Shown here: positions 1 to 64,000 of the stretch, in pieces
How positions within the stretch are numbered: the first letter of the stretch is position 1
Layout of the letters: each line of letters begins with the position of its first letter
Source of the DNA: Candidatus Poribacteria bacterium
GTDB lineage: Bacteria; Poribacteria; WGA-4E; PCPOR2b
Assembly: GCA_965208325.1 (NCBI GenBank)
Contig: OZ242326.1
Coordinates: 3,424,001 to 3,488,000 of the forward strand
DNA: 64,000 nucleotides
Direction: 5' to 3'
Made by a program: the position numbers and the translations under genes
The notes under the pieces: model-generated
Seen by the model: the letters and a program-made list of their open reading frames with translations, nothing else
The model's database searches: none
What the model was told of the DNA's origin: nothing

Positions 1-336
1 AAAGCGATGCGTTCTAGCGACATCAACTGGGGGCAGATGTCCGACCGGTCGCAGTACGTGCTAATTCTTCTCGCCATTACCTTTACCTCCCTGATGGGAT
101 TGATGGGGTATGCGCGGTCTGGCCTCCGCGAGAATTGGCACATTTTTGGTGTGATGCCCGACACCTCTCCGGATGCGTTCACACCTCTTCTTGCGGATGC
201 CGTCAATGTCATCGCCGTTATCATAGTGATATTCTTCGCCTTGGTCGGCTTTATCTTCTGGATCGGTTTATGGGGCGACAAGAAGAAAGCAAAACTTGCA
301 AGTCTTGAAGCAGAAAATGCCGTGGGAGACGACTAA
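1..336 (+). CDS. C-terminal fragment of a cytochrome bd-like oxidase subunit (Nitrospira/Nitrospina-type), truncated by the window edge
   Basis: Frame is open from base 1. Two TM helices around 'MGYARSGLRENWHIFGVMPDTSPDAFTP', which I recall from bd-like subunits, followed by cytochrome c genes. Confidence 0.6.
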   Translation, partial: KAMRSSDINWGQMSDRSQYVLILLAITFTSLMGLMGYARSGLRENWHIFGVMPDTSPDAFTPLLADAVNVIAVIIVIFFALVGFIFWIGLWGDKKKAKLASLEAENAVGDD

Positions 337-360
337 GAACCGCGCAGTTGGGATGAAACG

Positions 361-1881
361 ATGCAAAAACCGCATATTAGAATTGCCACCTTAATTTTAA
401 TGATTGTGAGTTTTATCGCCTACGTCGCGAAATTTCCTGCTTTTCCGATCGCGTCGGAAAACTTGCTGCCGTGGTCGGTGTGGTTTTTTATCCTTGCCTT
501 GTCAAATGTTATACTTTGGCAGAGCGTGATAAAACTGCTGTCATTCTCATTGATGGTCATCTGGTTCTATGCGTTTGCTGCCAGTGTTGTTCCAGACACA
601 TCGACTGCGACGGTGGATTTGTCAAGCATTGAGCGAACACCGGAGGCATTTGTTGAGGCAGGGGAGATAATTTTTAACGGAAAAGGAAAGTGCAACACCT
701 GCCACACGCTCGATCCGTCCGCGCCAAAAGGCCGCTGTCCCGATTTATCGGTTATCGGCTCCCAAGCCGGGACGCGCAAACCCGGCGTTTCGGCAAAGGA
801 TTATCTAATCGAATCTACGTATGAACCGCATAAATTCCTCGTCACCGGCTACGGCAACATTATGCCGCCGGTTTGGAAACCGCCAATCAGTTTATCCGAA
901 TTGGAGATTGAAACGGTAATTGCCTTCCTCCAAAATCAAGGCGGTGACGTGGACTTGACGCCCTTTGATCCGCCTGTTGATATTGAAAGCGCGGCAGATG
1001 CAGTTGAGGAATTGCCGCCCCTCCTCAGCGGCGACGTTGAGCGCGGCAAACGGGTTTTTGTAGACGGTGCGAAATGTATCGCGTGCCACGCTGTTGCCGG
1101 AGTAGAGCAACCTGCCGGCCAAACGCTTGATGACGGCGTTGAAGTGGTCGCCGCCCCCGATTTGTCAGAGATTGCCGCATTAAACAGTCTCCGGTACATT
1201 GAAGAGTCCATCCTGTTACCAAATGCCCTAATTGTGAGCGGATACGGTTCCGTCACGGTGAAAACCGGGGGCGCCTCAATTCAGGGGACGCTCGTATCCC
1301 AAGACAACGAGAATATTACCCTGCGGGTGAAAGATTCCGCCGGCGTTGAAACCGAACAGCAAATACGCTTGAGCGAACTCGATCCGGAACCGATTGAAGC
1401 GCTTACCGATTTGAATGCAAACGGATACTTTTGGATCCAAGCGGCGCTCGCCGATACCGGAGAAACTATAAGCGGTGACCTTCTCGAAGAGGATGAGGAA
1501 AACATTACACTGCAGGATGGTGGAGAAACGCTGACAGTTTCTAAATCGAAAGTGAAGGTTCAGGCGACCATCATTGATTTTGATGAGAACGTCATCGTCG
1601 GGGAGTTGGTAGCGGAAAATGAAGACGAAATTACGTTAAATGTTGACGGCGAAGAACAGACGATTGACAAGTTCGATATTGACGAAGGGCCGACCTACAG
1701 CCGCGCCTTTGGGAAACGACTTTATGTGACCTCCCCGATGCCGAACAACTTTCCGCTGTTGCTGTCGGTTGGGGACATGAGCGATCTGCTCGCATATTTA
1801 TCAACCCTAACGGGCACAGTGGAGGCGGCAGTGGCTGAAGGTGAATCCCAAGACGAAGCGGTGGAAGAAACCGCCGAATAA
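361..1881 (+). CDS. Membrane-anchored diheme c-type cytochrome
   Basis: N-terminal TM helices, CNTCH and CIACH heme motifs, distal Met candidates (IMPP, SPMP). Confidence 0.85.
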   Translation: MQKPHIRIATLILMIVSFIAYVAKFPAFPIASENLLPWSVWFFILALSNVILWQSVIKLLSFSLMVIWFYAFAASVVPDTSTATVDLSSIERTPEAFVEAGEIIFNGKGKCNTCHTLDPSAPKGRCPDLSVIGSQAGTRKPGVSAKDYLIESTYEPHKFLVTGYGNIMPPVWKPPISLSELEIETVIAFLQNQGGDVDLTPFDPPVDIESAADAVEELPPLLSGDVERGKRVFVDGAKCIACHAVAGVEQPAGQTLDDGVEVVAAPDLSEIAALNSLRYIEESILLPNALIVSGYGSVTVKTGGASIQGTLVSQDNENITLRVKDSAGVETEQQIRLSELDPEPIEALTDLNANGYFWIQAALADTGETISGDLLEEDEENITLQDGGETLTVSKSKVKVQATIIDFDENVIVGELVAENEDEITLNVDGEEQTIDKFDIDEGPTYSRAFGKRLYVTSPMPNNFPLLLSVGDMSDLLAYLSTLTGTVEAAVAEGESQDEAVEETAE

Positions 1882-1897
1882 GGAGCGTTGAGCCGAT

Positions 1898-2677
1898 ATG
1901 CCAAAATTATCGCTTTTCACCAAATGCGTTATCCTATTTGCCGCGGTTTGGCTCTTCTTAGAGTTTTTCATCGGCGGCGTATGGTCCGTGCCGCTGCCCG
2001 CCAGCGTAATTGGCATGTATCTCGGTCTCATACTAGTGGCGATTCTGGTTCACGTATCCGTTGAAGATGACAGGTTTCGAGAATTTCTGCGCCCCATCAA
2101 AGAGACTTTGGCTGATGATAAAAGAAGGACAAGATGTACTGTATTGTTCGTCCTTGTTCCGCTGGTTATGCTCGTTTTCACCTTTTCAAAGGTATCGACG
2201 AAAGCAGAAGCGCCAGCATCGGTGCGCATTGCCCATCCAGCGCCACCTGATGAACTGACTTACGGTGACAAGGTAATCGGTCCCATACAAGAGGTGGAGA
2301 ACCCTTTCCGGCACCTTGAAAAAGACGACAAAGATGCGTTCCGGGCGCATGCAGAGAATGGACGCCGAGTCTACTATCAAAACTGCTTTTATTGCCACGG
2401 CGACGATCTTGACGGTGAAGGACATTTCGCCCACGGATTGAACCCACTGCCTGCCAACTTTCAAGACCCTGGCATCATCCCAAATTTCCAAGAGTCATTC
2501 TTTTTCTGGCGTATCAGTAAAGGGGGACCAGGCTTGCCGCCATCCGCTACGCCATGGGACTCCGCCATGCCGGTCTGGGAAGACTACTTGACTGAAGAAG
2601 AGATATGGGACGTCATTATCTTTTTGTCGGAATACACCGGCTATAAGCCGAGGACGTTTGGCGAGGCAGCCCACTAA
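1898..2677 (+). CDS. Membrane-anchored monoheme cytochrome c
   Basis: Three TM segments, CFYCH, 'SAMPVW' axial Met motif. Confidence 0.85.
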   Translation: MPKLSLFTKCVILFAAVWLFLEFFIGGVWSVPLPASVIGMYLGLILVAILVHVSVEDDRFREFLRPIKETLADDKRRTRCTVLFVLVPLVMLVFTFSKVSTKAEAPASVRIAHPAPPDELTYGDKVIGPIQEVENPFRHLEKDDKDAFRAHAENGRRVYYQNCFYCHGDDLDGEGHFAHGLNPLPANFQDPGIIPNFQESFFFWRISKGGPGLPPSATPWDSAMPVWEDYLTEEEIWDVIIFLSEYTGYKPRTFGEAAH

Positions 2678-2707
2678 ACGCTGGTGAAGAGCGGATGAAG
2701 TGCTAAA

Positions 2708-2953
2708 ATGCAATCAGTTACCTGCTTGGTAAAACGAGAAAGCAATCAATATGTTTCTCTATGTGTTGAATTAGATGTCGCCTCGTGCGGTAAAACGAAA
2801 AGGGAAGCCATTGAAGGGTTAAAAAACGCAATTGAGGCCTATATCGAGTATATGTCCTCCGAAATGCGTGACAAAGAGATTTACAGGCCAGTGCCTTTGC
2901 ATGAGTTGCGAAATTTCCTTTTTTCTGTGAAAAATGAACCGATTATTTGCTAA
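2708..2953 (+). CDS. HicB-like antitoxin (orphan)
   Basis: 'YVSLCVELDVASCGKTKREAIEGLKNAIEAY' matches the HicB N-terminal pattern. No hicA is adjacent. Confidence 0.7.
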   Translation: MQSVTCLVKRESNQYVSLCVELDVASCGKTKREAIEGLKNAIEAYIEYMSSEMRDKEIYRPVPLHELRNFLFSVKNEPIIC

Positions 2954-4664
2954 GAAATCATTCATAATACATATTGCAAGTTTCCTGCTGCTTCCTGCAA
3001 TCATAACATGTCCGCTATTTGCACAGGGCAAATCTGCCCCGGCTGCTTCCGAGGCGGGAAATTTGCTCTATATAGATAAGTGTGGGCATTGCCACGGAAT
3101 TGAAGGAGCCGGGGACGGGGATGCTGCTGAGAACCTGTTGCCAAGGCCGAGGGATTTCACGTCAGGGCTTTACAAGATTCGGTCCACAGAGAGCGGTAAC
3201 TTACCAACCGACCAGGACCTATTTGAGGTAATCTCAAACGGTATGCCGGGATCGTCTATGCCAGCGTGGAAAGGGCTCCTCAGTGAGGACGAACGATGGA
3301 GCCTCGTCGCCCAAATCAAGACATACTTCGACGGTTTTGAAGAGGCGTCAAGGCGAGTAATTGACCTGTCAGGGAAAATACCCTATTCTGAGGAAAGCGT
3401 GGCTAAAGGGAAAACGTTCTATGCCGAACTCGGGTGCGTCGAATGTCACGGCGTACTTGGACGGGGAGACGGCACGTCTGCGCCAGACCTCACCGATGAA
3501 TCGGGATTTCGCTCGTGGCCCGCGAATATGGAGCACAGTTGGAACTTCAGGGGCGGTTCAGCGACGGAGGAAATTTTTAAGCGGTTTATAGGCGGAATTG
3601 CCGGTTCGCCGATGCCGGCATTCGTGTCCTCATTCCGACTCGGTTTAACCGACGCCGAGTCAGCCCGGATAATCGCGCTTGAAGATCAAGACGAAATGAC
3701 TGAGGAGGAGGAAGCCGAGTATACGCAGTTAGAGGAAAAAGCCTACGAGTATGAAGACATCATGCTCAGAATCGAGGAAGGCGAAGAAATCACACACGAA
3801 GAGCAGAACAAACTCGACGAAGCCATGAAGCCAATATTTGAGAAAAGTTGGCACTTGGCAAACTATGTCAAATCGTTGGGGCGCGAAGGCCGCCCCCCAG
3901 CTGCGGTCGGTGATAAGGTCCTACGCTCCCAATATTTTGTCGGTGACCTGCCGGGGTTGAATGATGCCGCCTGGAGTGAAATCAAGGAGGCTAGTTACTT
4001 TCCGCTTGTGGGTCAGGTTGTTATTGAACCGCGGCAGTTCAACCCTTCAATCGATTCCGTAACCGCCAAGTCTTACTATAACGATAATGAAGCCGCGTTT
4101 CTCTTTGAGTGGGACGATCGGACGAAAACCCTTCCGCAAGCGGACGATGAGACGGGAGAAACTGTTGAGGACGCCATTGCGATTCAGTTCCCTGTAAAGG
4201 TGCCGAAGAGTCCGTCTGATCCCAAACCGTACTTTATCTGGGGCGGACGCCGCCCCGTTTACCTCTGGCACTGGAAGGTTTCCGAACCAAACAAAATCAC
4301 GGAGATGAACGCCAAGGGAATTGATAAAGCCACTGTTCAGGCGTCACAAAGCCAGATGCAGGTTGAAGGTGTTTACGAAGACGGACGATACCGCCTGTGG
4401 GTTAAGCGAGCGTTGAAGACAGATGACAGGAACGACCTTAAGTTTGAACCTGAAACTTTCATCCCCATCGCTTTTTCCGCTTGGGACGGTGCCAACGGCG
4501 ACGTGAAAACGAAGCGAGCCATTTCGACGTGGTATTCTTTCGTTCTAGATCCTGTTCCTTCAAACAAGCGTTTCGTGTATCCGCCGGTTGTAGCGCTTAT
4601 CTCCGCCGGGTTGCTTTTTGGCTTGAGAAAAAGCGTAAGAAATCGTGAGAAACTGAATCAATAG
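2934..4664 (+). CDS. Diheme cytochrome c fused to an ethylbenzene-dehydrogenase-gamma-like (EB_dh) heme-binding domain, with C-terminal TM anchor
   Basis: Signal peptide, CGHCH and CVECH, then 'FEWDDRT...DAIAIQFP...PYFIWG...IAFSAWDG' EB_dh-like motifs. Confidence 0.8.
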   Translation: MNRLFAKKSFIIHIASFLLLPAIITCPLFAQGKSAPAASEAGNLLYIDKCGHCHGIEGAGDGDAAENLLPRPRDFTSGLYKIRSTESGNLPTDQDLFEVISNGMPGSSMPAWKGLLSEDERWSLVAQIKTYFDGFEEASRRVIDLSGKIPYSEESVAKGKTFYAELGCVECHGVLGRGDGTSAPDLTDESGFRSWPANMEHSWNFRGGSATEEIFKRFIGGIAGSPMPAFVSSFRLGLTDAESARIIALEDQDEMTEEEEAEYTQLEEKAYEYEDIMLRIEEGEEITHEEQNKLDEAMKPIFEKSWHLANYVKSLGREGRPPAAVGDKVLRSQYFVGDLPGLNDAAWSEIKEASYFPLVGQVVIEPRQFNPSIDSVTAKSYYNDNEAAFLFEWDDRTKTLPQADDETGETVEDAIAIQFPVKVPKSPSDPKPYFIWGGRRPVYLWHWKVSEPNKITEMNAKGIDKATVQASQSQMQVEGVYEDGRYRLWVKRALKTDDRNDLKFEPETFIPIAFSAWDGANGDVKTKRAISTWYSFVLDPVPSNKRFVYPPVVALISAGLLFGLRKSVRNREKLNQ

Positions 4665-4794
4665 ACTGTGGAAATGGCAACAGGCGGATGTGAACCGCTA
4701 ATCCCTAGGTAGTTGGCAATTGAGCAATTATAGTTTGGAAACATCACAATGCATCGAAATAACTTTAAAAAAAATCTATAAAAGGAGTTCAATC

Positions 4795-5583
4795 ATGAAA
4801 ACCCATGTTTTTACAATGTTAACTTTAGTCATCACGGGTATGTTTGCCGCGAGTGCCGCCGCCGCGGGTGATGATGAAGCCGCCGAATCGCTTGTGTTCC
4901 CCGAAAGTTATAAAGCCGGAAGCGTTTCAAATGGGGGCACTATCACCGGTACGGTGACGTTTGAGGGTGAAGCCCCCGCAATGAAAAAACTTGAAATCAC
5001 GAAGAACCCGGAAGTCTGCGGTGTAACCGATAAGTTTGATGAGTCGGTAGTGGTCGGCGAAGGAAACGGTTTGAAAAACACCATCATTTATCTGATGGAT
5101 ATCTCGTCAGGCGCAGGTTTTCCGAAAGGCGCAAAGGTCAAACACCAGATTGATCAAAAAGGATGTCAATTTAACCCGCATGTCAATTTGATTCCAGTGG
5201 GGAAGCGATTAACCATGCTCAACCCTGACAAAATCATGCACAACGTCCATATTTTTAGCAAAGAGAACCCACCCTACAACAAATCGCAGCCGGGCAGCAG
5301 GAGGAAGATGCCGGTTAAAGCCGTCAAAAAGGCGGAAGGGCCTGTGGCTGTCAAATGCGATGTGCACGGTTGGATGAAAGCCTGGATTGCTTACATACCA
5401 CATCCATACTTTGCCGTCAGCGATGAGAACGGGCAATACAAACTGGAAAACGTGCCGCCGGGAACGTATAAGCTTGGCTACTGGCACGAAGCCTGCGGGA
5501 CGAATACGGAATCACCCGAGTCTGTAACCGTTGACGCCGGCGGTGCAGCCACAAAAGACTTCACGCTTTCACTCAAAAACTGA
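4795..5583 (+). CDS. Secreted cupredoxin-like / carboxypeptidase-regulatory-like domain protein
   Basis: AGGAG RBS before ATG 4795, signal peptide, HNVH...CDVHGWM type-1 copper-like ligands. Confidence 0.75.
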   Translation: MKTHVFTMLTLVITGMFAASAAAAGDDEAAESLVFPESYKAGSVSNGGTITGTVTFEGEAPAMKKLEITKNPEVCGVTDKFDESVVVGEGNGLKNTIIYLMDISSGAGFPKGAKVKHQIDQKGCQFNPHVNLIPVGKRLTMLNPDKIMHNVHIFSKENPPYNKSQPGSRRKMPVKAVKKAEGPVAVKCDVHGWMKAWIAYIPHPYFAVSDENGQYKLENVPPGTYKLGYWHEACGTNTESPESVTVDAGGAATKDFTLSLKN

Positions 5584-5673
5584 AGCACCCTATTCGGTTT
5601 TGCCATATAGTCGCCGTTTTAGGCGACTTATGGAAATCTTGGATTTGTGTGGTGATTGCGGGTCATCAAGTGG

Positions 5674-6636
5674 ATGAAAAAAATGCATCCGATTGAAGTC
5701 GAGAATCTCCACCACGCTTATGGTGATCGACAAGCGCTGGTTGGCGTGACTCTTGATGTGCCGCAAGGTGAAATTTTTGGCGTCCTTGGACCGAATGGCG
5801 GTGGCAAAACTACACTTTTTAAGATTCTTTCGACACTAATCACCGCTAACAACGGAACGGTGCGATTGTTCGGTTATGATCAGACCGACAAACCGCACGA
5901 AGTTAGAAAACACTTGGGGGTGGTTTTTCAGCATCCTAGTTTGGATTTGAAGCTTACGGCGGTTGAAAATCTTCGTCATCACGGGCACCTCTACGGACTG
6001 TGGGGTAAAGCGCTCAACCGTAGAATCCAAGTTGTGATTGACCAACTGGGACTTTCCGAGCGCGGGGCGGATTTGGTAGAAGCGCTCTCCGGCGGTTTGC
6101 GAAGGCGGGTTGAACTCGCGAAGGCAATCCTCCATCAACCCAACTTACTGTTGCTTGATGAACCGAGCACCGGCCTCGATCCTGGGATTCGTCAACAGTT
6201 TAGATTGCATCTTCAATATCTGCGAAAACAAGATGGTACGACCATCGTGCTGACAACCCACATTCTGGACGAAGCCGAGTGGTGCGATCGTGTTGGTATT
6301 CTTGATGAGGGTAGGTTGGTTGCCATAGGAACGCCAGCGGCGTTGAAAGAACAGGTGGGCGCGGACGTTGTCATTATTGATGCGTCGAATCCAGAAGCGT
6401 TAGCCGATAGAATCAAACAGCGCTTTGGGTACGGTTTTACCTTGGTTGACCGATCGCTGCGCGTAGAATGCGCTCAAGGGCATGAATTTGCTCGAGACGT
6501 TGTCGCTGCGTTTCCGCAAGAGATTCAATCGGTGCGATTTGGAAAACCGACGTTAGAAGATGTATTTGTAAAAGCGACCGGGCATCGCTTCGCGGAATCA
6601 GCCATCAACGAAAATAGGGATCAACTGAGCGGATAG
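5674..6636 (+). CDS. ABC transporter ATP-binding protein (DrrA-like); start uncertain (5656-5683)
   Basis: GPNGGGKT Walker A, LSGG signature, LLLLDEP Walker B. Confidence 0.9.
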   Translation: MKKMHPIEVENLHHAYGDRQALVGVTLDVPQGEIFGVLGPNGGGKTTLFKILSTLITANNGTVRLFGYDQTDKPHEVRKHLGVVFQHPSLDLKLTAVENLRHHGHLYGLWGKALNRRIQVVIDQLGLSERGADLVEALSGGLRRRVELAKAILHQPNLLLLDEPSTGLDPGIRQQFRLHLQYLRKQDGTTIVLTTHILDEAEWCDRVGILDEGRLVAIGTPAALKEQVGADVVIIDASNPEALADRIKQRFGYGFTLVDRSLRVECAQGHEFARDVVAAFPQEIQSVRFGKPTLEDVFVKATGHRFAESAINENRDQLSG

Positions 6637-6697
6637 CGAAGGCGATAGTCTTTTCCGACATTGAAAACTGTCGCGCTCACTACCCATTAGCCAGATT
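6619..6697. repeat. Inverted pair of a ~35-nt dispersed motif (GATCAA...GCGATAGTYTT)
   Basis: Forward arm 6619-6653, reverse arm 6663-6697. The forward arm supplies the ATPase stop codon. Confidence 0.7.
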
Positions 6698-6705
6698 TTA
6701 CCCTC

Positions 6706-7479
6706 ATGAGAAGATTATTACTTCCCGTGATGACCTTATGGCGGCGTGAGGTCATAAGGTTTATCCGTCAGCGAAGCCGCTTAATCAGTGCATTTGCGCA
6801 GCCCTTAGTCTTCTGGCTGCTGTTGGGAGCGGGATTAGGACAATCGTTTCACCCATCTGGTGCGGCAGAGACAACACGGTATTTTGAATATCTGTTCGCC
6901 GGCATAATTGTGCTGGTACTCTTGTTTACCGCAATTTTCGCAACCATTTCGATTGTTCAAGACCGGCGCGAGGGGTTTCTTCAGGGTGTACTTGTCGCGC
7001 CGGTTTCAAGAGGTTCTATCGTTCTCGGGCAAGCGCTTGGCGGTACGACACTAGCCCTGCTGCAGGGTGTTCTATTTCTTTGCCTGGCGCCCGTAGTGGG
7101 AGTGAGCTTGAGCATCTCCTCCACCGCCGCAACAATAGGGATAATTGCTTTACTTGCGTTTGGGTTGACAAACCTCGGCTTGATGATTGCTTGGCGCATG
7201 GATTCGCCGCAAGGTTTTCACGCAATAATGAATTTAATTCTATTCCCAATTTGGATTCTCTCCGGCGCTTTTTTCCCTATCTCCGGAGTACCCGCGTTTT
7301 TTGAATGGGTGATGAAACTCAATCCGTTAACCTACGGCGTTGCAGCGCTGCGCCGATGTTTGTATTTACATGACGCTGCAGGAGTCGGGGAGATACCTCA
7401 ACTAACACTGTCTTTGTTAATAACTAGCTTGTTCTGTATTTTGACCTATGTAGGCGCCGCTCGAACAGCGGCAAGTTAG
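6706..7479 (+). CDS. ABC-2 type transporter permease
   Basis: Six TM helices, 'DRREGFLQGVLVAP' and 'SGAFFP...NPLTYGV' motifs. Confidence 0.9.
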   Translation: MRRLLLPVMTLWRREVIRFIRQRSRLISAFAQPLVFWLLLGAGLGQSFHPSGAAETTRYFEYLFAGIIVLVLLFTAIFATISIVQDRREGFLQGVLVAPVSRGSIVLGQALGGTTLALLQGVLFLCLAPVVGVSLSISSTAATIGIIALLAFGLTNLGLMIAWRMDSPQGFHAIMNLILFPIWILSGAFFPISGVPAFFEWVMKLNPLTYGVAALRRCLYLHDAAGVGEIPQLTLSLLITSLFCILTYVGAARTAAS

Positions 7480-7558
7480 GATCGGGCGAACGAATATTTA
7501 GCGCAATAGTCATCACCGTCGGTTAGAACTATTGCCATCGTAATTCACTCGGTTGATC
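7480..7558. repeat. Second inverted pair of the ~35-nt motif
   Basis: gatcgggcgaacgaatatttagcgcaatagtc ... aactattgccatcgtaattcactcggttgatc. Confidence 0.65.
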
Positions 7559-7583
7559 CTATAAATAAAGAAAGGAGATTTTG

Positions 7584-8294
7584 ATGCTTAAATGGCTGAA
7601 TTTTCCTGAGTGGCTTCCAGAAAACGTATCAACGTTCGGTAAAGGGGTTGACAACTTGTTTGTCGCTATTTACTGGATAACTTCAATTGCGTTTCTGGGT
7701 GTGATGATTACTTTGATTGTGTTTCTCATCAAATACCGCTATCAGGAAGGCCGTAGTGCAGGGTACATCCACGGCAATACGACGCTAGAATATGTGTGGA
7801 CGATTGCGACCGCAGTAATTGTGTTCGGACTCGCGATGTTCAGCTTGCCGCAATGGAACAAAATTAAATTCCCTTCCCAGTTTCCCGGCGACCCTGGTGC
7901 TGTCGTTCAAGTGAACGGAAAGCAGTTCAACTGGGATATGACCTATCCGGGCCCTGATGGTGAATGGGAAACTGACGATGACCTGCAACTCGAGAACCAG
8001 CTTCATGTACCTGTTAACGAGGTGGTGCATATCAGGCTGACGTCGGACGATGTTATTCATAGCTTCTTTGTGCCGCAACTCCGTCTCAAACAGGACGCCC
8101 TTCCCGGTAGGTTTATCAACGTTTGGTTCGAAGCAACGAAGCCCGGCACATATGAGATTCCGTGTGCGGAACTTTGCGGTTTTGGGCACTCCGGGATGCT
8201 CGGATACCTTACTGTCCACACGGAAGAAGATTACGAAGCGTGGAAGAGTGAGCGGTGGCCAGATACTGACACGAAAGGAGTCAACGTAGAATGA
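7584..8294 (+). CDS. coxB: Cytochrome c oxidase subunit II
   Basis: Two TM helices, DVIHSFFVP and CAELCGFGHSGM CuA motif. Confidence 0.95.
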   Translation: MLKWLNFPEWLPENVSTFGKGVDNLFVAIYWITSIAFLGVMITLIVFLIKYRYQEGRSAGYIHGNTTLEYVWTIATAVIVFGLAMFSLPQWNKIKFPSQFPGDPGAVVQVNGKQFNWDMTYPGPDGEWETDDDLQLENQLHVPVNEVVHIRLTSDDVIHSFFVPQLRLKQDALPGRFINVWFEATKPGTYEIPCAELCGFGHSGMLGYLTVHTEEDYEAWKSERWPDTDTKGVNVE

Positions 8295-10138
8295 ACGAAC
8301 ACACACAGGAATCACATGATCATCACCATGAAGAGAGTTTTGTCCGCAAATATATCTTTTCGCTCGATCATAAAACAATAGGCAAGCAGTTCCTCATCTT
8401 CGGCCTGATTATGTTCATTGTCGGGGGCGGGCTGGCGCTGCTTTTCCGTTGGCAACTCGCCTGGCCCGACAGGCCGCTGCCGATAATCGGGGCTTCCCAA
8501 ACCTATTTGGAGGAGGGCGAAGTTGAAACTGCTGCAGACCGGAAGTGGGAAGAACGTTACGATGACGATAAAGACTCTTGGTTAGAGACGAACATGCCCA
8601 GCGGGATTATAGACCCGAACTTTTATAATTCGCTGTTTACAATGCACGCCACCATTATGGTTTTCTTCGTGGTTGTACCGCTGCTTGTTGGTGCGTTTGG
8701 CAATTTCCTCATCCCGCTGATGATTGGGACCAGAGATATGGCGTTCCCGGTGCTGAATATGCTTTCTTTCTGGTCCAACATGCTCGGGACGATTATAATG
8801 ATTGCGGGGTTCTTTGTGCCCGGCGGGCACGCTGCGGCGGGCTGGACCGGCTACGCGCCGCTGTCTTCAGTCCCAGAGCTTAGCGGTGTAGATTGGGGAC
8901 AGAATCTCTGGTGCATCAGCCTTATTGTCATGGGTATCTCCTCGCTGATGGGGTCTATCAACTATATCACCACAATCATCAACATGCGTGCGCCGGGGAT
9001 GACATGGTTCCGTCTCCCGCTGGCGATTTGGGCGCTGTTTATCGTGGCGATTCTTCTGCTGCTCGCATTTCCTGTCGTGGCTTCTGCGCTCGGGCTAATC
9101 CTCTTCGACCGGTTGGCGGGAACGTCCTTCTTTTCCGCCGAAGGCGGCGGCGATGCCTTATTATGGCAGCACCTTTTCTGGTTCTTCGCGCATCCGGAGG
9201 TTTATATCCTCATTTTGCCCGGCATGGGTATGGCATCTGAAATGTTGCCTGTCTTTTCCAGAAAGCCCATCTTTGGCTATAAGTCAATGGTCTATGCCAT
9301 GATAGCAATTGCCTTTCTCAGCTGGATTGTATGGGGACACCACATGTTCCAGAGTGGGATGAACCCCGCATTGGGGATGGCGTTCATGACCACCACCATG
9401 CTAATTGCTGTACCTTCGGCAATTAAGACGTTTAACTGGCTCGGTACGCTATACCGGGCATCAATTCGATTCACCGTGCCGATGTTAAACACGCTTGCCT
9501 TTGTCTCAATGTTCGTCATTGGCGGTCTGAGCGGCATATACATGGCAAATTCGCCGGTTGACATCTACATCCACGATACATACTATATCGTGGCGCATAT
9601 TCATTATGTCGTCTTCGGCGGCAGCGTCTTCGCCATTTTTGGAGGTGTCTTCTACTGGTTCCCCAAAATGTTTGGGCGGCACATGAATGAGATTCTTGGA
9701 AAAATTCATTTTTGGATTTCGTTCATCGCCTTTAACGGCGTCTTTTTCCCGATGCACATCATCGGTGTTGGGGGGCACATGCGGCGAATCTCCAACCCGA
9801 CACAGTATGAATTTTTGCAACATATGCAATGGATAAATGTATTGATTACGATGTTTGCATTTGTTTTGGGCGCGGCTCAAATTCTGTTGCTCATCAATGT
9901 ATTTTGGAGCATGTTCCGCGGGAAGGTGGCTGAGCAGAATCCGTGGCAGGCAACCACCTTGGAATGGCAAGCACCGACGCCTGTCCCCCATGGCAATTTC
10001 GGAGCCATTCCGCACGTATATCACGGCCCCTATGAGTATAGCGTCCCTGGAGCTGAATCGGACTGGATCCCGCAGACGCAGCCGAACGGCGAATCGCTGC
10101 CCGACGAACCGGTACCGGCCGGAGCCGCCGCGGATTAA
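8291..10138 (+). CDS. ctaD: Cytochrome c oxidase subunit I (A1-type)
   Basis: DHKTIG, TMHA, WFFAHPEVY (D-channel Glu), WGHHMF, AHIHY ligand motifs. Confidence 0.97.
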   Translation: MNEHTQESHDHHHEESFVRKYIFSLDHKTIGKQFLIFGLIMFIVGGGLALLFRWQLAWPDRPLPIIGASQTYLEEGEVETAADRKWEERYDDDKDSWLETNMPSGIIDPNFYNSLFTMHATIMVFFVVVPLLVGAFGNFLIPLMIGTRDMAFPVLNMLSFWSNMLGTIIMIAGFFVPGGHAAAGWTGYAPLSSVPELSGVDWGQNLWCISLIVMGISSLMGSINYITTIINMRAPGMTWFRLPLAIWALFIVAILLLLAFPVVASALGLILFDRLAGTSFFSAEGGGDALLWQHLFWFFAHPEVYILILPGMGMASEMLPVFSRKPIFGYKSMVYAMIAIAFLSWIVWGHHMFQSGMNPALGMAFMTTTMLIAVPSAIKTFNWLGTLYRASIRFTVPMLNTLAFVSMFVIGGLSGIYMANSPVDIYIHDTYYIVAHIHYVVFGGSVFAIFGGVFYWFPKMFGRHMNEILGKIHFWISFIAFNGVFFPMHIIGVGGHMRRISNPTQYEFLQHMQWINVLITMFAFVLGAAQILLLINVFWSMFRGKVAEQNPWQATTLEWQAPTPVPHGNFGAIPHVYHGPYEYSVPGAESDWIPQTQPNGESLPDEPVPAGAAAD

Positions 10139-10192
10139 AGGTCTGCCGAACGCTCTAAACACCACCGAAACGGTTGGAAGGAAACCGATTCA

Positions 10193-11335
10193 ATGTATCG
10201 TCGATGGCTCTATGGACTCGCTGTCCTCACTGCTGTGATGACGTTTATCCTGATTTGCATGGGCGGACTTGTGACGAGTACGGACTCAGGGCTGGCTGTC
10301 CCCGATTGGCCGACGACCTTCGGATACAACATGTTTCTCTATCCGCTATCGAAAACGGTCAGCGGTTTTCTCTTCAGCATTGACTCAAACCTCCAAGCTA
10401 GTTTGGATGACAGTAATCCTTCGGTAGAGTTGCGGACGGCGCTTGAAAATGATGAGAATTCGGTGTCGGAGGATGTTAGAATTACTGTTATTGCGCCAGG
10501 CAGCAGATGGCGGCTAACAGATGACGAGAACGGGCGCACCTATTCGGTGATTAAAACGGGGGATCGGCTCGATGTTTACGTTCACGGCGTTCTGTACGAA
10601 CACAGCCATCGCTTGATTGGGTCGGTCGTCGGACTGCTGACGATTGGGTTGATGGTCTCAATATTGGCGAAGGACAATCGGAATTGGATGAAATGGCTTG
10701 GCGTTGTTGCACTCGCCGCGGTGGTTTTGCAGGGAGTGATGGGCGGGATGCGTGTCACAAACCTTAGTAGAATACTCGCTATCATTCACGCCTGTTTTGC
10801 CCAAGCATTTTTCGCACTGGCGGCAAGCCTCGCGTTATTTACGTCACGCGGATGGTTGGGGGCATCGGAGCAAATTGAAGCCGCAAATACTTCTCGCTTG
10901 AGAAATTTGACCATCATCACGGTATGTCTCATCTATGTCCAATTCATCTTCGGCGCCGTGTTGAGGCATACCGGGAATCGGCTGGACGCCCATCTGCTTT
11001 TCGCAGGTTTAGTATCAATTCACATATTTTTGCTCTTGAGGCGTATCTTGCTAGATTATCTGGAGAACCGGCTTCTTGTTCGCCTTATTCTGCTATTGAG
11101 CGGTCTGCTCGCCGTACAATTGGTGTTGGGATTTGGGGCATTCGTCACCGAGTTCACCGCTCTTGGAAAAGGCGTGTCCCCTGTGGCAGGCGTAGCAATC
11201 ACCACCGCCCATGTTGCGATAGGTGCGTTAATGATGGTCAGTTCTGTCCTACTGGCTTTGAATGTGTTTCGTTTCACAATGGGATCAGAACCTGTTGCGA
11301 ATCGAGGGCTTGTTTCCGACGAGGTATCCGCATGA
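10193..11335 (+). CDS. ctaA: Heme A synthase (CtaA/COX15 family)
   Basis: GGLVTSTDSGLAVPDWP, EHSHRL, conserved His residues in TM helices. Confidence 0.88.
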   Translation: MYRRWLYGLAVLTAVMTFILICMGGLVTSTDSGLAVPDWPTTFGYNMFLYPLSKTVSGFLFSIDSNLQASLDDSNPSVELRTALENDENSVSEDVRITVIAPGSRWRLTDDENGRTYSVIKTGDRLDVYVHGVLYEHSHRLIGSVVGLLTIGLMVSILAKDNRNWMKWLGVVALAAVVLQGVMGGMRVTNLSRILAIIHACFAQAFFALAASLALFTSRGWLGASEQIEAANTSRLRNLTIITVCLIYVQFIFGAVLRHTGNRLDAHLLFAGLVSIHIFLLLRRILLDYLENRLLVRLILLLSGLLAVQLVLGFGAFVTEFTALGKGVSPVAGVAITTAHVAIGALMMVSSVLLALNVFRFTMGSEPVANRGLVSDEVSA

Positions 11336-12234
11336 TGCCAACAACACACACGCTAGACATCGGCTTATCCCAGATGAGCCGCCGCTTATCCATCTTTGTT
11401 GAGTTGACTAAACCGCGGCTGGTTTCGATGATACTAGTTACAACTTCAGCCGGCTTCTACCTCGCCTCTCCCCAGGTGCTAAATTGGCTGCAGTTCATTC
11501 ACGCCATTATCGGCACGGGTCTATCGGCAGCGGGAGTGTTAGCCCTTAATCAGTACCTTGAACGCGACTTAGATGCCCAGATGGTGCGGACATGCCACCG
11601 GCCGTTGCCGGATCGTCGGCTTCAACCGACGACAGCGCTGTCCTTCGGGGTTTTGTTGACGGCTGGCGGCTTGCTCTACATGGCGTTTGCCGTAAACGCC
11701 TTGAGCGCACTAGTCACGTCAGCCATTGTTGTGACTTATCTGTTCGTCTATACTCCGCTAAAGCAGAAAACATCGCTCTGTACTGTGGTGGGCGCGGTAC
11801 CCGGGGCATTACCGCCTGTAATCGGTTGGGTTGCGGCGCGGGGTACGCTCAATATTGAGGCGTGTGTGCTTTTCGCAATTCTGTTCCTCTGGCAACTGCC
11901 GCATTCGCTGTCGATTGCGTATATCTACCGAGACGAATACGCAAAGGCAGGTTTCCGCTTGCTTCCGGTAATTCACCCGGACGGCAAGAGCACCGGAAGG
12001 CAGATTGTCAGCAACTGTCTAGGCCTTCTCTTTGCGGCGCTGCTGCCCACGTTAATCGGCATAGCGGGTATAGTCTATTTTTTCGTTGCGTTGGCGTTGA
12101 GCATCGGGTTTCTTGGGTTCGGCATCAGCCTCTCAATTTCTCGATCGACTGCGGCAGCAAAACGGCTGCTGTACGCTTCATTGATATACTTGCCGCTTGT
12201 ATTTCTAGTGATGGCACTTGACAAGATGGCGTAA
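11332..12234 (+). CDS. ctaB: Heme O synthase (protoheme IX farnesyltransferase)
   Basis: ELTKPR, NQYLERDLDAQMVRT.RPLP, YTPLK, WQLPH. ATGA overlap with the ctaA stop. Confidence 0.93.
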   Translation: MMPTTHTLDIGLSQMSRRLSIFVELTKPRLVSMILVTTSAGFYLASPQVLNWLQFIHAIIGTGLSAAGVLALNQYLERDLDAQMVRTCHRPLPDRRLQPTTALSFGVLLTAGGLLYMAFAVNALSALVTSAIVVTYLFVYTPLKQKTSLCTVVGAVPGALPPVIGWVAARGTLNIEACVLFAILFLWQLPHSLSIAYIYRDEYAKAGFRLLPVIHPDGKSTGRQIVSNCLGLLFAALLPTLIGIAGIVYFFVALALSIGFLGFGISLSISRSTAAAKRLLYASLIYLPLVFLVMALDKMA

Positions 12235-12257
12235 CGGACTGGGAGAATAAAACTCGA

Positions 12258-12368
12258 GTGAACAACGGCGAAAAGCGGCGGCGCAACCGACGTGTCGGCT
12301 GGTTCTTATTCGGAATATTTATCGTCTTGTTTTTTCTGGCAACGCTGCTCGCACTCTTTAAAAACTGA
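12258..12368 (+). CDS. 36-aa single-TM small protein (CoxF-like oxidase-associated peptide), absent from the ORF track
   Basis: GTG start after GGGAGA; MNNGEKRRRNRRVGWFLFGIFIVLFFLATLLALFKN; directly after ctaB. Confidence 0.65.
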   Translation: MNNGEKRRRNRRVGWFLFGIFIVLFFLATLLALFKN

Positions 12369-12458
12369 TGAATAACGTCTTGTAGGCGAGGTTTCCTAGT
12401 CTCGATTGTTCGGTAATGGGGCTTTTCTTCTTTAACTGCGTTTCAAATAAAATCTTCG

Positions 12459-13064
12459 ATGAATGAATTAGAACACACGTCATACACAAGCACCGAAGGC
12501 GAAAACAGGCCGATAAGCAATGCGCGTTTAGCCGTATTGGTACTATTGGGCGCAGAAATCATGTTTTTCGCAGGGCTGATAGGGACATTCCTTGTGTTCC
12601 GCCTGGGCAGTACAACATGGCCCCCTGCTTCTCAGGTAGACGTTCGTTTGCCCGTGGGTGTGACAGGACTGAACACAATCGTACTGCTCTTGAGCGGTTT
12701 TACGATGTTTAAAGCGCAGCAAGCCATTCGGCAAGGCCTTCAGAATGCGCTTAGAAACAGGCTTTTCCTGACGGGGCTGCTCGGCGTCATCTTCCTCGCT
12801 GTGCAGGGTTACGAATGGGTGCGCTTGGTGCATCACGGATTCACGCTTTCATCGGGAGTATACGGCTCAATATTTTATGTGCTTATCGGTTGCCATGCCC
12901 TGCACGTACTGGTGGCAGTATTTTGGCTGTTAGCCGTTTTCATTGGGGCGACGGCCGGACGGTTTTCCGTTGATCGCCACGTGGGTGTTGAGGTCTGCGC
13001 TATTTACTGGGCGTTTGTTGTGTTGTTGTGGCCCATTCTTTATGTCCTTGTATATTTGATCTAA
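12459..13064 (+). CDS. Cytochrome c oxidase subunit III family, copy 1
   Basis: 'EIMFFAGL', 'NTIVLLLSG', 'QGYEW', 'GCHALHV', 'YWAFV'. Confidence 0.9.
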   Translation: MNELEHTSYTSTEGENRPISNARLAVLVLLGAEIMFFAGLIGTFLVFRLGSTTWPPASQVDVRLPVGVTGLNTIVLLLSGFTMFKAQQAIRQGLQNALRNRLFLTGLLGVIFLAVQGYEWVRLVHHGFTLSSGVYGSIFYVLIGCHALHVLVAVFWLLAVFIGATAGRFSVDRHVGVEVCAIYWAFVVLLWPILYVLVYLI

Positions 13065-13123
13065 ATGGAGGACGTTCAAAACAGCCGCGAGATGTCCATG
13101 CCTCGACTTTCGGAGGTTGAGAA

Positions 13124-13345
13124 ATGACCGCAATTTCCAAAAAAAGGTACCAATCAAGAAAGAAAAAATGCCTCGACTCGAAAAACGAAGAAACTGTTAT
13201 GCAATGTCAGTCACAAGAACCGATATGGAAAATTGTTGCTGGCATTGGGTCACAGATTCCCTTGGCATCGTGGGAGAATGTGCCCGATGATGCCTCAATA
13301 AACTTCAAGCATTATCTTTACGGGGAACCCAAAAGGACCGTATGA
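13124..13345 (+). CDS. Putative antitoxin of a VapBC-type pair
   Basis: C-terminal 'VPDDASINFKHYLYGEPK' motif; ATGA-coupled to a PIN remnant. Confidence 0.55.
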   Translation: MTAISKKRYQSRKKKCLDSKNEETVMQCQSQEPIWKIVAGIGSQIPLASWENVPDDASINFKHYLYGEPKRTV

Positions 13346-13525
13346 ATGCCGTTTTTGCCGATGCAGGATATTGGATAGCGTTGTTCAATCCGGGCGATCG
13401 GCTGCATGGGGCTCATCGACTGTGCTTCATTTCTCATTATGCAGCAACGGCGCATCATAGACGCACTAGCTTTTGATGAACATTTCAGGCAAGCGGGTTT
13501 CAATCCTTTATTGCGCGCGAATTAA
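13342..13525 (+). pseudogene. vapC: VapC/PIN toxin with internal deletion and frameshift
   Basis: N-terminus MNAVFADAGYWIALFNPGDRLH is joined out of frame to C-terminus GLIDCASFLIMQQRRIIDALAFDEHFRQAGF. Confidence 0.8.
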
Positions 13526-13641
13526 ATAAAGGAAATGTTCATGAATTCCTGTGCATCTAGACGTTTTCCCGTTGAATATTGGGTTGCACTGGAATGCGCG
13601 ATTTGCTCCTGTCGTTATTTTGCAAATGAGGGGATTTATTA

Positions 13642-13896
13642 ATGATGTGGCGATATTTTTCACTAATAGTTGGGATGATGGTCCTTTCAACGTTGATACC
13701 AACGGTTGTGGACGCGTGCCCTTCATGTAAAACGATTGATGACCCAATTGTTCAAGGATTTAAGTGGAGTATTTTATTCCTTATGGCGATGCCTTATATT
13801 GTTTCCGGTCTGATTGGTGGCAGTGTATTCTATATTTACAAACACTCACATCGGACCAATAATCATAAACCATCTTCAAATGTGAAAGGAGTGTGA
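13642..13896 (+). CDS. Small membrane protein with CPxC motif (oxidase-operon associated)
   Basis: Signal-like N-terminus, ACPSCK, TM segment 'SILFLMAMPY'. Confidence 0.7.
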   Translation: MMWRYFSLIVGMMVLSTLIPTVVDACPSCKTIDDPIVQGFKWSILFLMAMPYIVSGLIGGSVFYIYKHSHRTNNHKPSSNVKGV

Positions 13897-13899
13897 AAA

Positions 13900-14544
13900 T
13901 TGGAAGACACTGCAACACTCGATCATTCCGCAGATGTCTATGAACCATCCCTCACGCCTGACAGTCTGGGAAAGTTGGGGATGTGGCTCTTTCTTATTAG
14001 CGATGCGATGTCGTTTGGCGCGCTGTTGGCTGCCTACGGCGCTATCCGTGCTGGCGCAGCCGAGTGGGCGCCGCCATCCGAAGTACTCGGCATTGAACTC
14101 ACGGCGTTTATGACCTTTCTGTTAATCTGTAGTAGTGTCACGATGGTCAAAGCCCTCGAAGCCATCCAGAACGGCAATCAGAGGAGGATGTGTACCTTCC
14201 TCGGTTTGACTATCCTAGGCGGCGTAATCTTCTTGGGATTGCAAGCCTACGAATGGACACACCTAATTACACACGGGCTCACCCTAACCACAATTCCTCA
14301 TCACGGGTTGTCTGGGGCTGAGATTTCAGGTTCTGTGCTTTTTGGTCCCACTTTCTACACAATTACAGGTTTCCACGGTGCCCACGTCACTGGCGGAGTC
14401 ATTTACCTCATCGTTATCTTGATACAAGGACTGCGGGGAAATTACACAGCCGAGTATAACCACAAGGTCGAGATTTTGGGGTTGTATTGGCACTTCGTAG
14501 ACCTTATCTGGATTATGGTCTTTACGTTTGTCTATCTATTGTAA
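13900..14544 (+). CDS. Cytochrome c oxidase subunit III family, copy 2
   Basis: KLGMWLFLISD, QAYEW, TGFHGAHV, GLYWHFVD. Confidence 0.92.
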   Translation: MEDTATLDHSADVYEPSLTPDSLGKLGMWLFLISDAMSFGALLAAYGAIRAGAAEWAPPSEVLGIELTAFMTFLLICSSVTMVKALEAIQNGNQRRMCTFLGLTILGGVIFLGLQAYEWTHLITHGLTLTTIPHHGLSGAEISGSVLFGPTFYTITGFHGAHVTGGVIYLIVILIQGLRGNYTAEYNHKVEILGLYWHFVDLIWIMVFTFVYLL

Positions 14545-14563
14545 ACTCTAATGGAGAATCGAG

Positions 14564-14908
14564 ATGGAACACGCTCATAAAGAACATCCGAGATACATGA
14601 GAATATTTTGGATACTTTTGGTGCTCACAATCCTTGAAGTCCTAGTTGCTTTGCCTTTTTTAAAGCAGATGTTGGGGACAGCTATAACCGCAATCTTGCT
14701 AATCGGTATGGCATGTTCTAAAGCAGCTTACGTTGCGCTCTATTTCATGCACTTGAAATTTGAGAAGAAAACCTTGACAGCCATCGCATTAACACCGTTT
14801 ATCATCTGTGTTTTTCTCGTGTTTATGCTGCTTCCGGATTTGATGGAAGACGCTCGTCACGCAGGAATGGAAACATCCGCATCTCAAACTGTTGAATCCT
14901 CTCATTGA
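14564..14908 (+). CDS. Cytochrome c oxidase subunit IV family
   Basis: 'LLVLTILEV', 'KAAYVALYFMHLKFE'. Confidence 0.88.
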   Translation: MEHAHKEHPRYMRIFWILLVLTILEVLVALPFLKQMLGTAITAILLIGMACSKAAYVALYFMHLKFEKKTLTAIALTPFIICVFLVFMLLPDLMEDARHAGMETSASQTVESSH

Positions 14909-14949
14909 TGCGCAATGATTGGTATTCTACCTAAAATCTAATTACGTTT

Positions 14950-15597
14950 ATGGAAACAGAAACACCGGCACAGAATCCTAAACCGAGGGAACGCCTGCGG
15001 CATGGACTGTTGTGGGGGGTGTTGATTGTCGTCATCGTCGGTATTGTTGGCGCCAATATTTGGTCGCCGCATCATCAAGATTCAGGCGACGACACCGAAC
15101 CGGATCTTTCCGTCCATCATCAGGTGCCTGATTTCTCTTTGATTGATCAGCGCGGTGCTTTAGTTACTCCGTCGGATCTACGCGGCAAGATTTGGGTTGT
15201 GGATTTTATCTTCACCCGCTGCGTTGCGGCATGTCCACTAATGACGGACAAGATGAAGAAACTTCAGGAAGAATTCGCGGAGTCAGGTGTTTACTTCGTC
15301 TCGGTTTCTGTCGATCCGGAATATGACACGCCGGACGTTCTCTTTCAGTACGCTAATCGCTTCGGCGTGGATGGAAGCACATGGTTGTTTCTAACAGGAG
15401 AAAAGGAAACTATCTATCACCTCACACAAGAAGGCTTCGGCTTAGCTGTCGGGCAGCAAGAATCCGAAGTTCTTCATAGCGCTCGGTTTGTCTTGGTTGA
15501 TCGCCGCGGGCAAATACGCGGATTCTACGACAGCAACGAAGATGAGGCGCTTCAAAAACTTCGCCGAGATATACCGCAATTACTCATCGAATCGTGA
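14950..15597 (+). CDS. SCO family copper chaperone
   Basis: FIFTRCVAACP (CxxxC), SVDPEYDT, HSARFVLVD. Confidence 0.92.
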   Translation: METETPAQNPKPRERLRHGLLWGVLIVVIVGIVGANIWSPHHQDSGDDTEPDLSVHHQVPDFSLIDQRGALVTPSDLRGKIWVVDFIFTRCVAACPLMTDKMKKLQEEFAESGVYFVSVSVDPEYDTPDVLFQYANRFGVDGSTWLFLTGEKETIYHLTQEGFGLAVGQQESEVLHSARFVLVDRRGQIRGFYDSNEDEALQKLRRDIPQLLIES

Positions 15598-15884
15598 ACC
15601 TTGATGCAGTGCGACTCGGCGTTTCGCTGGCAGTTCTCATCATCAATCTGCCTTTTGGATATTTTCGTGTTCGCTACAAAAGGTTTACCCGCCCTTGGGG
15701 GCGGTGTATCTACATCCCCATTCTTATTAACATAGTCCTCCGCCGCTTTATCCTGCACTGGGAGTGGGACGGAGCGCTCTTTCTCTTTTCAGCCGCGATT
15801 CTTGGACACATTTTAGGCGGACTCTGGGGTAGGCGCCAGCAGAAAAAGCGGGAAGCGATGTCGGAATTAAACCTTGAGAGTTGA
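15594..15884 (+). CDS. Hypothetical small membrane protein
   Basis: Three hydrophobic segments; GTGA-coupled to the SCO gene. Confidence 0.65.
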   Translation: MNLDAVRLGVSLAVLIINLPFGYFRVRYKRFTRPWGRCIYIPILINIVLRRFILHWEWDGALFLFSAAILGHILGGLWGRRQQKKREAMSELNLES

Positions 15885-15975
15885 AGATAAAATTCGTCAG
15901 TTTGCCGGTTGTTGATTGGAGATGGGTCAATCGACCCATTACGCGAATAGCGAAGGCAACAGTCTTAGTAATTCG

Positions 15976-16035
15976 TTACGCATTACGCATTACGTGTTAC
16001 GTATTACGCATTAAGCATTACTCATCACGCATCAC
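15976..16035. repeat. Heptamer tandem repeat (TTACGCA)x~8
   Basis: ttacgca ttacgca ttacgtg ttacgta ttacgca ttaagca ttactca tcacgca. Confidence 0.9.
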
Positions 16036-16088
16036 TAAATCCGTTCGCTTGATTGATAGTTTTAACTGACAGTCAAGGAAAAGCAACG

Positions 16089-18017
16089 ATGTTCAAAAAA
16101 ATCCACGTGCCTGTTGACAATTCGGATTATTCTGACGCGAGCGTCAATCTTGCTGTCGCGTTTGCCAAGAAATTCGCTTCGCAACTAGTTGGCTCTCATG
16201 TCTACGCGGCGAAGATGCACGACGTTCGTTTCAAACAGATGGAATACACCCTGCCGGAGGAGTATCAGGACGAAGTCGAACTCGAAAAACAGCGCCGTAT
16301 CCATGACACCTTGATTACGATGGGGCTCCAACTTATTTCGGATTCGTATCTTGATGTCATGCAGAAAATATGTGTGAAAGAGAATATCCCTTTTGAAGCA
16401 AAAATGCCGGAGGGCAAGCATTTCATCAAGATGGTGGAGGATATTCAATCTAGCGGTTACGATCTGGTAATTATGGGCGCTCTTGGTATGGGAGCCGTCA
16501 AAGACAGCCTGCTCGGCGGTGTGTGCGAACGGGTTGTCCGCCGAATCCAAACCGATGTACTCGTGGTCAGAAACATTCGGCCCATCGAAGAGCAGCACGG
16601 CCACATTCTCGTAGGCATTGACGGCAGCCCTGAATCATTCGCCGGCTTGAAAACGGCGATTCAGATCGGTAAAGCATTTAATCGGCACGTCGAGGCGGTT
16701 GGTGTCTACGATCCATATCTCCATTATGTGGTATTTAATTCAGTCGTCAATGTGCTGACGGAACGCGCATCTAAAACCTTTCGATTCAAAGAGCAGGAAC
16801 AGTTGCACGAGGAGGTAATCGACACTGGGCTCGCAAAGATTTATCAGTCCCATTTAGAGGTGGCGCGTACAATCGCGAAAGAAGACCACAACTACGACCT
16901 CAAAATAACCTTGCTCGACGGCAAAGCCTTTGAAAAAATCTTGCAATACACGCGTAAGACCCAGCCGTGGCTGCTGGTGCTTGGTCGAATTGGCGTGCAC
17001 AGCGAATCCGATATGGACATCGGAAGCAACACCGAAAATCTGCTGCGGCTCGCGCCTTGCAACCTTCTACTATCGAGCCAACGGTATGTCCCCAAGGTTG
17101 ATGTCAAGGCAGAAGAGACTGTCGTTTGGACGCAGGAAGCCTTAGACCGTATGGAGAAAGCGCCGCCGCTAATCAAAGGAATTGCCAGGACGGCAGTCCA
17201 CCGCTTTGCGCTTGAGCGCGGGCACTCGGTCATTACCGAAAGCGTCATTGAGGGCGCTATGGAGACCTTTATGCCGGGGCGCTCTGCCGAACGGATGACG
17301 AGAGTCGCCAAAGAGGTCGCGGCACAGACGGTTCTTGAGGCAAATGCCGTCCAGACATACATCTGTGAAGATTGCGGCTATGCCGCCCGTGAACAGCAAC
17401 CGGTGAAATGTCCGGTCTGCGGCGTCGGCAGCGACCGCTTCCAGATGGTTGATAAAGACTCGCTGCAGAAAATTGCGGCTCAAGAGGGCGGCGTCAGCGA
17501 AGAACGTACCTTTGACGGCGTCCGCCTCCAGTGGTCGGATCAGGCAAAGAAGGCGTTGCGGAATGTTCCGCGCGGTTATATGCGGCGTAATGTCAAGGCG
17601 CGAATCGAAAAATCGGCGCGGACGCAGAAAATCGACACTATCACGAATGAATTTGCCATGCAGATTGTCAACGAGAGCATCGATGACGCTTCCGCTATCC
17701 GAGAAGACGCGCCTGAACTAAGGGCTGTGTCTCAATCGCGCGGCAACGCCGACACCGCCCAAGGGGAGGCATTTGAAAGTCGGTTTGAATGGACAACAGA
17801 CGCCCGTGAGCGATTGAATCTCGTACCCGCAGGATTTATGAGGAACATCACGCAGTCTCGCGTCGAGCAGCGGGCACAGGAAGCCGACCTTGAAACAATC
17901 AACCTCGATTTTGCGGCACAGGTAATTGAAGACGGACGGAGTCTGGCTAACGAGGTGCTTGGCAGCTATTATCAACAGGATGAACAGGCTAGCGAGGTAG
18001 GCGCACAGGCAAAATGA
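16089..18017 (+). CDS. Universal stress protein (2x USP) + rubredoxin-like ribbon + 3 PCP_red-like modules
   Basis: MFKKIHVPVDNS and ILVGIDGS USP starts; CEDC...CPVC; three W(T/S)xxAxxxL..(V/A)P modules. Confidence 0.85.
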   Translation: MFKKIHVPVDNSDYSDASVNLAVAFAKKFASQLVGSHVYAAKMHDVRFKQMEYTLPEEYQDEVELEKQRRIHDTLITMGLQLISDSYLDVMQKICVKENIPFEAKMPEGKHFIKMVEDIQSSGYDLVIMGALGMGAVKDSLLGGVCERVVRRIQTDVLVVRNIRPIEEQHGHILVGIDGSPESFAGLKTAIQIGKAFNRHVEAVGVYDPYLHYVVFNSVVNVLTERASKTFRFKEQEQLHEEVIDTGLAKIYQSHLEVARTIAKEDHNYDLKITLLDGKAFEKILQYTRKTQPWLLVLGRIGVHSESDMDIGSNTENLLRLAPCNLLLSSQRYVPKVDVKAEETVVWTQEALDRMEKAPPLIKGIARTAVHRFALERGHSVITESVIEGAMETFMPGRSAERMTRVAKEVAAQTVLEANAVQTYICEDCGYAAREQQPVKCPVCGVGSDRFQMVDKDSLQKIAAQEGGVSEERTFDGVRLQWSDQAKKALRNVPRGYMRRNVKARIEKSARTQKIDTITNEFAMQIVNESIDDASAIREDAPELRAVSQSRGNADTAQGEAFESRFEWTTDARERLNLVPAGFMRNITQSRVEQRAQEADLETINLDFAAQVIEDGRSLANEVLGSYYQQDEQASEVGAQAK

Positions 18018-18181
18018 CTTAATTGGCTCAGAACGATCAAATGAGCGGAAAGTGAAGGGATGGTTTACTGCGAATCCCAACGCATTTGAAAACTTCGTCA
18101 ATCCAAATACAAAAAACTGTCGCGATTACTATCTTGTCTCTAATTTGGCGGATTGTTTAGGAATTTGGGAGGCTTTATCCC

Positions 18182-19465
18182 ATGGGCTACGCGCGGAAAA
18201 AACAGTGGACAATTGTAATACTTTCCGTAATTTTGCTTTCGGCTGTGGGCGTTGCCGCAGCGGAAAACTGGCCGCATTGGCGCGGACCGCGCAACGATGG
18301 CACCAGTCTCGAAACCGGCCTTCCAATCCAATGGAGTAGCACTGAAAACGTCCTGTGGCGGCTTCCGCTACCGGGCGCCGCCGGTGCAACACCGGTCGTG
18401 TGGGATGACCGCATCTTCCTGACTTCGGCAGAGGGCAGCGATCTGGTACTGTTGTGCATCGGAACAGATGGCGAGTTACTCTGGAAACGCACCTTGGGAA
18501 CCGGCAATCGCAACGTCCACGGCGGAGAGGGAAACGCCGCCTCCCCTTCCCCATCCACCGACGGCAAACATGTCTGGGCATTCATCAGCACTGGAGACTT
18601 AGCCTGCTATGACTTCGACGGCAACGAGGTCTGGAAGACTAATCTGGAAGACCGGTACGGCGGCTTCAATCTCTACTTCGTCATGGCATCCACTCCGCTC
18701 CTTGACGGTGACCGGCTTTATCTCCAGTTAATTCACAGCAATGCATGGCTCGTGCTGGCATTGGACAAATCGACCGGCCGTGAGATTTGGAAACACAATC
18801 GTATAAGCGACGCATACGCGGAGTGCGAACATTCTTACGCCTCCCCTTCGCTCTATCGAGACGATAAACGTGAATTCTTGCTCGTTCACGGTGCGGACTA
18901 CATCACCGCCCACCATCTCACGGACGGAAGCGAGATTTGGCGCTGCGGAAACCTTAATCCGAAGAATAGCTACAACACCTCCCTGCGGTTGGTTGCCTCC
19001 CCTGTAGCCGTTCCCGGACTCGTCGTCGTTCCTTCCGCGAAGAATGGGCCGGTCATCGGCCTGCGTCCCGGCGGCAAGGGGGATATAACCGGCTCAAAGC
19101 GATGGCAGCACTGGCGGCGAGCGGATGGCACGCCGGATGTTCCGTCTCCACTCATCCATGAAGGACTTGTTTATCTATGCCGGGAAAACGGCGATCTAAT
19201 TTGTATGGACGCCGAATCCGGCAAGCAAGTGTACAAAGAGCGGACGCACCGTCACAGGCACCGTGCATCCCCCGTTTCCGGTGGCGGCAACATCTACTTG
19301 ACTTCGAGGGACGGACGTGTAACCGTTGTAAAATCTGGGCGGAATTTTGAGATTCTTGCCTCCAACGACATTGAAGAGACGATCTCCGCGTCCCCCGTCA
19401 TCTCGAACGGCAAGTTCTATCTACGGAGCTACAAAGCGCTGTATGCCATCGGTGTTGCGGAGTGA
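18182..19465 (+). CDS. PQQ-binding-like beta-propeller (BamB-like) protein
   Basis: Signal peptide, ENWPHWRGP, repeated 'G.E.W' and 'ASP' motifs. Confidence 0.88.
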   Translation: MGYARKKQWTIVILSVILLSAVGVAAAENWPHWRGPRNDGTSLETGLPIQWSSTENVLWRLPLPGAAGATPVVWDDRIFLTSAEGSDLVLLCIGTDGELLWKRTLGTGNRNVHGGEGNAASPSPSTDGKHVWAFISTGDLACYDFDGNEVWKTNLEDRYGGFNLYFVMASTPLLDGDRLYLQLIHSNAWLVLALDKSTGREIWKHNRISDAYAECEHSYASPSLYRDDKREFLLVHGADYITAHHLTDGSEIWRCGNLNPKNSYNTSLRLVASPVAVPGLVVVPSAKNGPVIGLRPGGKGDITGSKRWQHWRRADGTPDVPSPLIHEGLVYLCRENGDLICMDAESGKQVYKERTHRHRHRASPVSGGGNIYLTSRDGRVTVVKSGRNFEILASNDIEETISASPVISNGKFYLRSYKALYAIGVAE

Positions 19466-19504
19466 ATTGCCAAGCACGGAGAATTGTGAAGTCGGGTGCC
19501 GCTC

Positions 19505-20422
19505 ATGAAAACCTACAAAGACCTACCCTCCGATGGCGGTTCTGATATCGTCGGGCAGGTGACTCAACAGGTCAACCGCCTGCAGAAACGGCTTGCATCG
19601 GTGCGTCATACCGTCGCTATCATGAGCGGAAAGGGCGGGGTAGGTAAGAGTTTGTTGACGGCAAATCTTGCTTCAGCGCTTAGATTGCGCGGATACGATG
19701 TTGGGATAGTTGACGCTGATATCAATGGCCCGTCAATCGCCAAAATGACGGGGGTGAGGTCGGTACAGATTATTTACGACGCTGCCGGTGTGAAACCTGC
19801 GGTGAGTCCATCGGGCGTCAAGGTGATGTCGATGGATCTGTTCCTCAAGAACGACGAATCCCCGGTGCTTTGGGAAGCCCAAACGCAGAAGGACGCTTTC
19901 ACTTGGCGCGGGACGATGGAGGTGACCGCACTCCGCGAATTCCTATCTGATACCGAATGGGGCGCACTTGACTATCTGCTAATCGATCTGCCGCCCGGTT
20001 CGGACCGGCTGCCGAATCTCGCCGATTTGCTGCCGACGCTCGGCGGCGCCATCGTGGTCACCATTCCTTCCGGCGTCTCACAGCTTGTCGTAAAGAAATC
20101 GTTGACGATGGCAAAGGCAGCACTCAACATACCGGTGATTGGTATCGTCGAAAACATGAGCGCATACATCTGCGCCAGTTGCGGCAAGACGGAAGGCTTG
20201 TTCCCGACTGGGAATACGGAGGAGACGGCGCATCAATTCAACATTCCGTTACTCCCCAAAATTCCGTTCGATCCACGTCTTTCAATCGCCGCTGACGACG
20301 GTGAGAACTTTTTAGAACACAACGCCGAAACACCAGCCGCAAAGGCGATAATCGAAGTTGGCAAAAAAATCGAGACGTTTTTTGAGAACAACACTGCAAG
20401 TGTGCCACGGAGCGACTCATGA
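19505..20422 (+). CDS. Mrp/NBP35 (ApbC-like) ATP-binding protein
   Basis: SGKGGVGKS, DADINGPS, DLPPG, ENMS..CASC. Confidence 0.9.
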   Translation: MKTYKDLPSDGGSDIVGQVTQQVNRLQKRLASVRHTVAIMSGKGGVGKSLLTANLASALRLRGYDVGIVDADINGPSIAKMTGVRSVQIIYDAAGVKPAVSPSGVKVMSMDLFLKNDESPVLWEAQTQKDAFTWRGTMEVTALREFLSDTEWGALDYLLIDLPPGSDRLPNLADLLPTLGGAIVVTIPSGVSQLVVKKSLTMAKAALNIPVIGIVENMSAYICASCGKTEGLFPTGNTEETAHQFNIPLLPKIPFDPRLSIAADDGENFLEHNAETPAAKAIIEVGKKIETFFENNTASVPRSDS

Positions 20423-20934
20423 AATTTCTATGCCTCGAATGTAACACGGCTATGCAATTTAAGGAAGCCGCAAAACCCGATCAAGGTTCATTAACGGCAA
20501 TCTTCGAGTGTCCGGACTGTTTTGCCGAGTTTGCAATGCACATGAACCCGTGGGAAACCCAAATGCTGAAGTCCCTCAACGTTCAGCTCGGCGGCAAAAG
20601 CGAAGCGGCGCAGCCGATGCAGATGGTACGCTCCTTTTTAAGCGAGCAAGGCGGCGCAACCGCCGCAACAGATCAGAACACGCAGACAACAACCATGACG
20701 CCTGAGTCGGAAGGCGGCAAGTGTCCGTTTACATCAGTTGTCGCAGAAGCATTTCAAGAACCGGATTCGTCCGGACCGGTATGGACGCCGGAAGCCTTAG
20801 CGCGTTTGGAGCGTGTGCCTAGCTTCGTCCGTCCGATGGCAAAGACTAGCATTGAAGAGTTCGCACGTGAAAATGGGCACACCGAAATCACCACCGACAT
20901 CATGGATTCTGCACGCGGCAGTTTTGGGATGTAG
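20419..20934 (+). CDS. Zn-ribbon + PCP_red-like domain protein
   Basis: CLEC...CPDC; C-terminal WTPEALARLERVPSFVRPM. Confidence 0.8.
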   Translation: MKFLCLECNTAMQFKEAAKPDQGSLTAIFECPDCFAEFAMHMNPWETQMLKSLNVQLGGKSEAAQPMQMVRSFLSEQGGATAATDQNTQTTTMTPESEGGKCPFTSVVAEAFQEPDSSGPVWTPEALARLERVPSFVRPMAKTSIEEFARENGHTEITTDIMDSARGSFGM

Positions 20935-21080
20935 GAGTATGTCGCAGCAATTACGGAAGAAATCTTCTTACACAAGTATTGGCAGACCAGTGTGAGGCGT
21001 TAATGTAGAACATTTCATTCTGCAGATTGTATTTACTTTTCTCGGCGGGACCGCTTCTATGTTTCACGGTACACTTATCC

Positions 21081-21578
21081 ATGCGCCAATTCGTCGAACT
21101 TGTCATTCGTTGGATACACCTAATCGCCGCAATCGTCTGGTTCGGCAGCGTCTTTTTTTCAGTCAGCATCGCTACACCGGTATTGAGGAAGCATTTCCAA
21201 ATCGTTGAAAGTGTCCGGCATACCGCCGAGATTCTGGAGCGCTTACGGCATATTATCCGTTTCACGATTCACGTGCTTCTAATCACTGGTGCGATGAACG
21301 TGTTCATCGTTGGATTGAACACGCAGATGCGCTTTTCTCAGGACTACGGCTATTTTGTTGTTTTTATCGCGAAACTCGCTTTTGTTGGATTGATGACGCT
21401 GTTCCATAGCCTGCATATCGCCGTTTTCAACCGAAGATTGGAATCAGCAGCGGCAAACCCAGATTTTGACGCTTCAGAGGTCTCCAAGCTCCAAAAGCGG
21501 GTGGACCTATTTGGAATTTTTACGATACTCACCGGGCTTGTTGTCTTTGCGTTATCGTTGCGTTTGAGAGTGGATTGA
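21081..21578 (+). CDS. CopD-like four-TM membrane protein
   Basis: 'RWIHLIAAIVWFG', 'KLAFV...H' helices. Confidence 0.6.
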   Translation: MRQFVELVIRWIHLIAAIVWFGSVFFSVSIATPVLRKHFQIVESVRHTAEILERLRHIIRFTIHVLLITGAMNVFIVGLNTQMRFSQDYGYFVVFIAKLAFVGLMTLFHSLHIAVFNRRLESAAANPDFDASEVSKLQKRVDLFGIFTILTGLVVFALSLRLRVD

Positions 21579-21615
21579 TAAACTAAGTGAAGCGTGTCAT
21601 TAGGGAAGTAAATAC

Positions 21616-22917
21616 ATGGAAACGAAAATCCAAGCCGTCTCATGGAATATCACACGGTTATGCAATCTCAAATGCACACACTGTTATCTCCCCGCCGGCT
21701 TTGTGGATACGAACGAGTTTCCAAACGGGTATTATCGAGACGCGGAATTGACGCAGCCCGAGTGTTTCCGCGTGATAGATGAGATTGCCGAAGTCAATCC
21801 CAACATCCTCCTGATACTCACAGGCGGCGAACCGTTGCTGCGGCCTGACATTTTGAAAATCTCGGATTATGCGGCTCAAACCGGATTCTTAGTGGTGATG
21901 GGTACGAACGGCGTCCTGCTGAACGATGAAACGGTTCGGCGGATGAGCGATCACGGTGTTGCCGGCGCAGGCATCAGTTTGGATGCTGTGGACGCGGTTA
22001 ATCACGACAAGTTCCGGGGGATGGAGGGCGCCTGGGAGAGTACGATGAACGGGGTCGAAGCCCTTAAACGGGCAAACCTCGATTTCCTTGTGCAGACCTC
22101 TGTGACACAGTGGAATTACGATGAGGTCCCGCAAATCGTCGATTTTGCCTATGAACTCGGCGCGAAGGTCTTTAACCTCTATTTCCTTGTGAGAACCGGC
22201 AGGGGGAAAACGGTGATGGATATCACACCGGCTCAATATGAACAGATGCTCTCGACACTCTTTGAGTTGCAGTCGAAATATCGCGGCAAGATGTTGGTTG
22301 CAGCGAAATGCGCGCCGCACTACAAACGGGTCATTTTTGAACAGCAATCAGATTCGCCCTTCCTGCAAGCCTATCCGAGCGGTACGTGTCCCTGCGGCAT
22401 CTATTACTGCCGCATTACGCCGGAAGGCGATTTGACGCCGTGCCCCTACATGCCGGTGAGCGTCGGCAATCTGAAGACGGATAGTTTCCAGACACTCTGG
22501 AACCAGTCGAAAGTCTTTCGCGAACTGCGAAATCGGGAACTGCTGGAAGGCAAGTGCGGCGCCTGCGAATTTCGCGACGTGTGCGGCGGTTGCCGCGCCC
22601 GCGCCTATGCCCAAACCGGTAACTATCTCGCTGAAGATGCGTCTTGCGAATACCAACCCGGACAGGTTGGCGGCCAAAACGTTCGGTTCGAAAAGACTAC
22701 CCCCTTTGCGGCCGAAACCGACTACGAGTTACAGTGGACGGATGCTGCGCAGAAAAGATTGCAGCGCGTGCCCTCCTTTGCTCGCGGGATGGTTACCAAA
22801 AGTATCGAGAATTACGCCCGCGAACACGGTTGCCATGAAATTACACCGGAAATCATGAAAACAGTCAAGGATCGGTTTGACAAAACGGGAATCCCGTCGT
22901 TTAGACCTCGGCGGTAA
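21616..22917 (+). CDS. Radical SAM/SPASM protein (AhbD/NirJ-like heme biosynthesis family) with C-terminal PCP_red-like module
   Basis: WNITRLCNLKCTHCY, TGGEPLLR, SPASM GKCGACEFRDVCGGCRARA, tail WTDAAQKRLQRVPSF. Confidence 0.85.
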   Translation: METKIQAVSWNITRLCNLKCTHCYLPAGFVDTNEFPNGYYRDAELTQPECFRVIDEIAEVNPNILLILTGGEPLLRPDILKISDYAAQTGFLVVMGTNGVLLNDETVRRMSDHGVAGAGISLDAVDAVNHDKFRGMEGAWESTMNGVEALKRANLDFLVQTSVTQWNYDEVPQIVDFAYELGAKVFNLYFLVRTGRGKTVMDITPAQYEQMLSTLFELQSKYRGKMLVAAKCAPHYKRVIFEQQSDSPFLQAYPSGTCPCGIYYCRITPEGDLTPCPYMPVSVGNLKTDSFQTLWNQSKVFRELRNRELLEGKCGACEFRDVCGGCRARAYAQTGNYLAEDASCEYQPGQVGGQNVRFEKTTPFAAETDYELQWTDAAQKRLQRVPSFARGMVTKSIENYAREHGCHEITPEIMKTVKDRFDKTGIPSFRPRR

Positions 22918-22978
22918 AACACGGTTAACAAAGGTAAATTTCACGCATGACGCCCGCACACTTTGAGGAGAAAAAACT

Positions 22979-23392
22979 ATGAATAGTGAAAACCGAGTTG
23001 AAGACAGGCTATCAGCCGTTGAAGACCGGTTAAACCGCTTGGAAGTTTTATTGGTCGGCATCAGCCAGAAACTGGATCAGAAACCCCAGCCGACTGCGAT
23101 TGACGAGGAGAAAGGCGAAGCGTTCAAAGAGTGGGTGACCGATTACGTTTCAATGCGCTTGCAGCAGCTTGTGCCCGAAACATGCGATCATCCGGCAGAC
23201 ACGAATTCGCACGAAGGTCCGTTCTTGGATAACACCTCAGTCCGTTGCACAGAGGAAGTTGTTCATCGCGTCAAACGCATCCCGATTCCGTTTGTTCGGG
23301 AGATGGTGGTTCAACGTGTGGCGGAAAATGCCCGCCGTGCAGAGGTTGATGTGGTTGACGTGGAATTCTTTGAAAGTGCGGCGACCTTTTGA
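22979..23392 (+). CDS. Coiled-coil protein with PCP_red-like C-terminus
   Basis: GAGGAG RBS; 'TEEVVHRVKRIPIPFVREMV..RVAENAR'. Confidence 0.7.
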   Translation: MNSENRVEDRLSAVEDRLNRLEVLLVGISQKLDQKPQPTAIDEEKGEAFKEWVTDYVSMRLQQLVPETCDHPADTNSHEGPFLDNTSVRCTEEVVHRVKRIPIPFVREMVVQRVAENARRAEVDVVDVEFFESAATF

Positions 23393-23868
23393 CAGTGCAA
23401 AGCCACGGAGGAGTTTCCTCTGCCGCATTTCCATTGGGAGGATTTTTTAACCACTCCGCTCTGAACCAAGACTCCAAAATCTTCAACCAAAATATGGATT
23501 GGGTGTTTAATCTTTTCTCCGAATATCTTGAGAACGACTTCAAGAAGCGGCTAGGCATTCCCAAGCCGACAGTGGACCAACTCTGGGACGCCTTCAAAAT
23601 CATGTTCCCGGCAACTTCGGCGAGACTCCTGGTGCAAGAGCCGGTTGGAAACACGGTCCGATTCAAACCGCTCGCCTTTTATTATGCGGACGAAATGGGG
23701 CCGTTGATTGAAGATGCGATGGGCTATATCAAGCAAAATTTCGGCGGCGGCAAATTCAAAATCAATTTCTACCAAGGAATGCAGTTCATCGCAACAATCA
23801 ACTTTAAGCCTGAAGGACCAGAAATCTGGCGCGATTTGCCGGAACTTGATGGGGCGGGGGTATCATGA
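23389..23868 (+). CDS. Hypothetical protein (start uncertain)
   Basis: Co-oriented ORF coupled to its neighbours. Confidence 0.65.
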   Translation: MTVQSHGGVSSAAFPLGGFFNHSALNQDSKIFNQNMDWVFNLFSEYLENDFKKRLGIPKPTVDQLWDAFKIMFPATSARLLVQEPVGNTVRFKPLAFYYADEMGPLIEDAMGYIKQNFGGGKFKINFYQGMQFIATINFKPEGPEIWRDLPELDGAGVS

Positions 23869-24287
23869 CACTTCAGCAGACCGTAACGGTATGCCCCGCG
23901 TGCAACAGCAAAAACGTGGAGGCAGTTGACCAAAATTCGTCGTTCTGCCTCGATTGCGATTGGGACAATTTACCGTTCGTCTCGAAAAGAACTGACGCAC
24001 TGATTTCTGCGCTGCGTCACGGCGATCCAGAGGCGCGGCGGGAGGCGGCGCAGACGCTAATCAATATCGGAGATGCCAACCGGCACGTCGCAACGCCCGA
24101 CGACCTCAATCCCCTGCTCGAAGCCCTTGATGACACAGATGACGATGTCCGCTATTTTGCTGCCGTGGCGCTGGGAAAGCTTCGAGATACACGCGCACGG
24201 GCAAGGCTTGAGCACATTGTGCATAACGATCCCTCTGGACTCGTGCGCGAAGGCGCTAGAAGCGCAATCGAATGGATTGAAGATTGA
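23865..24287 (+). CDS. Zn-ribbon + HEAT-repeat protein
   Basis: CPAC...CLDC; 'LLEALDD.DDDVRYFAAVALG' HEAT repeats. Confidence 0.8.
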   Translation: MTLQQTVTVCPACNSKNVEAVDQNSSFCLDCDWDNLPFVSKRTDALISALRHGDPEARREAAQTLINIGDANRHVATPDDLNPLLEALDDTDDDVRYFAAVALGKLRDTRARARLEHIVHNDPSGLVREGARSAIEWIED

Positions 24288-24349
24288 TTCGGCGGCTTAA
24301 TCCTTTCTGGCGCATCAACCTCAAAATCCTGCGTTAAGAAAAAATCCCT

Positions 24350-24769
24350 GTGATTGCCATTTCTAACCTACCCATGATTAATGCCGTCCTAAACTCGATT
24401 AGCGCGGCTCTGCTGACTGCTGGATATTTGATGGTCCGGGGGCGGAGGATTGAAGCCCATAGAAAGTGCATGATTGCGGCTTTCGCGGTCTCCGCGCTAT
24501 TTCTTACCAGTTATCTCGTCTACCACTACCACGCCGGATCCAAGAATTTTACCCTGTACGGCTGGATTCGCCCGGTTTACTTTACGATTCTCATTTCCCA
24601 TATTATCCTCGCCGCGCTTATCATCCCGCTCGCCTTAAGAACCCTCTACCTTGCCTGGCGCAAACAGTTTGCTAAACACCGCCGTATCGCGCGTCTGACG
24701 CTACCGTTGTGGCTATATGTTTCTGTCACCGGTGTAATCATCTATTTCATGCTATACCATCTCCAATGA
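24350..24769 (+). CDS. DUF420 family membrane protein
   Basis: 'NAVLN', 'HRKCM', 'FLTSYLVYH', 'LISHIILA', 'WLYVSVTGV'. Confidence 0.9.
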   Translation: MIAISNLPMINAVLNSISAALLTAGYLMVRGRRIEAHRKCMIAAFAVSALFLTSYLVYHYHAGSKNFTLYGWIRPVYFTILISHIILAALIIPLALRTLYLAWRKQFAKHRRIARLTLPLWLYVSVTGVIIYFMLYHLQ

Positions 24770-25018
24770 TGGGTTGGTATGCTGCCGTTATTCAGGGGCA
24801 ATTTGGTTTGAAATTGCCGACAGCGGTGTAGTATACTGTCTTTTATAATCATTGCGCATAAAAATCATACATTTACTCATTGGTTTTTGGGAGAGGCTTC
24901 TTAGCCTCGATTAATAATCAGTCAATTCCTCCTTGTGTAAATATGAAACGAAACGACCATTAAATCAAACCCTGTCCCGAAATAGCGCAATCCTAAAAAG
25001 GAGTAACGTAAATCAACC

Positions 25019-25774
25019 ATGCCTGCCCAAAGTTCAACGCGCGCCGAGAAAAATTCACAAAGCCCGGATACTTTAGACCTATCTGAAATTGGTGCAACCA
25101 AAGATGGCGTACCTCAAGTCAGTGAGCGGCGGTTGTTTGTGCAACTTCAGGTGTTCGATGGGTGTGCTCAACCGCAAGAACTGGTTGTAGCTTTAGAAGG
25201 CAGCGGTCTAGAGGGTGTCCTGTATCAAGATGTGCACGATTCGTCCGGCGTGGGGCTGCTCTATATGACGGAAAACCCTAACGATCTGGTGACCGAACTC
25301 GAGCTGCTACTAAGGCGGGGTCCGTTTGCATCGCTGCGTCGAAAACCTGAATATACTATGATTGGCAGGACATATTCTTCCGGACGCGAGCCAAATTTAG
25401 AGGAATGGCTGCTGCGAAAGCCGCGCCGGAACATGCTGAACCCAGAATTTTCATGGGCGATTTGGTATCCGCTCCGACGGAAACCCGAGTTTTATCTGCT
25501 TCCAAGATCGGATCAGGGCAAGATTCTAGGCGAACACGCCATGATTGGCCGAGCCTACGCACAAGCGGGATATGCGCAGGATATCCGACTGGCGTGTTTC
25601 GGACTCGATCCGCATGATAATGAGTTTGTGATTGGATTAGTGGGGCCAGACCTGTACCCGCTGTCGCGGCTTGTGCAAGACATGCGGAAAACTCAGCAAA
25701 CCGCCAAATACATCGACTCGCTTGGGCCATTTTTTGTGGGCAAAGTCTGCTGGCAAAAACCGTTGGCGTTGTGA
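25019..25774 (+). CDS. Chlorite dismutase-family protein (coproheme decarboxylase ChdC/HemQ-like)
   Basis: WYPLRRK, proximal EH, GLD..DNEF, MR...GPFFVG. Confidence 0.8.
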   Translation: MPAQSSTRAEKNSQSPDTLDLSEIGATKDGVPQVSERRLFVQLQVFDGCAQPQELVVALEGSGLEGVLYQDVHDSSGVGLLYMTENPNDLVTELELLLRRGPFASLRRKPEYTMIGRTYSSGREPNLEEWLLRKPRRNMLNPEFSWAIWYPLRRKPEFYLLPRSDQGKILGEHAMIGRAYAQAGYAQDIRLACFGLDPHDNEFVIGLVGPDLYPLSRLVQDMRKTQQTAKYIDSLGPFFVGKVCWQKPLAL

Positions 25775-25940
25775 GATTAGAAGCGAAGTGCGTGAAACCA
25801 CGCGTCGGTTCGCCGAGCGATTTCTAATCGCATCGACAATGAGTGCCGTGAAATACCGGCGTCTCGAACCGTCTGGCGGCCATGCCTCCATTCCAATTGG
25901 CCTCCGGCTTTTGATAATTTTCCAAACTCAAAGGCACATT

Positions 25941-26666
25941 ATGAAGAACATCGCTGCAATTGCGTTGAAAGAGTTGTACACCTATTTTGTTTCCCCGGTT
26001 GCTTACTTCGTGTTTTTTATCTTCACGGCGGTCTCTGGCGTTTTCTTTATTTTCATCTTTTACCATGTGTTTCGTTCCCAAATGCCAATCGACGAAGTTA
26101 TGGGGAGTTTATTCCCGACTATGAGCGTTATTCTGCTCTTCTTCACGCCCGCCCTGACCATGAAACTCTTCGCGGAAGAGCGGAAAAGCGGAACCATTGA
26201 ACTGATGTCGACTTCGCCCGTGAGAGACACGGAGATGGTGTTCGGAAAGTTTTTGGCAAGTTTCGTGCTGACGCTATTCATGTTGGTGCTGACTCTGCTG
26301 TTTCCAATCCTCATTGCCGCATTCGGCGACATCGATACGGGCAAAATCGCCAGCGGGTATTTCGGTCTTATCCTGCTGGCATCCACATTTCTCGCGCTCG
26401 GTCTCCTCATCTCCTCAATGAGCAAGAATCAAATTGTCGCGGCGTTGACCAGTTTCGGGATTCTGTTAGCCCTCTGGATAATTGGTTTTCTATCAAATTT
26501 TGCGGGACAGTTAGGTGAATTTTTGGCGTATTTCTCGCTCAATGAGCACTCCCAGGGCTTCGCGCGCGGGGTGGTCGGCGTCAAACATGTTGTCTATTTT
26601 CTGAGTTTCACAACCGTCTGCCTGTTCGCGACTGTTAAATCCGTGGAATCAACAAAATGGAGGTAA
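25941..26666 (+). CDS. GldF-like ABC permease
   Basis: 'KELYTYFVSPVAY', 'AEERKSGTIEL..TSP'. Start trimmed to ATG 25941. Confidence 0.85.
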   Translation: MKNIAAIALKELYTYFVSPVAYFVFFIFTAVSGVFFIFIFYHVFRSQMPIDEVMGSLFPTMSVILLFFTPALTMKLFAEERKSGTIELMSTSPVRDTEMVFGKFLASFVLTLFMLVLTLLFPILIAAFGDIDTGKIASGYFGLILLASTFLALGLLISSMSKNQIVAALTSFGILLALWIIGFLSNFAGQLGEFLAYFSLNEHSQGFARGVVGVKHVVYFLSFTTVCLFATVKSVESTKWR

Positions 26667-26669
26667 TCC

Positions 26670-28334
26670 TTGATGCCAGTTGAACCGAGCGGACTCCCAA
26701 AACACAAACCGGTGAATGGCGCAAACACCCAAACGAGCGACAAGCTGGGACCGCTGTTCGGCTTTTTCAGCCTCATTTTTCTATTCGCAACACTCGTTAT
26801 CCTGTTTCTCTCCAATAACCGTACATCCACTGTCTTCTGGATCTCCCTCGTGCTTGGAATCGCTGCATTTAGCGTTTTCGCTGCCAAGCGTTTTCAGGCA
26901 ATATTGCGCTTCTTTGTTAGCCGCCAAACGCGCTACGGCGCAAACGTTGCAATTAGCATACTGGCAACCCTTGGAATTGCAATCATCCTAAATGTTGTCG
27001 TTGCGCAACGATTCGATAAGGCTGCCGATTGGACAGCCGATAAAACCTTCACCCTATCGGATCAGACGAAGAACATCCTGCACGGATTGGTCCGCGAGGT
27101 TAAGGTGATAGCCTTTTTCAGTAACTCTCCAAACAATCCACGGTCGCAACAGCAATATGGACTCGCTAAAGATATGTTGGAAAGGTACAAGCGAGAAACG
27201 GACAAACTCACGGTTGAATTCGTTGATCCCTACGCAGATCCGCTGAAGAAAGAGGAGCATGGTGTTCGACTCGATGAAACAACAGTCTTTGAGAGCAGCG
27301 GTGAACGGGAGCGGGTAACAGCCGTTGATGAACAGATGTATACAAGCGCAATCATGAAGGTGGTTCGCGATGAGATTAAGAAAATTTACTTTCTGACAGG
27401 CCATGAAGAGCAGTCAATTGACGACTTTGAGCAGGGCGGCTATTCCCAAGCCAAAGAGGAATTAGAGACGCAGAACTATCTTGTTAAAACACTGGTTTTG
27501 ACAACCGTGCCGCAAGTCCCCGCCGATTGCGCGCTGCTCGTTATTCCCGGTCCAAAATCCCCGCTCGCATTACACGAGATTAACGCGATTTCAAAATACC
27601 TAGATAATAACGGCAAATTACTTGTCATGTTTGAACCTTCGATAACACGATCGGAAGATCCGAATTGGAACCTGGTTCGCTTAATGGACCGGTGGGGATT
27701 TTCGGTTGGCAATAACCTCGTGGTAGATTTATCCGATTTCCTGTTTATTGGCGGCATTACTGCACCCGCTGTCACTAGATTTGAATTCCATCAGATAGTG
27801 CGCCACATGCGTCAACCTGTTTCGTTTTTGACCGCCCGTTCCGTGGCGCCAAAGGAAGGCGCAAGACCACAACTCAACGCCAAATCGCTTGCCAAGACGA
27901 CGGATGCGGTTGGCAATAGTTGGGGGGAAACTGCGCGGAAAGAAGACGGCACTTTCGCCGAACCTGAATACACACCGAACGAGGATGCGCCGCCGCCGGT
28001 CTCGCTCGCCGCCGCGGTCGAATTGATGAACGATGAGGAAATATCCGTCAATGAACCAAAGAAAACGAACACTCGTATCGTTGCTGTAGGCGACGCCGAC
28101 TTCGCCTCAAATTTCTTATTTGAAAGAACCGGCGGCGGCGATCTATTTCTGAATGCGGTGAACTGGCTCACGCAGGAAGAAGACCTGATTGCCATCCGCC
28201 CGAGAGACCCAAACGAGCGAACCCTGCGCTTTATGACACCCGGCGAATTTGCATTCGTGCAGATTGCATCGATTTTTCTTATCCCCTTAATTATCTTCTT
28301 TGTCGGGTTGGTCGTCTGGTGGCGGCGGCGGTAG
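26670..28334 (+). CDS. GldG-like ABC auxiliary protein
   Basis: 'DWT..K.FTLS.QT', 'FLTGHEE', 'GDADF', 'NAVNWL', C-terminal TM ending WWRRR. Confidence 0.85.
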   Translation: MMPVEPSGLPKHKPVNGANTQTSDKLGPLFGFFSLIFLFATLVILFLSNNRTSTVFWISLVLGIAAFSVFAAKRFQAILRFFVSRQTRYGANVAISILATLGIAIILNVVVAQRFDKAADWTADKTFTLSDQTKNILHGLVREVKVIAFFSNSPNNPRSQQQYGLAKDMLERYKRETDKLTVEFVDPYADPLKKEEHGVRLDETTVFESSGERERVTAVDEQMYTSAIMKVVRDEIKKIYFLTGHEEQSIDDFEQGGYSQAKEELETQNYLVKTLVLTTVPQVPADCALLVIPGPKSPLALHEINAISKYLDNNGKLLVMFEPSITRSEDPNWNLVRLMDRWGFSVGNNLVVDLSDFLFIGGITAPAVTRFEFHQIVRHMRQPVSFLTARSVAPKEGARPQLNAKSLAKTTDAVGNSWGETARKEDGTFAEPEYTPNEDAPPPVSLAAAVELMNDEEISVNEPKKTNTRIVAVGDADFASNFLFERTGGGDLFLNAVNWLTQEEDLIAIRPRDPNERTLRFMTPGEFAFVQIASIFLIPLIIFFVGLVVWWRRR

Positions 28335-28411
28335 CGCAATAAATGCAGTCTGAACCGCGCCGCGCTGGAAACGCCAAACGCACCCGGATTGGACTGAGAT
28401 GAGACAAACTC

Positions 28412-30187
28412 ATGAACTTCAAAACTACGCTGATAATACTCCTAATATTCATCGTTTTTGGCGGGTTGTACCTGCTGTTTTTTCAGGACAAACCTGCTGA
28501 TGATTCGGACGCCGACCAACCGAAAATCGGCGACGCCTACGCACTGGCCAAAGACGACATCCGTCGAGTGCGCATCTCATTCAACGATACCGCCTATGCC
28601 CCGCTTTCACTTACAAAAGACGTTGACAGCGCTTGGCAGTTAACAGAACCAATTATCGCCGACGCACAGGGCGCAAAGATTAACGAGATGCTTAGCGACC
28701 TGCTAAACAAGAAAATCAAGCGCACCCTTGAAGTAGCCACACTGGCGGAGTACGAACTCGATCCGCCCAAGATACAGATTCAACTCTGGACGACAGGCGA
28801 ATCACCCGCAAAGACCTTTCTCATCGGCAAGAGGACAGTCAACTACTCCGTCTACGCAAAGGAGGGATCCGAGCCTCACATCTTCCTAATCGAATCGAGC
28901 GCGCTCGAAGATTTCACGAAATCGGCGTCAGATCTCCGGGATCGGTCGGCTTTAAAATTCGATCCGGAAGAAGTTACGGCGTTGACGGTGCGGGTCATGG
29001 GCGAGAGTGAGATTCGTTGCCATAAACGTGACACGAACCTCTGGCAGATGGACGAACCTGTGGAGACAGCGGCGGACGCTAAAGAGATCGAGTCAATCCT
29101 GTCGGCGCTGGACGCCTTGAAGGCCGTCGTCTTTGTGGAGGATGGCGCGGAGGATGTCACCCCGTATGGACTCGATACGCCGCGAATCCAAGTCCGCCTC
29201 GACCTATCAGACGGCGACACTCAGACGCTGCTAATCGGCGGCGACGATAAGGCAACCGGCCGCATCTACACAAAACGTGCGGACCTCGACGCAGTCTACG
29301 CTGTCAACAGCGAAATTTACGCCAATCTCAATAAGTCTGTTTTCGATCTCCGAAGCAAGCGCGTTATCGACTTCCAGCGAACCGCGGCAATCCGATTTGA
29401 GATTGAACGGCTGGGTCATGAAAAGATTGTTTGCGAGAAAAACAGCGATGGCGAATGGGAAATCATAGCGCCGGTTGTGTTGAAGGCGGATGCATCCGCA
29501 GTCGACGATCTGCTGTTCGGCGTCGATTCGCTCAAGGCAGTCGAATTTGCCGCCGATTTACCCAGAAGCCTTCAGCCGTATGGACTAGATGCCCCGTCAA
29601 TCAAAGTTTCATTCACAACCACGGACGAGGGTACAGCGGCTCTCCTAATCGGGAATTTAAAGGGTGAGACCGTCTACGTAAAATCTCAAAACGCCGAACC
29701 TGTCTACGGGATGAAGAAAAATCTCATTGACCTCGTTGGGGTAGGCGTTGCAGCGTTGCGCGACAAACAGATTCTCGACTTCGAAAGCGATTCCGCGGTT
29801 AAGCTGTCGCTTCGGCATGGCGACACCACCATAACCTGCCAGAAACAGGGGACGAACTGGCGGCTAATTCATCCGGTGCAGGAGGATGCAAAAAATGGAA
29901 CAGTCAACACTATCCTTTATCAGCTTGGCGAGTTGAAAGTCGAGGAGTTTTTAGCGGATATACCCGATGCAGCCAGAGCCGGATTGGATGCGCCGGCAAT
30001 TCAGGTCAACGTCACGTTGAAGGATGGAACCGAGCATGTGCTGCAAATCGGCAAACCTGCAGAATCCGAACACCTCCACGCCCGGTTGTGGCGTTCGCCG
30101 GACACAGTTTTTTTGCTCAAAGCGGAGGTTGCCGAAACGCTCAAGAAAACAGTGGAGGATTTCAGAGCGATCCCTGATGAGGCTTAA
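28412..30187 (+). CDS. DUF4340 domain protein
   Basis: N-terminal TM and repeated 'W....P....AD' / 'YGLD.P' modules. Confidence 0.8.
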   Translation: MNFKTTLIILLIFIVFGGLYLLFFQDKPADDSDADQPKIGDAYALAKDDIRRVRISFNDTAYAPLSLTKDVDSAWQLTEPIIADAQGAKINEMLSDLLNKKIKRTLEVATLAEYELDPPKIQIQLWTTGESPAKTFLIGKRTVNYSVYAKEGSEPHIFLIESSALEDFTKSASDLRDRSALKFDPEEVTALTVRVMGESEIRCHKRDTNLWQMDEPVETAADAKEIESILSALDALKAVVFVEDGAEDVTPYGLDTPRIQVRLDLSDGDTQTLLIGGDDKATGRIYTKRADLDAVYAVNSEIYANLNKSVFDLRSKRVIDFQRTAAIRFEIERLGHEKIVCEKNSDGEWEIIAPVVLKADASAVDDLLFGVDSLKAVEFAADLPRSLQPYGLDAPSIKVSFTTTDEGTAALLIGNLKGETVYVKSQNAEPVYGMKKNLIDLVGVGVAALRDKQILDFESDSAVKLSLRHGDTTITCQKQGTNWRLIHPVQEDAKNGTVNTILYQLGELKVEEFLADIPDAARAGLDAPAIQVNVTLKDGTEHVLQIGKPAESEHLHARLWRSPDTVFLLKAEVAETLKKTVEDFRAIPDEA

Positions 30188-30400
30188 CCCGATATTGGGT
30201 CGGTGCTTTCGGCTGGCGACAACCCATCGCTTCATGCATCTTTGGCGCAACGGAACCCGATATCGCCTTCAACCTCCGTTGCGCTGACCCGCTCGCGGTA
30301 CGAATCCCGCAACGGCGGCCCAAACCCCTCGCCGCCATCCACCTTCAAACCATTAGGCACAAATTACGGCACACGGAGTGTGCCTACTACTTTAAAAAAT

Positions 30401-30431
30401 AGAGGGGGTAGCTAAACTAGCAACCCCCTCT
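30401..30431 (-). terminator. Hairpin terminator downstream of tRNA-Leu
   Basis: agagggggtagcta-aac-tagcaaccccctct, followed by a T-run on the minus strand. Confidence 0.6.
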
Positions 30432-30443
30432 ACCGTTCCTTCA

Positions 30444-30526
30444 TGCCCCCGACTGGACTCGAACCAGCATGCCCGTTAAGGCACAGGCCCTCAACCTGCC
30501 GTGTATACCAATTCCACCACAGGGGC
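30444..30526 (-). tRNA. tRNA-Leu(GAG), CCA not encoded
   Basis: Cloverleaf with GCCCCTG/CGGGGGC acceptor stem, GCAGG-TTGAGGG-CCTGT anticodon arm, long variable arm, GGTTCGAGTCC. Confidence 0.95.
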
Positions 30527-30552
30527 GCATTGACTTGCAAACATCAAAAAAA

Positions 30553-30582
30553 ATTATATCATCGGCAATCTGGGAATGTCAA
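30553..30582 (-). promoter_or_regulatory. Sigma70 promoter for tRNA-Leu
   Basis: TTGACA-N18-TATAAT with extended TG. Confidence 0.7.
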
Positions 30583-30628
30583 GTAGAATCAATCGGCTGA
30601 CAAAGCGGAATTGAAGGCTGGGAAGGGT

Positions 30629-31114
30629 CTACTTTCTCCGCAGGAAGAGAAAGCTGTACGAGTACGGGTTGTTTTCATCAGGCTGACAGTCGACGCGCTT
30701 GTCCTCTTGCCAGTCTTCCAAATTAAACGCTGGAAAATAGGTGTTGCCTTCAAAGCAGTGATGTATCAGCGTCATATAGATACGTTCTGCCCGCGGCAAG
30801 AACTGCGCGTAGATTGGTGCGCCGCCGCATATCATCACCTCTTCGTGTGTCTTGACGACGTTCAAAGCCTCTTCGACGGAATTCACCACGACGCAGCCTT
30901 CCGCCCGATAACCGCGGTTGCGCGTCAACACAATATTGATACGGTTCTTTAGCGGTTCCCCAACGGTTTCATAAGTCCTACGCCCCATCACCACAGGCTT
31001 GCGCAAGGTCATTCGGAAGAAATGTTTCAAATCGGCGGGCAGATTCCAAGGCAGCCCTTCGCCCGTGCCAATCAGGCGGTTTTTATCCATTGCTGTGATG
31101 ATGGAGATAATCAT
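30629..31114 (-). CDS. folA: Dihydrofolate reductase
   Basis: LPWNLPADLKHF, MGRRTYE, NRINIVLTR, GGAPIY. Confidence 0.95.
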   Translation of the reverse strand: MIISIITAMDKNRLIGTGEGLPWNLPADLKHFFRMTLRKPVVMGRRTYETVGEPLKNRINIVLTRNRGYRAEGCVVVNSVEEALNVVKTHEEVMICGGAPIYAQFLPRAERIYMTLIHHCFEGNTYFPAFNLEDWQEDKRVDCQPDENNPYSYSFLFLRRK

Positions 31115-31126
31115 CGGCGCGCCCCT

Positions 31127-31948
31127 TCACACCACCATCGGCGCTTTTATAACGCCGTGAGCTTTATAATTGCGCAGCTCGATATCCTGCATCTTGAAGT
31201 CGTCAATCGAAGTTATCGTCGGGTTCAGGTAGAGTTCCGGCAGTTGGTGCGGTTGGCGTCCCAACTGCATCTCTACCTGTTCGAAATGGAGGTGGTAGAT
31301 GTGGGCATCGCCCAAAGTGTGGATGAACTCGCCCGGCGCCAGGTCCGTTATTTGTGCGACCATGTGCAGCAGCAAGGCGTATGAGGCGATATTGAACGGC
31401 ACACCAAGAAACATATCACAGCTCCGCTGATACAACTGCAGCGACAATTTTCCGTCAGCCACGAAGAACTGGAAAAGTGTGTGGCAGGGTTCAAGAGCCA
31501 TCTGATCCAATTCCCCCGGATTCCAAGCCGACACCACATGGCGGCGGCTGTAGGGTTGAGATTTAATGCCTTCGATAACATTGGAAAGCTGGTCTATGGA
31601 TTGCCCGTCGCCAGTTTTCCAAGACCGCCACTGCACACCGTAAATTCGCCCGAGATCGCCTTCAAAACGCGCCTTGGGTTTCCAATAATCCGCATCGGCA
31701 TTTGCGTCCCAGATGCGGCAACCTAGCTTCTGGAAATCTTTTACATCGGAGTAGCCTCTCAAGAAGCCCAGCAGTTCTGCCTTCACGCCGGTTTTGAACG
31801 CAAGTTTTTTGGTCGTGACGGCTGGAAAACCGTCCGCCATATCGTATCGCATCTGCATGCCGAACAGTGCGCGTGAGAGGCCGTTGCGGCCGTCGCGATC
31901 CACGCCGTTATCCATAATCTGTTTCAGCGCATCTAAATACTGCTTCAT
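31127..31948 (-). CDS. thyA: Thymidylate synthase
   Basis: MKQYLD, YGVQWR, ALEPCH, QRSCDMFLGVPFNIASY. Confidence 0.97.
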   Translation of the reverse strand: MKQYLDALKQIMDNGVDRDGRNGLSRALFGMQMRYDMADGFPAVTTKKLAFKTGVKAELLGFLRGYSDVKDFQKLGCRIWDANADADYWKPKARFEGDLGRIYGVQWRSWKTGDGQSIDQLSNVIEGIKSQPYSRRHVVSAWNPGELDQMALEPCHTLFQFFVADGKLSLQLYQRSCDMFLGVPFNIASYALLLHMVAQITDLAPGEFIHTLGDAHIYHLHFEQVEMQLGRQPHQLPELYLNPTITSIDDFKMQDIELRNYKAHGVIKAPMVV

Positions 31949-31986
31949 CGTCTCCCGTTCGTGTGTGCGTGGGTTTGAAAATTACG

Positions 31987-32430
31987 CTACGAACTGCTCG
32001 CTTCATCGGTGCTACCAAATCCCCCGCGCGTCTTCGAGTGGGTCTCCGACACTTCCATCCAATCTGCCTGATCGACCCGGACGAAAATCGCCTGCGCAAT
32101 CCTATCGCCGCGCTGTATCGTTACCGTCTGCTCCGAAAAATTGTAAATTTGAATCTTTACCTCATCGTCTTCGCCGCAGTAATCCTGATCGATGACGCCA
32201 ACCCCGTGCGGGATGAGCAACCCGCGTTTGCGAGGCGTGCTGCTGCGCAACGTCACCATCAACATATACCCCGGCGGGGTTTCAACGATGACATTCGCGG
32301 GTACTAGCCCCAATGTGCGCGGTTTAATCGCCACCGATTCTCGGCATACCAAATCAAAGCCGACGGAACCGGCGGTTGCATATTGCGGTAGCGGCAGGTT
32401 CTTGTCCAGCCGTTTGATTTTAACTTTCAT
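31987..32430 (-). CDS. dut: dUTP diphosphatase
   Basis: GSVGFDL, RSS, GVIDQDY, GDRIAQ, RGGFGST. Confidence 0.93.
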   Translation of the reverse strand: MKVKIKRLDKNLPLPQYATAGSVGFDLVCRESVAIKPRTLGLVPANVIVETPPGYMLMVTLRSSTPRKRGLLIPHGVGVIDQDYCGEDDEVKIQIYNFSEQTVTIQRGDRIAQAIFVRVDQADWMEVSETHSKTRGGFGSTDEASSS

Positions 32431-32486
32431 CAAATACCCATGAATCAAAGGTCGCCGCTAACGGGAATGAACCCAATTTATTGATG

Positions 32487-33276
32487 AGAAACCGAGTTTT
32501 TTTCTTCAAAACTCGGTTTCTTCTTAATACGTTAAGGCACGGGAATTCCGGCTACCTTGCACTCCACGCGATAAATTGAAGTAGACGCCGTGATGAAAAG
32601 CGATTTCCAATCACCGCCGCCCCAAGCCAGATTGGCTGTGCCGATGCAAAACCGAGTTTTTTCTTCAAAACTCGGTTTCTTCTTAATACGTTAAGGCACT
32701 TGAATTCCCGAAACCTTGCACTCCACGCGATAAATTGAAGTAGACGCGGTAATGAAAAGCGATTTCCAATCCCCGCCGCCCCAAGCCAGATTGGCTGTGC
32801 CGATGAGAAACCGAGTTTTTTCTTCAAAACTCGGTTTCTTTGATGTGCGTTAAGGCACCGGAATTCCGGATACCTTGCACTCGACGCGATAAATTGAAGT
32901 GGACGCTGTGATGAAAAGCGATTTCCAATCCCCGCCGCCCCAAGCCAGATTGGCTGTGCCGATGAGAAACCGAGTTTTTTCTTCAAAACTCGGTTTCTTT
33001 GATGTGCGTTAAGGCACCGGAATTCCGGATACCTTGCACTCGACGCGATAAATTGAAGTGGACGCTGTGATGAAAAGCGATTTCCAATCCCCGCCGCCCC
33101 AAGCCAGATTGGCTGTGCCGATGCAAAACCGAGTTTTTTCTTCAAAACTCGGTTTCTTCTTAATACGTTAAGGCACTTGAATTCCCGATACCTTGCACTC
33201 CACGCGATAAATTGAAGTAGACGCTGTAATGAAAAGCGATTTCCAATCACGCCCGCCCCAAGCCAGATTGGCTGTA
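32487..33276. repeat. 159-bp tandem array: REP-like hairpin + copy of the gluconolactonase 3' end (4 extra copies)
   Basis: Stop-codon TTA at 32532, 32691, 32850, 33009 and 33168; each unit carries GAAACCGAGTTTTTTCTTCAAAACTCGGTTTC. Confidence 0.95.
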
Positions 33277-34052
33277 ATTTCCGGTATTTTTATGATGCCG
33301 AGGTGTTTACCCGATGCATCGAAAATCCAAACTCCGCCAGGCCCCGTCGCATAAAGGTTGCCCCGCACGTCAACCTTCATTCCGTCCGGCACACCATTTT
33401 CTCCAGATTCCTCGGCGAAAACTCGGCCGTTTCCAAGCGTGCCGTCGGGTTGAAGGTCAAAAGCGCGAATGTGCATTCGGGCGGTATCATCAACGTATAG
33501 AATCGATTCGTCCGGCGAGAAGCAAAGTCCGTTAGGGCGGTCAAAATCATCGGCGAGAAGCGTCAGAGTCCGGCAATCAGCGGACAGCCGATAGACGCCT
33601 TGGAAGCCGAGTTCTTGCCCTTTGGTTTCCCCATCATCATCCATGATGCCGTAAGGCGGGTCGGTAAAGTAGATGCTCCCATCCGATTTCACAACCACAT
33701 CGTTCGGGCTGTTCAACCGCTTTCCGTTATAGTGCGCGGCGATTGAGATGATTGTCCCATCGGCTTCCGTTCGTGAGACACGGCGGTTCCCATGTTCGCA
33801 TGCAATCAGCCGCCCCTGTTTATCATAAGTCAAACCGTTCGAGCTTCCCGATGGAGATCGGAAGTTTGTGATTCCGGAATCGGGGCTCCACCGTTTTATC
33901 TGATTTGCGGGAATGTCACTGAACAGCAGATACCCCGCCCCGGCGTTCCAGAGCGGTCCCTCGGTAAACTGGCACCCTGATCCAAGCCGCTCGGCCTGCG
34001 CGTCAGCGTCGACCAAATCCAACAGTTCCGGAGATCGAACTTCAATGCTCAA
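33168..34052 (-). CDS. SMP-30/gluconolactonase/LRE family protein
   Basis: FTEGPLW, SNGL, LNSPND, FTDPPYG, PNGL, PDGM; TTG start after AGGAG. Confidence 0.92.
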   Translation of the reverse strand: MSIEVRSPELLDLVDADAQAERLGSGCQFTEGPLWNAGAGYLLFSDIPANQIKRWSPDSGITNFRSPSGSSNGLTYDKQGRLIACEHGNRRVSRTEADGTIISIAAHYNGKRLNSPNDVVVKSDGSIYFTDPPYGIMDDDGETKGQELGFQGVYRLSADCRTLTLLADDFDRPNGLCFSPDESILYVDDTARMHIRAFDLQPDGTLGNGRVFAEESGENGVPDGMKVDVRGNLYATGPGGVWIFDASGKHLGIIKIPEITANLAWGGRDWKSLFITASTSIYRVECKVSGIQVP

Positions 34053-34071
34053 TACAATACTCCTATATCGG

Positions 34072-34192
34072 TAGGACCTACGCAATTAGTTCAAAAGTCC
34101 CCCTGATAAGGGGGATTTAGGGGGTTAAAACACTGAAGTAACGACTTTTAAGTCCAATATTTCCTTTTTCTGCTCTATTCTCGTAAGCCCTA
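34072..34192. mobile_element. ~120-bp MITE-like element, copy 1
   Basis: Ends TAGGACCTACGCA...CGTAAGCCCTA; internal CCCCCTGATAAGGGGGATTTAGGGGG; near-identical copy at 36465. Confidence 0.75.
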
Positions 34193-34314
34193 ATCAAGAA
34201 GCGTGACATTGCCCTGCCACCTTCGCCATAAAGTTAGCACACCCCAAAAAAATTTACAAGCCGAAACTTGACGGATTGGTGCGCCTATAACGGCGCAAAC
34301 TCCACAACAAATTA

Positions 34315-34343
34315 TTGACAGAATTTTTATATAAGGGTATAAT
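34315..34343 (+). promoter_or_regulatory. Perfect-consensus sigma70 promoter
   Basis: TTGACA-gaatttttatataaggg(17)-TATAAT. Confidence 0.75.
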
Positions 34344-34416
34344 GGTTTTGATTTTTGAATCGGCGGGTCAATCCATACGTATGTAGACCGCAAGGCGGAG
34401 GTGTATTGAGGAAGGC

Positions 34417-34493
<77 letters not shown>

Positions 34494-34508
34494 ACGCTAA
34501 GAGATTCT

Positions 34509-34537
34509 ATGATATAATATCCCCTGAAAATTGTCAA
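34509..34537 (-). promoter_or_regulatory. Sigma70 promoter for tRNA-Arg
   Basis: TTGACA-N17-TATCAT. Confidence 0.7.
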
Positions 34538-34616
34538 GTGAATTTCTCGCAAATCGAGCATCATCCCCAACCTGCAGGCTAGTAAATGGCCGTCTAAATG
34601 TGAGGAGGAATGTAAA

Positions 34617-35735
34617 ATGCGCCGAACTGTCCAACGCCTGTTCATCTCGATTATCGTTGCTTTATTCTTGTTCAGTCTAAACGCCGAAGTCTTTTCGAAG
34701 GGCGGCGGAGGGTTCGGCCGATCGTTCGGCAGAAGCTACAGCAGCCGCAGTTCTAGTAAATCCTACAATCGCTCGGCATCACGTACGTCCACCAGCCGTT
34801 CATGGTGGGGCGGCTCGCGGGCATCTACTTCCACAAGCCGAAGAGCCGCTGCACCTGCCGGTCAGCGCAGCGCGGGCAAGAGTTACGGTCAAAGCACAAG
34901 TAGTCGGCGTTCAAGCAACACTGCGACGCGGCAAAGCAGCGCGGTACGCCAAAAACAGAGCGCTATGAGCGGTGCGAGAACTTCATCCGCTGTCTCAACG
35001 AGAAACATGACCAGCGGCCAGAAACGCTCACTGCGAGGCCAACGCCGCACAGAAGCGCGAAACCTCAAAGCAGAAAACCGCAGCCTCAAACGCCAAAACA
35101 GGCAGGCACGCCGGGAAACTGCCCGCGAACGCCGCCGAGCCGCTGAAGCCGCTTCGCCCATCACAGTCAACAATTTCGGCGGCTTTTACCCGCTTGGAGG
35201 CTATACTACCTTCGGTCTTGCTGCAAGCATGATGTACGGGAATATGATGGCCGGTATCTATTTCCACGACCACTATAACCATATGATGCACCGCAGCTGG
35301 CTATGGCACTATCATCACCAGGACTATGACCGCTCGCACTGGTCGAAGGACAAGCAAGGGGAGTACGAGAAATGGCGCGCCTATTACGACAGCCAAGGTG
35401 TTGAAAAGAACCCGAATTATGTCGATCCGGGCACCAGCCGCGATGAAGACTACACCGAAGCGTATGTCGAGAAAAATAGCGGCCAGTTTTACGGTCCTAA
35501 TGCCGCAGAAGCTGTGACCGTCGAAGAGCTTCCCGACGAAAAGGAACTCCGTGAAACAGTCTTGGCGGGCGGCGCTGAAGCTGCCGTTCAGTCACAACCG
35601 CAGCGGGTCACGGTCGAAAGAAAGGTCGTCGTTCAGAAAAAGACATCCGGCGGCGCTTGGTTCCTCATGGTATTCGGCAGCCTGATCGTCGTCGGCATCG
35701 TAGTTTTGGTGTTGTATAACAGGGGGTACTTCTAG
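34617..35735 (+). CDS. Secreted/membrane-anchored Arg/Ser/Gly-rich hypothetical protein
   Basis: GAGGAG RBS, signal peptide, low-complexity basic region, C-terminal TM. Confidence 0.8.
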   Translation: MRRTVQRLFISIIVALFLFSLNAEVFSKGGGGFGRSFGRSYSSRSSSKSYNRSASRTSTSRSWWGGSRASTSTSRRAAAPAGQRSAGKSYGQSTSSRRSSNTATRQSSAVRQKQSAMSGARTSSAVSTRNMTSGQKRSLRGQRRTEARNLKAENRSLKRQNRQARRETARERRRAAEAASPITVNNFGGFYPLGGYTTFGLAASMMYGNMMAGIYFHDHYNHMMHRSWLWHYHHQDYDRSHWSKDKQGEYEKWRAYYDSQGVEKNPNYVDPGTSRDEDYTEAYVEKNSGQFYGPNAAEAVTVEELPDEKELRETVLAGGAEAAVQSQPQRVTVERKVVVQKKTSGGAWFLMVFGSLIVVGIVVLVLYNRGYF

Positions 35736-35757
35736 GTTCAGATAGGGGTGAAGGCAC

Positions 35758-36462
35758 ATGGGGTTATTTGCGCGTAAACGCAAAGCTCAACAACCGAATC
35801 GGCACGAGTTGGTAGAAATTCCTATCGGCAGTATGATTGAACTCACCGATCCAACCACCTTTGAAACCAGCGACACGCCGTCACGTACGTTTGAACTCAT
35901 AGAGCGCAAGAAGTATGAAGGCGAAGGGCTCATGCGCTATATGTATACGATTAAAGACGGGGACGAGGTCGTGATTTTAGGCGTTGACCAAATCGGGGGC
36001 ACCGATGAGTTTGAAGTCACGCGATGGATAATTGACAGTGAAGAGCAGATTGATAACGGCGGCGGCAGCCCTGAAGACGAGGATGATGACGAGGACGAAT
36101 ATTACTTCGACGACGATGACTACGACGATGCGGATATTATCATAGATGAAGGCGGCGGCGATTCTGAATCAAGCGCCGATCTGCCGGATAGCATCACACT
36201 CCACTACACCGACCCCGACGACGAAGATTTGGAGTTTTCGGTCGAGTACCTTCGCCAAGTGGTCACGCCGGCAAACATGACCGTCGCCAACCTGAAAACG
36301 TTAGAAGAGTACGATGTCGAACTACACGATTATAACGCCGAAGAGGGGGGATTGATGAGTGTTGAGCACTGCGGCAATTGGTTGACCTTCTATGTCGGCG
36401 AGTTAATCTCCCAATCCGATGTAAATGTCTATCCTGCCGAGGAGGAGGCAGAATATATATAA
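35758..36462 (+). CDS. Acidic hypothetical protein (possibly DUF4178-like)
   Basis: MGLF start, 'IGSMIEL', 'LMSVE.....LTFYVGE.I..SDV.V'; adjacent to a DUF350 gene. Confidence 0.6.
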   Translation: MGLFARKRKAQQPNRHELVEIPIGSMIELTDPTTFETSDTPSRTFELIERKKYEGEGLMRYMYTIKDGDEVVILGVDQIGGTDEFEVTRWIIDSEEQIDNGGGSPEDEDDDEDEYYFDDDDYDDADIIIDEGGGDSESSADLPDSITLHYTDPDDEDLEFSVEYLRQVVTPANMTVANLKTLEEYDVELHDYNAEEGGLMSVEHCGNWLTFYVGELISQSDVNVYPAEEEAEYI

Positions 36463-36464
36463 AT

Positions 36465-36587
36465 TAAGACTTTCGCAGTGAGTTCAAAAGTCCCCCTGAT
36501 AAGGGGGATTTAGGGGGTTAAAAGCACTGAATTAGCGACTTTTTAAGCCCAATATTTCCTTTTTCTGCTCAATTTGCGTAAGTCCTA
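36465..36587. mobile_element. ~120-bp MITE-like element, copy 2
   Basis: TAAGACTTTCGCA...TGCGTAAGTCCTA; same interior as 34072-34192. Confidence 0.75.
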
Positions 36588-36678
36588 CAATTTGTTAACC
36601 CCAATAACGAAGTAACATGTCCGCGAACCCGCAATTTTAGTCACAAACATCACCTTCAACGAAGGAGGAATTTAGCAA

Positions 36679-37023
36679 ATGGCAAAAAAAATCGTTATTC
36701 TCAGTTTCTGTGTCGCAATCGCTTTTATCCTCGCTGCGTCGTTCCTATCGACGACGGTTGACGCTCAAGGTGAAACATCTGAAGCGGTAGACAGCGGGGC
36801 ATTTATCGACTTCAAACACCTCGCGCTGCTCATCGTTGAGAGCGTCATTTTCAGCATTGTCGGTATGATAGTCTTGGTGATTGGATATAAAATCTTCGAC
36901 GCCGTCACACCGTACGATCTGAACCACGAGATTGCCGAGGATGATAATGCCGCGGCTGGAATTTCTATCGCAGGGCTGCTCATTGCTCTGGGACTGATTG
37001 TGGCAGCGGCGATATCAGGCTAA
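36679..37023 (+). CDS. DUF350 family membrane protein
   Basis: 'IFDAVTPYDLNHEIAEDDNAAAGI...IVAAAI'. Confidence 0.85.
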   Translation: MAKKIVILSFCVAIAFILAASFLSTTVDAQGETSEAVDSGAFIDFKHLALLIVESVIFSIVGMIVLVIGYKIFDAVTPYDLNHEIAEDDNAAAGISIAGLLIALGLIVAAAISG

Positions 37024-37125
37024 TTGGTCAGCAGCCAAACAATCCGTTATTAGGCTGGCTAGCAGTAGATATGAGGGGCAATCTGCGCACTCGCGCGGAT
37101 TGCCTCTTTTCAATTGTGTCAATGC

Positions 37126-37395
37126 AGGTTGGGTTAAGCGATCAACTGAGCCAATAGCGAGTGCGATAAAGATTTTCAGGTCTATACAATGCAGGTTCTC
37201 CACGCACCAAAGCGCCAGCGGCGCGATAGGTATATAGCACGCGGAGGCACCATATAACCAAGCCCCGGCGCGGGATCAAGCGAACGAATAGTGAGCGCGA
37301 TTGTTTTAGTATTTGTAGGTTGGGTTAAGCGATCAATCGACCGAATAGGGGGTGCGATAGTCTTCAACAGTCTTCCCCGAACCCAACGCTTTTTG
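37126..37395. repeat. Composite REP-like cluster (gene-less copy of the leader used in the 39-kb cassettes)
   Basis: GGTTGGGTTAAGCGATCAA..., 'cacgcaccaaagcgccagcggcgcga', and three 35-nt motif arms. Confidence 0.75.
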
Positions 37396-37504
37396 GTAAT
37401 TGCGGATGTGTTTCGTGGCACGGAGGCGGTGCCGGTTTCGGAGTTGTCCCCCTGTTTGATTCAATTAATATGTGTAATTCTTAGCCGCATTGACTTAGAA
37501 ACCC

Positions 37505-37780
37505 ATGCTATTTCCTATCATTTTCTTCATCTTAATCCCCCTCGTCGTCTGGATTGTCTTGCACACGGTTTCCAAACGGCGGGAAACGCAAGACCCAACC
37601 GAGCAAATCGCCATGGAGGAATGCGCGCTCTGCCACGAGGAATTCCCCGTGGACGAACTGATGGAAAAAGAGGTCGGCGGATACAGCAGAGTCTACTGTT
37701 TCTGCGGCGGCTGTATCGAGGGACTTTACCGCGAATATCAGGCAAAAAAAGAAGCATCAATAGACGAATCGGGAAACTGA
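37505..37780 (+). CDS. Small TM + Zn-finger-like hypothetical protein
   Basis: N-terminal TM; CALC...CGGC. Confidence 0.7.
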   Translation: MLFPIIFFILIPLVVWIVLHTVSKRRETQDPTEQIAMEECALCHEEFPVDELMEKEVGGYSRVYCFCGGCIEGLYREYQAKKEASIDESGN

Positions 37781-38575
37781 ATGAAAGAAAAAACGCCTTC
37801 AATCCTGCACACCATTGTCACCCACAAACACAAAGAACTCAAACAAGATCAGTGCCGTCTACCGTTGGCTGCGTTGAAAGAGAAACTTAAGGATCAACCG
37901 CCCACGCGGGATTTCCGATCCGCACTGCCCTTCCCGAACCGCATCAATCTCATCGCTGAAGTTAAGAAAAAATCGCCAAGCAAAGGCGTTCTCCGCGACG
38001 ATTTCGATCCGGTTGCGATTGCCGGAACCTACGCCGCAGCCGGCGCCTCTGCGGTTTCCGTGCTGACGGATGCTCATTTTTTCGACGGTCATCTCACGCA
38101 TCTCACCGCGATACGCCGTGCGGTGGATATTCCGCTGTTGCGAAAAGATTTTACCGTCGACCCTTATCAGATTTACCAAGCGCGCCTCGCCGGCGCAGAC
38201 GCAATTCTGCTGATTGCGGCAATCCTGACGTTAGCCCAACTGCGTGAATTTACCCAAATCGCTAATAGCCTAAACCTCGCCTGCCTCGTCGAAGTGCATA
38301 CCGAGGAAGAGTTAGAACTCGCGCTGCGCGCAGACGCACGAATCATCGGTGTCAACAACCGCAACCTCGAAAGTTTCGAGACGGACATCGCAACTACTTT
38401 CCGCTTGATGGAATCCATCCCTGCGGATAAAATTGTCGTGAGCGAAAGCGGCATCTACACCCGCGAGGACGTTAAAGCGCTGCACGGCGCCGGCGTCAAC
38501 GCCATTCTGGTCGGCGAGTCGTTGATGCGCTCCCCAGATATCAAGCACAAAATCAAGGAGCTTTTGGGAGACTAG
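37781..38575 (+). CDS. trpC: Indole-3-glycerol phosphate synthase
   Basis: IAEVKKKSPSKG, SVLTD, LRKDF, GVNNRNL, VSESGI, LVGESLM. Confidence 0.96.
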   Translation: MKEKTPSILHTIVTHKHKELKQDQCRLPLAALKEKLKDQPPTRDFRSALPFPNRINLIAEVKKKSPSKGVLRDDFDPVAIAGTYAAAGASAVSVLTDAHFFDGHLTHLTAIRRAVDIPLLRKDFTVDPYQIYQARLAGADAILLIAAILTLAQLREFTQIANSLNLACLVEVHTEEELELALRADARIIGVNNRNLESFETDIATTFRLMESIPADKIVVSESGIYTREDVKALHGAGVNAILVGESLMRSPDIKHKIKELLGD

Positions 38576-38596
38576 GACGACTGAAATGCAGTTTTT

Positions 38597-38854
38597 GTAG
38601 GTTGGGTTAAGCGATCAACCGACCGAATAGCGAGGGATCAAGCGAACGAATAGTGAGTGCGATAGTCTTCAACAGTCTTCCCCGAACCCAACGCTTTTTA
38701 GTCGTTGGATAGTGTTCAGATTTTCGGAGTCGGATCGGGCTTACGAAAAGCGTTGGGTTACGCTTTACTAATTTTTGTAATGGCGCGATTCAATTTCAAT
38801 GGCACAATTATACTGTCGGTACGAATTTGATAAAAGTCGCTTAACCCAACCTAC
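38597..38854. repeat. REPIN-like long inverted repeat
   Basis: GTAGGTTGGGTTAAGC...CCCAACGCTTTT // AAAAGCGTTGGG...GCTTAACCCAACCTAC. Confidence 0.8.
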
Positions 38855-39231
38855 GGGGCTATTGGGAGTGTGGGATGACTCGAAAAGCAGTGGAAAACAA
38901 CCCCTACAATTTCAGCCATGACCTCGGATGGTGCGGTTACCAACCGCACCGTCGGACGGTAATAACACTCATTGGTATGTAGGAGAGGCTTCCTAGCCTC
39001 GATTATCAATCGGTTTTTGTAGATCGGGTTAAGCGATCAACTGAGCAAATTGCGAGTGATTAGCAAGCGCGATAGAGATTCTCAGGTCTATACAACGCGG
39101 ATACTCCACGCACCAAAGCGCCAGCGGCGCGAAAGGTATATAGCATGCGGAGGCACCAAATATCCAAAGCCCCAGCGGGGCGACAGGTGTGTCTGTGAAT
39201 TGTCAAGCGAACCTAGCTTTGGAGGTACATA

Positions 39232-39462
39232 ATGAGCCAAGACGAATTAAGCCCCGACATCTACAAAGAAACACTTGAATTTCTGCGAATTGCCAATCGT
39301 GCCGTCAAAAGAGCGCAGGAAGAAAACCGCAAAAAAGGCATCCCAAACGTCTATTCTTATAACGGTCACATCTACTACGAGCTGCCGAACGGCGAACTGA
39401 CCAAGGACGATCCCCTCAAAGATGCAAATAAACCGGATGGAGATAAAAGCTATTGCAGCTAA
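39232..39462 (+). CDS. 76-aa putative antitoxin-like protein, copy 1
   Basis: GGAGG RBS; 'RAVKRAQEENRKKGIPNVYS..G.IYYELPNG' resembles the small partners of zeta/AAA-kinase toxins (recall). Confidence 0.7.
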   Translation: MSQDELSPDIYKETLEFLRIANRAVKRAQEENRKKGIPNVYSYNGHIYYELPNGELTKDDPLKDANKPDGDKSYCS

Positions 39463-39724
39463 AACTCATTAATTTACTTATCGGTCTGTGGGAGAGGCTT
39501 CCTAGTCTTTTGTAAGTTGGGTTAAGCGATCAATTGAGCAAATTGCAAGTGATTAGCAAGCGCGATAGAGATTCTCAGGGCTATATAACGCGGATTCTCC
39601 ACGCACCAAAGCGCCAGCGGCGCGAAAGGTATATAGCATGCGGAGGCACCAAATATCCAAAGCCCCAGCGGGGCGACAGGTGTGTCTGTGAATTGTCAAG
39701 CGAACCTAGCTTTGGAGGTACATA

Positions 39725-39955
39725 ATGAATCAAGACGAATTAAGCCCTGAAACCTACAAACGCACACGTGAACTACTGCGAATTGGCAATCGCGCCGTCA
39801 AAAGAGCGCAAGAAGAAAACCGAAAAAAAGGCATCCCAAACGTCTATTCCTATAACGGTCACATCTACTACGAGCTACCGAACGGCGAACTGACTAAGGA
39901 CGATCCCCTCAAAGATGCAAATAAACCGGATGGAGATAAAAGCTATTACAGCTAA
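39725..39955 (+). CDS. 76-aa putative antitoxin-like protein, copy 2
   Basis: Same family, with variant N-terminus ETYKRTRELLRIG. Confidence 0.7.
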   Translation: MNQDELSPETYKRTRELLRIGNRAVKRAQEENRKKGIPNVYSYNGHIYYELPNGELTKDDPLKDANKPDGDKSYYS

Positions 39956-40233
39956 AACTCATTAATTTACTTATCGGTCTGTGGGAGAGGCTTCCTAGCC
40001 TCGATTATCAATTGGATTTTCTAGGTTGGGTTAAGCGATCAACTGAGCGAATTGCGAGTGATTAGCGAGTGCGATAGAGATTCTCAGGGCTATTCAACGC
40101 GGATTCTCCACGCACCAAAGCGCCAGCGGCGCGAAAGGTATATAGCATGCGGAGGCACCAAATATCCAAAGCCCCAGCGGGGCGACAGGTGTGTCTGTGA
40201 ATTGTCAAGAGAATCAAGCTTTGGAGGCACACA

Positions 40234-40464
40234 ATGAGTCAAGACGAATTAAGCCCCGACATCTACAAAGAAACTCTTGAAATTTTGCGAATTGCCAATC
40301 GTGCCGTCAAAAGAGCGCAGGAAGAAAACCGCAAAAAAGGCATCCCAAACGTCTATTCTTATAACGGACACATCTACTATGAGCTGCCGAACGGCGAACT
40401 GACCAAGGACGATCCCCTCAAAGATGCAAATAAACCGGATGGAGATAAAAGCTATTGCAGCTAA
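40234..40464 (+). CDS. 76-aa putative antitoxin-like protein, copy 3
   Basis: Same family, close to copy 1. Confidence 0.7.
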   Translation: MSQDELSPDIYKETLEILRIANRAVKRAQEENRKKGIPNVYSYNGHIYYELPNGELTKDDPLKDANKPDGDKSYCS

Positions 40465-40545
40465 AACTCATTAATTTACTTATCGGTCTGTGGGAGAGGC
40501 TTCCTAGCCTCGATTATCAAATAGTCGATACCTCCTTGCGCAAAT

Positions 40546-40877
40546 ATGAACCAAAATGACTATAAAAATAACCAACACATCGCAACCATGACAGACCGCA
40601 TCGTGCGAGGTTTTCGTCCCGAGCAAATTATTCTCTACGGTTCGCATGCCCGCGGCGACGCGCATCGGCATAGCGATGTAGATCTGCTCGTGGTCTTCTC
40701 CGAATGTGCCGACAAGCGAAAAGCCGCTATTGAGATTCGACGTGTCCTTAAAGACATGCCGTCCCTAAAGATATCATTGTTTCAACGCCGGAAGAGCTTG
40801 ACCGCAAGCGAGATTGGATTGGTTCGGTGCTGCGCTACGCCCAGCGGGAAGGGGTGATTCTGTATGAACACAGATAG
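40546..40877 (+). pseudogene. Minimal nucleotidyltransferase (MNT antitoxin) with a 1-nt frameshift
   Basis: LYGSHARG...SDVDLLVV; the shifted frame continues PKDIIVSTPEEL...REGVILYE*. Confidence 0.8.
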
Positions 40878-41630
40878 ACTAGATTTAGGAGATACAATCT
40901 ATTTTAAATGCTTGTCCTACTCACAAATTACCTCCCAAACGCCATCAATTCAAGAAGTTAGCAAGCTACTCTCCTCGTATAATTTTCTACAAGTGCCCAT
41001 AACCTTAATGAGAATAGGGTTGGCTTTCTCTCGAAGTGAGGATGTCGAGCAACGACACCAGACGGAATGTGCCCTGAGAGATGCATTTTATTCACCTTGT
41101 TACACACTTGAGATTGAATCACACGGGCTGAATCTAGATTTCATTGGCTCTAAAGCGCTGATGACTTAAATTCTAGGTTGAAAATACAATTTTTACTTGA
41201 CATTTTACCTTTCGGTTCGGACGCAATCATTTATACCTTACGATCAAATCTACAAGGAAGGTAATATAGTCCAAGAATGAAAATCACAAAAATCCTGAAG
41301 TACCAGTCAACATTCAAAAGGAAGACCAGATTGTGATATAATTTCAGCCGATTTACTTGACAATCGTTTAGCAAACAGATATACTGATTTGACAAAGGGT
41401 CAATGTGATTGGCACCCCCGCCCAATACCTCATCGCGTTCATAAAAGGCGATCGCCAAATGGACGAATCAATTTCAGTAAAAGCACTTTGGGTTTGATTT
41501 AATGGTGTCCATAATACTCAAAAGGGCAGATTCAAAGAAACTCCGCCAGGAGGAAACCCAGAATAAGATTTAGCGGTCGGGAATGCCCAAGATATAGTAA
41601 ATGCACTCAATAATCTGAATACACAACTTG

Positions 41631-42394
41631 TTACCGGAAAACGCCCTCCACAAAGACCCTAGACGAATCTTGAGCACTTCGATGATTGTGGCGGTAACAT
41701 GCCTCCGTAATATATAGGAGCATGTATTTTCCGTTGTACCGATGGTAGACGCCGTATGACACGCGTTTGACGATTGCCCAAAACGACGCAATAATTTGTG
41801 TATGGGTATCACCATCGGTACAAGTTTCAATTTGTTTTATAACCGCGTGGTGATATGAATCATCTAGCTAAATATACCCCTTGTATTCGTCCGTAATTAT
41901 TTTGGGCTTGCCCAATTTGGCACAACTCAATTCAAATTGCTCAATTTCGTAAATTGTAACTCTTGAAAGGATTTTAGTAACAACTTTTCCACCGCCTTCT
42001 ATCGCTCCGATTGCAGGGATTTTGTTCGTGCCTCGACTACGTTTCCCTTTAGGCTGACCATGCATTCGTGGTTTTCCACCGACATTTGTCTCATTGAACT
42101 CGACCATACCCTCAAGCAAGTGATTCTCTTTCTCTGCCATTTCTTGCCTGATACGGATCAGCATATACTAAATTGCCTTCTGTCCAATCTCAAAATCACG
42201 TGCAAGTTAATAGCTAAAAATTCCCTTCTTAGTGTTCATCATTATACAGATTTCCCAAAAACCATGCGAGATGCTTTGTTTGGAATGCTTCTCTAGTCTC
42301 GTATATGCCCATTACGACCTCCTTTTAAGGTTGGCGCACTTGCACGGATGGGTGTAAAATTCAGAACTCAAAAGTAGTTGTAAGGTTTAGCCAT
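41631..42394 (-). pseudogene. Degraded IS1595-family transposase (boundaries approximate)
   Basis: Fragments KKGI.S..LARD, IRQEM...LEGMVEFNETNVGGK, TDEYKGY, and HTQIIASFWAIVKR..YGVYH in different frames, with stops. Confidence 0.8.
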
Positions 42395-42483
42395 CAAAGA
42401 ATTTAACCCTTATTATTTGATATCCTAAATGTGAACCAGCCCATATGTGATAGGTATCAATTAGATCCGTTCAGGAGACAAAA

Positions 42484-42834
42484 ATGGAAGTGGATAAGGA
42501 TATCGTCATTGGCATAACAATTGAGTCGTGGCGGTTTAGACAGGTCTTTGCACGTTTGCTCACCAAGTTTGAAATCGAAGAGCAGCATCGATACAGAAAC
42601 CAGTTGCGGTGGTTTGAAAAAAAATTGGAGGAGTTTCTTACGCAAATCGGTTGGCAGGTTGTTGATGTCGAGGGACAACCGTTCGATCCGGGCATGGCTG
42701 CTACACCGCTAAACATTGAGGATTTTGACTCCGAAGATTCCTTGATGGTTGATCAGGTGCTTGAGCCAATCATCATGGGGAAAGACGGATTGGTTAAAAC
42801 AGGCACAGTTACTCTAAAGCGGGAGGAAACATGA
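42484..42834 (+). CDS. GrpE-like small protein
   Basis: AGGAG RBS; 'GQPFDPG...VDQVLEPII......KTGTVTL' resembles the GrpE beta domain; coupled to Hsp70. Confidence 0.65.
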   Translation: MEVDKDIVIGITIESWRFRQVFARLLTKFEIEEQHRYRNQLRWFEKKLEEFLTQIGWQVVDVEGQPFDPGMAATPLNIEDFDSEDSLMVDQVLEPIIMGKDGLVKTGTVTLKREET

Positions 42835-45377
42835 AGAATTTTATCGGTATTGACCTTGGAACAACAAACAGCGCCATCTGCTCCTACGATGGCTCAGAGA
42901 CTCGAATCTGGAAGAGTCCCGAGACAAACGACGTAACACCTTCTGCAGTCTATATCGACCGCCGTGGAAATAAGTATTTCGGCCAAAGGGCTTACAATTC
43001 TGCGCCTAGGAGCCCAGATAACGCCGCAACGCTGTTCAAACGCCTCATGGGTACGAGCACGCCCGTTAAACTTTCCGCAGCCGGCGTTACCCTAACCCCT
43101 GAGGAGTGCTCTGCAGAAATATTAAAGGTGCTGTTTGGTTATCTGCCAGAAGAAATCCGGAATGACTCCGATACAGGCACTGTCATCACGGTACCTGCGG
43201 CATTTAATCAGATGCAGAAAGATGCCACTATGCAGGCTGCAAATATGGCTGGCATAGGCAAAGTTGCGCTCATGCAAGAACCGGTTGCCGCCGTGATGAG
43301 CGTCATGCGAACGCGAAAAACCGATGGTATGTTCCTCATTTATGACATTGGAGGAGGTACGACCGACATAGCTATCGCTGAAAGTATCGGCGGGAGAGTG
43401 AACCTTCTCGCCCACGGCGGAATTCAAATGTGTGGAGGACGCGACTTCGATCGCGCGCTTGTTGACAACGTTGTTCGTCCTTGGTTGCTTGAGACCTGTG
43501 AATTACCTGAAGACTTCACCATAAACCCGACCTTCAAATCGCTCATCCGCCTAGCCACTTGGGCAACCGAGCGCGCCAAGATTGAACTCTCGTCAAGCGA
43601 GGAGACGGCGATCAGACTCGATGAAATGGAGGCGCGGACACAGGATCTCAACGGAGATGAGATTTTCATAGACATCGCATTGCAGCGAGATAGTTACACT
43701 CCCTTAATAACCGAGCGTGTCAGTGAAACCATTGATGCTGCGCGTGAAACCCTTTCGCAAGCCGGGCTCACGCCACACGATTTGGAGTGCATCGTGTGGG
43801 TCGGCGGCCCAACAAATTACAAACCCTTGCGAGACAAGGTCGCTTTTGAACTTGGCATTCCTGGCAATCTAGCTTTGAACCCCATGACAGCCGTGGCTGA
43901 AGGGGCGAGTCTGTTTGCTGAGTCCATAGACTGGAGTTCCCAAAGCCGCTCGCGGAAGGATATCCGCGGACAGATTTCCTCGCAAGGTGAGTTCGATTTG
44001 ACGTTCAGGTATATCGCCCGTACACCGGCAGACAACGCCCAGATTGGTATTCAACTCGCCGGGCAAGCAGCCCCCGGTTCTGAATTTCAGATCGACAGTG
44101 TTGATACTGGTTGGACTTCCGGCCGCTTGCGACTCGTACATGGCGTAACTATAGACGTAGCTTTAACAAAGGACGGGGCGAACACATTCACGGTGTCGGC
44201 ATTCGATGCAGTGGGCGAACCCATAGAACTTGAGCAGAATGAGATTGTTATCGCCAAAACTGCTGCTACCGTTGACGCGATTCCGGCATCGCATTCAATG
44301 GCACTAGAGGTCCTGGAGAAACTTGGTGGTCGGTCGCGACTCGAATTTCTGATAAAAAAGGGGGACCCGCTACCTAAAAAGGGCAGATTGGTGGTTAAAG
44401 CGGGTGAATCGCTTAAGGTAGACTCATCTGGCTCACTCAATTTTAGGCTGTGGGAGGGTGACATTCAAGATCCCATTAACGACAACCGCCTAATTGGTGC
44501 TGTAAAAATAACCGGAAAAGATTTCGATTACGGTGTGATTCCTACTGGTGCCGACCTTGTCTGTGATTATGAGATTTTTGACGCAGGGAATTTGCGGATT
44601 GAGGTCTCCGTTCCAAGTATCGGAGCCACTTTCAACTCGGAGAAGAATTTCTATTCAAGCGTGGACGGGAGAATTGACAATTCGTCGGTTTCTGCTCGGA
44701 CATCCGTTGCCGATGAGGTAGCGGACACCATGAACCGTATTGATGAAATCAAGGAATCCGTAGATGACACTAGGCTGGAGCAAGCTAGACAAAAACTTGT
44801 ATCCGCTGCTACGCTCAATCCCGATGACACGGACGCTGAGAATGTGCAAGAAGCCGACGAAAGAGTTCGGGCTGCAAAGGGCCTTCTGGCCCAAGTTAGA
44901 GAAGCGAACCTCAAGGAATTCCGTCAAGCTGAACTTGCCAGGGTGATTGGCTCATTTGAGCATGTCCGCCGATTTGCCCGCGCATCAGAGTCGGAAGCAT
45001 TTGACAAACTAACGGCAACTGCGCAGCGCGCTATTGACAGCAATGACAGCAACTTTGAGGGGTATTTGGATGAGCTTAAGGGAAAGAACTTTGACCTCTG
45101 GTGGCGCCAACCATGGTTTATTATTGAACAGTTCAAGCGATTTGCGAGTTCGCCTGAGCGATTTGCCGACAAGGGGCGTTTTGAGGAACTTGTCGCTGTT
45201 GGAACGCAATTCCTGCCGAAAGACATCAGCCCTGACGGGAAGGGTACTGGGTTTATAGATCCTGAAGACATTAAGAGACTGCGTCCTGTTGTCGCCGAAA
45301 TGTACCAGCTTCAATATGAAGGAGGCCGAGGCACGAAGGGCATTGAGGATTGGGCGGTAAACATCATCAGGGGTTGA
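42831..45377 (+). CDS. Non-canonical Hsp70-family protein (848 aa)
   Basis: GIDLGTTNS, TVPAAFN, EPVAA, YDIGGGT, GGRDFD; divergent C-terminal half. Confidence 0.92.
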   Translation: MKNFIGIDLGTTNSAICSYDGSETRIWKSPETNDVTPSAVYIDRRGNKYFGQRAYNSAPRSPDNAATLFKRLMGTSTPVKLSAAGVTLTPEECSAEILKVLFGYLPEEIRNDSDTGTVITVPAAFNQMQKDATMQAANMAGIGKVALMQEPVAAVMSVMRTRKTDGMFLIYDIGGGTTDIAIAESIGGRVNLLAHGGIQMCGGRDFDRALVDNVVRPWLLETCELPEDFTINPTFKSLIRLATWATERAKIELSSSEETAIRLDEMEARTQDLNGDEIFIDIALQRDSYTPLITERVSETIDAARETLSQAGLTPHDLECIVWVGGPTNYKPLRDKVAFELGIPGNLALNPMTAVAEGASLFAESIDWSSQSRSRKDIRGQISSQGEFDLTFRYIARTPADNAQIGIQLAGQAAPGSEFQIDSVDTGWTSGRLRLVHGVTIDVALTKDGANTFTVSAFDAVGEPIELEQNEIVIAKTAATVDAIPASHSMALEVLEKLGGRSRLEFLIKKGDPLPKKGRLVVKAGESLKVDSSGSLNFRLWEGDIQDPINDNRLIGAVKITGKDFDYGVIPTGADLVCDYEIFDAGNLRIEVSVPSIGATFNSEKNFYSSVDGRIDNSSVSARTSVADEVADTMNRIDEIKESVDDTRLEQARQKLVSAATLNPDDTDAENVQEADERVRAAKGLLAQVREANLKEFRQAELARVIGSFEHVRRFARASESEAFDKLTATAQRAIDSNDSNFEGYLDELKGKNFDLWWRQPWFIIEQFKRFASSPERFADKGRFEELVAVGTQFLPKDISPDGKGTGFIDPEDIKRLRPVVAEMYQLQYEGGRGTKGIEDWAVNIIRG

Positions 45378-45482
45378 ATAGTAAGATTGCATTACATTTG
45401 TACGCATCGTTCCGCATTATCTTTAACCGTGTAATGAGTACGGCTGAATAGTATTAGCGAGAAGTTTCGAAACATTGCATTC

Positions 45483-47384
45483 GTGAATCATTCACAACTG
45501 GATAAGTGCATGGATTTCTTTCAAAACCCATTTTACGTTCTTGGTGCTACGCCGCAAGACAATCGTAGAAGGATTATGGAACTAGCAGATTCGCGTAGTC
45601 TGGTTCACGATCCGGACGAGTGTAGAAAAGCGGCTGCTACTCTGACACATCCCCGACGGCGGCTCTCCGCCGAAATGGCGTGGATGCTAGGTGTCCTCCC
45701 AAAGCATGTTAATTCAGTGTTGTGGTATCTGGAATCGTCGGTACGAAATTTAATCGGAATGGACAAACTGGCGCAATTCAGAAACAGTCTAGGCATAAGC
45801 AAAATGATGCCCGTCGCTAGCGCTAACTTGCTAGCTGCCGGGATTTCTCGCCTACCTGATTATCCATCGGTTGTTGTTGTGAGTTGGATTGTTGAAATTG
45901 CAGCGACATCCGAGGAAATCAGCTTAGAACAAGTTCGCGCGGTCATCAACGTGGAACGAAAAGTGTCCGGCTTCCCAACAGTGGCCATGTCCAATGTAGA
46001 GGCGGAATTTCAAAATCTGCGGGAGTATTATCGACAGGTGATGACATCTGCATTGAATCATCTATCTCCCAAAGAATGCGCCGAAGTAATAACGGAAGTA
46101 GTAGAATCGGTTACTGATGACGAGACGCCTTTGCCGCGTTTGATTGATCACTTGGTTGACTGGTATGAATTAGAAGCGCAGGAACCTCTTGAGGAGCACG
46201 AAAGGAAGCTTGAAGAATTAGACGAGAAACTTCGATTTGAGGCTGATGAAGAACGTCCGGATTCAGCTTTGGCTCCAGTGGTGGACCAGTTAATTCAGAC
46301 TGTTAAAATCTGGGATGTCATTGCGCAGCCAATTCAGGTAAGCAAAAAGAGTCAAGGGTTACCCCACGATGCAAGCAGCCGCGTAGCAAGACGCGTGCGA
46401 GAATTGGCAGTCCACCTATTCAACCAATATGACAGGCTCAATTTCGCTCAAAAACTGACAAATATGCTCCGAGAAGTATTTGCTGAGGTTGGTGAAGTTG
46501 CTGAATTACTTGAGGAAGACGCAAGAACTCTAGCCAATGTCGCCAACAACCGTGCACGCCTAAATGAAGGTTTGGAAAAATACGAAAAGATTAAGGATTT
46601 GGTCGAAAAACTGCGAGCCGAGGCTGATGCGGAACGTCCTGATTCCATTTTGAGTCCGATGGTAAACCAACTCAGACATTATGTCAAAAAATGGGACGTC
46701 TCCGCACAACCCAATGAGGCAAACATTGCTGTAGCGAATCTTGTGCGGGGAATGGCACTTCACTTGTGGAACGAACACCAAAAGCTTGACTTCTCGCTCC
46801 AATTGACAAATACCCTCAAAGAAGCATTTGCAATTGTTAGCGAAGTTGCTGAGCATCTTGTAGAAGACGCAAGGACCCTGCGCGAAATCGCCGATGATCG
46901 TGCGCGCCAAAATGAAGCCGTCAAACAATTCGAAAAGATCAAAGCGCAGGTTGAGAAACTACAGGCCGAGGCTAATGCTAAAAGATCTGATTACTTCATG
47001 AAATCAATGGTAAACGAACTCATTCGGTCCGTAAAAGAATGGGACACCTCGGCAAAACCCAACGAGGCAAACATTGCTGTAGCGAATCTTGTGCGGGGAC
47101 TAGCACTTCACTTATGGAACGAACACCAAAAGCTTGATTTCTCGCTTCAACTGACAAATGCTCTCCAGGAGGTATTTGCGGGAATTACGGATATTGCCGA
47201 TCGCATTGCTGAAGATAAAAGGGCACTAAATAAACTCACTCAACAGCGCGCACGCATGATTGAAACTTCAGTAACGGAGAACAGCGCTCCAGGTTTTCTC
47301 CAAGGATGCTTATGGCAAATAGGCACGTACTTGGGTATCATTTTTATTCTTGGGATAGTGGTAGCGCTGTTCCAAAACTGTTAA
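45483..47384 (+). CDS. Helical-repeat protein with degenerate J-like N-terminus and C-terminal TM
   Basis: NPFYVLGA...HDPD...AAATLTHPRRRL; three ~116-aa repeats; terminal TM. Confidence 0.75.
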   Translation: MNHSQLDKCMDFFQNPFYVLGATPQDNRRRIMELADSRSLVHDPDECRKAAATLTHPRRRLSAEMAWMLGVLPKHVNSVLWYLESSVRNLIGMDKLAQFRNSLGISKMMPVASANLLAAGISRLPDYPSVVVVSWIVEIAATSEEISLEQVRAVINVERKVSGFPTVAMSNVEAEFQNLREYYRQVMTSALNHLSPKECAEVITEVVESVTDDETPLPRLIDHLVDWYELEAQEPLEEHERKLEELDEKLRFEADEERPDSALAPVVDQLIQTVKIWDVIAQPIQVSKKSQGLPHDASSRVARRVRELAVHLFNQYDRLNFAQKLTNMLREVFAEVGEVAELLEEDARTLANVANNRARLNEGLEKYEKIKDLVEKLRAEADAERPDSILSPMVNQLRHYVKKWDVSAQPNEANIAVANLVRGMALHLWNEHQKLDFSLQLTNTLKEAFAIVSEVAEHLVEDARTLREIADDRARQNEAVKQFEKIKAQVEKLQAEANAKRSDYFMKSMVNELIRSVKEWDTSAKPNEANIAVANLVRGLALHLWNEHQKLDFSLQLTNALQEVFAGITDIADRIAEDKRALNKLTQQRARMIETSVTENSAPGFLQGCLWQIGTYLGIIFILGIVVALFQNC

Positions 47385-47481
47385 CCACGAGTTTTTTCGG
47401 GTTGAATTGGTTTAGCGCGGAGTTTCACCGCCACAAGGAATCTGGCAAATCTATTTGTTACAGCGTTGTTTCGCAGTGCTT

Positions 47482-47696
47482 GTAGGTTGGGTTGAACTGA
47501 AGGCGAAACCCAACAATCAACTGAGCGGGCAGCGAAGGCGATAGTTTTCACGACACCAAAACTATCGCGCTTCCCATTGGGCAGCTTGAACGTTGGGGCA
47601 CTACGCAACACCCAACAAGTTTCGAACGCATTCGACCGAATGAAACCCATACGTGAATATCCCCATATTTTACCATCTGCGCTCAATCCAACCTAC
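47482..47696. repeat. REPIN-like inverted repeat with a nested 35-nt-motif palindrome
   Basis: GTAGGTTGGGTTGAAC...TCAATCCAACCTAC; nested pair at ~47516-47591. Confidence 0.75.
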
Positions 47697-47890
47697 CGAA
47701 TCATTCGCAATTCAGTTTGTAGTAGCGCAATTTATTGCGCGTCCGGCAGGTCGTCCTCTTCCTTGATCTGAAATATTGTTTTATGTAGAAACGGGCAATA
47801 AAGAGGGAACTCTATCGCCTTCGCTATTCGCTCAGTTGATCCCTACTACATACCTTTGGGCGTACAACGGCGTAACTCCTATTTTAGAAG

Positions 47891-48050
47891 AGTTTGAATT
47901 TTTCATAGTTTTTCATAGTAAAGTATCGTGCCGCGTCCGATGAAAACCGCCTGAAGATCCGTCCACGACTGGATTTCCGCCTGTTTTCTCTCCAAATCCG
48001 AACTACATCAGAACTACGCAAAACTATGAAAACTATGAAATTTTTCAAAA
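47891..48050. repeat. ~160-bp element with inverted (TTTTCATAG)2/(CTATGAAAA)2 ends, copy 1
   Basis: Direct copy at 48472-48630. Confidence 0.85.
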
Positions 48051-48471
48051 TCTGTAGAACTTTCGCAGTTCAGTCAATTCGGCAATCGCTGTAATCATTG
48101 GGCGATCCGCCGGAGACTGAACTTATATACCTGTCGCCCCGCTGGGGCTTGGGAGTGTAGAGATGCCGCGATGCTATACACATGCCGCCCCGCTGGGGCT
48201 ACAGGGCAACGTTTAAGCAATTTGTATCAATCGCTGTTCTCATTGACCTCCGGTATTGCAATCGGAATATTGCCCTACTATAAATTAAGCAAAAACTCCG
48301 GTAATCTTAACTCAAGCGACCACGCACATAGCCCCAGCGGGGATCTTCGATCATCAAATCGAAGATAGTTTTTCCAGTAAAATAGAAACACCAATTCACC
48401 ATACATCGAAAGCCCCAGCGGGGCGACAGGTGTGTATGTCTAATGTCAACAGAACCTAGTAAAGCTAGCAA

Positions 48472-48630
48472 AGTTTGAATTTTTCATAGTATTTCATAGT
48501 GTGGTATCGCGCCGCGTCCGATGAAAACCGCCTGAAGATCCGTCCACGACTGGATTGCCGCCCGTTTTCGCTCCAAATCGGAACTACATCAGAACGGCGC
48601 CAAACTATGAAAACTATGAAATTTTTGAAT
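48472..48630. repeat. ~160-bp element, copy 2
   Basis: Shares 'gccgcgtccgatgaaaaccgcctgaagatccgtccacgactggatt'. Confidence 0.85.
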
Positions 48631-49232
48631 ATCCGTTAAGTTGCAATATCCCTATTGTTAAAATTTACCGATGCAACCTGCGCCTACGCAACCCTTTTTT
48701 CAAATGACTTTAGGGACGGTTTCACCAATCCACCGAAATCTGGTTAGCGACCGAACAAGGAACGCTATAGTTTTCGTGTCGGTGAAGACTATCGCCTTCG
48801 CTATTCACTCAGTTGATCGGTGGGTTTCGCTTTACGATGATTTCTCTTAAACCATTTCACCTTTGAATCATCTCTGGCTATAAGGCAGCCCCTGCTGTAC
48901 ATGCTCTACCCAATCTACAAGAACTGAGATAAACTGTTCGATCAAGCGAACGAATAGCGACTGCGATAGTCTTTCAGTGTAGCACAGAAATCTCAGGCGG
49001 TAGTTTTTTCCGCCAGCCGCCGTTCCACCTACCGCGAATTTCCCTCTTTTTTTATAGACTGTAAAAACTGTAATTTTTCTCCTCCAACATCATAATTCAC
49101 CGCATCAAGTGGGGAGAATGTAGTTCGACGCCTGCATCATGTACCTCGACAGGTTTTACATTCTTGTGTTACAATTACGAGATACTTATGTGTCTTTCGA
49201 CATTTCACTTTATAAAACGGGAGGATTTGAGC

Positions 49233-49811
49233 ATGAAAGAGCGTTTCATAGTCTTGGGAAGAATAGTCTCAATGCTATCGCTGCTGGTTGGGGTTTCGGT
49301 TGTTTTGGTGAGTTGCGATGGGAAACAGAAGAAAGAGACCGCTTCGACGCCGCCGAAACAGGCGACGGCAACGATCAGTTCGGCGAGCGGCAGTGAGGTG
49401 ACCGGTACTGCGGTTTTTAACCAGAGCGGTGATTCAATCACCCTCACCGTTGAGATTCAGAACGCGGCGCCGGGGCTCCACGCCGTTCATATCCACGAGG
49501 TCGGGGATTGCAGCTCGCCCGACGGGAAGTCGGCAGGCGGGCATTGGAATCCCACGGAAGTCGCGCACGGAGAATGGGGAGTCGGAGAATTTCACCTCGG
49601 CGACATCGGCAACATGACGGTCGGCGAAGACGGCACCGGCAAAATCGAATTGACGACAGACAAGTGGGAGATGGGCACCGGATCCATCCGAGATATTGTC
49701 GGAAAGGGAATCATCGTCCATGCGGACGCCGACGACTTTACGTCGCAACCGTCAGGGGCAGCGGGTGCGCGAATCGGTTGCGGGGCGATTGCGTTGGCAG
49801 CGTCGCAGTGA
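49233..49811 (+). CDS. sodC: Cu/Zn superoxide dismutase, lipoprotein
   Basis: Lipobox LVSC; HAVHIHE, AGGHWNP, H.GDIGN, IIVHA..DD, GARIGCG. Confidence 0.93.
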   Translation: MKERFIVLGRIVSMLSLLVGVSVVLVSCDGKQKKETASTPPKQATATISSASGSEVTGTAVFNQSGDSITLTVEIQNAAPGLHAVHIHEVGDCSSPDGKSAGGHWNPTEVAHGEWGVGEFHLGDIGNMTVGEDGTGKIELTTDKWEMGTGSIRDIVGKGIIVHADADDFTSQPSGAAGARIGCGAIALAASQ

Positions 49812-49866
49812 TGTGCGAGTCATGTGAAGGCGGGGGCGTTCCGATATTGCTGGGTGAACGGACAGG

Positions 49867-50349
49867 TCAATTAGAGTTCTGCCAGCCCCATACCTCGCTT
49901 CCGATTTGAGAAATCAGGTCGGTGAGTTCCGTGTCACCCGATTTTTTGGCGAGTTCCATCGCAGCTTCGTAATCATCAAGGGAGGCGAGGTTATGGTGCG
50001 CATCACCTGTGCGTACGCTCCACTCGAACTTGGTTATCCCGCGATGGAGGTAGGCTAAAGCGTCATTTGGCTCAAGTTGAATAGCGGTGTCGTAGTCTAA
50101 TATAGCGGCGTCGTACTGTTTTAACGCCGCTTTCACGATGCCTCGGCTGACATAGGCATCCGAATTGTCGGGCTCTAGAAGGATGATGGTGTCGTACTCT
50201 TGCAACTTCGCCTTTGCATCACTCTCTTCTGGGGAGTCAGCTTGGCGTTCCACCTCGGCTTGGTAGATTCTTACACTTGCGGCAACGAGTCCGCAGACCA
50301 AGAAAACCACCGCAACACTCATCATCCACGATTTTATTTTATGCTTCAT
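49867..50349 (-). CDS. TPR-repeat protein with N-terminal TM
   Basis: 'AYVSRG.....L.QYDAAI.DYD.AIQLEP...AY..RG'. Confidence 0.85.
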   Translation of the reverse strand: MKHKIKSWMMSVAVVFLVCGLVAASVRIYQAEVERQADSPEESDAKAKLQEYDTIILLEPDNSDAYVSRGIVKAALKQYDAAILDYDTAIQLEPNDALAYLHRGITKFEWSVRTGDAHHNLASLDDYEAAMELAKKSGDTELTDLISQIGSEVWGWQNSN

Positions 50350-50892
50350 CTGTTCTCCTATTTTGAAAAAACCAAAATCCGTCGTCATCGGTCAACGCTA
50401 AGTCGGTAATTCTAACACAAAACGAGAGAAATTGAAAGAAAAATTTAATCCGGTATCAAAGACAATGCTGGTGCTGCTATTCAATCTTCAGTCCCCGCCT
50501 TACCTAAGGAAGGCGTCGGTTGGGTTAAATAATACGAATTAATTACAGAGAGGGTTACATTTCGATTTCGTAGGGTGTCGCGATTCAGAGACCGCTCCGA
50601 CGCGGCGTTGTAGACGATAGTCTTTAAGTCTTTACTTCCAGATTCAATCATAATACAGGTTCTACCATTCAATCATCATTCCCCTCCTTACTAAGGAGGG
50701 ATCAAGCGACTGGATAGGGAGCGCGATAGTTTTCCTAAATTTCAACCGACCGAATTGCGACGGCGATAGTCTTTCATTCCCCTCCTTGCCAAGGAGGAGG
50801 GAGGTCGTAGTATTTGTCGTGATTCGGAGATTACTCCTACCCAGCGTTCTAGCTGAAGAGAACTGCCAATAATCACCTCCAACAGAATAACC

Positions 50893-51993
50893 TTGTCCCC
50901 TGACCTTTCCGCAAAAATCCATCAAATTGCCGACCATCTCCGGGTTGATGCCGCCAACCTCCGGATAACTCCCGTTCGACACGGCAGGTTCAAACGCAAC
51001 AACGTCTGGCGGTTGAATACGCCTGAGACGGACTATATTCTCAAACAGCATCTCGTCACTCACCCGCTAGGGAAAACGGCTTTCTCCCCATATCAGATTG
51101 AATCTGCCGTGCTCCCGATTTTGCATCGAGCGGGTTGCCGCGTCCCTCAAGTTGTTTGGAAGTCTCGGGCCGCTTCGATGCTGCTGTTGGAAGCGTGCGG
51201 CGAAATCACGCTCGACGATTTCGCGCAAGTCTCGCCCGCCGAAATCCTCGTGCCGATTGCGCGGAACGCGGTTCGGGAATTCTGCCGTCTGGAATCGGCG
51301 TTTGCTGACCGCGCGGAGGTCATCCAACCTTACATCTATCCGTCAGATTCGCCCCTAGATGAAACACTTGACGGGATGTTGGACCGTGGCAGAAAGACCA
51401 TGGATTACCTAGCATGGTTGAACGGCGGAACGATGCGTCCGGATGAGCAAGCGATGGTCAACGAAATTTGGGAGGATATGTCGAACTATCTACACAATGC
51501 AGAGGCGAGGCTGGGAAGCTTGGATTACAACGCGCGGAACGTGGTGGTCGACGTTGACAGCGCGGCTTTCATCGATTTTGCGAGCGTCGGTTGGGACTGG
51601 GGCGAGCGTCGACTGGTTCAGACGTTCAATAGTCTCGGGGCGCACCGATCGGGCGGAAGGTTTGTCAGCGCCTTAAACCGGGAGGTTGTCGGCGAATACG
51701 CAAGCCGGTCAGCACACGGGAAATCGGACGAAGCTGAGATTCGAGTGGACTATCACAACATTCTCTTCTACCTCTCTGTCGTGTATCGGCTCTTGCAGGC
51801 GATCGCTCAACCGCAGCGTGAGGCGAGCATATCCCTGTTAAACGCGTGGGGCGATGCTAAGCCGAGGCTCCGGCAGGCGATAGACCTGCTTGCGGATTCC
51901 CCCCTGAGCGGCAACCCATACGCAGCACAGCTCCGGAACATTGTCGGCGAATGGCGATCGGCGGCTGCAAAGAGCGGCGATTGGCAGCTATGA
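50893..51993 (+). CDS. Aminoglycoside-phosphotransferase/kinase-like protein
   Basis: YILK, 'DYNARN', 'FIDF' motifs. Confidence 0.65.
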   Translation: MSPDLSAKIHQIADHLRVDAANLRITPVRHGRFKRNNVWRLNTPETDYILKQHLVTHPLGKTAFSPYQIESAVLPILHRAGCRVPQVVWKSRAASMLLLEACGEITLDDFAQVSPAEILVPIARNAVREFCRLESAFADRAEVIQPYIYPSDSPLDETLDGMLDRGRKTMDYLAWLNGGTMRPDEQAMVNEIWEDMSNYLHNAEARLGSLDYNARNVVVDVDSAAFIDFASVGWDWGERRLVQTFNSLGAHRSGGRFVSALNREVVGEYASRSAHGKSDEAEIRVDYHNILFYLSVVYRLLQAIAQPQREASISLLNAWGDAKPRLRQAIDLLADSPLSGNPYAAQLRNIVGEWRSAAAKSGDWQL

Positions 51994-52121
51994 AAGTAAC
52001 TGAAATGCAACAGACATGCTTCTAATTTCAAACGGCCAGCGTCCCGAAGCGCGTTTTCATCATTGCGGCTGGCATGACCGGATCGGGATTTGGCCTGCCG
52101 TTGCTCCTGACGCCGATCGGC

Positions 52122-52838
52122 TCACGCCTCGTCGCGGTGTGCCTCTGCCAGTGCGGCCATCGACTCGAATCTGAATTCGCAGTGCGGCATCGTTTCCGGC
52201 GGCATGGTGGCGCCGAACCCCACCTTCCCCGCCCTGCGGTAGACGTGACAGCTGGCGAGCCCCGCGCGGTTCGCCGGGGCGTGGTCGTGGAACATGCTCT
52301 CGGCGGTGTGCAGGATCCCCGATGGATTGATCCCGAGCGTTGAGAGCTGCTCTATCATGTAGCTGAAGTTCCTGTCGCTCGGTTTGTAGGATCCGATGTC
52401 CTCGGCCGTGAAGACCCCGTCAAAGACGACCCCGAGCTTTTCGTTGCTCCGTGCGAAGCTGCCGTTGTCCACATTGCTCAGCACGAAAAGGCGGTAGTGC
52501 TCCTTCAGATACCGCAGAGCTGGGGCGGAATCGAGAAACGCGGGCCACTGTCCCACCGATTCGCCGTACCGCACGCACTCCCGCCAATCGACCGTCAGCC
52601 GCCATTGCTCGGCCAGACGGCGATACACTACCGCCAGCAAATCGCAGTACCGCGCAGCCGGAGTGACGCGCTGCTGTGCTGATTCGTGGCGGGCATGCGC
52701 TTCGAGCACTTTGTCCCGACTCGGCTGGGTCTCGAGCCGAGTCGTCAGCGGGCGCAGCGCCTCAATAATGCCGGTCTCCCAGTCAATGAGCGTCCCGTAT
52801 ACATCGAAGGTAAGAGCTTGAAAGTCTCTGAGCCTCAA
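52122..52838 (-). CDS. Haloacid dehalogenase, type II (HAD)
   Basis: TFDVYGTLIDWE, LSNVD, YKPS, HTAES.FHD; TTG start. Confidence 0.9.
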   Translation of the reverse strand: MRLRDFQALTFDVYGTLIDWETGIIEALRPLTTRLETQPSRDKVLEAHARHESAQQRVTPAARYCDLLAVVYRRLAEQWRLTVDWRECVRYGESVGQWPAFLDSAPALRYLKEHYRLFVLSNVDNGSFARSNEKLGVVFDGVFTAEDIGSYKPSDRNFSYMIEQLSTLGINPSGILHTAESMFHDHAPANRAGLASCHVYRRAGKVGFGATMPPETMPHCEFRFESMAALAEAHRDEA

Positions 52839-52898
52839 CTGCCGATCCTTTCCTGAAAAGCGAACTCGGGCGGCGGTCAACCGCTGTGGCACACGATA

Positions 52899-53678
52899 TT
52901 AGCGGTCCCCCTGGCCACGTTCCGACTTCTGGCAAACATAGATAATCCCCGGATAGGGAACGACTGATTCGATTAGGATTTCATCACGGATATTTAGGTT
53001 GGCGCTGCGAATCAGTTGCCGCCACAACTCAGGTGGATGGTGGTTTGGACGAATTTGCGTCGTTACGCCATACACCCCAACGGTTCGCTTGATTCGCTCC
53101 TCGACGTTTACATAACGGTATTTCCACTTCGGTACCGTCGTGTTATCTTTAATTAACAGAATGCCGCGCGGTTTGAGCGAATCGGTGCAGGCGGCAAGAA
53201 TCTGTCCTTGGGTTTCATCGGTAAAATAGGAAAGAATATCAATTAAAAGTAGCGCATCCCCCGGCGGTACCGGTGTTTGCGCGACATCGCCGCACTGAAA
53301 AGTCACTTGCCCCAGATCGCGAGCCGCCTCTTTGGAGATTGAAACACGTATTGGGGACGCCTCAATGCCGAGAATCCTTGTCTTGCACCGCAATGCTGCC
53401 ATTAGGCTGATTAGCCCGTACCCGGATCCCAAATCCACTAACCGTTCTGCTGTGGCGGGAACATGCCGATCTATCGCTTTCAGGATGGGTTGTAGACATA
53501 TCAGACGCGCCCAAATCTTCACCCGTTCGCGGACAGCGGCATGGGTGTAGCGATTCATAAGCCAGCGTACATCAGGGAGCGCCATCGGCCCCTCTCCGAA
53601 CAGATACGATAACCTGTACAGCACCGGTGCGATTACGCTGTCAATTGCTGAACGCCGCTGACTCCGTTCTATCCCCAT
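52899..53678 (-). CDS. Class I SAM-dependent methyltransferase
   Basis: LVDLGSGYG motif I; 'LKPRG.LLI'. Confidence 0.85.
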   Translation of the reverse strand: MGIERSQRRSAIDSVIAPVLYRLSYLFGEGPMALPDVRWLMNRYTHAAVRERVKIWARLICLQPILKAIDRHVPATAERLVDLGSGYGLISLMAALRCKTRILGIEASPIRVSISKEAARDLGQVTFQCGDVAQTPVPPGDALLLIDILSYFTDETQGQILAACTDSLKPRGILLIKDNTTVPKWKYRYVNVEERIKRTVGVYGVTTQIRPNHHPPELWRQLIRSANLNIRDEILIESVVPYPGIIYVCQKSERGQGDR

Positions 53679-54460
53679 CGGGTCTCCGGCGGATCGAATA
53701 GAAACCCGTGGAATAGTTTGCGGCGCTCCTCAGACAGGCGGTTGTAGAAACTCTTTTTGTAACCCCAATGCTCCGGAGACGCCATCATCCAAGGAGGCTC
53801 GTAGGCGTAATACAGCATGATGCGCGCGCCGTCGCCCCGCGTCCATGGACCCGCGGAATGCCAAAGCGCGTTATGAAATAGGATGGCGCTTCCGGCTGGC
53901 GCACAGAGTTGTATCGCGCCCGGAAATAGGTCGTTTCGTTTAAGCGCCGCTGAATCCGGCTCATGCACGGCTTTGTGGCTGCCGGGAACAACACATAGGT
54001 TGCCGCGCCCCGACTCCGTCATGTCGGTCAGATAGTATCCGATTTTAAGCTGTAGCAGGGGGATTGGGGGACCCAGGTCGCGGTATCCATAGTCGCGGCC
54101 GTCTCTATGCCAGCCCATCCCGCGATCCCTTCCGCCGTACTCAACGATTGCGTCGGAGGCGTGATGGTGCGGACGTTCATGGAGCAGTTCCGTGACGTAC
54201 GTAAACATCGGCGGATAATCGAGCATGTCCAGAAACAGCGGGTCGTCGTCCAGAATATAGAAAATGCGTGTGTTGCCGCCTTGAACATCTGTACGCCCGG
54301 TGTGCGGGATGTCACGTTCCTGAAGCCCCCGCCTACGCGTAACCGCGGCGTGCAACGCTTCCAATAGGCGCGCGACAAGGTCCTTGCTCAGGAAACTTTC
54401 TAGAACAAGGTAACCGTTGTTGTCGAAGAAGAAGCGTTCTGATTGCGTGAGTTCGGTCAT
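53669..54460 (-). CDS. Phytanoyl-CoA dioxygenase (PhyH) family protein
   Basis: NGYLV, WHRD, VVPGSH, WHSA. Confidence 0.9.
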   Translation of the reverse strand: MTELTQSERFFFDNNGYLVLESFLSKDLVARLLEALHAAVTRRRGLQERDIPHTGRTDVQGGNTRIFYILDDDPLFLDMLDYPPMFTYVTELLHERPHHHASDAIVEYGGRDRGMGWHRDGRDYGYRDLGPPIPLLQLKIGYYLTDMTESGRGNLCVVPGSHKAVHEPDSAALKRNDLFPGAIQLCAPAGSAILFHNALWHSAGPWTRGDGARIMLYYAYEPPWMMASPEHWGYKKSFYNRLSEERRKLFHGFLFDPPETRWG

Positions 54461-54526
54461 GTTTGTCACGATTCGTCGGTGTGCAGTGTCATGTCGGTCA
54501 ACGGACACCAGAAAGTGGAAGTGATA

Positions 54527-54919
54527 CTAGTCTTTTTCCGTTGGCGCGATCGCCGATTCAAGATTACCGAGGAATTCTATCGTTTCGCCCGTTGAGGGCT
54601 TTGTGGACTGAAACTTCTGTTGGTACGCTTTCAGCGCGCGATAGAGACGGACGAGATTGGCACGCCGATCCGCGTTTGCGTCCCGAACACTCTCAAATTG
54701 AAAACGAACTTCCGCCTCCGAGACCCCATCCGGACGATGCTTCAGCAAATGCTCCTCGACCTTGTCCACCGCGCGCCCTGCCATCCAGTATCGTGCGCCT
54801 TCAACGCCGCCGAGCCGCATGTAGAGGAATATTCCTGCAGCTAGGATTAACATCCCAAAAATCAGCAAGAAACCCAGTACCCGCCGGTAGCAACCCTTCA
54901 GCTTATCCGTCCGCGCCAT
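54527..54919 (-). CDS. Hypothetical membrane-anchored protein
   Basis: N-terminal TM; operon-coupled. Confidence 0.7.
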   Translation of the reverse strand: MARTDKLKGCYRRVLGFLLIFGMLILAAGIFLYMRLGGVEGARYWMAGRAVDKVEEHLLKHRPDGVSEAEVRFQFESVRDANADRRANLVRLYRALKAYQQKFQSTKPSTGETIEFLGNLESAIAPTEKD

Positions 54920-54922
54920 GGG

Positions 54923-56038
54923 CTACAACTCCCCTCCCCGAATCGTTAAGTAGGGTTGCAGTTTCTGATTCCCGATAAGCACCGTACCGTGTGTGTCGCG
55001 AAACTCAAATTCGCCGGAGATGCAGTCAAAGACTGCGACATCGGCGACCGTTCCAATCTTAAGATGTCCGAGTTCAGCTTCGCGCCGAATGGCTTTTGCC
55101 GCAGCGATGGTCGATTTCGCAAGTACCTCATCAAGAGAAAGCCCAAGATGCAAAAATTTGGACAACGTCGTTGGCAAATCGTACACGGGTCCGTTGATGT
55201 TGCCTGTATGTAGGTCGGTGCTGATCACATCGGAGATAAATCCCTGTTCCATAGCGCGCTGCGCGACTTCGTAAGAGAAACTGCCCATGCCGTGCCCCAC
55301 ATCGAATATAACGCCGTCGTTTCGCGCCGACCATGCCTCGGGAATAACGCGCCCTTTGTCATCAATGATGCTATCGCCGCGTCCTTGAAAACAGTGCGTA
55401 ATCACATCTCCCGGACGCATCAGTTTTAACACATCCGGCAGCGGTACGCCAGCGCCGATGTGGCACATCACGGGGGTATTTGCAAGCTCCGCCGCCTCAA
55501 TCGCCAGCTTCAACGGCTCGACCCCGTTGCCGCCGACTTGCTCTGCCCCTTGACGCACCTTGACGCCGATTGTGATGTCCGGGTTTCGCATCAGCGTTTC
55601 GGCAACTTCGCCGGGATTCGCATATTCGAGTTCGTGCATCTCGCCGACCGGTCCGTAGACCAGACCGATACCGGAGATGTGGATGTAGGAGAGTACACGG
55701 GTTCGCGCGGGTTGCACGACATATTCTCGAAGGCCGGGAAACGTCACCCAGCTTGAACTGCCGGCATCAACGATTGTCGTAACGCCCGTTGTCGTACAAA
55801 CCGGATCGGCTTTGATTCCCCATGTCGTCACCCCTGCGTAGACATGGGCATGGATATCCACCAAGCCGGGTGTAACGAATTTTTCAGTGACGAAAACCGT
55901 CTGCTTCGCCCGATTTGCCGGGATATCGCGCTCAATCGCGGCGACTTTGCCTTTGGCGATTGCCACGTCTCGCTGATGGTGCAGTTGCTGAGCCGGATCA
56001 ATAACCGTTCCGCCTTTAAGCAGTATGTCGTATTTCAT
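54923..56038 (-). CDS. Amidohydrolase/deacetylase (dihydroorotase-like metallohydrolase)
   Basis: PGLVDIHAH, GVTTIVDAGS, DVGHG, ISTDLH. Confidence 0.9.
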   Translation of the reverse strand: MKYDILLKGGTVIDPAQQLHHQRDVAIAKGKVAAIERDIPANRAKQTVFVTEKFVTPGLVDIHAHVYAGVTTWGIKADPVCTTTGVTTIVDAGSSSWVTFPGLREYVVQPARTRVLSYIHISGIGLVYGPVGEMHELEYANPGEVAETLMRNPDITIGVKVRQGAEQVGGNGVEPLKLAIEAAELANTPVMCHIGAGVPLPDVLKLMRPGDVITHCFQGRGDSIIDDKGRVIPEAWSARNDGVIFDVGHGMGSFSYEVAQRAMEQGFISDVISTDLHTGNINGPVYDLPTTLSKFLHLGLSLDEVLAKSTIAAAKAIRREAELGHLKIGTVADVAVFDCISGEFEFRDTHGTVLIGNQKLQPYLTIRGGEL

Positions 56039-56060
56039 CTCGCTTGTCTCCCCCGCGCTT

Positions 56061-56741
56061 TCACACACCGCGCCGGTTCCCCCAAATATCCACGTGCACC
56101 CTCGGCGAATAGCGGTATCCGTATTCTTTGCACACCTCCACTAGCCATTCCTGTTTGGGTTGCAATTCTTCGGAGGTTGTACCCTGCGGCATTAGCACAA
56201 TGGTTTCCGGCGGGATGGAGATTTCCGTTTGCAGGGCGTTGATTTCTTCGAGATCTTCGGGCTGGTCGACGACAAATTTGACCTGGCAGTCGTATAGCTC
56301 GAGGAACTTGCGGATGACATCGGGGCAAATGCGTCCCCGTTCATGCCGCCGAAAGTATCGGTCGTCCGGACGCGGATTGGAGTTCCGCAGTTTTGGGCTC
56401 ATCGAAATCAGGTGAGCCGCCACAGGGGCAAAGACGGTTGCATTGGTTTCGATGGTGATATGGTGACCCTGCCGGTCGAGCGTTTGGCACAATTCCATTA
56501 ACGCCTTGGCTTGGATAAACGGCTCGCCCCCCGTGATAACAACATGCTTGCAACCGTACCGCGTGATTGCCGCTGCCGCTTCGGAGACGGATATTTCCTT
56601 GTTCTCCGGATTCCACGACGTATAGGGCGTATCGCACCAGATGCACCTCAAATTGCAGTAGCTCGTCCGGAAAAAAACCGACGGCGCTCCAATGAGTTTG
56701 CCCTCGCCTTGAATAGTATAGAAGAGTTCGCTGAACTTCAC
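56061..56741 (-). CDS. queE: 7-carboxy-7-deazaguanine synthase (radical SAM)
   Basis: FYTIQGEG, CNLRCIWCDT.Y, ITGGEP, IETN, SPK. Confidence 0.9.
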   Translation of the reverse strand: MKFSELFYTIQGEGKLIGAPSVFFRTSYCNLRCIWCDTPYTSWNPENKEISVSEAAAAITRYGCKHVVITGGEPFIQAKALMELCQTLDRQGHHITIETNATVFAPVAAHLISMSPKLRNSNPRPDDRYFRRHERGRICPDVIRKFLELYDCQVKFVVDQPEDLEEINALQTEISIPPETIVLMPQGTTSEELQPKQEWLVEVCKEYGYRYSPRVHVDIWGNRRGV

Positions 56742-56782
56742 GTCTTATCCCTGTTTCGATCAGAATTTTCACCCTGCAAAAC

Positions 56783-57166
56783 TTAGGAGCGCTGAAGAAG
56801 TTCGATTTGCACGCCGTCAGGCCCCTTGATGAACGCAATCGTGAAGGACGGGTTGACGACTATCGGATCGCCTTCAAACTCGGCGCCCCGAGCCGTCAGC
56901 TCTTCTACGGCCGCAGCCATGTCTTCAACGGCAAAAGCAACTTGGTAAACTCCCCACCGCAATTTTCCGCTGTTCGGTTCGACCTCTTCCCCTGCAAGTT
57001 TGGGAGAGAAGAATAGTCTCTGCCCGCCAACTTCAAGCTGAACGATCGGCCGCCCTTTGACTTCCACCCGCGCCAGAACCGTGCCGCCAAACACCTTAAC
57101 ATAATAGTCAACTGTCGATTCGAGGTCATTACAACGAAAGTGGACGTGATCGAATGTATACGCCAT
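56783..57166 (-). CDS. VOC/glyoxalase family protein
   Basis: FDHVHF...AFAVED...F.KGPDGVQIEL. Confidence 0.9.
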   Translation of the reverse strand: MAYTFDHVHFRCNDLESTVDYYVKVFGGTVLARVEVKGRPIVQLEVGGQRLFFSPKLAGEEVEPNSGKLRWGVYQVAFAVEDMAAAVEELTARGAEFEGDPIVVNPSFTIAFIKGPDGVQIELLQRS

Positions 57167-57345
57167 GGTGATTCTCCTTATGAATGACAAATGATGGGAA
57201 TGTTTCATCCGGTTTTGCCCGCACTAAACCAAACCCCGCGGGCTTCGGAAGAATACGACTATTATAGACCAGAAGCAGAGCGAATGTAAATGGAATTCGC
57301 CCCGCCAGATTGAAGCGAAATACCTTCACTCGGACTCATTTTTGC

Positions 57346-57374
57346 TTGACAAGACAGAAATTATCTGTTATCAT
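57346..57374 (+). promoter_or_regulatory. Sigma70 promoter upstream of the riboswitch
   Basis: TTGACA-N17-TATCAT with extended TG. Confidence 0.7.
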
Positions 57375-57424
57375 TGCGCTTGTACAGCAGCATGGCAGAA
57401 GCATTTTAAAACTGAATATTTATT

Positions 57425-57600
57425 CGATTCAGGTGCTAGCAATCGTTTGCGATTGTGGAGAATAGGGAAGCGCGGTGAGAATCCGCCACGGCCCCGCCAC
57501 TGTGAACGACGAGTAATCGTGTCCACGATGCCACTGTCCCAGCGTGTTGAGATGGGAAGGCGGACACGGGTTGTCGGTAGTCAGGAGACCTGCCTGAAGC
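57425..57600 (+). ncRNA. Cobalamin riboswitch
   Basis: AGGTG...AATAGGGAA..GGTGAGAATCC..CGGCCCCGCCACTGT...GCCACTG...GGGAAGG...AGTCAGGAGACCTGCC (B12 box). Confidence 0.93.
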
Positions 57601-57689
57601 GAGTTTCACACAGAGTTTTCGCGGGAAGGCTGTGAACCAGAGACTTTGCTCCTTTTGCCGAAGCGGCGGCGTAGGAATAACGAACTGCA

Positions 57690-57722
57690 CCCCAGTTTTC
57701 TAAATGAAAACTGGGGTTTTTT
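57690..57722 (+). terminator. Intrinsic terminator (likely the riboswitch expression platform)
   Basis: CCCCAGTTTTC-taaat-GAAAACTGGGG-TTTTTT. Confidence 0.8.
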
Positions 57723-57811
57723 GTTTCTGGAGTCCGAAAAAGGCTGTTTCCGTTAGCAGTCCTTCCACACCTCAAACGGTATTTTCCACATACGAAAGGA
57801 CAGTCAAACCC

Positions 57812-59521
57812 ATGAAGAATAGACTCCAATATGCGTTAATATTCGCCGCCACGGCGTTGATGCTTGTTGCGTTTTCGGCTTCCGCCGCAAATGAGGTTCA
57901 AAATCTGGCGGTTGTTGTTAATGACTGGGCAGATCAAGAACGCGGCATTTCCACCTCCTTATCTATTGTTGACCTCGACGAGCCGGATGTTGAACGAGCT
58001 GTCGAAAATGAGATTATTCCGCTCGGATCGGTTCCAAGCGACATTGAGATTCGAGGCGATTTGGGGTATGTCGTCAACACATTCAGCGATAACGTACAAA
58101 TTGTAAATTTGAGACATAGGGTCAGCCTTGGAACAATCCCAATCGGAGATGGCACTTGGCCTCAAAAAATCGCATTCGCCAGCGATTCCAAAGCGTATGT
58201 CACTTGTAGTGGGACAAATGACATTAGGGTGGTGGATGTAAAGGGGCGGAGCGTAATTAACACCATCCCCGGCGGCTTGAAACCAGCGGGGATAACGATA
58301 ATCAATGACAAGGTTTATGTCGCAAACTCGGCGTGGGAATGGGATGGACAGGTCACCTACAAGGATAGTAGCGTTACAGTGATTGATATATGGACGGATA
58401 CTGTCATAAAGTCGATTGATGTCCCAACGAACGCTACAGGCATTACAAACGATGGTGCGTCTAAAGTCCTCGTAATCTCGACAGGCGATTACGCGACTAT
58501 CTTGGGAAATCTTGTTATTATTGATGCAAACCGCGATGAAGTTGAGAAGATCGTTAATCTTAGATCAACCCCATCCCACTCGATCGTCATTAACAGTATG
58601 AATCACGCCTTTTTCACGGGCGGGGACGGTTGGTTCACAAACTTAGGTCTTATGATTTACGACCTTGAGAGAGAAAAGTGGATACGCGATCGAAACGATG
58701 CGCTTGCGGATTTCAAAGAAGGTTCTGGGTTAGCCGTCGATTCAAATGACTACATTTATGTAGCAATTCCAGATAGGACCGGTGCAGGGCTAAGTGAGTT
58801 GCGCGTCATGGCGCCGGATGAGACCCTTGATAGCGTCTATCGTGTCGGCCATGGCGCTTCTATCGTTGCAATCGCACAGATTCAACCGCTTGAACCGCCG
58901 GCGGTTGATGTAAACAGCGACGGCGTCGTGGATGTGGCCGATTTAGTACTCGTTGCCGGCAATTTCGGCCAGACAGGAGCTGCAGGCGATGTCAATGCGG
59001 ATGGTGTCATCGACATATTAGATTTGGTGCTCGTCGCCAAGCGTTTCGGAGAGGACGTTGCCGCCGCGCCGATGAATCGGCAATTGCCGTCCGTCAACGC
59101 CGCGGTCGATGCCGCACACATCCAACGCGCGATTTCCGAGTTAGAATCGTATCCGGATCAGTCCCCCATCATCCGGTTTATTGCCGACTATTTACGGGCG
59201 TATCTTACATCGGCGTCTCCAACTGTGTTAGAAACAGAGTTGCTCGCAAACTTCCCGAATCCGTTCAACCCGGAGACCTGGATGCCCTATCACCTCGCCC
59301 ACGCCGCTGATGTTACGCTCACCATCTATAATACAAAAGGCGCAGTAGTGCGGGAATTAAATGTCGGGCATCAGCCTGCAGGACTATACGCCGATACAGC
59401 AAAGGCTGCGTATTGGGACGGAAAGTCGGAGACGGGCGAACTCGTCTCAAGCGGCGTCTATTTCTATCAACTTCGCGCGGGAGATTATTCCCAAGTGCGG
59501 CGCATGGCAATCCTCAAATAG
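57812..59521 (+). CDS. Secreted YncE/BtuG-like beta-propeller + dockerin-like + FlgD/T9SS-A-like C-terminal domain
   Basis: Signal peptide, YVVN/YVAN repeats, DVNSDGVVDVADL and DVNADGVIDILDL, NFPNPFNPETW. Confidence 0.85.
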   Translation: MKNRLQYALIFAATALMLVAFSASAANEVQNLAVVVNDWADQERGISTSLSIVDLDEPDVERAVENEIIPLGSVPSDIEIRGDLGYVVNTFSDNVQIVNLRHRVSLGTIPIGDGTWPQKIAFASDSKAYVTCSGTNDIRVVDVKGRSVINTIPGGLKPAGITIINDKVYVANSAWEWDGQVTYKDSSVTVIDIWTDTVIKSIDVPTNATGITNDGASKVLVISTGDYATILGNLVIIDANRDEVEKIVNLRSTPSHSIVINSMNHAFFTGGDGWFTNLGLMIYDLEREKWIRDRNDALADFKEGSGLAVDSNDYIYVAIPDRTGAGLSELRVMAPDETLDSVYRVGHGASIVAIAQIQPLEPPAVDVNSDGVVDVADLVLVAGNFGQTGAAGDVNADGVIDILDLVLVAKRFGEDVAAAPMNRQLPSVNAAVDAAHIQRAISELESYPDQSPIIRFIADYLRAYLTSASPTVLETELLANFPNPFNPETWMPYHLAHAADVTLTIYNTKGAVVRELNVGHQPAGLYADTAKAAYWDGKSETGELVSSGVYFYQLRAGDYSQVRRMAILK

Positions 59522-59538
59522 GTGCGTAAACAGCCAGA

Positions 59539-59573
59539 AGAAACCGAGTTTTTTTCTTCAAAACTCGGTTTCT
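59539..59573. repeat. REP-like hairpin of the same family as in the 32.5-kb array
   Basis: GAAACCGAGTTTTTTTCTTCAAAACTCGGTTTC. Confidence 0.85.
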
Positions 59574-59705
59574 TGAGAACTTGTTTGAAAATTCAATTTT
59601 TTACAGCACCGGTTGTCTTAAGCCAAAGCCCCAGCGGGGCGACAGATTATAGCCACTCAAACGCACAAGAATGGCTTGGTCACCTATTATTCAAACAAAC
59701 TCTTA
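59574..59705. mobile_element. Possible MITE with TRAGARYTTGTTTGAA inverted ends, enclosing a CCCCAGCGGGGCGAC REP
   Basis: tgagaacttgtttgaa ... ttcaaacaaactctta; only one copy in the window. Confidence 0.45.
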
Positions 59706-59795
59706 ACCGTGCAATTGAGAACATCGGATTTCAAGCGTTAAGTCTAAAGGGTTTCAACACTTCAACATAGAGTATTCTATTTAAGGAGAAAACTA

Positions 59796-60845
59796 ATGAA
59801 ACAATTCCTGAAGGTTACTTTTTTTGCGGCAATCGTCTGCTTGTCGATTCCAGCAACCTGTCTCGCACAAACTGTCGTATCTTTCAATCCACCTGTAATG
59901 GAATCGCCAGACACCGCACAGCAATTCACAATTGACGTGCATATCTCAAATGCAACTGATGTCTTCGGATATCAAATCGCTCTCACATTCGACTCAACCG
60001 CACTCGCATATGTCAGCGTTGAAAACCGTGACTTCCTGCCAGGTTCCATCGGCCCGCCAACACTCCCCCCAATCGTCGCAGACGGCGAAATCAATTTCAG
60101 CGTAACCCTATTAGGTGCAGTGCCCGGCGTTAATGGAGACGGAACACTCGCAACCGTTACGTTTGAGGTCGTTGCCGTGAAAACATCTACACTCGGACTT
60201 GACGTTAAGGTGATAGATTCAAACGACCAGCAGTTGGAATTGACAACTGAATCAGGTACGATTACCGGCGCACCGCTCGAACCTGTGAGAACTGAACCGG
60301 AAGGCGATGTGTTATCGTTTGAAGCGTCGATTTCGAGTGCAAACACACCAGCCAAAGGCTTTATCGCTGTATGGGAAGGGGTAATGGAGATACAGGCGGG
60401 TACGTTCATTGAATATCAGGTGATGTTCTCGGGGATTAGCGTCCACACACGAGGCGGTGTCTACGCTCACACTGCCGACGGTAGAATCGTTGGTCTCGTT
60501 GATGATGCTGCTGGGTCGGATTGGCAGCACCGCAAGGTCTCACTCGACGATATTGCCGGCAGTGAAATTGTTGCGATTACAGTCGGCACGGATAACGGAG
60601 ACAATCCGGATAATCCAGCCGGTCAATTTGGAATGGTGATTGACAACGTGCAGATAACCAGCGATGCGGGTGTATTAACGAAGGTATGGGTTGACGAAAG
60701 TACGATTGGCGGTGCGCAGGAGTCGGCTGCAGCGTATGGAGATTCTACAGGTGTTGAGGGCATGCGGGCATTCATCTCTGCCGTTTCTGTTGAACCCCAA
60801 TCGAAGATGTTGACAAGTTGGGCGCATCTTAAAGCAGCGCGTTGA
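59796..60845 (+). CDS. Secreted cohesin-domain protein with Poribacteria-type C-terminal motif
   Basis: 'FTIDVHISNATDVFGYQIALTFD...GTLATVTFEV'; C-terminus 'SVEPQSKMLTSWAHLK'. Confidence 0.8.
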   Translation: MKQFLKVTFFAAIVCLSIPATCLAQTVVSFNPPVMESPDTAQQFTIDVHISNATDVFGYQIALTFDSTALAYVSVENRDFLPGSIGPPTLPPIVADGEINFSVTLLGAVPGVNGDGTLATVTFEVVAVKTSTLGLDVKVIDSNDQQLELTTESGTITGAPLEPVRTEPEGDVLSFEASISSANTPAKGFIAVWEGVMEIQAGTFIEYQVMFSGISVHTRGGVYAHTADGRIVGLVDDAAGSDWQHRKVSLDDIAGSEIVAITVGTDNGDNPDNPAGQFGMVIDNVQITSDAGVLTKVWVDESTIGGAQESAAAYGDSTGVEGMRAFISAVSVEPQSKMLTSWAHLKAAR

Positions 60846-60872
60846 GCACGCAACTTTACTAGTAAACTATCC

Positions 60873-60905
60873 AAAGCCCTGCATCAGCAGATGCAGGGCT
60901 TTTTT
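60873..60905 (+). terminator. Intrinsic terminator
   Basis: AAAGCCCTGCATC-agca-GATGCAGGGCTTTTTT. Confidence 0.85.
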
Positions 60906-61199
60906 ACGTTTTGGAAACCACTTGCAAATCTGGCTTGGCTGATTTAAAATTATGCGTGTGTTGGCTAACACCTAACGTATAATATTGGGTGTACAATCAA
61001 CAAATATCTCTAATCCTGCAAATAATTCAATCACATAAATCACAGTTCAGACAATAAACATCCTTACGGATGAAAGAAAACTAATGACTATGCAAATGGT
61101 TTGGCATTAAACCTAGCGTATGGTAGAATGTAAAGCGATGTCGAACCGCTCTAGCACAACGTAAGTTGAGATTCCTGAGTCGGATAGGAGAAAACGAAA

Positions 61200-62093
61200 T
61201 TGAGTGAACAATTGGGGTTGGGAGTGTTGGGTTTCGGCACTGCGAGCTACGAAATAACCAAAGGGCTTCATTCGGAGGGGGTGGCGGACATCCGCGTCTG
61301 GAAGCGCGAGCCGTGGAGCGATGAAGTCCAAGCGCGTGCAGATGCCGCAGGCGTCATCCTGTGCAGCGAGGCAAGCCAAGTTACCGCTGCGTCGAACATT
61401 ATCGTTTCGCTAGTCGCACCGACCGCGGCCCCGGACGTGGCTCGGCAGGCATGTTCCGGTATCGCCGGTAAGTTCTATCTCGACCTGAACGCAGCGTCCC
61501 TCAAAACCAAGGAGGCGGCAGCGGCGGTAATACAAGGGGCAGGCGGCCGATTTATTGACGGCGCAATCATGGGGCCTCTGAAACGGCAACGCCACCAAGT
61601 CAGCACCGTAATCTCCGGTGAGGGGGCGGAAGAACTCGCAGGCGTTCTACAGGGTTGGGGCATGGACGTGCGGGCGATTGGCACCAAAGTCGGGCTCGCT
61701 TCAACCGTCAAAATGATTCGAAGTGTCTACACCAAAGGCTTGGAGGCAATCGTCGTGGAGTTTATGGTCGCCGCGCACCGTTACGGCGCCACCGAACAGG
61801 TGTTTGACTCACTAGAAGAAATTCTTGAGCTGGGGCCGTTCCTGCTTCCGTTCCGGCAGATGGTCTCTGAGCTAGTTCTCGAACAAGTTGAGTTCGCGGG
61901 GCGGAGAGCTACCGAAATGGAACAGGTAGTTCTTACCATGGAGGAACTTGGCGTCGATCCGTTGATGGCGCGCGGCACTCTTCAGCGTCTCCGGTGGGTG
62001 GCGGATGAAATTAAGCTTCGTGACCGCTTTGAAGGTCGGACGCCGTCCAATTACGGGGAAGTGTTAGATGCCATTGAATCGGCGGCTAAGTAA
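61200..62093 (+). CDS. NAD(P)-dependent oxidoreductase (6PGD-like, DUF1932 C-terminus)
   Basis: GVLGFG, DGAIMG, 'ASTVKMIRS...KGLEA', 'RRATEM'. Confidence 0.85.
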   Translation: MSEQLGLGVLGFGTASYEITKGLHSEGVADIRVWKREPWSDEVQARADAAGVILCSEASQVTAASNIIVSLVAPTAAPDVARQACSGIAGKFYLDLNAASLKTKEAAAAVIQGAGGRFIDGAIMGPLKRQRHQVSTVISGEGAEELAGVLQGWGMDVRAIGTKVGLASTVKMIRSVYTKGLEAIVVEFMVAAHRYGATEQVFDSLEEILELGPFLLPFRQMVSELVLEQVEFAGRRATEMEQVVLTMEELGVDPLMARGTLQRLRWVADEIKLRDRFEGRTPSNYGEVLDAIESAAK

Positions 62094-62200
62094 GCGAGTT
62101 TGAAATTAACGCAAGCTCCGTTGCCCCAAATCAGGGTGACACGGCGGCGCCTTTGCCCGCGAGAGCATTCATACCAATCCTTTGCGAAAGGAGCACCTAG

Positions 62201-63028
62201 ATGGTTATTGGCAATCCTATGATTTTCCTGAAATACCCTTTAGAAGAAGCGCTGCGTTCGCTGGTTAAATTCGGGTTTGACGGCGTTGAACTTTGGCCGC
62301 CGCAAATTGAAGTGTGCAAAACGGACGAATTACGGAAGCAACTTGCAGAGCATATCTCCTCCTTGGGCCTGTCCCTCGTCGGGTTGAATTGTGCAGACCC
62401 GCCTTACTTCGAGGCGCTTAACTCCCCGGACGATGTCGAAGGAGTTGTTCAAGGGTTAAAACAGGACATTGATATCGCGGCTTCTATGGGAATGAGTCAA
62501 CTCCTAAGCTGGGACGGGAGAAGGCGTGAGAGTATGACGGACAGTGACCTTCACGGATGGGTACTGGACGAAACCGTGAATGTTTTCCGCGAAGCGGTTT
62601 CGTACGCTGAGACTAAGGGTATCACCATCACCGTGGAGATACACCCTTTCACAGTAGGTATAGACGTAGATTTTGCTTGCAAGCTCTATGACCGGGTTGA
62701 TTCACCGTCGTTCGGCATCACTTATGACTCCTGTCACTTTGCAGTTGGATTGCCTAACGGCTATATTGATGCCATTCCCAAGCTTGGGCATCGCATCAAC
62801 AACGTTCATTTCGCCGACAGCGACAAACACAGTTCGGAATTGCATTTCGCACCTGGAACAGGATGTTTGGATCTCGACGCTATTGTCAACGAATTGAAGG
62901 CGATTCGCTATCAGGGGCCCATGATGCTCGACCTCTGGCTGTATCCTTTCCCGGAAGAGGGTTCAAAAATCGGTATGCCCTATATCCGTGACGTGATGAA
63001 AACCTTGGGATATCCGTCTGAAGCGTAG
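62201..63028 (+). CDS. Sugar phosphate isomerase/epimerase (AP-endonuclease-2 TIM barrel)
   Basis: GFDGVEL, VEIH, YDSCH, VHFAD, PGTG. Confidence 0.85.
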   Translation: MVIGNPMIFLKYPLEEALRSLVKFGFDGVELWPPQIEVCKTDELRKQLAEHISSLGLSLVGLNCADPPYFEALNSPDDVEGVVQGLKQDIDIAASMGMSQLLSWDGRRRESMTDSDLHGWVLDETVNVFREAVSYAETKGITITVEIHPFTVGIDVDFACKLYDRVDSPSFGITYDSCHFAVGLPNGYIDAIPKLGHRINNVHFADSDKHSSELHFAPGTGCLDLDAIVNELKAIRYQGPMMLDLWLYPFPEEGSKIGMPYIRDVMKTLGYPSEA

Positions 63029-63162
63029 TTAATGCAACCGCTTGCCGCCCCGCTCGCTTCGAGAGTGCGTGCCGCCGCCATGAAGCCGGCGTACGTGTTT
63101 ATTTCGCCCTGAAGACGGTATTACGATTTGCGGCAAAACCTCGTTGAGTTGATGACAATCTT

Positions 63163-63495
63163 ATGAAAAAGTTCACCTGCTATCTATTATTGATTGTTTT
63201 CCTATTGACCTCCATCTCAACTGCCCATAGCATCAGCGTCAAAACCCGGGGGAAATTGACGCTGGCGGCAATTTTGTTCGGCATTGCGGTTTTGACGAAG
63301 CATTTGGTCGATCGGGATAAACAGACTGTCGAAGCGCTCCATGCCAAGCTGGGCGAACCCGATCGAACTGTTAAATATGAACGCGGATTTGATGCCTGGC
63401 GAATTGAGTGGTATGGCAATCAAAAATACATCTTTCGCAATCATGTCTTCCAGGAAATGGTTGAATCGGTTCAAAGCCCCAACGGTTGCGATTGA
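63163..63495 (+). CDS. Hypothetical secreted/membrane protein
   Basis: Signal peptide; 'LGEPD...W.Y....YIF.N'. Confidence 0.65.
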   Translation: MKKFTCYLLLIVFLLTSISTAHSISVKTRGKLTLAAILFGIAVLTKHLVDRDKQTVEALHAKLGEPDRTVKYERGFDAWRIEWYGNQKYIFRNHVFQEMVESVQSPNGCD

Positions 63496-63719
63496 GTTGA
63501 TGTATCAATTTTCGGTTCGACCCCGATTTAGCAAAAAAGACTGATTCGCGTCCAAAGGTGTTCCTTCAACGCGACACAGCACGTGAAGAGTTTCCCCGTT
63601 TTTTCTTGAGGATTTGCCGTCTATCGGGTATCCTTATTTGCAATTTAATAATTGGCGATTCCTAAATTTCTCAATTCCGCTTGGACAAATTTTCGTTGCA
63701 CGAAGAAAGGCAGATTGTT

Positions 63720-64000
63720 TTGCGGACTTCGGATGAAGAATTGATGATGAAATGTCGAAACGGCGACATGAGCGCATTTGAATTGCTGGTCATGCGCTAT
63801 AAGGATGTAATTATCAATTTCATTTACAGATCCATCGGCGATTATCACCGCGCGGAAGATCTCACACAGGAGACATTCCTGAGAGTTTTTAGAAATGCGA
63901 GCCGCTATGAACCTAAATCAAAGTTCAAAAATTGGATCTACCTTATTGCGACGAATCTATGCCGGAACGAAGTTCGTAATCGCAAGCGCCGAAATACAGT
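63720..64000 (+). CDS. ECF sigma-70 factor, partial (runs off the window)
   Basis: SDEELM..CRNGD.SAFELLV.RY...AEDLTQETFLRVF...FKNWIY.IATNLC. Confidence 0.9.
   Translation, partial: MRTSDEELMMKCRNGDMSAFELLVMRYKDVIINFIYRSIGDYHRAEDLTQETFLRVFRNASRYEPKSKFKNWIYLIATNLCRNEVRNRKRRNT

Follow-up and report, generated by a model that had tools for sequence, protein, structure and literature searches.

Start-less copies of a gluconolactonase gene end that carry a purifying-selection signature in a REP-linked tandem array of a Poribacteria genome

We noted that a gene of the SMP-30/gluconolactonase family in a Candidatus Poribacteria genome is followed by four further, silent copies of its own end, each of them accompanied by a hairpin. 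The silent units are as divergent as the orthologues of two species, with the same dN/dS, and they carry the purifying-selection mark of functional alleles rather than that of decay. The array thus preserves, in readable coding form, several selection-shaped versions of one gene end. With moderate confidence, we interpret the locus as a REP-linked tandem cluster (flank-REP-flank) that acted as a sink for displaced or imported functional ends by way of recombination between diverged strains. On this interpretation, it would offer a rare direct view of diverged-strain recombination in an uncultured sponge symbiont.

Layout of the array and its neighborhood

The genome is a closed Candidatus Poribacteria MAG, present as a single 4,707,648-nt contig with 49.4% G+C. 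The source of the MAG is a sponge, and the organism is a sponge symbiont. Positions below refer to the window, the whole 64,000-nt stretch of this contig that was analyzed, unless they are given as genome positions. Tandem Repeats Finder reported a tandem array on the minus strand at 32483-33275, with a period of 159, 5.0 copies, 93% matches, 0% indels, and a score of 1321. Together with our reading of the individual units, this confirmed the arrangement proposed in a first-pass annotation of the window, namely, four extra copies of the last 35 codons plus stop at a 159-bp period, each with a hairpin. The array itself is therefore real, and the bounds given in that annotation (32487-33276) are a few bases off. 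The genes, units (U1 to U5), and hairpins are as follows.

33168..34052, minus strand: SMP-30/gluconolactonase family gene, 294 aa from a TTG start; longest ORF to 34085; PF08450, E 3.1e-56
33117..33275, minus strand: U1, the expressed last 35 codons plus TAA, spacer type A, REP hairpin, and tail TTTTGCATC plus GGC
32958..33116, minus strand: U2, silent, type B, with G..P peptide, spacer type B, and tail TTTCTCATC plus GGC
32799..32957, minus strand: U3, silent, the same as U2
32640..32798, minus strand: U4, a silent chimera with a type-B-like 5' part, a U1-like remainder, and two private synonymous changes
32483..32639, minus strand: U5, the most distal copy, joined to the ancestral downstream flank and with several states common to the sister species' single copy
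33126..33155, no strand assigned: REP hairpin of U1
32967..32996, no strand assigned: REP hairpin of U2
32808..32837, no strand assigned: REP hairpin of U3
32649..32678, no strand assigned: REP hairpin of U4
32489..32519, no strand assigned: REP hairpin of U5 (genome 3456489-3456519)
31987..32448, minus strand: dUTPase gene, directly downstream of the array and outside it, given for context

Each unit is comprised of 35 terminal codons plus TAA, a 12-nt spacer, a 30-nt hairpin (12-bp stem and 6-nt loop), and a 9-nt tail. Described around the REP element, a unit has a 5' flank of 120 nt and a 3' flank of 9 nt, and the flanks on both sides of the element are repeated. Successive coding copies are separated by only 51 noncoding nt. 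The tail closes with GGC in U1 to U4, and U5 is without these 3 nt; the sole other difference in length is one additional A within the loop of the U5 hairpin, which has a 7-A loop. There is one hairpin per unit, with no inverted REP doublet (REPIN). The hairpin stems are invariant, whereas the spacer and the tail vary freely between units. The coding part of all units contains no stop and no indel, and in the ORF list of the window, no ORF of at least 30 aa in the gene's frame starts inside the silent units. The copies had been described as lacking start codons, indels, and stops, which holds for the coding part. They also had been sorted into four alleles with two copies identical, and this agrees with what we found: U2 and U3 are the same in sequence, giving four distinct versions among the five units.

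The region between the duplicated gene ends contains no recombinase gene or element body, and no such ORF is present there. A search of Rfam over 32300-33400, at E values of up to 1, returned only three subthreshold chance matches (one to MIR7504 and two to SSRC10). A 232-aa ORF that spans the array (32552-33250) is read in another frame and arises mechanically, since the period is divisible by three. On the plus strand, a small antisense ORF of 33 to 41 aa (MKSDFQSPPPQARLAV...) recurs in each unit across the junction and the hairpin (32590-33354), and it probably is a by-product of the repeat. This ORF was rejected as the cause of the synonymous pattern described below, since it covers unit positions 0 to 46 only and the pattern extends further 3'.

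The product of the gluconolactonase gene is classed by PF08450 as SMP-30/gluconolactonase/LRE-like. Its TTG start was taken from a database protein (P0001), and no signal peptide was noted when the translation was read by eye. On the other side of the array, thyA and folA come after the dUTPase gene on the same strand. This row of dUTPase, thymidylate synthase, and dihydrofolate reductase genes (30629-32448, minus strand) begins ~35 nt behind the array, counted from the listed ORF start, and its promoter may lie within or beside the repeated units. Elsewhere in the window, a noncoding tandem array is present at 39015-40508 (period of 493, 3.0 copies, 92% matches), with no ORF of at least 90 aa inside it.

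Divergence, selection, and recombination among the units

Among 108 coding columns, 12 are variable, and of these, 9 fall on the third, 2 on the first, and 1 on the second position of a codon; the third-position excess has a binomial P of 0.0039. The amino acid changes among the units are R/G, S/A, and Q/P. A minimal count gave ~11 synonymous and 3 nonsynonymous changes, and on this small sample of 105 coding nucleotides, the binomial P of the synonymous excess is 5.3e-5 at a synonymous-site share of 0.257 (1.6e-4 when the adjacent pair at positions 23-24 is taken as one event). At the synonymous rate (11 changes over ~27 sites), ~32 changes would be expected on the ~78 nonsynonymous sites without selection, and 3 were seen. 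The synonymous sites that distinguish the units include unit positions 26, 47, 50, 56, 74, 86, 89, and 98, and two third positions show three different bases across the five units. Between pairs of units, pS was 0.15 to 0.26 and pN was 0.013 to 0.045, so that pN/pS ranged from ~0.05 to 0.27, and dN/dS between units was ~0.1. The corresponding values for the whole gene against that of the sister species G002 were a pS of 0.187 and a pN of 0.026. The type-B units are farther still from the G002 tail, with a pS of 0.333 and a pN of 0. The peptide tips of the units are 91 to 100% identical, and there is no gene between them.

The first-pass annotation had described the differences as mostly synonymous with a few replacements (R>G, S>A, and Q>P) and had reasoned that neutral decay would not favor synonymous change. 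The counts bear out the former statement, and the selection signature and the orthologue-like divergence bear out the latter. Tandem clusters are very common in this genome, which has 119 nonoverlapping arrays with a period of at least 60, and this abundance is what speaks for old tandem duplicates under neutral drift in place. We consider such drift extremely unlikely, and it is rejected because 3 nonsynonymous changes were seen when ~32 were expected and because of the synonymous excess (P = 5.3e-5). The 4 × 105 silent coding nucleotides also are free of stops and indels despite pS values of up to 0.26. Concerted evolution in place was rejected as well, as it could not maintain such high synonymous divergence.

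Recombination has taken place between units. Unit positions 26 and 47 occur in all four combinations (T/T in U1, G/C in U2, G/T in U4, and T/C in U5), which constitutes four-gamete evidence. U4 is of type B in its first 27 nt and of type A, like U1, in the remainder, and U5 combines G002-like coding states with a type-A spacer.

The peptides of the units were compared with those of 11 close homologues (P0002-P0008 and P0121-P0124; 92 to 97% identity) at the protein level only. The gene ends of these homologues are G..P in five, G..Q in two, R..P in one, and G..S in two, and the remaining one has an early stop. The peptide of U2 and U3 is the exact tail of 4 of the 11 (P0004, P0007, P0123, and P0124), and P0122 shares the G and P states of these units plus one further change. 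The U4 peptide is the exact tail of 2 of the 11, P0003 and P0006. The genome's own R..Q end was found in none of the 11 close homologues; when it is counted, all four combinations of R/G and Q/P are found as expressed ends. The match between silent units and expressed alleles is based on 3 amino acid sites. A correspondence of the copies with expressed alleles of relatives, put forward in the first-pass annotation as a check, therefore was obtained for the peptides of U2, U3, and U4 and was not obtained for that of U5, which has Ala at unit codon 30 and matches 0 of the 11. The homologue with the early stop is P0121 (97% identity, on a 112,566-nt contig), which ends 17 residues early, inside the repeated unit. 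The array might have broken or confused another assembly or gene call there; arrays of this kind disrupt short-read assemblies and can cut gene calls short.

A working system, in which selection keeps the silent copies either for C-terminus switching or for hairpins that insulate or stabilize transcripts before dUTPase-thyA-folA, would fit with the intactness of the copies, a period that is a multiple of three, and the location of the array, which shares its strand with the listed dUTPase ORF and precedes it by ~35 nt. In addition, two hairpins of the five match a simple terminator pattern on the opposite strand. However, the terminator-like count in the region is 3, equal to the shuffled expectation of 3.0, and a terminator role would leave the codons unconserved. 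As for switching, a dN/dS of ~0.1 is purifying and not diversifying, and the units differ only at three conservative sites in a cytoplasmic-type enzyme family. With the sister species having one copy, we regard a working system of this kind as very unlikely.

Founding of the array and its presence in independent DNA

Of 40 relatives compared, three belong to the same genus (G001-G003), and in these the match stops where the first unit ends (query positions 1-557 or 1-581 of 1261). Read directly, each of them has one gene end. Since these congeners hold one copy, the array is the derived state. In G002, the closest of them (93% nucleotide identity), the gene end is followed by a hairpin with a 7-A loop, the tail, and then the same flank and dUTPase gene, in exact agreement with the surroundings of U5. 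In the two more distant congeners, that site has only half a hairpin. The 159-nt module was not found elsewhere in the genome, where the matches outside the locus are only hairpin sized (~36 to 40 nt) and correspond to the REP of the query. A pattern of the junction had 0 matches in metagenome_contigs and 0 in genome_contigs, and a degenerate pattern of the coding part had 0 matches in metagenome_contigs; these collections may not include the genome of the window itself.

The four internal junctions are all alike and read tail CATC, GGC, and ACAGCC. The GGC is absent before U1, where this genome and all three congeners have ATT, and after U5, where AAT is found. The boundary of the unit lies at a fixed 6 to 9 nt past the foot of the hairpin. 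The four identical junctions point to one founding duplication that was enlarged by homologous exchange and not to four separate replacements, which would need a site-specific process in order to give identical junctions. Most simply, the junctions are read as one illegitimate duplication that added three filler bases, after which the copy number changed through homology. The first-pass annotation had taken the copies for formerly functional ends that were acquired or swapped in sequentially and thus for a REP-bounded record of replacement. The functional-end part of that proposal is upheld by the selection signature and by the peptides found in relatives. A clean, ordered record of four independent replacements is not, given the identical junctions, the four-gamete pattern, and the chimeric U4.

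The reading that we favor, a flank-REP-flank cluster that took up functional ends, would involve the following steps. The left boundary of the cluster would have happened to fall 105 nt inside the gluconolactonase gene, and one illegitimate duplication would have made the junction, with the tail CATC, the three filler bases GGC, and then ACAGCC. Homologous unequal exchange would then have altered the copy number, with the identity of U2 and U3 reflecting a very recent step. The units would be gene-end versions that evolved while they were translated, either within the present lineage or within co-resident, diverged strains of Poribacteria. Recombination out of register would have shifted versions to silent positions; incoming DNA, for example, might have taken the place of the expressed end and pushed the former end inward. 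The silent copies most likely are by-products without a function of their own, and their REP hairpins most likely remain ordinary REPs. Within this scheme, import from other strains, displacement of ends, and lack of function are the parts that we infer.

Independent sequencing runs were compared as Logan k=31 contigs. The junction is present in independent material: a contig corresponding to 32718-32832 (the U3 tail, the junction, and 80 nt of U4) was found with 0 differences in runs X16 and X17, which are from one study, and an 82-nt version of this contig (32728-32809) was found with 0 differences in run X1, from another study. X1 also contains type-B pieces. Compared with the window, the flank contigs of X1 show 20 differences over 204 positions on the dUTPase side and 9 over 382 positions on the side of the gluconolactonase gene. 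Of the 9 differences that G002 has on the dUTPase side, 7 recur in X1, which has others of its own, so it represents a third lineage, and the junction probably is present in a diverged lineage. In X16 and X17, the coding bins of U2 and U3 (32872-32959 and 33004-33091) had no or almost no cover in these contigs, and X1 covers them; under the rule that applies to such contigs, this gap has no weight as evidence. Array-specific contigs in X16 had depths of 31.5 and 29.9 against a flank depth of ~16, which is about twofold. In X17, their depths were 6.3 to 18.8 against ~10, and about twofold in one of five only, and no copy number is derived from these depths. The junction is surrounded by 30 invariant bases, across which k = 31 cannot phase the tail of a unit with the next unit; the copy number, the unit order, and the heterogeneity within a molecule are those given by the assembly alone.

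These runs also bear on an assembly or consensus artifact, in which the junction would be real and the five-unit, mixed-allele order would be a mosaic of strains with shorter or uniform arrays. The MAG is from a sponge with several co-occurring close Poribacteria lineages, and the flanks contain many variant letters in runs X1 and X2. No k=31 contig extends across the whole array, and P0121 ends 17 residues early inside a unit, as might happen to a gene call where a repeat has broken an assembly. Against these points, the chromosome is in one contig, and the 793-bp array is far below the length of typical long reads, the single contig suggesting a long-read assembly. The units form discrete haplotypes (U2 is identical to U3, and U1 and U4 share their 3' part) and not a site-by-site mix, and contigs specific to U1, U4, and U5 were found with 0 differences in X16 or X17 at depths near the flank depth. 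Strain mixing would, moreover, still need diverged functional alleles and a real duplication. An artifact of this type therefore seems quite unlikely to us.

The REP hairpin and comparison with known systems

The whole hairpin has 118 copies in the genome, with at most 2 mismatches per arm, and its 12-nt arm is found 100 times on one strand and 105 times on the other. Only 39 of the 118 copies lie inside open frames of at least 120 codons, frames which cover 87% of the genome, and 25 of the 118 lie at most 40 nt after a stop, compared with 7.0 ± 2.8 at random places. As RNA with its flanks, the hairpin of U2 has a folding energy of -25.7 kcal/mol (z = -6.1), which none of 200 shuffled sequences equaled. 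Among the 40 relatives compared, 36- to 42-nt stretches of the hairpin with 95 to 100% identity occur many times in other Poribacteria genera. A further single copy is found in the window at 59541-59571 (genome 3483541-3483571).

Two Y1_Tnp matches are present in the genome, one to PF01797 at 3321944-3322279 and the other at 1955941-1956273. The former lies within a 188-aa ORF (genome 3321737-3322303; PF01797, E 1.6e-9) that has a weak match to the E. coli TnpArep structure PDB 4ER8 (E 0.008). In the region of this RAYT-like ORF (genome 3321583-3322348), the hairpin of the array occurs once just upstream and three to four times just downstream. A REP with a flanking RAYT is the classical arrangement. 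A GTAG or CGTC tag at one end of the REP is a feature of the Di Nocera classes; no such tag was seen at the REP end when the 118 copies were read across, and the copies mostly are preceded by AAG, GAG, or similar. Judged by its sequence features, this element is a genuine REP, and the genome encodes a RAYT-like transposase. This conforms with the first-pass annotation, which had called the hairpin REP-like and had pointed to a possible RAYT: the 118 copies are mostly extragenic, and the Y1_Tnp gene is flanked by the same hairpin.

At least 2 copies of this hairpin are held by 9 of the 119 long-period arrays mentioned above, and the hairpin-bearing arrays that were read are noncoding composites of several hairpin types. 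Two long, BIME-like composite arrays (genome 4209494-4212600 and 1894624-1897700), with a period of ~193 to 194, consist of the REP alternating with other G+C-rich hairpin repeats, and no convincing ORF was seen in either.

A self-megablast screen of the genome for other repeated gene ends yielded 921 local direct-repeat pairs; in 72 candidates, the repeat included a long ORF's stop codon. Eight of the 72 candidates were inspected, and the other 64 were judged from the table only. One of the eight is a second true case, the end of a 728-aa two-domain peroxidase gene (PF00141, E 1.5e-72; genome 674895-675330), which is followed by two more copies of the last ~5 codons plus stop at a period of 87. 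The first-pass annotation had suggested a scan for other REP-linked 3'-end duplications; the peroxidase case is a duplicated gene end, and its copies each carry a longer hairpin of another family. Of the remaining inspected candidates, one ORF was judged spurious by eye, and the others were not stacks of a gene end and a hairpin; from the coordinates alone, one candidate pair likely represents tandem paralogues, and one overlaps the ORF end by 19 nt only. Tandem amplification of the form "flank + hairpin + flank" is a habit of this genome, and the gluconolactonase array is the one case with a flank long enough for selection to be read.

Integrative elements at gene 3' ends supply a new end and push the old one downstream. 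Serial insertion of a 159-nt mobile module (spare end, REP, and tail) by a site-specific enzyme, for which the RAYT is the obvious candidate, would likewise push the old end downstream. It would account for the identical junctions, for the unit boundary fixed 6 to 9 nt beyond the hairpin foot, and for a most distal unit that joins the ancestral flank and most resembles the sister species; it also would fit with a hairpin that is a REP flanking a RAYT-like gene. However, the unit has one hairpin and not two ends, and its left boundary is in the gene, without a hairpin, with ATT before U1 and GGC before U2 to U5. The module is not found elsewhere in the genome, with only hairpin-sized matches of ~36 to 40 nt outside the locus, and the chimeric units are explained equally well by plain homologous exchange. 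We consider a mobile module unlikely. Also doubtful in our estimation is the broader notion that REP and RAYT drive a general, undescribed renewal of gene ends, in which a minimal cassette (spare end and hairpin) would be copied or inserted at gene 3' ends and housekeeping genes would collect stacks of ends that were in use formerly or as alternatives. If that notion held, the present array would be the first case to connect the hairpin with a named enzyme family.

The locus was compared with several known systems in which gene ends are displaced or stored. Silent-cassette systems of the pilE/pilS type are under diversifying selection on a surface-exposed product. Unlike these, the array has a pN/pS of ~0.05 to 0.27 and belongs to an enzyme of the SGL family with no signal peptide noted by eye. 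The integration of e14 in icd of E. coli, a protein gene, leaves the former 3' end displaced. As at icd, the gene carries a new, mostly synonymous in-frame 3' end, with the former one lying silent downstream. Unlike e14, the array has no integrase, cargo, or element body, it has four reiterations with identical junctions, and only a 12-nt spacer, a 30-nt hairpin, and a 9-nt tail lie between the copies. The rhs and cdiA loci show C-terminal displacement and orphan 3' cassettes, with very different toxin ends, immunity genes, and diversifying selection. The array resembles them in that start-less former or alternative 3' ends are stacked behind an expressed gene and are exchanged by homologous recombination; unlike in rhs and cdiA, the ends here are near-identical ends of an ordinary enzyme under purifying selection, with no toxin or immunity gene.

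The hairpin, like the REP/BIME elements of E. coli with TnpA-REP, is a short, extragenic, high-copy palindrome tied to a relative of Y1 HUH transposases. Unlike the E. coli elements, it has an unrelated A/T-rich sequence with a CCGAG core, no GTAG was seen among the copies read, and the match of the RAYT-like ORF to 4ER8 is weak (E 0.008). Tandem REP clusters usually are dismissed as junk amplification. A brief literature search found no report on REP-linked stacks of gene ends, which is a thin basis for their absence from print.

The closest likeness in arrangement that we considered is with the tandem REPIN clusters of Pseudomonas fluorescens SBW25. According to the excerpted text of the paper on that strain (Bertels & Rainey 2011, PMC3116915), there are 16 such clusters, in which each unit is a REPIN with a 5' flank and a shorter 3' flank, and the authors inferred a second, unknown mechanism for their formation. 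The array described here shares with the clusters in that excerpt the head-to-tail units of 5' flank, REP element, and shorter 3' flank, as well as a RAYT gene that lies at another place in the genome, next to a cluster of that REP. It differs from them, as they appear in the same excerpt, in having a single REP hairpin per unit and a 5' flank that is a coding gene end. Furthermore, the units of the gluconolactonase array are not near-identical and differ like selected alleles. If the REP/RAYT machinery is involved, the array would provide a lead on the origin of REP clusters with flanks, a question that is open in the REPIN literature.
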